DNA of 47,263 nucleotides. It comes from Tubiluchus corallicola (Eukaryota; Animalia; Priapulida). The notes under the pieces were generated by a model that was given only the letters and a program-made list of their open reading frames with translations, did no database searches and was not told where the DNA came from. The stretch is taken from NCBI GenBank assembly GCA_030141605.1, contig JAQGDQ010001325.1, forward strand, positions 1 through 47,263. The letters are read 5' to 3'. The translations under genes and the position numbers were made by a program. Within the stretch, counting starts at the first letter, position 1. The number at the start of each line of letters is the position of its first letter. Below are positions 1 through 47,263 of this stretch, in pieces.

Positions 1-89
1 TACCTACTTACTTACCTACTTACTTACCTACTTACTTACCTACTTACTTACTTACTTACTGACTGACTGACTGACTTACTGACTTACTG

Positions 90-187
<98 letters not shown>

Positions 188-252
188 CTACCTACCTACT
201 TACCTACCTACTTACCTACCTACTTACCTACCTACTTACCTACCTACTTACC

Positions 253-331
<79 letters not shown>

Positions 332-332
332 C
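1..332. repeat. (TACT/TACC)n tetranucleotide microsatellite, truncated by window start
   Basis: Continuous tact/tacc/tgac tetramers. Confidence 0.97.
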
Positions 333-755
333 TAAATAAATTCCCCGTTTTCGACATGATACCAGATTTTATTCATATTCTCAACAATTCAAATTTTTAC
401 ATACCTCAGCACACTGAAAAACTAATCTGCATTAAACAGCAGCCCCATTCAAAACAATGTTTGTGCGAAACCTAAAGAAGCCAGACTCATTATCAAAGAT
501 ATTCCTTGATTCCACTGAAGTTTCATGGCCATGTACGAATCAGAAATTTGTATTTACTTATCTGAAACTGTCTATTTTTAACATACTAATGCATAGATCA
601 TCATAGAACTATTGTATTGCAATTCATTTTCATGTATGTAAAAAGCAAATTTCTATTCCATTCTGTCCTCCCTCTATGAGGTAACGGTGCCACAATAGAA
701 ATCGTATAATGTGTCATTCTGCAAACCCAGGCAAGAATATTTTATTATTATAATA

Positions 756-925
756 GATTTTACCTGAAAACTGTTTTACCTAAATCCGTAGGCAAGCGTT
801 ATTGTTCGCTATTGTGCAAAAATGTGTAACATTTAATCAACAAGGATCATGGTAAAGCCACTTCAGAACAGGCTTGCCCCGTTCACTCGGGTGTTAAACA
901 CGTTAGCGTCATGCTGCGTTAGGCA
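756..925. repeat. Dispersed repeat fragment; inverted, diverged copy at 45736-45893
   Basis: Its reverse complement (tgcctaacgcagcatgacgctaacgtgtttaacacc...gcttgcctacggatttaggtaaaacagttttcaggtaaaatc) aligns by eye with 45736-45893. Confidence 0.8.
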
Positions 926-1503
926 GCCGAAATATTCATTAAGGTAGCTTGACGCTAATAATTTTGCTCCAATGTAATATTACTTTAACTAAATTTAATA
1001 CTGTCCTAATTCTACTTTAGTGTGATTTCAATTATTGTGATTTTAACTTACATTTTATTTTAGGTGATTTTAACTAAGTACTGCGATTTTTAATTGCATT
1101 CTGAATTAACTACTTTGTTTTTTAACTAATGTGATTTTAGTGTCACTTTATAAATCATTCTACTCATGCTGGGATTAATAAATGACGAATGTTTCTTATG
1201 TGACGTCGATAGTATTAATTTAATTTAAGTTAATTTAAATTTAATTAGTTAATCGTTTAGTAGCCGATTTCTACCTGGGCAGTTTTCTTATAAAGTCCAT
1301 AATAGTCTGCACACATTTACCAAAAAGAGGTTTGCACAATAAATACATTTAGTGCACTTTTCCCCTTCCTCTTCCCTTTTGTTTTTTTTTTATTTTTCAA
1401 TTTTGTTATTAAGTACGCCCAAGTGTGCAGGTGAATTAGGAATTTATTCCACAGCAACACAAACATACATACATATTGATATTACATTGAAAAAATATAT
1501 AAA

Positions 1504-2043
1504 CTAAGCGAGTTACTGTGAGCAGGAGGAAGGAGCGTTGAGCTTTCGAGTGCTCCTCCAAATAAGTGGAACAATTGACAATTAACATTACATAGTATTT
1601 TCATCAGTTATCTAAGCGAGTTACTGTGAGGAGGAGGAAGGAGCATTGAGCTTTCGAGTCCTCCTCCAGAAAAGTGGAACAATTGACAATTAACATTACA
1701 TAGTATTTTTATCAGTTATCTAAGCGAGTTACTGTGAGGAGGAGGAAGGAGCATTGAGCTTTCGAGTCCTCCTCCAGAAAAGTGGAACAATTGACAATTA
1801 ACATTACATGGTATTTTCATCAGTTATCTAAACGAGTTACTGTGAGGCGGAAGAAGGAGCATTGAGCTTTCGAGTCCTCCTCCAGAAAAGTGGAACAATT
1901 GACAATTAACATTACATAGTATATTTATCAGTTATCTAAGCGAGTTACTGTGAGGAGGAGGAAGGAGCATTGAGCTTTCGAGTCCTCCTCCAGATAAGTG
2001 GAACAATTGACAATTATCATTGCATAGTATTTTCATCAGTTAT
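1504..2043. repeat. Minisatellite, 5 x 108 bp
   Basis: Units start at 1504, 1612, 1720, 1828 and 1936 (cta(a/g)gcgagttactgtgag-like). Each unit contains a gaggagga...tcctcc inverted repeat. Confidence 0.97.
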
Positions 2044-2361
2044 AACTTATAACGTAAGGTACGAAGCCGCTTGCTTCAACATAAGCGCACATTTCTCTCC
2101 AACCCAAAGCAGCAAAACTCTTCGCCTCAAGGCAGCTGCAAAATTGCGTATGTAATTTACTCACAAGCATAAAAGATCACAGCTTCGAAATGATTACGAT
2201 ATGCTGTCTTGTACGATGTGCAAGTAGGTGCTCGTGGGTAGTATGCATAGTAAAGTGCAACGTCGAATAAATATTGCAAGTAATTACAGCCAAGTTCCCC
2301 TGTGTGTCACATTAGAGAATGATTGGCTTATCAATAATCTTATCCTATATGTTCGAGTACA

Positions 2362-2874
<513 letters not shown>

Positions 2875-3339
2875 CAAACAAACGTGTTGTAAGCAGAATC
2901 TTAATTACAACAGGAACCAAACGCCAATTTGATAACCGAGTCTATAATGATTCATGGCACTTTGAGTTCTTTCATAAAGTAAAGCTCGATTAATTCAGGC
3001 CAACGTGTATTTATTCAATGTAGTATGCAATTACGTGATATTTTATTGACGTGACGACATCCCCGTCTTCGTGTGTCATAAGATGAGTGAACAGCAACTT
3101 TGCATTCTAATTTATTCTGAACCTATTCAAAACAACCACACGTTCTAGACAAGGTTGGAATGCAAAGTTAAAACTACTCAATAGTTGAATTATAATCTAC
3201 AGTACATCAACATACAACATTATTGAAACAAAAAGAAACAATATAGGTAAAGAAACGTTGATAAAGTCAAATTAACCAAATGAAAGAGTTGCTGTATGAC
3301 ACCTTGCAAGTTTGGCTTGTTAAGGTGGCACAAATGAGT

Positions 3340-4056
3340 GAATGAAAGAATGGTTAGGGTTAGTAGACATGATGGAATGGAAAAATAGTAAGATTAGGGA
3401 GAGGAAGAAGGAAGGGAGGAGAGAATGAGTTAATGAAAGAATGGTTAGGGTTAGTAGACATGATGGAATGGAAAAATAGTAAGATTAGGGAGAGGAAGAA
3501 GGAAGGGAGGAGAGAATGAGTTAATGAAACAATGGTTAGGGTCAGTAGACATGATGGAATGGGAAAAATAGTAAGATTAGGGATAGGAAGAAGGAGGGGA
3601 GGAGAGAACGAGTTAATGAAACAATGGTTAGGGTTAGTAGACATGATGGAATGGAAAAAATAGTAAGATTAGGGATAGGAAGGAGGAAGGGAGGAGAGAA
3701 CGAGTTAATGAAAGAATGGTTAGGGTCAGTAGACATGATGGAATGGGAAAAATAGTAAGATTTGGGATAGGAAGAAGGAAGGGAGGAGAGAACGAGTTAA
3801 TGAAACAATAGTTAGGGTCAGTAGACATGATGGAATGGGAAAAATAGTAAGATTTGGGAGAGGAAGAAGGAAGGGAGGAGAGAACGAGTTAATGAAACAA
3901 TGGTTATGGTTAGTAGACCTGATGGAATGGAAAAAATAGTAAGATTTGGGAGAGGAAGAAGGAGGGGAGGAGAGAACGAGTTAATGAAACAATGGTTAGG
4001 GTTAGTAGACATGATGGAATGGAAAAAATAGTAAGATTAGGGATAGGAAGGAGGAA
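3340..4056. repeat. Purine-rich minisatellite, about 8 x 91-92 bp
   Basis: The agac(a/c)tgatggaatgg anchor recurs at 3365, 3456, 3547, 3639, 3731, 3823, 3915 and 4007. Confidence 0.97.
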
Positions 4057-4547
4057 AAGAGGGGAAGAAACGACCACAGAAACGAAAAATTCTCCTTCAA
4101 AGCATCAATATTACCATTGTGACAAACGAAGCATTGTTAGATTTCATAGACACCCATCAATTCTAAATTGAACCTATAATCAAATTCCTGTACCATCAAG
4201 AATAAAAAATAGTACGGTGCACGTGGAGTAGAACTGTGATCACTGCCATTCACTGCCCATTATCAAGGTTGCTTAACTTGTGCTATAAACAGATGACAGA
4301 GTTAAGCCAAAATTAAATACCCACCTCGCTTCTTTTAAGACTTTTAGATCACTAATTCATTGTGCACATTTACGACAAGATAAGTATCAGAGGTAAACTG
4401 TGGGAGGAGAAGATAGAAGAAGAGAGAAGATGAGAAAGAAGAAATATGTCGCGTTTATTAAACGTTTGCAATGAATGCGAGCTTACGTGCAGCGAGCACG
4501 CTAATATTTCTTAAAAATCTGGGGATTGCTAACTTGAATATAGAATA

Positions 4548-4575
4548 CAGTCAACCCTCGTTAAAACGGACTAGG
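4548..4575. mobile_element. Probable Tc1/mariner-pogo (Tigger-like) terminal inverted repeat, partner end degenerate
   Basis: TA|CAGTCAACCCTCGTTAAAACGGAC resembles Tigger-type ends. Only a weak candidate partner lies near 5880-5922. Confidence 0.4.
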
Positions 4576-7184
4576 ACTAATGGGGGGGGGGGGGTCCGGT
4601 TTAGCCCATTTATCCGATATGCCTATATATGGTCTATAATATACAGGAATAATCACCTTAATAAGGCCTATATACATTGCACTATATACTGTGCACTATA
4701 TACTATACTGTATATTACTTTAAAATAGTTAACCTGTGAGGATAAAGAATTTATTGTACAGTTGTGGGTACTCATCACGCAGATTTCTGATTTTTTCTTC
4801 TATACCTCAGAGGCGCATTAGTCTAACAACCACTGATGTTCCCTGTAATAATAACATGGCTTTACCTAATGAAAACAGTGCTCCTTATAGAACAGAATTC
4901 GCTTTTCAAGGGACATATCAGTCTGCACCACGAATCCATTATCCTAATAGATTTGCACGTTCTGCTTTAGCTGTGTCAATTGGCAAGACAAAGCTCGATG
5001 CTACTTTTCTTTCGCTTCGATGTTTATAAAGTTATAGAAGTAGAAATGCTATTAATGCGTTTGTAGAAATTGTGAAAAATGCTAAAGAGGAAAATATACC
5101 GAAAAAACGTGGAGTTTATTTTTAAAAATGTGAAGTCCAATTACTGTCATTTTATATACTTAGAGTGCTACCCGAATCAAAATATAAAAGTAAGAGTTAT
5201 TTATAAAATTAGGTAAATATAAATTTAAATGTAAATCTAGCTATGTTGCTTGTAGTTGTTGATATGTTTTTGTATATAAGCGTTTTACTGTTATCATAGT
5301 CACCAGTGATATTAAAAGGGATAATTGTAATTATTTTCTAACTTATTATAATAATGCTCATACTGGTCCCTGCAAATAGAGGGAATTTATGTATATTATG
5401 TATGTATTTATGTTAATATATATATTAAAGTAGAGTTATAATAATACTAATAATATAAAGTTATAAGATTCGTCCAACGGGGAGGTAAATTTTCTACACT
5501 TGCCCTGATTACCCAGCAAAATCTGCATTCGATTACTTTTCAGGAATATATTTTACGAAACCAAAAACCAACAGATCATATGTAACGACTGGTCCATGAC
5601 AACGGTCTGAATTGTCCCTTCATTATTGCCATGCCCGTTTCCGTTGCGCTTTGCTACTGCGTGACTATCAACGTAGCGTTTGTAGTAAGCCCATATTCTT
5701 ACCTGCTCGCGAAAATTTCACACATAATGCATCAGGCTCATTAATATGCCTACGGTTCCACTAAATTAGGTGTCTAACGAACTTGAAATGAGCACAATTC
5801 TTGTCATCATAATGAACGGCTAAATGAACTTGAAATGAGCACAATGCTTGTCTACTAATGAACGGCTAAAGGTGCTATCGGGACTTTCAGATTTCCATCG
5901 AATTAACGCGTTATACATTGTAAGCATTAATCGCCAATCATTGAGGAAATACGTTATTAATTTAGGCGTTCTCCCAAGCATCATCAACTAAAAAGACTCA
6001 TGGTTATTAAGAAGACACGCCAGAAAAGACACGCCTTTAGTTTAATGCAAGTATAATAGTTTAATTTAATCGATTAATTGCAATATTAGTTAATACTACT
6101 GTTCGAAGATTCTTGCGTTTTTCTGTTAAATTTGCATACAGTATTATAAAAACATGCAGAACGTATTAAGTAAGAAACGTACCAGGTAAATGACATTATT
6201 GAGAACACTAACCATTCCCTCTTCCTCAAGTGTTAGGTGTGGCAAATGGCCTGCATCTGTATAGCAGTGCCATTTTGCCAGCTACACTCGCACACAAAAG
6301 ACATGAATGTGATTTTTGATGCTTGTTGTACTAACTGCATGTATAAGGCCCTAAATAAGTTATTGTCTTTCTAATATATTACCCCTCAATAGATTTTGCG
6401 TACAATGCTTTATCATGTGACAGTGCTGCTTTGGTGTCACGTAGAAGTAGGATATCACTAGTGGCCATTTGGAAAACAGTGATTTTAAGCCCAAGAAAAC
6501 CCTGCACTTACACTGAGCTTAAAAATTCGTTCGAAATTTTATACCACTTACATACTACTTTTCGTATGCATGGCTTGCATCGGCAGTAACGCTGTATAAA
6601 ACGTGTAAATTTAAACTCCCGCGATGACCGTTAGGCGCAGCCATTTTGGTGGTATGTTGCTAATTAAGTAAAATTTTAAATTACTGTATCTTGTCAATAA
6701 GATTAAAAATACGTTTTTGGCTAATGAGTGGCGCACCCTGGAGGGTGAGTCAGCGACATTTATCATTATGAGGTTGAGGCACAAACATTTTAAATTATTA
6801 TTTCTAGTTACATAAGTCTTTACAGCAGGTAAATGAAGTATATAAGTAATATAGATTTGCTATAGTAATATAAACTGAACTGAAACTCATTGCCTGCATA
6901 TGTTGATGGCGCACCCCTCGTAACTGCACAAAATATTAAGTTATTTAAAGGCCGCCTATATAAAGTTAACTTGCATAAATTCCTTGTTCACAATAGACAC
7001 ATGTAAGCAGTTAATCTCTTTGTGTCTTTACCACATTCTTGTAAATATTTTATTCGTATGTTTTTTGCCAACGTGTTTTATATCATATTGTTTTTATTGT
7101 AAACTGTATTTTACTATTGGGTGTGAATAAAATAATTAAATAAAGTGTTTCATTGTATTGGTTCTACAGGGTGGTATAATGTAT

Positions 7185-7480
7185 TGTTACGGAGGCACCT
7201 GTGTCGGGTCAGGTGTAGGGCCCTCTACACGCCCTGCTTCCACGTCAGCAGCGACTCACCCCTTTCTTGTAGGTCCAGACGTCTTGTTTGGGCCTACAAG
7301 TGGTGTGAGAAGCCAGCTGACCTGGAATGCCAGTATAAAAGCGTGTAGAGGTCACTACAGCCTTGATTTCTGACGCAGGTGCTCCTCGGGTGTAGCGCTG
7401 TTACTGCGTTAGTTAGTTATTTTTTGTGCGCGTGTATTTTGTTCCCTATTTTTATTAGTGCTGTTAATAAACTCCGTACA
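7185..7480 (+). mobile_element. Solo LTR, about 296 bp
   Basis: TGTTACGGAG...CTCCGTACA inverted termini, TATAAAA at 7334 and AATAAA at 7466. Flanks gtat/gtgt form an imperfect 4-bp TSD. Confidence 0.7.
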
Positions 7481-7749
7481 GTGTAGTTTTTGTGTATTTT
7501 ATTTTATGAGAGTTAAATGACATGCTATAACAGGAATATGGTACTAGTTTACAGACATTAATTTAGTTATTTAACATAACATTTGTAATTAAGTATCGGT
7601 TACACAACGATTATAAAATGGATCTTCATGATGCGCAATATCAACACCGCCATGCCATCTTGGAGTTCGACCCCCTGGGTCGAATTCAGTCCAGTATTAA
7701 ATAAATCTGGTGTTATGGATTTATGGGTTTAAACTCACTGGATTTGCAA

Positions 7750-8440
7750 AGAAATTAGGGAACAGTTTGTTATGGGTTTTGTACATAAAGATACGAACAT
7801 TGTAAGACACGAGATCGTAAACCATTAATATCCGACAGTCTTTAAACAGGTGAGTAATAACAGGATGGCCGTATGGTAAACAGCAATTGATTCTTATGAA
7901 TTTTCTTTGTAGAGTACTGAGTTGGTTTCAGTTGGTTAAGTACGTTTTACCCCAGGGAATATTACATTAGCTAAGATAAGGCAAAACCAGCGTGGTGTAC
8001 AAAGCGTTAATAAGAAAGATTTTGTGCGACTACGTCATATATATGAGATTATTCGAATATTTTTTGCAATCTTATTACTGACCATAGTTATATGAGGTTT
8101 CCAGTTTAGATTTTCGTGTAGTACTACGCCCAGGAATTTAGTTTGCCGTATTTGTTCTATTGGATGGTCATCTATTTTTAAGTTAAGTGTTGGCACAGTT
8201 TTGTTCTTAGAGTGAAACATAAAGCACTTTGTTTGATCAGGGTTTAATGATAACTTATTAGCTTTAAACCAGACCGAGTAAGAAGACAGTTGGCAGTTCA
8301 TTTCTGTCTTAGTTAGAAAACTGAAAGCCATAAAGATAGAGGTATCGTCAAATTGAATCATTCTCTGACGAGTTAGTGTCATTTATGTAAAGCAAAAATA
8401 AAAGTGGGCATAGAATTGAGCCCTGAGGAACCCCCGTTTG
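7750..8440 (-). mobile_element. Degraded non-LTR retrotransposon (CR1/L2/Crack group) reverse-transcriptase fragment
   Basis: Minus strand reads QTGVPQGSILCPL near 8440, then DDTSIF, WFKANKLSLNPDQTK and KFLGVVLHENLNWKPHI (ORF 8035-8382). Stops and frameshifts are present. Confidence 0.9.
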
Positions 8441-9234
8441 CAAGATTTTTGTGTTTCAAACAGCATAATTACGTTTAACAACTTTGGATGCCAGATCCAC
8501 CCTGTTCTAAAAATAAAAAGAATCGAGGTGCTCGTTGCTGAATAATGCAATCCTTAGTTATATTTTGTTAGAAATGAAACTTAGTGAACAAATCCGATGT
8601 AGCAGGATATGCACTAAGAAGGGACTTTGCCTTTAGACAACAAAATTTGCGTTTTCGTGTCGTTGATAAAATCCAGCGTCAATGTCTAAAGCAGGTGTCA
8701 CTTTAGCGTATAAGAAAGTTCAGAAACGCAAGGCTTTTAAAAGCTTACATAAAAATGACTGGTCAGACGACAAAATTGTGGCAAAGAAATGACGCTTAGT
8801 ATCCATAACGTTGCTTTGGCAGCAAAATTTTGCATAATTATTTGAGCAGTAATCAAAATTTCTTTTTATTTCCAAGGCGGCGTTTTCAACCAAGTTGTGT
8901 AACTGTTCAATCCTCAAATCACTACTGACCGATTGAACGAATTATTACATAATTAGCCTCTAAAATTTATTTAGCTTTTAATTTACTAACCCTGTAAATA
9001 TATTATTACTCATGTGATTTTTATTTCATTGTATTTTATTTCATTTTAGTACTGTTTTTGTATTTTATATGGTCTTAGTTAAAAAAATAAAAAATTGAAT
9101 TGAATTGAATTGAGTTTAACCGAAGTCCAGTGGGTGAGTCCGTTAATCCGCTGGTGCACATGGATTACGCCCAGTCCACGCCTGCACATCCGAGTATTTG
9201 GCAGAGTAAATGTCAAAGACTTGAACCACTAAAC

Positions 9235-10390
9235 CAGTGTTTCCCAAATTGGGCGGTTTCGCCCCCCACGACAAGGTGGCAGTAGGAGCAGTTAATAAAT
9301 AAGTTTTTTATAAATAATTGTTTTTTATAAAATCTGAATGACAAACATAAGTCACAAACACTAAGGTACCACACGTATGCAGTTTATAGAGAGTAAAACT
9401 GACATAAGAATTGTAAACGAATGCATAGCTTTGTTACGTAGTCAAAGTCGGAGTTATAAAACTCTTCCATGTTGCTGAAACTGCTACAAAATACTAAATT
9501 ATGTTTATTTGTGAAATATGTCTTTGTGTGTAATCTTGTTGTTTAAAGTTTGAGATATACCAAAAAGGTGCGTGGACAGAAGAAAATCATTTTAATTACT
9601 CTAAATTTAAATTTATGTTGTATTGTCATCATACTTTTTTGAATTTTGGATAGTGCTGCCACCTTCAGGTGTTCTTGTTAAAATTGTTAAATCTTCCTCT
9701 TTACTGTTTAAATTTTCATTGGCTTCTACAGTCTTTCTGAATGCATAATCTCTAAACCTGTTTTCACACCTAAATGATTTCACCTGTAGTTTTGGTCACT
9801 TGGTTTTCTGCTTTTCAACATGACACTACTTCACAGTTTATGTAGACATTTTAGAATAAAATTTTAAAACTAAATTTCAAGTTTATTGGTTTCTTCAAAC
9901 CAGTGCATGTTCGCATGTGTGTACAAGGGGGAGGGGGCGCTGGGGTTTAGCCCTTTCAGTCCCAAATTATTATTTTTAATAAGAATTTTTTTTGGCTTGG
10001 TACTTTTGTTCAATATGTCCATCTTGTTTACACATAATAATTATTTTTTTCTACCTGTGCCCGTGTGCTAAATATAGCCTGTATCCCACGGGATACATTG
10101 GGTTGTGCCTGCTATGCTGATCTGTACAAAGTCATCTCTAAAGTACTGTACCTTGTGCAGTTTTTTATGCTATGTAGATTTTCTAGTTTGCCATTTTATC
10201 ACCATTTTTAATCTATTGTTATTGGCTTAAATCAAAATAACTATTAACATATCAAGTAACTGTCAGCTTTAAAATTTTATTAATTTTAAAGGCAGAAAAT
10301 ATTCTCGTATCCCACGGGATGCAATGGGTATGAAAGGGTTAATTTGCAAACCAAAGGGGGCGCTAGCTTGGAAAAGCTTGGGAACCACTG
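9235..10390. mobile_element. Non-autonomous hAT (Charlie/Buster-type) element, 1156 bp
   Basis: Ends are CAGTGTTTCCCAA...TTGGGAACCACTG. Exact 8-bp TSD CACTAAAC at 9227-9234 and 10391-10398, with the central TA typical of Buster/Charlie targets. Confidence 0.92.
9951..10338. mobile_element. piggyBac-like MITE (copy 1), nested in the hAT element
   Basis: CCCTTTCA...TGAAAGGG ends flanked by TTAG/TTAA. Two internal GTATCCCACGGGAT quasi-palindromes. Inverted homologue at 28248-28705. Confidence 0.85.
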
Positions 10391-10729
10391 CACTAAACCG
10401 AACACGCGCGCTATAGAGTTGGCAAGGTAAGAAACTGACTGCTATAAACTTTTAAAATGAACAGGAAATATTACCTAGCAACGTGTAACTGCTACAAACT
10501 AGGTAGGTTACAACTAAGTCTCAAACAATTCATGCTAAATTGATTATTAGCAACCCCAGAAACTGATGCATTTTCACATTGCACTTCATACATAAAAATC
10601 TTATTCTCCTTTTGTAAAGTTGCGCAAAAACTTTACTTAACAGCTATTATGAACGAGATATTTAAAACAAAGAAATATAATTAAAACAAAGAAGGATTCT
10701 GAAACAGAAACAAAATTGCAACAAAGATA

Positions 10730-11610
10730 ATTACAACAGTAATAGATCAGATATTTGGAGGCTATCACTTGTCACAAATGCAGTATCAGAAATGTAAATC
10801 TAAGTCAAACACGTTTGACCACTTCTTGGATATCAGCTTAGACATTAAAGGAATGGTCTCTGTTCAGAAAAATGGAGAGGTTTGTCCAGCCGGAGTTGTT
10901 GCAGAAAGAGAATGCTTATAACTGTAAAGTTTGTAATTGTAAAGTGACTGCATTTAAACCCTTCTCCGTTGCAAAAGAGCAGAATGTCTTGACATTGCAA
11001 TTGAAACGTTTTGAAATGGCTGCCATTGGTGGGTGTGGTCGGAAAATTCACGATTCTGTAGCCTACCCTGATAACAGGGGCGGAACTAGGGGGGAGCGGG
11101 GGGGGGGGAGGCTGTCAAAATTTGCGCCCCCCCTGTAAAATCGGACAAATAATTTTTTTGCAGTGAAAATTGCAGTTCGCATGTAATCATTTTAAATATG
11201 AATTAGAATTAGGTAAAAAAATGTTTGGTAGCTTCAGTGTATTATTTTCTTAAAACTTGTGTGTGATAAATTTCTGTAAATAACAATTTAGTTAGAGGCA
11301 CATTAATAACGTTTGGTTAACTGAGAGTTACTTTTCTCATTATTGCTCTGTCCTACACACATGGTAATTATAGGCCTGCATGCAGTATAAAAGGGGTTAA
11401 AAATTGGCTTAACCATTATTTAACCACATCGGATACCTCGCCCCCCCCCAGAAAATTTTTGCGCCCCCCCCCCGCTTGCGACATCTAGTTTCCGCCCTGC
11501 CTGATAAGCTGAATATTAAACCATATATGACTTGTCGAGATGCAGCCCCAGTCATGTACACTTTGCATGGAATAGTATGTCATAGTGGTATGAAGTGAAT
11601 GACACTATAA
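10730..11610 (+). pseudogene. USP36/USP42-like ubiquitin-specific protease (peptidase C19) pseudogene fragment, intronless over this span
   Basis: Translation: ITTVIDQIFGGYHLSQMQYQKCKSKSNTFDHFLDISLDIKGMVSVQK / frameshift / MERFVQPELLQKENAYNCKVCNCKVTAFKPFSVAKEQNVLTLQLKRF...KIHDSVAYPD [MITE] KLNIKPYMTCRDAAPVMYTLHGIVCHSG / WYEVND. This is collinear with the USP36/42 catalytic domain as recalled. Confidence 0.88.
11075..11499. mobile_element. hAT-type MITE, 425 bp, inserted in the USP pseudogene
   Basis: TIRs CAGGGGCGGAACTAG / CTAGTTTCCGCCCTG. Exact 8-bp TSD CCTGATAA at 11067-11074 and 11500-11507. Confidence 0.93.
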
Positions 11611-11735
11611 GGTGTACAATGCAATGATTTGATCAGTTTATGTGCTAACACTTTATATGTGACGTCAGAGTGATATCACGTCAGAGTATATACTTGTTAC
11701 GTTGTTTGCGAATTGTATTGGTAAAGACGGGAATG

Positions 11736-13462
11736 CAGAAGCGGATCCGGAGAGGGGTGCGCACCCCCCCCCCTCCGTTTTGTCAAATGGAAATTAAATA
11801 CAACGGCGTTCCGTTCGCCGTGTAAATACGGGAAATTTAACTTAAAGTAAAACTGGACGCAATCTTAAACTGCAGGTCAAAACAATCTACTCTTTCATAT
11901 ATTAAAAGGAAACAAACTATTTTTTCAAAAATGACTTACGTGAAAGAATTATTACCACACAAACACAATTTCACGTTCACGCCACTAGTTCTTCTCTGTT
12001 ACATGCATTTCGCCATTCGCTACTTAGATGGGCACAAGCGCCTGCATTTCGGAAGCGCATTGCACAAAAAACAGGTGCTGTACCTCTCAGTTTAGATGTG
12101 CTAGTTTGTGACAGCTCAACCGTGATCACAATTTAAATCTTAAAACTTGCCTAATTTTAGTACAACACACTGAATATCTTACAGTAGCACTGTACTTCAA
12201 ATTTTGCTTTCGCAAACACGTGCAACATGCTCGTTGAATATTTTTGCTCTCGAAAATTATGTTACTTTGTGATGTCATCAATAGTTGGGGTCCCCCGCCG
12301 TTAATTAAGTCTTTAATCTATTATTTAATTATCAGAAACGCGTTTGCAGTATTAATTCCGTTAAAATGTATACTTTTTATCTGACTTGAAAATGGGGTAG
12401 TAAAATCATCCTGGATTCCTTTAATACTGTAACCCTGGATCATAGCTTTGCGAAATCAGAAAGCCTGCATAGCTGATCGGCCATTGGCAACGTTGCTCTG
12501 TACGTAACTGCAGTGTACAAGTGCAGCATGTACGTTGCTCTGTACGTAACTGCAGTGTACAAGTACAGCGTGTACGTTTCTCTGTACGTAACTGCAGTGT
12601 ACAAGTACAGCGTGAACGTTGCTCTGTACGTACCTGCAGTGTACAAGTACAGCGTGTACGTTGCTCTGTACGTAACTGCAGTGTACACGTACAGCGTGAA
12701 CGTTGCTCTGTACGTAACTGCAGTGTACAAGTACAGCGTGAACGTTGCTCTGTACGTAACTGCAGGGTACAAGTACAGCATGTACGTTGCTCTGTACGTA
12801 ACTGCAGGGTACAAGTACAGCGTGAACGTTGCTCTGTACGTAACTGCAGTGTACAAGTACAGCGTGAACGTTGCTCTGTACGTAACTGCAGTGTACAAGT
12901 ACAGCGTGAACGTTGCTCTGTACGTAACTGCAGTGTACACGTACAGCGTGAACGTTGCTCTGTACGCAACTGCAGTGTACAAGTACAGCGTGAACGTTTC
13001 TCTGCAGTGTACAAGTACAGCGTGTACAAAAATGTCGAAGCGCGTGTTGTGGCGGAGCTAGAGTGCTGTAAAGAAATGGCTTCCGTGCACGGCTTCATAA
13101 CTGTCGTCTGGGCACTTATTTCTTGCTCTAATTGGTATCCCTCATCTACCGACTTGTGTTAATTGTATTAATACAACCTGCGACAGACTGTTAGTATATA
13201 ATGTTCACATCATTTACGGCTGAGTTTTTAATTTGCTACATTGCTAAGTAAAGCTTTTATTTTGTCCAAAATAAAACAGATTCATTTTGTTACGTAGTTC
13301 ACATTGTCTATAAATACTGTATATTAGAAAATACAGGTTGGATGGACGTTTTCTAGAAAAAAAATCACGTTTTTAAGTAGCGTAAAAGTCACCAATATGC
13401 TTCCCCTAGCTAAGCTAACCTCGACTTACCCCTCCCTTTCAAAAATCCTGCATCCGCCCCTG
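11736..13462. mobile_element. Possible older hAT-type non-autonomous element containing a 42-bp minisatellite
   Basis: Imperfect TIRs CAGAAGCGGATCCGG / CCTGCATCCGCCCCTG resemble the CAGGGGCGGA family. No clean TSD found. Confidence 0.45.
12490..13028. repeat. Minisatellite, about 12.5 x 42 bp
   Basis: Unit aacgttgctctgtacgtaactgcagtgtacaagtacagcgtg. It gives the 14-aa periodic ORFs in four frames. Confidence 0.97.
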
Positions 13463-13535
13463 GAACGGAAGTGCTTAACTTTATTACAAGAGCTTAAATG
13501 GTATCACAATTTCTCAATAAATTTGTTGCCATTAT

Positions 13536-16500
13536 CGTTGATTTGTTTTTATCTAATAATCATCTTGTAGAGTTCTATCGGTTCTATTGCATTTATGAAA
13601 CAGGCCTACGTTGTTGATTTGTTTTTATCTAATAATCATCTTATAGAGTTCTATCAATTCTATTGCATTTATGAAACAGGCCTACGTTGTTGATTTGTTT
13701 TTATCTAGTAATCATCTTATAGAGTTCTACCGGTTCTATTGCATTTATGAAACAGGCCTACGTTGTTGATTTGTTTTTATCTAGTAATCATCTTATAGAG
13801 TTCTACCGGTTCTATTGCATTTATGAAACAGGCCTACGTTGTTGATTTGTTTTTATCTAGTAATCATCTTATAGAGTTCTACCGGTTCTATTGCATTTAT
13901 GAAACAGGCCAACGTTGTTGATTTGTTTTTATCTAGTAATCATCTTGTAGAGTTCTGCCGGTTCTATTGCATTTATGAAACAGGCCAACGTTGTTGATTT
14001 GTTTTTATCTAATAATCATCTTATAGAGTTCTACCGGTTCTATTGCATTTATGAAACAGGCCAACGTTGTTGATTTGTTTTTATCTAGTAATCATCTTAT
14101 AGAGTTCTACCGGTTCTATTGCATTTATGAAACAGGCCAACGTTGTTGATTTGTTTTTATCTAATAATCATCTTATAGAGTTCTATCAATTCTATTGCGT
14201 TTATGAAACAGGCCAACGTCGTTGATTTGTTTTTATCTAATAATCATCCTATAGAGTTCTATCAATTCTATTGCATTTATGAAACAGGCCAACGTTGTTG
14301 ATTTGTTTTTATCTAATAATCATCTTATAGAGTTCTATCAATTCTATTGCATTTATGAAACAGGCCACCGTTGTTGATTTGTTTTTATCTAATAATCATC
14401 TTATAGAGTTCTATCAATTCTATTGCATTTATGAAACAGGCCAACGTTGTTGATTTGTTTTTATCTAATAATCATCTTATAGAGTTCTATCAATTCTATT
14501 GCATTTATGAAACAGGCCTACGTTGTTGATTTGTTTTTATCTAATAATCATCTTATAGAGTTCTATCGATTCTATTGCATTTATGAAACAGGCCAACGTT
14601 GTTGATTTGTTTTTATCTAATAATCATCTTATAGAGTTCTATCAATTCTATTGCATTTATGAAACAGGCCACCGTTGTTGATTTGTTTTTATCTAATAAT
14701 CATCTTGTAGAGTTCTGTCGGTTCTATTGCATTTATGAAACAGGCCAACGTCGTTGATTTGTTTTTATCTAATAATCATCTTATAGAGTTCTATCGGTTC
14801 TATTGCATTTATGAAACAGGCCTACGTTGTTGATTTGTTTTTATCTAATAATCATCTTATAGAGTTCTATCAATTCTATTGCATTTATGAAACAGGCCAA
14901 CGTTGTTGATTTGTTTTTATCTAATAATCATCTTATAGAGTTCTATCAATTCTATTGCATTTATGAAACAGGCCAACGTCGTTGATTTGTTTTTATCTAA
15001 TAATCATCTTATAGAGTTCTATCAATTCTATTGCATTTATGAAACAGGCCAACGTCGTTGATTTGTTTTTATCTAATAATCATCTTATAGAGTTCTATCA
15101 ATTCTATTGCATTTATGAAACAGGCCTACGTTGTTGATTTGTTTTTATCTAATAATCATCTTATAGAGTTCTATCAATTCTATTGCATTTATGAAACAGG
15201 CCAACGTCGTTGATTTGTTTTTATCTAATAATCATCTTATAGAGTTCTATCAATTCTATTGCATTTATGAAACAGGCCTACGTTGTTGATTTGTTTTTAT
15301 CTAATAATCATCTTATAGAGTTCTGCCGGTTCTATTGCATTTATGAAACAGGCCAACGTTGTTGATTTGTTTTTATCTAATAATCATCTTGTAGAGTTCT
15401 ATCAGTTCTATTGCATTTATGAAACAGGCCTACGTCGTTGATTTGTTTTTATCCAATAATCATCTTATAGAGTTCTATCAATTCTATTGCATTTATGAAA
15501 CAGGCCTACGTTGTTGATTTGTTTTTATCTAATAATCATCTTATAGAGTTCTGCCGGTTCTATTGCATTTATGAAACAGGCCAACGTTGTTGATTTGTTT
15601 TTATCTAATAATCATCTTGTAGAGTTCTATCAGTTCTATTGCATTTATGAAACAGGCCTACGTTGTTGATTTGTTTTTATCTAATAATCATCTTATAGAG
15701 TTCTATCAATTCTATTGCATTTATGAAACAGGCCAACGTCGTTGATTTGTTTTTATCCAATAATCATCTTATAGAGTTCTATCAATTCTATTGCATTTAT
15801 GAAACAGGCCTACGTTGTTGATTTGTTTTTATCTAGTAATCATCTTATAGAGTTCTACCGGTTCTATTGCATTTATGAAACAGGCCAACGTCGTTGATTT
15901 GTTTTTATCCAATAATCATCTTATAGAGTTCTATCAATTCTATTGCATTTATGAAACAGGCCTACGTTGTTGATTTGTTTTTATCTAGTAATCATCTTAT
16001 AGAGTTCTACCGGTTCTATTGCATTTATGAAACAGGCCAACGTTGTTGATTTGTTTTTATCTAATAATCATCTTGTAGAGTTCTATCGGTTCTATTGCAT
16101 TTATGAAACAGGCCAACGTTGTTGATTTGTTTTTATCTAATAATCATCTTGTAGAGTTCTATCGGTTCTATTGCATTTATGAAACAGGCCAACGTTGTTG
16201 ATTTGTTTTTATCTAATAATCATCTTATAGAGTTCTATCAATTCTATTGCATTTATGAAACAGGCCAACGTTGTTGATTTGTTTTTATCTAATAATCATC
16301 TTATAGAGTTCTATCAATTCTATTGCATTTATGAAACAGGCCAACGTTGTTGATTTGTTTTTATCTAATAATCATCTTATAGAGTTCTATCAATTCTATT
16401 GCATTTATGAAACAGGCCAACGTTGTTGATTTGTTTTTATCTAATAATCATCTTATAGAGTTCTATCAATTCTATTGCATTTATGAAACAGGCCAACGTT

Positions 16501-16862
16501 GTTGATTTGTTTTTATCTAATAATCATCTTATAGAGTTCTATCAATTCTATTGCATTTATGAAACAGGCCAACGTTGTTGATTTTTTTTTATCTAATAAT
16601 CATCTTATAGAGTTCTATCAATTCTATTGCATTTATGAAACAGGCCTACGTTGTTGATTTGCTTTTATCTAATAATCATCTTATAGAGTTCTACCGGTTC
16701 TATTGCATCTATGAAACAGGCCTACGTTGTTGATTTGTTTTTATCTAATAATCATCTTATAGAGTTCTACCGGTTCTATTGCATCTATGAAACAGGCCAA
16801 CGTTGTTGATTTGTTTTTATCTAGTAATCATCTTATAGAGTTCTATCAATTCTATTGCATTA
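13536..16862. repeat. Satellite array, about 44 x 76 bp
   Basis: Unit cgttgttgatttgtttttatctaataatcatcttatagagttctatcaattctattgcatttatgaaacaggcc(t/a)a. The caggcc anchor falls at 13601, 13677 and onward. Confidence 0.98.
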
Positions 16863-16964
16863 CGTTCTATTTGCAAATAAGCATACATGGCTACATTTAT
16901 ACTTAAAATTTTCACATTCCGTGTATCATATTGTATCTAATATATGCGCCATTGTTTTTTTCAG

Positions 16965-17169
16965 TCATTCATATTTCACGAAGAATCGCATCCAAAGTTT
17001 CCATGGTACAAGCAATGCGTCACGTTTGGATCGTTTCCGTCCGAACAACACGAACTCGCTTATAACTTATTCAACATGGCGTCCATGTACCTGTTGCCCC
17101 TCATGGGAATCATCTTCTCCTACACGCTCATCGTCATAGAAATAACGAAAAAATCAAAAGAAGGAAAAG
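16965..17169 (+). CDS. GnRH/AKH(ACP)-receptor-family rhodopsin GPCR, internal exon (ECL2-TM5-ICL3)
   Basis: Acceptor ttttttttcag| (phase 0) and donor G|gtaatt (phase 1). Encodes SFIFHEESHPKFPWYKQCVTFGSFPSEQHELAYNLFNMASMYLLPLMGIIFSYTLIVIEITKKSKEGK. The QCVT ECL2 motif and YxxPL TM5 are characteristic of the GnRH-receptor superfamily. Confidence 0.92.
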
Positions 17170-18144
17170 GTAATTACGTTTTTTTTATTATTACGTGAGG
17201 CAGAGTGCATAGCTACGTGCTCAAGTGTGTGTGTGTGTGCTTCATTTGAGTGGGTCTTCAGTGCCCAGGTTCAATACTCACTCTGAGCGTATTCATTCGC
17301 CATTCTGATACTGGCCGTTCACCATGCAGTAGAGAGAGAATGTATCCCACGTCAGAAAGTGGCTAACACAGATTATCAGGTTCAGTGACTATCGCAGGGT
17401 GTTGTCCTTGATAAGCCAGGTGCCGGTCTTGCCACAAACAAAGTTGTTTAGATTCTGCACAACGTGCCGATGTGTATAAAAAATGAAAACGTACGGCGTG
17501 TCTGAAAAATGTGGCCAATTTTGCTTGGAACATGCAGGGCTAAGCTTTGCAGGGGGGACCAAAGTGGTCGATATTTTGACCCTGGGGGTCGATAAACGTC
17601 TGCGGGTCAAAAAGGTGTCAATAAACAATGGGTCGTTTGCAGCTTTGGGATCGAAAACTGATATTCGTAGAAGAAATAAAAATACGTGAAATGTAACTTG
17701 CTGATACACGTTTCTAATTCGAAAATAATTAGCTTTTATTGTCTATTTAATTATGTCGTGTTTTGTGAACCATAATCATAATAATATAGTTACAATAATT
17801 GTAATTGTAACAATATTTGGAATCAGAAGACAATGTTATAATAATACTTGTTTCCACATGGATGAATGTGGAATATAACTGGAAGATTAACCCTTTCCCC
17901 ACATTTGAAATTGTAGTTTTGTTGTTTTAATAAAAAAGTGAATTAAATGGCGCCTGTGTGTTAGGATTATACATGTACTATTATAGTCTATAGTCTGCTA
18001 ATTAACTCTGCTAATTAGCTGTAGTTAATTGTCTTTCTTGGATCGTGTTGATTTCTACAGTTCGTGTTAATTTCATTTGAAAGATTTAATAGATTAATTT
18101 CGCAATAAACATATACATATACATTACATGTGCATCGATAATCA

Positions 18145-18545
18145 GGTTTTGTTAATACAGAAATATGATACAATTCATGAATTCTGCGCTAGAGACCTAA
18201 GAAGCTAGCTTATGGTAGGCCACTAGAATTAGTTACGAAAAAAAATTACGATATATACAGATACAATATTACAATATATACAAATATATATACGGGTGGG
18301 AAGTAATAAAAATATTATTATACTAGAGGGGAAGTTTTTGAAAATGAAAAACAACAAATCATGATTGAGTGATCAGTTATATGTTTCGAGTAAGTTTAAT
18401 TTATAATTTTTTTTTAAATATGGACAGCGAGTTGGCATTTTTAATAGCTGGAGCGATTGAATTCCATATGTAAGGGCCATTGTATTTAATAGAATATTTT
18501 CTAACATTTGTGTTGCACTGTATGTAGTGATAGTTAAGTCTATGA
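18145..18545 (-). mobile_element. 3' fragment of a LINE (Crack/L2/CR1 group): ORF2 C-terminus plus 3' UTR
   Basis: Minus strand reads QCNTNVRKYSIKYNGPYIWNSIAPAIKNANSLSIFKKKL, the usual ORF2 C-terminal motif. Confidence 0.75.
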
Positions 18546-18649
18546 CGTGTGCAAATAGAATTCATGACCCCATTCTACGTCCTGGCTTGTGGGCCTTTAG
18601 GAGCAATCAAAAGTTCTTCTGCTTCTGTTATAGTGTGCACACTCTTCAT

Positions 18650-19264
<615 letters not shown>

Positions 19265-21194
19265 CTCTTCATGTACAGACTATTGGCTAGAATCTAATTC
19301 GTTATACCATTAGGCAGAAAATTTTTGAAACAGTAACTCTTCTTGTTCACGTACATCCATTTCACTAGTATCATCATCTTCGCAACCATAACTCAGGTCT
19401 GGTTGCACATCTTTCATTAGGCTTTACGAATCTCTTCACTGACCGCCAGGGTTTTTTCGCCTTTCGTTTTACCTCCTAAAGTCTGCGATTCTTATACGTT
19501 TATCTGCCAAAATTACACAAATGCCATTGAGGGAACACTTCTTGTAGAAACGGAAGGAGTCGTTACGTTCCCCCGGGCTCTATGTATATAATATGAACTG
19601 GCCATAAACAGGTTAACGCATCAGTAATATCTCCGTGAATGCCCTAATTTTAGGAAGCCTGGTAAAGCAAAAATAGCGCTCTACTGAGGTAACAGAGCTC
19701 CTTGTTGGCGTGGATGAGTCATACATTTTGACAGGAAAATAACCTTAAGTAGTTTATTCCATTTAATTAACGTGCTACATGCACTTTAAGCAGTTACACA
19801 TAAACCATGTTGTTACTTATGCTAAATTTAAAAATTAAAGAATAACTTCCAGAATTTGGCGTCCTAAGCAACCGTCTAATTCGCCTAGTAACGTAACCGG
19901 TTTACAAGGGATGTGTGCGTTGTCATTAACAGCTCATTAAAAGCGGATTGATGCAAATTATTCATGATTATAGAGATTCTCGGGACTCTAATAATTGCCC
20001 TGTGCAAGGTAAATACTGACGTGTGTAACTTCAACCATAGGGGCCGGGGGAGTCAGAGGGTGCGGTTGCCCTCCCAGGGCAAATGAATTGTACATTTCCA
20101 GCGAAAATGTCCTTCAATATCCGAAAATTGCTTATGTATTCCATTACGAATATCTCCTTTCACTGGATGCAATTAGTGTTTCTTGAACGACGAGTTGTTT
20201 TAACTTTTAATAACTGTAAAGTTATAATAGTACCTGCTATCAATTTCAGTTCACTCAGCCTCATAAGTCTTTTTTATACTCTATATATCTCTATAATGTG
20301 CTTCTCAATGTGCTGGCAAAGTTATAGACACGTTTGCAGAAGAAAAACATGGGCCGTCACCATTATTTTTTTTTGAATTTTGGAAAATGTTAGAAAACGT
20401 ATTGTGAAAGTACATTTGTATGTTATTTCAGTGAAAATGCAAACCTTTGGTTTGTGTCTTGTCTTTTAGTAAAGGTTATTACAATTTGGATTTCTTAGGC
20501 TTGTATACTACTAAAATTGTAATTAGTATAGCGCGCCAGGAGATGACTGCCCCCTTCAAAATAGGGCAACTTAGAAAATGCTCAGGGCAAAATTCCTTAT
20601 GCCATCTTGTGAAACTTCCTGCCATTCGGCAAATTGCTTTTGCGATTTGAAATTGAGTTAGCTAATGCACACAGTTATCTACAAACATTCAAATCTAACA
20701 AAAACTTCATGTTGGTGATTACCAAGATATTTAGTGGCTATAAAATTTTTCATAGCCAGCAATAATGACTTCGAGGCTCGAGAATCTTTTAAATGTTGAT
20801 TAGTCGTCGTGAAGACCCTATGAAGTGGTATACAACAATAGTGTTGTGGAAAAATTGATATTACATGTGTGGGAAAAGTGTTAATGCTCCAAATGAAAGT
20901 GCTAGATCGTTATGCCCACACTGTTAGACTAACAGGTACCACGTACTTTTATGTATATATATAATGTGTGTGTGTATATATATATCAGAAGTCGGTACAT
21001 TATACATTAAACTCCCACTCCAACTCCGGCTCGGTTTGCAGTACTCTCAATATTTGGCTACAGTGGTTTTTTATCACTACTTCTTATGCTCGAAAAACAG
21101 TCTAGCTGCATGGACAGCGATACGAAAGCGTCTCAGAATGGGACGTTATGCATAAATGCGTTAAAAGTTAAAAGTAGCTGGAGTTTGTGTTCCT

Positions 21195-21380
<186 letters not shown>

Positions 21381-22057
21381 ATGTGCAAGGCATTAACCAC
21401 AGATTTCTTTTTTAATTTCTTGTTTAGTTATCTTTGTGTAGCTCAAAAGTTCAAAACCTCTTCGTTTTCTCACATCCATGGCTTCATTTCTGTGCTTAAT
21501 TACTTCTCGTAAAGCACCTGACCGACTATGCAATATCCGGCCGGTAAATATAAGCCCTCTTAATCAATAAGTAGTACTCTAGTACTCTCTTGGGACTTCG
21601 TTAATAAACGCAATTTGCACCTGCCTACATAAATTTACGACACAGCAAGTTGAACACACCTTGTGCTTGCGGACACTGATGAAATGAAAGTGAGTACGCT
21701 AAACTGCTTGTCATTATTTTATATTTAGGCAGAGTAGTTTATTAAGCTATTGCAAACGTAGTACACAGAAGTAATTGTCGCAATGGCTGCCTTGGAAAAT
21801 ATATTCTGGACATATGTCATGTTCAGTGTACATGTACCAGACTAGACCTCAGCTTCTGCCTTGTCAACAAGTTAAATATAATTTTTATAGGCTAGAAATT
21901 GGTCTTAACCTGAATATAAGTAACCTAACTAACCTAAATAATCTAAATTACTAGTACTAGCACATATTATCAACAAAGAAAGGCACTGCCCTGCTTGTGA
22001 AATCGATATTTATTACCTCAGTTTATCTGTTGATTAGCACGAAAATTTTTAAGGTTA

Positions 22058-23022
22058 ATGTATGGCCTACAGAAACGTAGTGAAGTACCTTTACTTCATT
22101 ACCGTGAATGTAGAATTATGCAATTAGATTATTTAATTAAATTTAATATTGCAGTATTCATGTATAAATGCAATAATAGACTATTTCCTAAGTTTTTTGC
22201 AATTCCTATCAAATTGACATCTAAGAGACATAATACAAGATTTAATCAATACATTGTGCCTTTCTCTAGAACCAACATAGCTAAACATTTTATAATATAT
22301 CAAGGACCAAAAGTCTGGAATGAGATTTGTCAATCCGCAAAAGATAGCAGATCTATTACTAGATTTAAAAAAATGCTAAAAAATCAAATTTTAAGTAAGT
22401 ATCAGTGAGTAATAAAAATTTCTATCAGTATCCATCCTCACAGTAGTTGCCAAACAGTGGTATTAGCTTAATCAAGTTATTTTAAATTTATATTAAAAAA
22501 TAATAGTCTTTCTATCTTTTATATCATCCCATATATGAGCTTCATTCATTACGTCATTCCATTTTAAGCACCATTTTTAAGCACATAACTCCCCTCACCG
22601 TCTGAGACTTACCTACTCAATGAAGCAGCAGTACATACATATAGCTACAAGTATCAGCCTCAAATATCCTAAAGCAAATGTAGTTATTATAGGGTACTAA
22701 ACAATGCACTAAACGAAATTAAATAAAAAACCAAATCAAATTTAGACAAAATTACCGTAGTACTCAATCTCACACATATAACAGTAATATTATATGTTAT
22801 ATTAGTAACAATCCTGAGAGGGTGGCTGACCTCGATAACTTATAGTTCTTTCGCCACCCTTTCACCACTAATCAATAATTACTTTTGTACTTTGTAATAT
22901 TATTGTATGTTGTACAGATTTATAAATCTCTTAGTTATGTATTTTGCTGTTTTAAAAATGGTGATAAACTAATAAACTTACTTACTTACTTACTTACTTA
23001 TTTACTTAGTTACTTACTTACC

Positions 23023-23078
<56 letters not shown>
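22058..23078 (+). mobile_element. 5'-truncated LINE (Crack/L2/CR1 group): ORF2 C-terminus, 3' UTR, stem-loop and (TTAC)n tail
   Basis: ORF 22058-22408 contains FMYK...HNTR...VPFSRTNIAKHFIIYQGPKVWNEI...FKKMLK. Hairpin agggtggc (22819)/gccaccct (22853). AATAAA at 22971 is followed by the (TTAC)n tail. Confidence 0.85.
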
Positions 23079-23549
23079 CCAAGTACATCTACATGAACAT
23101 ATCACAAATCTGTTTCTGCAAGTAAAGGATATACCCAATAACGAAAAATTTACACATCTGGCGTAAACTTATTCAACATTCGTCTCTGTTTTATTCTGCT
23201 AATATTCAGCTTGCATATACATTAATTTAAGGCCTTTAATGTGATACAGCAATGCCACAACAATTCATTTATTACAAATGTACCAAAAACATTTACTATG
23301 ATTTACATACCTTGTTACTTGTACCGTAACAGAAGAAATTGAGAAATCACATTTGAAAATACAGGGCATGCCTAATAAGAGTTGTGCAAGTTGCTACGTA
23401 AATGACACCAATACACAAATCTCTAAAAATCACATTTCTCCTTGTCCAATTCTTAGTAATTCCTTTATACACCTTAGGCATCGTATATTGTCAATTTTAA
23501 ATTTCAATATTTTGTTTTTGTAACAGCCGCTACGAAAAACAAGAGAAAT

Positions 23550-25043
23550 TTAATCATAACAACCTCCAACTGCTAGCCTAAGAATTGGGTCGAATGACTT
23601 TTCAGCCAGTACAAGCACAATGCCTGGACTAATCGGGTTTGTACCTCCTTTTCGCTGGTCAGGTAACTGAATTATTTGCGTTTGCTGATTGCTTGACTGC
23701 CGTGGTTGGCAGTCTGGTAAATTTAAATTGTCTACTGACATGTAGCATTTGTTATTTGGATCCAGGCCTTTATTTTTTGGAAACCAATCTTCGGCCACCA
23801 CGCGAATACCAGCAGCTGCAATTTGCTTTGGTAAAGTTACTTTATATTTATTATCCGGCGAAATAATGTAATTTTCGCTCATTAACTTTACCTCTTTGTC
23901 ATTTAAAACGCTCAAAACTTCATGCCTTCCACCAGTGTTTGTATACCATGTCCACTTATTGTCCTTGTCTAGATACTGAAACTTAAATTTGGTTACCAAG
24001 CGGCCTGTATAATTATAATATTTCGTTAGAATCTCTTCCGGCCAGAGTTCAAGTACTGTACTTTCAATGCCGGGCTTTATCCAAAAAGTCCTTATAAGGA
24101 TTCCTTTGTCGAACCGAACTTCAATCATAGGGCGGTAGTACAGGTTGTTTCCACGAACTGCGTTGTACTCAAATACAAATCCTCTCTCGTCCGCAATTTT
24201 GACATTCTCTGGGCCATTACCTTTATCCCAGTTTTGGGTTGGTGTAATATACAAGTTATCTCTTTCTTGGACTTCATTTCCATCTGCTGGAAAAAGCGGA
24301 TACCCGTCCCCTCGTAATCTTTCTGCCAACTCAGGATTAAAATCATAATTTCCACTACTCACTGAAGCCCTCGCATCATTAAATGTCTGCTGGATTTCTT
24401 CATCGTCTGAACTTGTAACTTCCGATGTACCCAAATCATAATACCCAACCATTGCAAAACTAACTGAATTTAAATTGCTGAAGGAGAAAAATTTCGTTTT
24501 GTCGCAGGTGTACTGCTCTTCCTCTTTCATCTGTATCTGGCAGAATGTTCCAGCGTATCCTGGAGAACACAAACATTTGTAGCCTTCAGATGTATACATA
24601 TTGTTTTCTTGAAAAATGATATTTTTGCAGGTACCACCGTTCGTGCATTTGTGCAAAGCCGTTTGTCCCTTCCCATCTCCGCTGCATTCGTCAATATCAT
24701 TTTCACACATTTTACCAGTAAAACCTGCCGGACACGTACATTTGAAGTCATTGTTAGGCAAACTTACACATGAAGCCTGTCTCGTAGTTTCAATTCCACA
24801 AATCCACGTAGCGAATTTCATACTAACACACAAATTAACTTTCTGGTCGCTAGGAAGGAGTATTTTAGCCACAGACAGCGCCTTCTCTCGGGCCTTTGCT
24901 GTTCCATATCTGCCTCTGGCAACATCCTCTTCGACCACACTCAGCATAGCATCGTAGACTGGTTCCATTAGAAATTTATCATAACCTGAGCATAGACCAA
25001 GTAACGCTTGCCAGAAAAGCGTCCATCTTAGTGCGCTTTTCAT
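23550..25043 (-). CDS. Secreted EGF-EGF-discoidin (F5/8 type C)-like protein, 497 aa, nested antisense in the GPCR intron
   Basis: Uninterrupted 1494-bp ORF from ATG 25043 (the track's 25058 start is GTG). Signal peptide MKSALRWTLFWQALLGLCSG. EGF1 ends CTCPAGFTGKMC; EGF2 is Ca-binding-like, DIDEC...CTNGGTCKN...CLCSPGYAGTFC. Discoidin-like strands: IEVRF, VTKFKFQY...W.WY, LPKQIAAAGIRVVAEDW, ILRLAVGGC. Minus-strand AATAAA at 23268-23273. Confidence 0.9.
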   Translation of the reverse strand: MKSALRWTLFWQALLGLCSGYDKFLMEPVYDAMLSVVEEDVARGRYGTAKAREKALSVAKILLPSDQKVNLCVSMKFATWICGIETTRQASCVSLPNNDFKCTCPAGFTGKMCENDIDECSGDGKGQTALHKCTNGGTCKNIIFQENNMYTSEGYKCLCSPGYAGTFCQIQMKEEEQYTCDKTKFFSFSNLNSVSFAMVGYYDLGTSEVTSSDDEEIQQTFNDARASVSSGNYDFNPELAERLRGDGYPLFPADGNEVQERDNLYITPTQNWDKGNGPENVKIADERGFVFEYNAVRGNNLYYRPMIEVRFDKGILIRTFWIKPGIESTVLELWPEEILTKYYNYTGRLVTKFKFQYLDKDNKWTWYTNTGGRHEVLSVLNDKEVKLMSENYIISPDNKYKVTLPKQIAAAGIRVVAEDWFPKNKGLDPNNKCYMSVDNLNLPDCQPRQSSNQQTQIIQLPDQRKGGTNPISPGIVLVLAEKSFDPILRLAVGGCYD

Positions 25044-26115
25044 TGCTCCAGGTATCACATGTCACTCTGATAATTAATCTTGTCCACTTTATCTATAGAG
25101 TTCACAAGTTTCGAGTATTGACCACAAAAATAAATGCAATTACTTCGCAAATGGTAACGTAAATTGTTACTTGCTGACATGTCTTCTCTCCGCTCCCTTT
25201 ATTTTGATTAGGCTACTGCTGTACAAGAGAGTCATTGTTGTGGGCGTCATTGTCTTACGTAGAACTTTCCAAATATGGAATGTTGCGCTGCGGTTATTTT
25301 TACTGTACGAAATTTATAGACGGGAGGTGGTGCTGTTGCAGCTCTTTAGCATACACATTACTACACTAATAATTCAATTTATTCATTTGTTTGTTAGTTA
25401 ATTGGCTATTCAGCTCCTATTTACATTTGTTTATTTAATTATATATTTCAATTATATACATATTTGTTGTTTGTTTGTTTACGTGTTTCTTTCCCCTTTC
25501 CTTTCTTTCATTCATCTTTTCTTCTCTCTATTTTCTTCCTCAGATTGTAGATTGTTTCTTATATATTTATTTATTTATTAATTTATTTTACTTATTTTTT
25601 TACTTATTTTCTTATTTAATATTAAATTCATTTAATTACATGAAGTCACGCTGTGTATTATTTGTTCCATTATTTGACATCATTTTATTACATATTTAAT
25701 TATTTACTGCATTTATTTATTTTTACTAGTCATTTGCTTGTTCATTCTTTTGTTTGTTAACTTATTTATTTGCTAATAACATTGGCACTTAATGCTCATT
25801 AATCTACCCGAAAATTAGCCAGTTTCATTAGATTACCACAGCAGTGTTAATGGCCTTGCCACTGAGCGGTTATTTGATAAGCATTTTCTGATAATTAAAG
25901 CTGTCTGTTGTCGTTTACATGACCACCTGTTATCTTAATCTTAGCACTAGATAATATTACAATTACCTATATACATGTAGGTATAGCCCTGTAAATAACA
26001 TGTATTTTACTGATGCTACATGTATTGTATATATATATATATATATATATAGGTCGATATGTGCTGTTTCATATTGTGAGTATAGAATTTATTAACCGTG
26101 TGTAGCTGTCACTGC

Positions 26116-26596
<481 letters not shown>

Positions 26597-26668
26597 GTCA
26601 CTGCAAAACGGGATGATTTCATTTGATAAGTATTTTTACAATGATACTTATTCTTTCACTTTTTACAG

Positions 26669-27111
26669 TATCCTCAGCGAGCTACGATGGTCTTCGCAGA
26701 TCGGGAGAAGGCAATATCGCACGAGCAAAGAAAAAGACGCTAAAGATGACGCTAATAATTGTGCTGGTGTTTTTCCTGTGTTGGACGCCATATTACGTCA
26801 TGGCCTTGTGGTATTGGTTTGACAAGCAATCAGCCAAAAACGTTGACCCGAGGATTCAGAGAGGATTATTTCTGTTCGCCCTATCTAATGCCTGCATGGA
26901 CCCAATTGTTTATGGTCTTTTTACGGTTAATTTGAAACGAGACGCCGCGAAATGGTGTCTTGGGTGGTTGCCCAACAGCTGTAAAACGATAGACGATAAG
27001 ACTGCCTCTGCTGCCAACTCAAATCAAACTGAGCATATGTATTTTAACGAAACCGATTCTTCTCTTCGATGCCACAGTGCAGGAAGACGAAGTCGAACGT
27101 CTGTGCTGTAA
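26669..27111 (+). CDS. GnRH/AKH-receptor-family GPCR, terminal exon (ICL3-TM6-TM7-C tail)
   Basis: Acceptor tttttacag|TA completes G+TA = Val in frame with exon 16965-17169. Encodes LRRSGEGNIARAKKKTLKMTLIIVLVFFLCWTPYYVMALWYWFD...LFLFALSNACMDPIVYGLF, with CWTPYY and DPxxY. Stop at 27109-27111; AATAAA at 27149. Confidence 0.95.
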
Positions 27112-27361
27112 CAATATAATTGCTTAGTTACTTACAAATACGCGAAATAATAAATAGGTTTGAATTCGCTTACGAGAAACTTGGTTACGAGAACGTGCGT
27201 CGTTTAACGTGCCTGATTATGACGACACGTTTTTTGACAAAACGTAAACGAAAAAGTAGCATTGCAAGAGGCCTTGCATTGCTTGTTAATATTACTTAAG
27301 TACAGCTTGTGAAACTGTCAAAACTATGCATCCAAACATTCTGTCGAGTCTGGCTCATAAC

Positions 27362-27885
27362 TGGTGGCATACCTAAAGAATGGTCATAATTGTGCTATTA
27401 TCACTCCTATTCACAAATCAGTAGCAAAGGGGCAAAGTGGAATTAGCATACCGTATTTATTCGAGTATAACGCGCACACGTGCACCCCTAATTTTCGATT
27501 AAAAATCGGTATAAAATTTTGTTTCACTGTTTCTCGACTCAGACCAAGCATTGTAAGTGACAAACGTTGTCGAACACGTGCGTTGTTGAACAACTCCAAT
27601 CTCTAACATTCGTCTCTGGTACAGTGAATTCTCGACTAGCTGCTCGATTTCCGTGGGCCAGGCACCGTCTAGACAAACCGTCTGGCTGTCTGACAAAGTC
27701 TGGTGATGACGCAAATATTATTGATTACATCCTTAGCTACGCCTCACCCCAGCCCTCGTTTATAACGCCCACCCAAACTTTGAGTTCTTTTTAGGTAGAA
27801 AATTTTGCGCGTTATACTCGAATAAATACGGTACTTGGTGTTATTGGTAAGCCTTTCAAATTCTTGATTTGTAATAAATTAGAAA
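27362..27885 (+). mobile_element. Short LINE reverse-transcriptase relic interrupted by a MITE
   Basis: GIPKEW../NCAIITPIHKSVAKGQSGISI [MITE] LGVIGKPFKFLICNKLE matches the non-LTR RT domain-1 pattern. The frame is restored when the MITE and one TA are removed. Confidence 0.65.
27451..27831. mobile_element. Tc1/mariner-superfamily (pogo/Tc2-like) MITE, 381 bp
   Basis: Perfect 26-bp TIR CCGTATTTATTCGAGTATAACGCGCA with TA on both sides. Confidence 0.95.
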
Positions 27886-28247
27886 CACGATGCAACAATA
27901 ACAACATGCCAGAGATACAGGCTACCATTATACCAGAGAATTTGCATGTTCAGTTTTGCAGTTACAAATTATTAACCCCGAGTAGGTCTCCTTCTAACAG
28001 TCTCCAAGGTTACCCGTGCCATTAGCCAAAAGGGCTCACCAAAAGTGTCCAAAAAGTTTCTGGCATCATTGCGATGTTGAACATGTACTGCTTGATCGCG
28101 CCAAGCTTAGAGGCAGCTACTCTGCACATTCTTCCTGCAGAGGTGTGACCTATCGTGGAATGGCCTAATTGTCAGCTGCTGTAGTTCTGTTGTTTCCATA
28201 AAGACTCTGCTCTCAAAAGGAAAAGCTGCTAAGCATGTTCTGCTTAA

Positions 28248-28705
28248 CCCTTTCATACCCGTTGTATCCCGTGGGATACGAGAATATTTTCTGCCTTTAA
28301 AATTAATAAAATTTTAAAACTGACAGTTATTTGATCTGTTAATAGTTATTTTGATTTAAGCCAATAACAAGAGACTAAAAATGGTGATAAAATGGCAAAG
28401 TAGAAAATCTACATAGCATAAAAAACTGCGTAAGGTACAGTACTTTAGAGACGACTTTGTACAGATCAGCATAGCGTGCATACTAAATGTCTTAAATAAT
28501 TTAAATAATTATCAGCAGTTGCAAAATGAAGCACATTTTATGCTCCCATTGAATCCCAATGTATCCCGTGGGATACAGGCTATATTTAGCACGCTGGCAC
28601 AGGTAGAAAAAAGTTATTATTGTGTGTAAACAAGATGGACATACTGAACAAAAGTACCAAGCCAAAAATTTTTTCTTATTAAAAAATAATTTGGGACTGA
28701 AAGGG
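28248..28705. mobile_element. piggyBac-like MITE (copy 2), 458 bp, inverted relative to 9951-10338
   Basis: TTAA|CCCTTTCA...TGAAAGGG|TTAT. Reverse-complement match to copy 1 plus about 70 bp of extra internal sequence. Confidence 0.88.
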
Positions 28706-29363
28706 TTATATAGACATCAATGGCATACCGTTGCAATGATGATAGAAAAAAGGCAAAGATACAACACGTAAACCAAATGCAAGAAGCCAAAGAATAGCAG
28801 ATTCATAGGATTACTGATGCTTGTGAAACCATGTGTTTTAAATCATGATCATAATTCCAGGAAATAAAGGTTTTGTTAATATTTTTTATTATTCTAAGTG
28901 TAAAATTAGCTTTTGGTTACAGTAGTGTTGATTTCGATGAAATTTTTATTATAGTGCTCGTTCAACAAGAAATATTGACCAACTGCCCTGGTACTGAAGC
29001 TGCTGCGTTGCCAACTTGCCACGCTTTTAAACAGTTAGAGCTCTGTATTTCTTCTTCTCAATCTCAACACTTTAAGACACTCTATAATTTTGGTGTCTCT
29101 ATAACTACGTTTCTTGAAATGCTTTCAAGTACGTGCTGTTATTAACCAATAAATGATCATATTGTACGTTTCTATAGAATTTAATAAAAACTTTGAAAAG
29201 AACATTTGTGGAAGTGCAGTGCAGTTTTAATATCTTACACGCTAACAACAGATAGACCGTTTTGAATATTTCCTGCGTAATTTCTGGGAATTTAATATTA
29301 TTTTTTTACTTGTGCGTAATTTTGTGATTATATTGCAATACGAATTTTGTTAACAGAGAGATA

Positions 29364-29818
29364 AGTGAGCAAGTGAGTAAGTGAGTGAGTGAGTGAGTGA
29401 GTGAGTGAGTGAGTGAGTGAGTGAGTGAGTGAGGGAGTGAGTGAGTGAGTGAGTGGAATGAGTGAATGAGTGAGTGACAGGAGTGAGTGAATGAATGAAT
29501 GAATGAATGAATGAGTGAGTGAGTGAGTGAGTGAGTGAGTGAGTGAGTGAGTGAGTGAGTGAGTGAGTGAGTGAGTGAGTGTATAACTGACTGACTGACC
29601 GACCGACCGACCGACCGACTGACTAACTGAGTGAGGAAGTGAATAAGTGAATAAGTGAGTGAGTGAGTGAGTGAGTGAGTGAGTGAGTGAGTGAGTGAGT
29701 GAGTGAGTGAGTGAGTGAGTGAGTGAGTGAGTGAGTGAGTGAGTGAGTGAGTGAGTGAGTGAGTGAGTGAGTGAGTGAGTGAGTGAGTGAGTGAGTGAGT
29801 GAGTGAGTGAGTGAGTGA
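29364..29818. repeat. (GAGT)n compound tetranucleotide microsatellite with GAAT/GACT/GACC blocks
   Basis: Direct reading. Confidence 0.97.
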
Positions 29819-30189
29819 AATAGTGAATGAGTGGGTGATCGAGGAAGGGTAATTGCAGTTTCTGCAATGTTTATAATATCCGATCTATTTTTTTTGCGTC
29901 TTCCGCATCGGTTCTGCAGCTTTTCAACAGAAATTTCTCAGAAGCAGTTTTTCTGGCGCATCTAATGTCTGTGTCAAGATGTCTGCACACCTCATCGCTT
30001 ACTGCCTACTGACTGAATAACCAACCGACAAACGAATGCACAGAGTGATGTACGTATGAACGAACAACGGAAAGAATACCTGTAACGTATTTGTTTTATT
30101 TCATGTCCTCGTCTCTAGTTGCCCATTCATCCATTCGTTCATTATTCCAGACAGTCAATCAATCAGTCATTCAATCAATCATTTATTTT

Positions 30190-30475
30190 TTTCGTTCGTT
30201 CAGTCTGTCGTCCGTTCGCTCGGTTGTTCATTCGTTCATTCATTCAATCATTCGTTCGTTAAGTCATTCTCTCGTTCGTTCATTCGTTCGTTCATTCAAT
30301 CATTCGTTCGTTAAGTCATTCTCTCGTTCATTCAGTCTGTCGTCCGTCCGCTCGGTCGTTCATTCGTTCGTTCATTCAATCATTCGTTCGTTAAGTCATT
30401 CTCTCGTTCATTCCGTCTGTCGTCCGCTCGCTCGGTCGTTCATTCGTTCAGTCATTCTCTCGTTCGTTCATTCAC
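30190..30475. repeat. Degenerate (TTCG/TTCA)n low-complexity tract with internal block duplications
   Basis: Repeated ttcagtctgtcgtccg and gttaagtcattctctcg blocks. Confidence 0.85.
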
Positions 30476-30499
30476 TTAATAGTGAATTTGAATTCACCG

Positions 30500-30740
30500 A
30501 ATTAATAGCAAGTCTTCATACCTTTGAGGCCTAACCACTACTTCACTAATTACTATCTTGCACTTAGCTGGGCCTGCTTTTCGTAATCTTCGATGCAGCT
30601 TGATTAAGAAGCAGCTTAGTGCCAACGTTCCATAGTAACAGGAGAATCCTTCATCTTCACGTGCTTCATGTTCCATGCAAAATGGCATTAATCCAGACCA
30701 GGTAAAAGATTTAGCGACCATTAAGATCATCCTATTGCAC
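30500..30740 (-). mobile_element. Possible heavily deleted Ty3/Gypsy RT relic
   Basis: LMPF, EGFS and RRLRKAG..AKCK..SEV fragments occur in the order seen in Gypsy RT, but there is no YxDD. Confidence 0.35.
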
Positions 30741-30844
30741 AGAGGTCGCCACTGAAGCCATGAGTGTACCACGGTGATGAATTAAGTCTACGGCTTCACA
30801 TGTATGAAACTGTATATATATGGTCTATCTACATGTATATATAT

Positions 30845-31034
<190 letters not shown>

Positions 31035-32850
31035 ATTTTTAAAACTCATACGAGAAAATTATGGTAATTTGATTATAATTTCGGATTTGCCGGACAAGGA
31101 TGGTCACCTTGGGTTGGTCACCAGACGTGCAATTTATTGAACAATTCAATGTCGGACAGTGAAGCTAACCTCTGACAATGACTCGGATTACAATAACAAT
31201 GCTACCTAAACTCGCAACGTGGAAAACTCGACTGGAAACGTACATCAGCGAGCATACTACAGACACAAATTATACGACAATTACCTTCGGAACACCTTCG
31301 CACCGGAAAAGAACAAACACACTGACACTAGAAGAAAAAATCGTCCAGACGACGCAAAAAATTACTGAATAACAATCTTTGATTTGCTGTTGCATCAACC
31401 GGTATTTCCAGCATAAACAAGCTACAACTTTCAATATTCTCCGCTATCATGTGAAATGTATTGGATGTTCTACAGCAAATAAGTTTCACAGTTTCGTTGT
31501 GCGCATGCGCAGTTGCTGTAGGTCAAAAGTTACCCAGTATTAAGTGTACCACAGCAACGTCTCTTAACTACAACCGTCACGTGACATGTGGGTAAAGCAA
31601 AGCCGGCTACCGCCTCAGTTCAATAACGTCAGTTATTTTACGTGGGCTTTACTTAACTATGCATTAGCTTGTGCGTAGAGTGATTTACTAGCAGGATCTT
31701 GCTTGGGAACCAGAAAAATGAACTAGGCAAGGTTCTAACTAGCTGCTAAAACTGTTAGTATTACAACAGCATGGGCTGCGAGGCGTTTTCAAGTGTACAG
31801 AAATGCGTTGTCTGGTACATGTAACCTTTGACCTTTTTGGCGATCATCATCAATCTCTTGAACTGTGAAAAGGCTTGTTTCTGTAATTCACTGGAAATAT
31901 GATATACAGCTCTTTAGAAAGAGCAAGAACAGGGCTACACAATGAAGTGGGCTGCGTGTTAGAACATGTCCACTGAGAGGAGTAGCGAGGAGTTAATTAG
32001 ATGTTCTATTTTCGGCAATTTTCGCTTAGAAAACTGCTGACGCAAAGCCATTGTTGTGACGTCATCCATTATACTCTGTCTATAATCTTATAACTTTAAT
32101 TCAGTAAAAGCTGCTGCTGCTGGCTTTGCGTTAGGTAAGTAAACAAACACTAGGTAGAATGTTTGCGTATTTTTGATTGTACGTGTATTTATAGGCAAAA
32201 GTTTTTGCCGGGCCTTTGCTAGTGAATTAATTCTTTTGCTAGTAATTTGAATATCTTATGATTTGTCGGACAAGATTTCAATGCACTTCCATACTGTGTG
32301 TAAATAGCACGCGTTCACAAGATTAAAACTACAAAGTGAAAACGTGGATAAACGATAAAACCTAAAACAGCATGTAGGCTCAAATGTAGGCCCTAAATCA
32401 TTATCGAACCAACAGCTGTGTCCAAACAAACCAGCATTAGAAATAATTCTGTTTCATTTCCTTGCTAATTTCCTATATGAAATACCTGCTCTTGTTACGA
32501 CTCAGAAATTAAACAGATTGTTTAAGATTGATCACCTTGGTAACGAAACACGAACTGTTCTAGGCACAACTCCCACGGTAAAATCAGGTAAAGCGAAATA
32601 ACTGCACAAATCGGATCAAAGCCAGAGGAATCGTTACTCGGCCGCAGAATGCGTGCAGATTAGATTCTAATTAAAAACCTCAGCATGACCATGACAGCAA
32701 TTTGCTTGGTGGCTTCTATCTATTTTCTTTTATATGTATACGTGCATTATGTGTGTTTTATGTGTATACCTTGATTTTTAACGTATTATACGATTTTATA
32801 AGAGGAAAATGAATAAATTTGTCCTCGTCAAATCTCCTTCAATAAAGTTG

Positions 32851-33322
<472 letters not shown>

Positions 33323-34170
33323 AAGGTGATAATAACTGCTACAGAGTTGCATTTTGTCCAGACACAGGCAAACTGAGACATCTCTTTCATCTCATTGGCA
33401 ATATGTGCCTATGTGTGTGTATCGATCTGGCTGTCTTTTGAACGTAATAGAAGGCGCATTGTTTTACTCGCTACGTTGCAGACATACCTCTTGTAGATAT
33501 GTTATCATTATAGTAGGAAATAGACTAACAGAGAATAACCGACGGAACTAACGTAATTAATAGTGTGCGATAAAGAGCTTTGATTATAGTTTGCTTCTTA
33601 CGTTTGCTGAAGTAGGAAGTCTTTAGATGTCCTGTTATGAGAATCTGTGTGTGTAGTTAGCAAACTACTTGTGAAAATGATTACACTAGTTGAAGTTTTG
33701 CAATGTGTAATAAACACAGCACGTACCAAAAGTGGCACTTTAGCACTCGCCAAGAATTAATTCTGCACAAAATCCACGCAGCGCGATGAAAATTTTCACA
33801 ATTAGCAACAATTCCCACTAGAAATGTCCTTACGAATTCATCTTAGCATTTCAGCACCCAATTTAAGCGATTCAAGATCCGTGTAAGAGGATTAATCAAA
33901 CGATATTTACGCTTTATAAAATGCAAAAAAGCCGTCCTTATTACGTGATAATGTTCAACGTGTTGAAATTTACTGTGTACATAGAGTCTACTGTTGCTTC
34001 CTTCATTGCCGTTGCTGTTGCCGTCATTGCAACGTGCCGTAGCTGTTGGGAAGGCGGAAGACATGACAGGTTTCAGTCACTTATTTGAATAATGTAACTA
34101 CCAAGCCTGATTTGAACCTTCCTGTCTGCACGTTTGATACAACGGCTTGCTGCAATATTTTCTTTTGAAC

Positions 34171-34448
34171 CTGACGGTTTAGTCTAGTGGTAACGCGTCT
34201 GCTTTTCGTTTGGGAGGTCGTGAGTTCGAACCAGCGGCCGGGTCATACCAAAGACTTTAAAGATGGTACCTGCTATTGCCCTGCCTGACGCGTGGTATTT
34301 AGGGTAAAAGTGGGGTAATAATAGTCTCTGTTATGTAGTTGTAGGTTGTTATTCACAGTCGGTGATAATAGCTCTTTGAGCTAATGTTAACTGTTCACAA
34401 AAAAGCCGACTTTAAATAAATATTATTATTATTATTATTATTATTATT
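34171..34448 (+). mobile_element. tRNA-derived SINE, near full length
   Basis: Pol III A box TAGTCTAGTGG (34180) and B box GAGTTCGAACC (34222). Central core gggtcataccaaagactttaaagatggtac. 3' end aaagccgactttaaataaa plus (ATT)n tail. Second copy at 39943-40100. Confidence 0.85.
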
Positions 34449-35178
34449 AAGTAGGCGTCGACACAAATGGCTTGTGGAACACCAAAAGCAATGGTGATAT
34501 ACTTTAATTTGGTCAACTTCAGTGTGTAATGGACCATATGTGTAATGGACCATATGTGTAATGGACATATGTGTAATATGTGTAATGGGCCTATACCAAT
34601 CCCTGCCATATGTTTCTTTCCAATTTCTTCGCGGAAACTTCCTCTTTATCAGCACAAGAGGGCCTATGCGTCGTCTCTCTCTAATGTTACTGCTAAAAAT
34701 ACAGCTATTGCAGCACTTTCAACAATTTAGTGAAAGTGTGCAATGACGTCATTTGAAAAATTACATTATTTCGCCGCGCGTTTTTGCAAAGGCCGAAATA
34801 TCTGTTGCTGTTAGTTTTTACAATTCTCCACTTTTTAAAAGGAAACTTTTCAGTCAAACATGTTTTGCAACAACATCAGCTGAGTTAAAATGATTCTTTA
34901 TCGGTGTCATTCTAACAGAAAACAGTAAAAATGCTCTTTGCGCTTTGAGAGCTCTCATAATATGATGCAACACGAGCTTGCCTTTGGGAATACACTTCGA
35001 AAAACTGCATTATATACTTGCAGTAACTGCACATGAATTTCAGTGTTTCTTCCAGCGGCGCAGATTGCTTTTTACTAGCAAAGAATCGTGTAGCACGGAA
35101 CTGTAATAAAACGAAATGGTATAGAAACAAAAACTGTTAAGCGTTTTGTAGGTGTGGGAGGGGAGATTTCGTGATAAT

Positions 35179-35908
35179 GTTAGTTTAGTTTAAACATAAT
35201 TTATTACAGAATTGGATCAGACAGTTTGAACAACATGATTTAGGATCCTCACCACAACAGACTTTATACACTGTTTACAAGAACATTTACAGTAAGAATA
35301 GACTATAACTACACAAGCTGGCAAGTTTTACTACAAGATTACATTAGACATTAGTAACATTTACAGTAAGAATAGACTATGACTACACAAGCTGACAAGT
35401 TTTACTACAAGATTACATTAGACATTAGTAACATTTACAGGAAGAATTGACTATAACTACACAAACTGACAAGTTTTACTACAAGATTACATTAGACATT
35501 AGTAACATTTACAGTAAGAATACACTATAACTACACAAACTGACAAGTTTTACTACAAGATTACATTAGACATTAGTAGAAAATGACGGTTGGAAAATAT
35601 TAATGTACGAATATTTAAGACTGATGCATTTCATATCAGATAGAAACTACTGGAAGCGTTTAGTACGTAATATAAAGTCATGTATACACATTGGAATATT
35701 TTACAGTTAGCAACATAGTTAAATTCATCTTTTCCGAATAATAACAACTTCAACAGATCATTAGTTCCTAAAGCAGCTATATTAAGGTTTTCGGGCAGAA
35801 GTATTTAATTTAATTTATCAAACATAACAACCCTAGTTTGTTGATACAATAAGAAGATTAACAAAAAGTGTTCAACAGACTCAAATCGAAATCCACAGTT
35901 ACAATTCA
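35179..35908 (-). mobile_element. 3' end of a CR1-group LINE with a 74-bp tandem repeat in its 3' UTR
   Basis: Minus strand reads CNCGFRFESVEHFLL (zinc-knuckle-like), then LLKLLLFGKDEFNYVANCKIFQCV...TKRF. It ends aataaattatgtttaaactaaac. Confidence 0.7.
35282..35578. repeat. Minisatellite, 4 x 74 bp
   Basis: aacatttacag recurs at 35282, 35356, 35430 and 35504. Confidence 0.95.
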
Positions 35909-36792
35909 GCAATATTGGATGACCGTGACAAAGTTAATGATGACGTCATTAGCACCATGGATCGTTGAAGATTCTATCCTTTGATGGGATCCATTTACTT
36001 TTCAGGCCAAAATTTGGATGGAAATTGTCTGATGCGTTAACCAACAAAGGCCTCGGTCATCGACTGTATTCAGTAACATAAACGGTGTACACTATTATAC
36101 CGTATAACTGTATGCAGTTCATTTAGTTTTTATGTATTCATTTTTTTCAATTTAAGTTCATTGCCATAACAACAGCCATACGTATAACATCGTATTTACA
36201 TCAGTAAATATAAATAGAAATAAAAATGAAAATTAAGGTGTTAGTCATCAATAAAAATTTGTTATAAAAACTCGCTTCTAATCAACAAAATACATCGTTT
36301 TATCATACAAGTAAAATACTCAATTATGACTGGCCACGAAGTCGCCAGACAAAAGGCCAAGTTTACTAACATGAACAAAACGTGCCTACAATCAGAACAA
36401 AAAATTTGTACGATAAATGCTATTAAAAATTATAAAAATATTATAGTATACTTTTCATCTTCTTTGTAAAACTTGACAATGATTTAAATTCTTTGACACT
36501 ACATGGTCAGTTATTCTATAAAATAGGAACTCTGATAAATTATAAAATGTAGAAGTCAGGTTATAGTTTCGGAATATGGTAATCATGGATTTGCCTAGTG
36601 TTGTACTTACATTGTACATACTGTTAATTATTTATAACAATAAATTTAGCGAAGTTTGTAAATGATACTGAAACTGTATTTCGTGATAATCATTGCTGAA
36701 CAGAGAGCCGGCCAAATTCACTAACGCTTCCGAAATAACACTTCTACTAAATTTTGGCTTTGATGTAAGTTACCAGTTGTCACATTCGCAAA

Positions 36793-37277
<485 letters not shown>

Positions 37278-37646
37278 TTCGCAAATTCTGTGAAAGCTGA
37301 TACTACGAAAACCCAAGCGCTTAGAAACCTGTAATTCTGAGACTACAACAGATAATACCAGTCAAGTAAATTTAAGATTTAAATATGGTTGTACTGTAGA
37401 TCTAAACGAAAATGCAAGGTTAAGAACTCATTTAAAGATTATGTTTTAAGATACTTGATACAGATTCTTGCAACACTGTATATGGTAATATAATTACAAG
37501 CGTAGTGAAACGAGTGGACATTACAAAGTTGAATTTCCGTACATATGTTACATTACTAATCTTATTAGATAGGTTACTTTACCATTATCTGTTTTACTAA
37601 CATTCTATTGACTTTGTAAGCTGTACATTTTTATGCGAAATAAATA

Positions 37647-38217
<571 letters not shown>

Positions 38218-38970
38218 AGGCGCACAGACTGAAAAATATGAAATCATGTAATAGACTTCGCCAAGAAGGTGCATTATGTGTAAAATTTAGATATTTTACA
38301 AATTTCCTAGGCATTTCATAAAACATCTTTGCGTTTCGCGCAAAGTGTGAAATAAATCTTTTGACTGAGATTATTTCGCACTTTACCTAGGTGTTCGCAT
38401 AATTGCCTGTATTTATAAAATGTGTAAAGCGACTTTGACAAAGTGAAAAAAATGAAAGAACACAATTCGTGTGGAATCGAAGTTTTCGTAGCCATTTTTG
38501 TACATCACCTAGGCAGTGTATAAAATGCACAAAACGACTTAGTAAATCCACAGAACTAAGCAAGCTGTTCAAGTAAGGTGGTGGGTTCATTGTTTTACTG
38601 TATGACATGCTGCTCAATCAGGTCGATCACTTTCTGGTGCTGGGAATTGAGAACTGCGGAGGGATTCTGTAAAGTTCTTACGAACTATTTTCTTCGTAAG
38701 TTTATGCATACGAACGGTTTCATTAAACCCTGATCGCGGTTTCCTGAAAATCTTCTTAAATTCAAGGCTTTGAGCTTGCGTAAGTACAATTTTGCACGTT
38801 ATGCATAGTTTAATGCTGTGACTGGTGTTGTCATGGAAGAAGAAGTTAATAATAGAAATTTGATGTGCAGAGTACATATTTTTCGCGAAAAATTAAAGTT
38901 AGTTCATCTGAATGACAGCGTTTTATGAATTGTAGCCTGCACAGCTGACTATAAGCCTTGGATCTCTCCT

Positions 38971-39444
<474 letters not shown>

Positions 39445-39942
39445 CTCCGTCCAACAGAGAAGTGGAACAACAGACTTCTCAGCCATGAGAAAAAGTCAAC
39501 CAACGAATCTCGCAAATTTGCAAACACGTTGAAACACGACTTAGTTCAATTTAACACATTCCCTAAAATAAAACTGGCATTATATAAAATACCTAGGAAA
39601 CGTGTAGAGGGAGCCATTTTAGAGACTTTACCTGATTTGTTTTCACACAATAAAATATATAGACTCTAGGCATTCTATGGAATACCCAATGCCACACTTT
39701 ACCTGTAACACCTACACTAGTACAGTTGTGTTGACGTGATATTGTTGGTTGATGCACGAAAAAACATTTAATGAACTTGCTTTACTGTGAATGAAGACAT
39801 GCTACACCTGTCTACACCTATATGCACAAGAATACACACCTATATAACGCCACCAAATTGTAACATGATACTGTATGGATTTTATCCGCTTTATCATCGT
39901 GGTTTGATGTTCTGTGCTGTTCTTGTTTTTTATTTGCAGGCA

Positions 39943-40100
39943 GTCATACCAAAGTTCTTAAAAATGGTACCGTTGCCCTGCCTGGTGCGTGGTATTTATG
40001 GTAAAAGCCTCTGTTATGTAGTTGTAGATTTGTTATTTACAGTCAGCAAAAATGCTAATTGTTAATCCAAAAGCCGACTTTAAATAAAAATTATTATTAA
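39943..40100 (+). mobile_element. 5'-truncated, internally deleted copy of the SINE at 34171
   Basis: gtcataccaaag...aaaatggtacc...ttgccctgcctg...ctctgttatgtagttgtag...aaaagccgactttaaataaa plus ATT tail. Confidence 0.85.
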
Positions 40101-40264
40101 TACTTACCCATATACCCTGCTATACTAGTCACATGATCAACAAATTAAACTCTTTGGGCAAACCGTTTCTGAGAATGTTCCCTTATTATCTTCTATAGTA
40201 ACACGTAAAAGTCAATTGTCGTTATGCTAATATATCAAGTACTCAGTATCGTAACAAACACCAG

Positions 40265-40608
40265 ATAATGAAGTTTTTAAAGACATTATTATGACTGCAC
40301 AAACAATTCATAGTTTTTATTAAACAAAAGTGACTTGTAAATTTAATAATTTGCCTTTTTCTGGCAAATTTCGAACGCGTCCTTTGCCCGTACAGATCGC
40401 AAAATTTTGCAACTTTTAGTGCGAGTGAACGAAAATGATGAAGTTTTCTGAACAGATTATTATGATTACACAAAAATTCACAGTTATTATTAAAAGAAGG
40501 GATTTATAAATTAAAATAACTTACTTTTTCTGGTAAATTTCGAACGCGTGCTTTGCCCGTACAGATCGCCATGTTTTGCAACTTTTAGCGCGAGTGAGCG
40601 AGAATGAC
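40265..40608. repeat. Diverged tandem duplication, 2 x about 170 bp
   Basis: aaatttcgaacgcgt(c/g)ctttgcccgtacagatcgc...ttttgcaacttttag occurs twice about 169 bp apart. Confidence 0.85.
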
Positions 40609-42278
40609 GTACGAGGTACAGAAAGCGTCGTTGGTTACCGATGTTTGTTTACTAATCTTTGGTGACCTCGTGACTGTACTCATAACGTCATTCGTCTCGC
40701 GCAACGAAAAATGGCGGTTCTTCAAATTTAATACCGGTAACAACGAAGTGATAAAACATCAATAGAAACAAGTTGTACAGTAAGTTTATAATAAATTAAA
40801 TTGAATATTCGTAATGAACGTATTATTGCGATGGTTTAGTTTTGATGATGAAAGCATGTAGGAATAAATGTGCAAACCAAAGCCACGGCTTTCGTCCGCA
40901 CGTTGCATTGGTTGCATGCGGTTTTAGCTGCAGTGTCCTATCATTTGTAAAGGCACATATTAAATTGCTGCAGCTCAATTATGTTGGGCTTCAAAATACG
41001 TCCAATCATCTCTAATTCACATTTCGTGTCTGATGTCTGGAATGAAGAGTAAATCGAAATCTATGTAGATTGATGCCATGGGCGTATCCATAAGTTGGGT
41101 TGAGAGTGGGGGCTGTTTGTACAAATGTTAATGGAATCTCCTTCCCACTCCTCACACAGATTATTACAATACTAACAGTTATGTAAGCTTAAAATAATAC
41201 AGTAAGTTAAGGTAATCTATTCTTTCGCAGGTTACACGTTACATAATTACACCGTAATAGCAGTTTATGATTATTCCAAGGGCTGTTGTGAACTTGACCA
41301 AGTTCACAAGTCACACATGGTTAGCCATGTGGCCATTTCGGTATTGAACATGCTAAACATGTCTGCAAATGAAAAAAAGTTGGTGTTGAGAGTGTGTCAA
41401 GTTAAAGCTGTCTTAGTGTGTTATATAGTAGCCTAATTAAACGCTAACATTAATTACAAAACATGTTTAACTGAAATTCTGCGAAAAAGAAATTCACGAC
41501 AAGAGCAACGTCGAGCCAAACATCCTTTTAAGATCTATTATCTTTGCTAAGATGTTTTACGTGATTACAAAACACTCAAAATGTCACGAGTTGTGATCAC
41601 TTTTATTTTAGAACACTTCACATATCGTTAGACGAAGGAATACCAAATAAGTATAATTGCTTAGTTTGCACCCTCTTTGCGTTTCAAAATTGTTCAGTAA
41701 TAATCGATACGTATGTATTATACATGACACTTCAAAAACTTTAGCATAGTACTTGTAGAAAGGCGTTTTAATGGTGAGTAAAACGATAATCCGCGACTAA
41801 GTTCAACTTAGACTCATCAAATCGTGACAAATGCGATAATATAATTGCTTTGAAATTCCTTTTATGCACCCCGTTATGGCAGTCTTGGCACGCTTTGAAA
41901 ATGTGCTCTTTCTAATTAACTCCATCCAGATGAACTCCGAAAACGCAAGTTCGTATTTACTTATACTTTTATATCCAAGTAATTACTCTGGCCCAGGCCA
42001 GAACTAATCTCTGCTATGCGGATATACATTTGTTGATAATAAATGGATCGCTGGACATCAATCAGCCAACAAAAGTCCCCTCGCAATGGTCAATTAGACG
42101 CTGTATTTTGCTTCTAATTGCTTTTCTATTGATAGCGCCTGGCAAGTGTCCATGTTTGTTTTTACTTAATAAATTCGCTAAATAGCAGTGAAAGACAAAA
42201 CCACAGTCGTTACCACATTTTATTACTTTCAGTTAATTTCTATGTATAACCGAAATGCAGCTGTTTATTGTTGAGCCG

Positions 42279-42660
42279 TGTGAAAGTTATTTGTGAAGTC
42301 GAAATTGAACACTGGTAGAAACAACTAAACACAAGATTAAATATTTGCACAAACTAAACACTTTTATTGCACTACACAGTTACATGTAACATGACTGCTA
42401 CACTGAGGACCAGCGTGTCCTGCAATGATCACGAATGAGTAGACAGTGGCTAGAAGTGGAATCTAGCCAGTTTATATAGGTTGAGAAGTATGCAAGAACT
42501 TGGCTTCACATATCCCATTGCAGTAAAATAGGGGAGATACAGTGAGTTTGAATATTCACTGGACCGAACAATTGTAATAAGGGGTGAATTGAACTAGTAA
42601 ATGTTAAAGTAACTAATCAATAGATGGCAGCACCTAAAATATACAGCTACAACTTTCACA
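42279..42660 (-). mobile_element. Solo LTR, 382 bp, 5-bp TSD (BEL/Pao- or Copia-like TSD length)
   Basis: TGTGAAAGTT...AACTTTCACA perfect 10-bp inverted termini. TSD AGCCG at 42274-42278 and 42661-42665. Minus-strand TATATAAA near 42471-42478 precedes AATAAA near 42363-42368. Confidence 0.88.
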
Positions 42661-43470
42661 AGCCGGTTGCAAAGCGATTTTATGAAAACAAGTAAGCCAT
42701 GGAAGAAGAATTAATTACTAAACGTTTTGGCGGTTTGTAAATTCTTGCAATAAATCACAATGCGCCATGTTTTTCATCAGAGAACCAACGATAAAAACGA
42801 TAACAGCCGTGATGAAGCCAATCCTATGAAGCCATCACTGAGAAGTGTGCTGAATGTTATGGTCATTAACGTTTTTTTAATAACTTCAAGTTATTTCTAA
42901 AAGGCCCTATGACGCCCTAGTAGACACTTGCTACTTACTACTACTTACCACTTAGTTACTTACTACAAGTTAAAACTTACTACTCATTAGCTTGATTAAA
43001 AAAACTGATTCACTTTATAAACTTGCATATTTTGCTCTGATTTGCGTTGAAACGCTTCTAATTTAGCGCCGTACAGACATCTTGCGAAAAAAGAAAAATC
43101 TGGCAAGAAAGCGGAAGTGTCGTGTGGAACGACACTGCGCATGTGCGACACTTGCTGTATTTAGTTCTGTTTACATGTGCGTGCGATATTCGATTCTTTC
43201 TTGGTTTAAAGTTTCTTTTTATAGCTACCGGTAACACGATAACAAACTGATAACAGCCCCCCCCTTTCTTTTCTACTATTAGACGAAAGATTATATTGGA
43301 GATTGGAAACTGGAACATAACAAGGTGTTGTTTGTGATGTTCGTAAAGAACAATCTTTTTGGTATGATAGTGATTAAACCTGACTAAATGATAACTTTGC
43401 AGATTTATACTAAAAAGTTTACACAAATAGATATGAACGTATTTTTACTACTTTAATTAATATAATGTAT

Positions 43471-43740
43471 TGTTACTGGGCCGGAATGCCAATTATTTTC
43501 GACCCACCCCTCTACATTGTGATGGTCTCGTCCATGCGAAGCCCATTGCATAGTGGTGTTGAATAATAGGTATAAAACCGTCGCTATGAAATGGCCTCGT
43601 CGGTTCAGTGGGCTGACGGGCAGGTGCGTTTTCCACTTCAGCACCTGTTCCGTAATGACAACCAGCATGGAGCACAATGGTTTAGATACGTGGAGAGTTA
43701 GTTGATTCTGTCATTTCACTTTTACTACTACGCCGTGACA
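43471..43740 (+). mobile_element. Possible solo LTR
   Basis: TGTTAC...GTGACA termini, a GC-richer body and TATAAAA at 43571. No TSD seen. Confidence 0.35.
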
Positions 43741-43877
43741 TGCGTATAAGCACCATCCGCTCTAAATTACATTATATTCTTCAATCTTTTTTGAAATTTT
43801 CCACTTCCTATTGCCAGAAATCAAAAATCAAAGACGTTCTTTAAAAAATGGAATCAAGACACTATTCCCGTCGTTTA

Positions 43878-44187
43878 TAGCCTCAGAGCTGCAAACAACA
43901 GTAGTACTTAGCCTCAGAGCTGCAAACAGCAGTAGTACTTAGCCTCAGAGCTGCAAACAACAGTAGTACTTAGCCTCAGAGCTGCAAATAACAGTAGTAC
44001 TTAGCCTCAGAGCTGCAAACAGCAGTAGTACTTAGCCTCAGAGCTGCAAACAGCAGTAGTACTTAGCCTCAGAGCTGCAAATAACAGTAGTACTTAGCCT
44101 CAGAGCTGCAAATAACAGTAGTACTTAGCCTCAGAGCTGCAAATAACAGTAGTACTTAGCCTCAGAGCTGCAAATAACAGTAGTACT
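43878..44187. repeat. Minisatellite, 10 x 31 bp
   Basis: Unit tagcctcagagctgcaaa(c/t)a(a/g)cagtagtact. Confidence 0.97.
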
Positions 44188-44576
44188 GAGTGTTTTTTAC
44201 TCAAGATTAATGGCTCCTTCTCGTGGTTTTGTCGATGGCTTTGATTTCATTTGTACGAAAGATCACGAAGGATCACTTTGTGTGTGACACCCCGTAATTT
44301 GCGAAACAGCTGCGTGTTAGCAGTACTGAAAACCAATCTAAGTTGTAGTCTTTGAACTTGTTCTTAGCTTACCTGCAGGAGCATTCTAACGCGGAACACT
44401 GTGTAAAATAATGTTTCAATCGATGTTTCTATCATGACACGATTGTAACTTGTCGCTGCGACACAAACTATTACGCCAAAATAAGGAACGTTAAGCCAAA
44501 CCATGGAAAGTAAGAAGTTGCAGATTTCAACAAGCAGGGGATAATATCACCCATAAATGCTATCATCTGTCAAACA

Positions 44577-45524
44577 TTATGTAAAGTTACCATAACCCAC
44601 TGCTTGCAAGTAATCCGAACATTTTGACTCGATTAGTTTAACTTCATCTTTACTTAATGTTGTTTTCCATTTGTCTATATGAGAACTGGGATCATTTCTT
44701 AATGTAGAAAGTTTCCAACGAGGAACAGTAGCCACAGGATTTGCTTTATCGTCAAAATTGTATCCTTTTCCTTCTGCCACATTTTCTAAGTACTTAAAAA
44801 TGTTTTTTATCAACGGACAAACCAGTAAAGTTGAATATTTTCTCGACTGACGACTTAAGGTTTTTTACGAGTTCTTCATATTTCACGAATAAGAGATTTG
44901 ATTCGTGAATGTTGGCATTCTTCGCGCTAAAATAATTTTCCATCATATCAGTGCAGAGTTCATTTACTTGTCGTTTTCGGAACCATCCTATCGTCTTTCT
45001 TGATGCAAAAACTGCTCTAGGGTCTCGTGCCAGGTAGATGACTTTCGTAATTAGTGGTTCCTTGAACATGGGAAGCAGATCGACTACATGCAAACGAACT
45101 GTTTTGATCACTGTTAGTCTACGACTCCTGCATAAACTATCGAATGAATGTTTGCTGAGTTCCAATACTTTTGCGCCGCAGTTCTTTACTCTTAACTGAT
45201 CAACATCATCATCACATCCAGTCTCGGAGGTCATTGCTTTGCTCCGACCCAAAAACCTCTGCCAATGCCGCATTTTTAGTATTTTTGGCGATTTGTTCAT
45301 TTCGACCACGTCTGTGTAATCGCAATGTGACAAGTTTTTTAATATTCCTACACTTTGCGCTATAATGCTCTCATGTTTATGGCCTCTTCTTGTCTTCCAT
45401 GGCTTCACTTCCACAGACGGTTTTTGAAAACTGTCGAGCATCTTCAATGGTTCAAACACGTACATCACGTCAGGATGGTTGTTGAAAATTTCGCCCAAAA
45501 GACTTGAGCCACTTCTCTGATAAG
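44577..45524 (-). pseudogene. Carbohydrate 6-O-sulfotransferase (CHST1/3/4/5-like) catalytic domain, frameshifted (pseudogene or assembly indel)
   Basis: 5'-PSB motif AYQRSGSSLLGEIFNNHPDVMYVFEP, VIKTVR, 3'-PB motif KVIYLARDPRAVFASR, VKYEEL and C-terminal KWK...IESKC..YLQAVGY. It is split into two ORFs at the T6 run 44803-44808. Confidence 0.85.
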
Positions 45525-45735
45525 CTAAAAAGTTTTAAAATTTGTGATGAATTTTATAATACCTTGAACTGTATAATAATATTAATATAGCAATAAAACA
45601 CTTTTGCGTCTGTTACATGTGGCTTCATATGAAAACCGCGAAACCGGCCAAAAATGGATTAACTTTTAACAAAGGTGGCGTGCGCTGAGCAAAGTTATTA
45701 GCCGGAACCTACCCTCTAATGAATACTTCGTTTGT

Positions 45736-45893
45736 TGCCTAACGCAGCATGAAAGTAACGTGTTTAACACCTGCTGAATAGGACAAGCTTGCACTGTAGT
45801 CGCTTTGCCATAATCATTGTTAATTAGGTGCTATATATCTCGAACAATACAGCTTGCATACGGATTTACGTAAAACAATTTTCATGTAAAATC
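45736..45893. repeat. Dispersed repeat fragment, inverted homologue of 756-925
   Basis: See 756-925. Confidence 0.8.
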
Positions 45894-46671
45894 CACAATA
45901 AAATAGCAGAATGGTACATAATAAAAATACAAATACGACGGGTTATAAAAACCAGTTAAAGCATTTATTGTTTGTATTTTTTAAGATTTCCACGTACAGT
46001 TTGGCCTGTCAAGCTATGCTTTTAGGCTCAAACTGTATGCATCAAAATTATTCTGTAATGTAATTTGCACATGTATATCCCGCATTCTGTAATTTCTCGA
46101 TAATACCGCATTTATTTATATTTATATTTACTTAAATGGATAATTATCTGTATTTTAATGATAATCGTAAGATGCAATGTGGAAATGAATAAACTCTTGA
46201 AACTCTTGAAACAATTGTTTGTATTTTTTACTAACAAAACAAGGAGGCACTTGCCGTTTGCCTGTGTAGAAATATTTCGCTTTAGAAGCGTGACTGATCA
46301 GGTTAAGTAAAACTGTAGTTAGAAAAACATTTTTTTATTTGTAATTACACATGAGCAATACCGTAACGTTATTTTTGCTAAGAAGCAAAGAACTAAAAGC
46401 ATAGGCAAGCATTACGCTTTGCCATTTATATTTACAAAATGCAAAAAAAATATGAAATGATAAAATATTATGATTAAGAAGCAATAATAAACTAAAGATT
46501 TGCATAAAATAATACTGACTAAGATTTTAATCAAAACCAATTTCCTTGAAACTGTCATTTTCTACAACTTTGTCCTAAATGCAGGCATAGAATCAAAGTT
46601 AGCATTTTCGTATTATGGTTTACTATTATGATCGTTGCCATCGTCATCATCATCGTCATCATTATAATTAT

Positions 46672-47263
46672 CATGTGATGTGGTGGGTTTGGCGTGGTGT
46701 TGTATGGCGTAGTGGGTGTGGTGAGTGTGCTGTGCAGTGGGTGTTGTGTGGTGTGGTGGTGGTGGTGGTGGTGGTGGTGTGTTGTGGTTGTTGTGCTGTG
46801 GTTGGGATGGTGTGGTGTGGTGTTGGTGTTATGGTATGATGGGTGTGGTGTAGTGTTGTCTGGGTGGTATGGTATTGATGATGTGGTGTGGAAAATGTGG
46901 TGGGGCGGTAGGGTGTGGGCGGTGTCATGATATGGTATGGTGTGGATGGTGTGGTGTGGTGTGTTGTGAGTGGGATAGCGGGTGGTTGTGTGGTGCGACG
47001 GGTTGGTGTTGTGTGGTGTGGTGTGGGTGCTGTGTTGTGAGTGGGATAGCGGGTGGTTGTGTGGTGCGTCGGGTTGGTGTGGTGTGGTGTGGTGTGGGTG
47101 CTGTGTTGTGAGTGAGATAGCGGGTGGTTGTGTGGTGCGACGGGTTGGTGTGGTGTGGTGTGGTGTGGGTGCTGTGTTGTGAGTGAGATAGCGGGTGGTT
47201 GTGTGGTGCGACGGGTTGGTGTGGTGTGGTGTGGTGTGGTGTGGGTGCTGTGTTGTGAGTGAG
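46672..47263. repeat. GT-rich low-complexity tract grading into a 71-bp minisatellite (at least 4 copies, runs off the window)
   Basis: The gatagcgggtggttg anchor falls at 46974, 47045, 47116 and 47187. Confidence 0.93.

What the first reader, a model, noticed from the sequence alone, without database searches (positions are those of the whole stretch)
23550..25043. Intact antisense gene for a secreted EGF-EGF-discoidin-like protein nested in the last intron of a GnRH/AKH-type receptor
Seen: a 497-codon ORF with no stops or frameshifts, a signal peptide and a poly(A) signal, lying wholly within the 17170-26668 intron on the opposite strand. Nearly everything else in that intron is decayed transposon, which argues for purifying selection. 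Established: EGF repeats followed by F5/8C domains is the lactadherin/MFG-E8 (SED1)/Del-1 layout, used for integrin and phospholipid binding and for gamete adhesion; such genes are normally multi-exon. Inference: a lineage-specific, possibly retroposed, secreted adhesion or lectin protein that may be transcriptionally coupled to, or mutually exclusive with, a neuroendocrine receptor.
Basis: partly seen in the sequence, partly recalled or inferred. Interest (0 to 1): 0.78.

Follow-up and report, generated by a model that had tools for sequence, protein, structure and literature searches.

The report
Nested secreted gene, swollen discoidin domain
Inside the last intron of an invertebrate hormone-receptor gene, the opposite strand carries an intact, conserved 497-codon gene that likely encodes a secreted binding protein with two EGF modules and one predicted discoidin domain swollen to twice normal size; it resembles the milk protein lactadherin but lacks its defining features, and its position in the intron is probably incidental.

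Summary
The ORF is real: 23550-25043 (-), 497 codons, inside a GT-AG intron (17170-26668) whose flanking exons splice in frame into an AKH/ACP-type receptor. One full-length relative exists (85% identical, all 17 cysteines kept). Its changes are more conservative than in any of 2000 neutral simulations per setting, so the gene is under purifying selection. Two EGF modules are confirmed. The 316-residue C-terminal part is probably discoidin (F5/8C): Pfam gives only sub-threshold hits, the ESM Atlas 0.92, and both AlphaFold jobs failed. It reads best as ONE domain with about 160 residues of loop insertions, not lactadherin's two. EGF2 has no RGD; an RGD lies in the discoidin part instead. It therefore fails lactadherin/Del-1 membership while sharing the layout. 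Coupling to the receptor is unsupported: in Drosophila nested pairs are common and their expression is not especially correlated. Retroposition is untested: no parent gene, poly(A) tract or target-site duplication was found. Only 13% of the intron is recognisably repetitive by self-comparison. Expression was not shown. The scan noted another intronless nested gene in this genome (unchecked). Verdict: a lineage-restricted secreted protein with an odd domain in an ordinary genomic arrangement.

The parts
23550..25043 (-). Intronless 497-codon ORF (P0001)
   Evidence: full-length relative P0002 at 85%
24984..25043 (-). Predicted signal peptide, aa 1-20
   Evidence: hydropathy only; more hydrophobic in P0002; cleavage site judged by eye
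24831..24983 (-). N-terminal segment aa 21-71 of no known family, 46 of 51 identical in the relative
   Evidence: Pfam gives only a weak hit at E 0.059 on aa 20-90
24705..24830 (-). EGF module 1, aa 72-113, six cysteines
24540..24698 (-). EGF module 2, aa 116-168; starts like a calcium-binding EGF; Cys3-Cys4 hairpin about 9 residues longer than in Notch repeats; no RGD
   Evidence: calcium-binding consensus recalled, not tested
23559..24506 (-). Probable single discoidin (F5/8C) domain, C180-C495, with about 160 residues of insertions and an extra cysteine pair C433/C445
   Evidence: Pfam sub-threshold; ESM Atlas 0.92; ordered blocks; fold not modelled
24306..24314 (-). RGD tripeptide aa 244-246 inside the discoidin-like part, kept in P0002
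   Evidence: may be chance
23268..23273 (-). First AATAAA, 276 nt past the stop (second at 23190-23195)
   Evidence: use not shown
16965..17169 (+). Penultimate coding exon of the AKH/ACP-type receptor
17170..26668 (+). Host intron, GT..AG, phase 1, 9499 nt
   Evidence: splicing inferred from the frame and the homology, not seen in RNA
26669..27111 (+). Last coding exon of the receptor

Best explanation
An intact 497-codon gene conserved in one relative lies antisense inside the receptor's last intron and likely encodes a secreted adaptor in which two EGF modules carry one predicted discoidin head whose enlarged loops would bind a specific extracellular protein or glycan. Shown: the ORF, the nesting frame, the EGF pair, purifying selection. 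Inferred: secretion through the N-terminal signal; a single F5/8C beta-sandwich closed by C180-C495; insertions lying in the loops that carry ligand specificity in this fold; a ligand other than phosphatidylserine, because the inserted loops are long and mostly net acidic. The gene is likely an independent transcription unit that arrived by duplication of an intronless or reverse-transcribed copy and has no functional tie to the receptor.
For: One full-length relative, 422 identical columns, 17 of 17 Cys kept. Neutral simulation to the same 73 differences: 0 of 2000 runs reach the observed mean BLOSUM62 of +0.21 (neutral -0.42 to -0.56) and 12-22 of 2000 escape a stop, at each of three settings. 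Contigs of run X1 show 3 synonymous and 1 non-synonymous listed difference in the ORF. F5/8C is the best or only Pfam hit on 3 of 4 C-terminal pieces and tied on the fourth, always profile positions about 60-119 on aa 347-424, and also in P0002. ESM Atlas: F5/8C clusters 0.92 and 0.91 for the C-terminal part alone. Of six blocks of a Nematostella F5/8C domain scanned along the protein, two score best at aa 348 and 399, and two more are within 1-2 points of best at aa 235 and 486, all in the right order. Only one terminal cysteine pair is available. Insertions have net charge -3, -3, -3, -1, +1, whereas lactadherin C2 spikes insert hydrophobic and basic residues (bioRxiv 10.1101/2020.04.03.023838, passages). 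Nested antisense genes are common and mostly unrelated to their hosts (PMC4394429 passages; PMC3814207).
Against: The fold is not proven. Pfam scores 13-15 bits against a cut-off of 28.2. Two AlphaFold jobs gave pLDDT 31 and 29. No discoidin chain appears in four PDB sequence searches with the C-terminal part; hhalign to P0004 gave probability 0.5%. The insertion-tolerant alignment beat shuffles only modestly (4-46 of 1000 as good) and lost to 24-45 of 94 real decoy windows. Two of six blocks did not map where predicted. The Atlas hit for the domain shares 161 of 256 features, under the 170 typical of the same family. No ligand, expression or secretion data. No parent gene, poly(A) tract or target-site duplication seen.
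Confidence: 0.55

Rival explanations
1. It is a diverged invertebrate counterpart of lactadherin/Del-1 that bridges anionic membranes to integrins, using the RGD at aa 244-246 in place of the EGF2 RGD.
For: The five best distinct Atlas sets for the whole relative are lactadherin/MFG-E8 clusters, 0.91-0.92, 167-174 of 256 features. EGF2 has a long hairpin and sits just before the discoidin part; Del-1 (4d90) matches over nearly equal lengths (aa 23-106 of the query piece to 17-102). The RGD is kept in P0002.
Against: No RGD in EGF2; no second discoidin domain (halves align to a reference domain no better than 113 and 657 of 1000 shuffles); Del-1 ranks 13th of 18 PDB hits behind Delta and Notch; no lactadherin or EDIL3 among 12 sequence hits. 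The Atlas score can reflect shared architecture. An RGD arises by chance in roughly a tenth of proteins this long (rough estimate). MFG-E8 is described as a vertebrate protein (PMC4939324, passages).
Confidence: 0.12
2. The C-terminal 316 residues are not one expanded discoidin domain but a full domain plus a partial duplicate, or another beta-sandwich of the galactose-binding-like clan.
For: The length equals two ordinary domains; weak half-against-half similarity in P0001 (23-50 of 1000 shuffles as good); Atlas neighbours include bacterial F5/8C and galactose-binding clusters at 0.90-0.91; Jacalin ties with F5/8C on one piece.
Against: The half-against-half signal vanishes in P0002 (270-308 of 1000); there is no cysteine near the midpoint; Pfam maps the second half of the profile only once.
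Confidence: 0.18
3. The nested gene is functionally tied to the receptor, being co-expressed with it or excluded by it through transcriptional interference in neuroendocrine target tissue.
For: Convergent overlap makes interference physically possible (PMC4394429 passage).
Against: No expression data; conservation of the nesting could not be tested; Drosophila nested pairs are no more correlated than random pairs on a chromosome (PMC3814207 section 6).
Confidence: 0.1
4. The ORF is transposon cargo or a recent dead copy, or the two receptor exons belong to different paralogues so that it is not intronic.
For: A diverged related sequence exists in run X1 (record 3), so more than one copy may exist; genome copy number could not be tested; splicing was not seen in RNA.
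Against: Purifying selection; single copy in the window with no repeat overlapping 23195-25400; no long terminal repeats flank it; the exons are collinear with three receptors and no other receptor exon lies in the window.
Confidence: 0.05

Closest known systems
Lactadherin / MFG-E8 (SED1) and Del-1 / EDIL3 (PMC4939324 passages; PDB 4d90, 2l9l)
   Same: Signal peptide, then EGF repeats, then discoidin-type sequence; similar total length; elongated hairpin in EGF2; nearest Atlas clusters.
   Different: No RGD in EGF2; probably one expanded discoidin domain instead of two compact ones; long, mostly acidic loops; extra 50-residue N-terminal segment; intronless coding region; invertebrate host.
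Invertebrate EGF + single F5/8C secreted proteins, e.g. Nematostella 'fibropellin-1 isoform X2' (P0004) and molluscan EGF/F5/8C Atlas clusters
   Same: EGF array followed by one C-terminal F5/8C domain.
   Different: Match to P0004 is over the EGF part only (15% coverage); its discoidin domain is about 155 aa against 316 here; orthology not shown.
Antisense nested genes (Drosophila survey PMC3814207; OMG, EVI2A, EVI2B in an NF1 intron, PMC4394429)
   Same: Whole gene in one intron on the opposite strand, apparently unrelated to the host.
   Different: No such case in an AKH/GnRH-family receptor was found by one search (its single hit concerned nested PCR primers).

Membership tests
Lactadherin/MFG-E8, Del-1/EDIL3 | N-terminal signal peptide | tested here: inconclusive
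   Hydropathy fits; no signal-peptide predictor available
Lactadherin/MFG-E8, Del-1/EDIL3 | EGF repeats before the discoidin part | tested here: met
   Pfam EGF above cut-off, two stretches; 12 cysteines
Lactadherin/MFG-E8, Del-1/EDIL3 | RGD in the second EGF repeat | tested here: not met
   Only RGD is at aa 244, outside EGF2; feature from PMC4939324
Lactadherin/MFG-E8, Del-1/EDIL3 | Two tandem discoidin domains | tested here: not met
   Halves do not each match a reference domain; blocks run once through aa 235-495; no midpoint cysteine. Sequence-level test only
Lactadherin/MFG-E8, Del-1/EDIL3 | Phosphatidylserine binding by hydrophobic/basic C2 spikes | not testable with these tools
   Predicted loops are long and mostly acidic; binding needs an assay
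F5/8 type C (discoidin) domain, PF00754 | Profile score at or above the gathering cut-off | tested here: not met
   13.1-14.7 bits against 28.2; long insertions would depress the score
F5/8 type C (discoidin) domain, PF00754 | Core sequence blocks in canonical order with terminal cysteines | tested here: inconclusive
   4 of 6 blocks in order; C180 and C495 kept in both proteins; failed against real decoys
F5/8 type C (discoidin) domain, PF00754 | Eight-stranded beta-sandwich fold | tested here: inconclusive
   AlphaFold pLDDT 31 and 29; Atlas features 0.92
Retrogene | Intronless coding region | tested here: met
   Collinear with P0002 over the full length
Retrogene | Intron-containing parent gene | not testable with these tools
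   No genome held; no other relative among 1.84 billion representatives
Retrogene | Genomic poly(A) tract and target-site duplication | tested here: not met
   None seen in 560 nt downstream or among repeats of 22400-26100; these marks decay in old copies
AKH/ACP/GnRH receptor family (host) | Best matches and tree position among protostome AKH/ACP-type receptors | tested here: met
   inside a 100/100 clade of 14 rows set against 6 vertebrate GnRH receptors; AKH versus ACP subtype not resolved

The most novel reading that the evidence does not exclude
This is a protostome member of the lactadherin/Del-1 lineage, described so far as vertebrate, that collapsed its two discoidin domains into one enlarged head and moved its integrin-binding RGD from EGF2 into a discoidin loop, giving an invertebrate its own bridging molecule for cell clearance or gamete adhesion.
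Probability: 0.1. Interest if true: 0.7.

Novelty: new variant of a known kind. Interest (0 to 1): 0.36.

Why it matters
If the single-domain reading holds, this is a discoidin domain doubled in size by loop insertions that are conserved as well as the core (75-95% against 79-100% identity), a natural example of how this fold can build a large new binding surface, in a poorly sampled animal group. The nesting itself is ordinary. It would matter much more if the protein proved to bridge membranes and integrins, which would extend lactadherin-like biology to protostomes.

Tried and rejected
No genome is held for this window, so copy number, parent gene and synteny were not testable. Sequencing runs: no RNA holder listed; run X2 laid nothing. 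Run X1 is of unknown kind and kept as contigs; its contigs cover parts of the ORF and the receptor's last exon from 26693, no joint at the exon start was shown, and gaps in cover are no evidence. P0003 (E 9e-5) is a repetitive bacterial-type mucin-binding protein, rejected as chance; it was reused as decoy. AlphaFold on the full protein and on aa 172-497, each with a two-row alignment, failed, so no fold search was run. PDB sequence searches with the C-terminal part gave only chance hits. NCBIfam: 0 families for 4 queries. Metagenome scan for relatives: 432 pattern matches, none confirmed. Attempts to gather more F5/8C domains for a profile gave one short locus and no plasmid match, so the alignment tests rest on a single reference domain; gap settings were varied (three, three) and all are reported. 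No residue-level alignment of EGF2 with Del-1 was seen. Paper searches for an invertebrate lactadherin or this protein: 1 listing, not read; 0; 1; 1 listing, not read; none described it in what I saw. One search listed 4 papers; passages of PMC5818035 added nothing on the subtype. Scan notes by sequence and by words: nothing.

Full report
Observation. The minus strand holds an ORF at 23550-25043, 497 aa. It is the longest stop-free frame in the intron (503 codons stop to stop); the next is 176 codons and runs through a simple repeat. At the ORF's base composition an open frame this long has a chance of about 3e-16 per start. AATAAA occurs 276 and 354 nt after the stop. The two host exons have proper splice dinucleotides and join in phase 1 into an unbroken receptor frame, which aligns to the Priapulus caudatus receptor over 168 columns at 61% with one 3-residue gap at the junction. 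tblastn with three receptors finds only these two exons in the window, so the 5' exons lie outside it and nothing suggests two paralogues. Splicing was not seen in RNA.

Host. Of 50 hits at E up to 1e-20 among 361 candidates, the best are an unnamed Logan protein, Priapulus, and mollusc and nemertean receptors named AKH/corazonin-related peptide receptor-like. A tree of 19 of those 50 hits (all 13 best, plus 6 vertebrate rows chosen from the other 37) and the window's product puts it with the protostome receptors, 100/100 against vertebrate GnRH receptors, but in no supported subgroup. The host is thus an AKH/ACP-type receptor of a protostome. Other notes of this scan call the animal priapulid-like (unchecked); my result is compatible but does not show it.

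Is the nested gene selected? One full-length relative was found, P0002, 500 aa, 85% identical, on a 1782-nt Logan contig of unknown kind; it is the only true hit for the C-terminal part among 1741 candidates and among 1.84 billion representatives (the second hit is chance). All 17 cysteines and 8 of 9 tryptophans are kept; the four gaps are whole codons by construction. Random mutation of the ORF to the same 73 differences gave 4-5 stops on average, no stop in 12-22 of 2000 runs, and never the observed mean BLOSUM62 of +0.21 (0 of 2000 at each of three transition biases). The no-stop figure is biased, since only intact proteins are in the database; the substitution figure is not. Contigs of run X1 at 98-99% identity show, among listed differences in the ORF, three synonymous and one Leu-to-Ile at depth 2. 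A further X1 contig of 1177 nt matches aa 342-374 at 81% nucleotide identity; its two 30-letter loose ends, translated by eye, continue in frame without a stop with 5 of 10 and 2 of 10 residues identical. That points to a diverged, locally intronless paralogue or relative, so this may be a small family.

Anatomy. Residues 1-20 look like a signal peptide by hydropathy, and there is no membrane segment or hydrophobic tail. Residues 21-71 are 90% conserved and of no known family. EGF1 (aa 72-113) and EGF2 (aa 116-168) pass Pfam and match Notch, Delta and Del-1 structures (18 hits). EGF2 needs a gap of about 9 residues against Notch repeats in its Cys3-Cys4 hairpin; that Del-1 and lactadherin carry their RGD in this hairpin is recalled, and the review read says only 'second EGF repeat'. 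Here EGF2 has no RGD; the only RGD is at aa 244-246, kept in P0002.

The C-terminal 316 residues. For a discoidin fold: Pfam F5/8C at E 0.034-0.11 on four pieces and 0.062 in P0002, always the second half of the profile; Atlas first hits F5/8C at 0.92 and 0.91, ten of the ten best named hits in one clan (the tool notes that a third of shuffled proteins also get ten of ten, and 4-10 in 100 score 0.9); blocks of a Nematostella F5/8C domain map in order at aa 235, 348, 399 and 486. Against: scores are far below cut-off, PDB searches and hhalign found nothing, the insertion-tolerant alignment failed against real decoys, and AlphaFold did not fold it. I put the discoidin fold at about 0.8. On one domain versus two: neither half matches the reference domain (113 and 657 of 1000 shuffles as good), the weak internal similarity in P0001 is absent in P0002, and the cysteines are 180, 433, 445 and 495 with none at the midpoint. 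One domain from C180 to C495 with five insertions is the simplest reading. The insertion boundaries were drawn by eye from recalled motifs; so drawn, they are 75-95% conserved and carry net charges of -3, -3, -3, -1 and +1. That four of them fall in the ligand-binding loops of the fold is inferred from recalled structure.

Mechanism. The most likely picture is a secreted adaptor: an EGF stalk presenting one enlarged discoidin head that binds a specific protein or glycan. Lactadherin binds phosphatidylserine through hydrophobic and basic spike residues (bioRxiv 10.1101/2020.04.03.023838, passages) and integrins through the EGF2 RGD (PMC4939324, passages); neither feature is evident here. The Atlas nevertheless ranks lactadherin clusters first for the whole relative (0.92, 172-174 of 256 features), which I read as shared layout but which keeps descent from a common ancestor open. 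It works like an EGF-discoidin matrix or surface binder; it is not a member of the lactadherin family by the tests run.

Nesting. About 10% of Drosophila genes are in nested structures, two-thirds of human nested genes are antisense, and most are functionally unrelated to the host (PMC4394429, passages). Nested pairs are less co-expressed than neighbours, and nested genes are narrowly and often testis-expressed (PMC3814207, abstract and section 6). The latter makes a reproductive role a reasonable guess, not evidence. No poly(A) tract or target-site duplication was seen, and no parent gene could be sought. A broken deubiquitinase-like piece upstream (Pfam UCH only E 0.08) and the scan's note of an intronless CEP290 in another intron (unchecked) suggest that such insertions are not rare in this genome. 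The claim that the rest of the intron is transposon is not shown: 1252 of 9499 bases are repeated within the window, none in 23195-25400, plus two LINE-like fragments at 22034-22405 and about 18400-18510 (LINE label recalled, Pfam silent).

Literature. Four searches for an invertebrate lactadherin-like or insertion-rich discoidin protein and one for a gene nested in an AKH receptor showed no description of this protein; two listed papers were not opened, no supplements were read, and the library lacks most subscription journals.

Verdict. Real and selected gene; ordinary arrangement; unusual, unproven domain expansion; function untested. New variant of a known kind, interest 0.36.

Noticed in passing
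window 44530-45540 (-): Intronless sulfotransferase-like sequence (Pfam Sulfotransfer_1 E 4e-11) whose frame breaks near 44800 and continues in another frame: a pseudogene or an assembly error.
   Followed up: partly
window 10750-11600 (+): Broken, intronless fragment resembling a ubiquitin-specific protease (Pfam UCH E 0.08), interrupted by an insertion at about 11080-11500; possibly a processed pseudogene upstream of the receptor exons shown.
   Followed up: partly
window 13540-16860: Tandem array of a unit of about 76 nt (read by eye) ending about 100 nt before the receptor exon at 16965.
   Followed up: no
window 18652-19264, 26161-26483, 36793-37275: Three copies, 85-90% alike, of a short element carrying an internal (GA)n tract; two lie in the host intron in opposite orientation on either side of the nested gene.
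   Followed up: partly
   Followed up: partly
window 12470-13030: Tandem repeat of about 36 nt that gives spurious ORFs on both strands.
   Followed up: no
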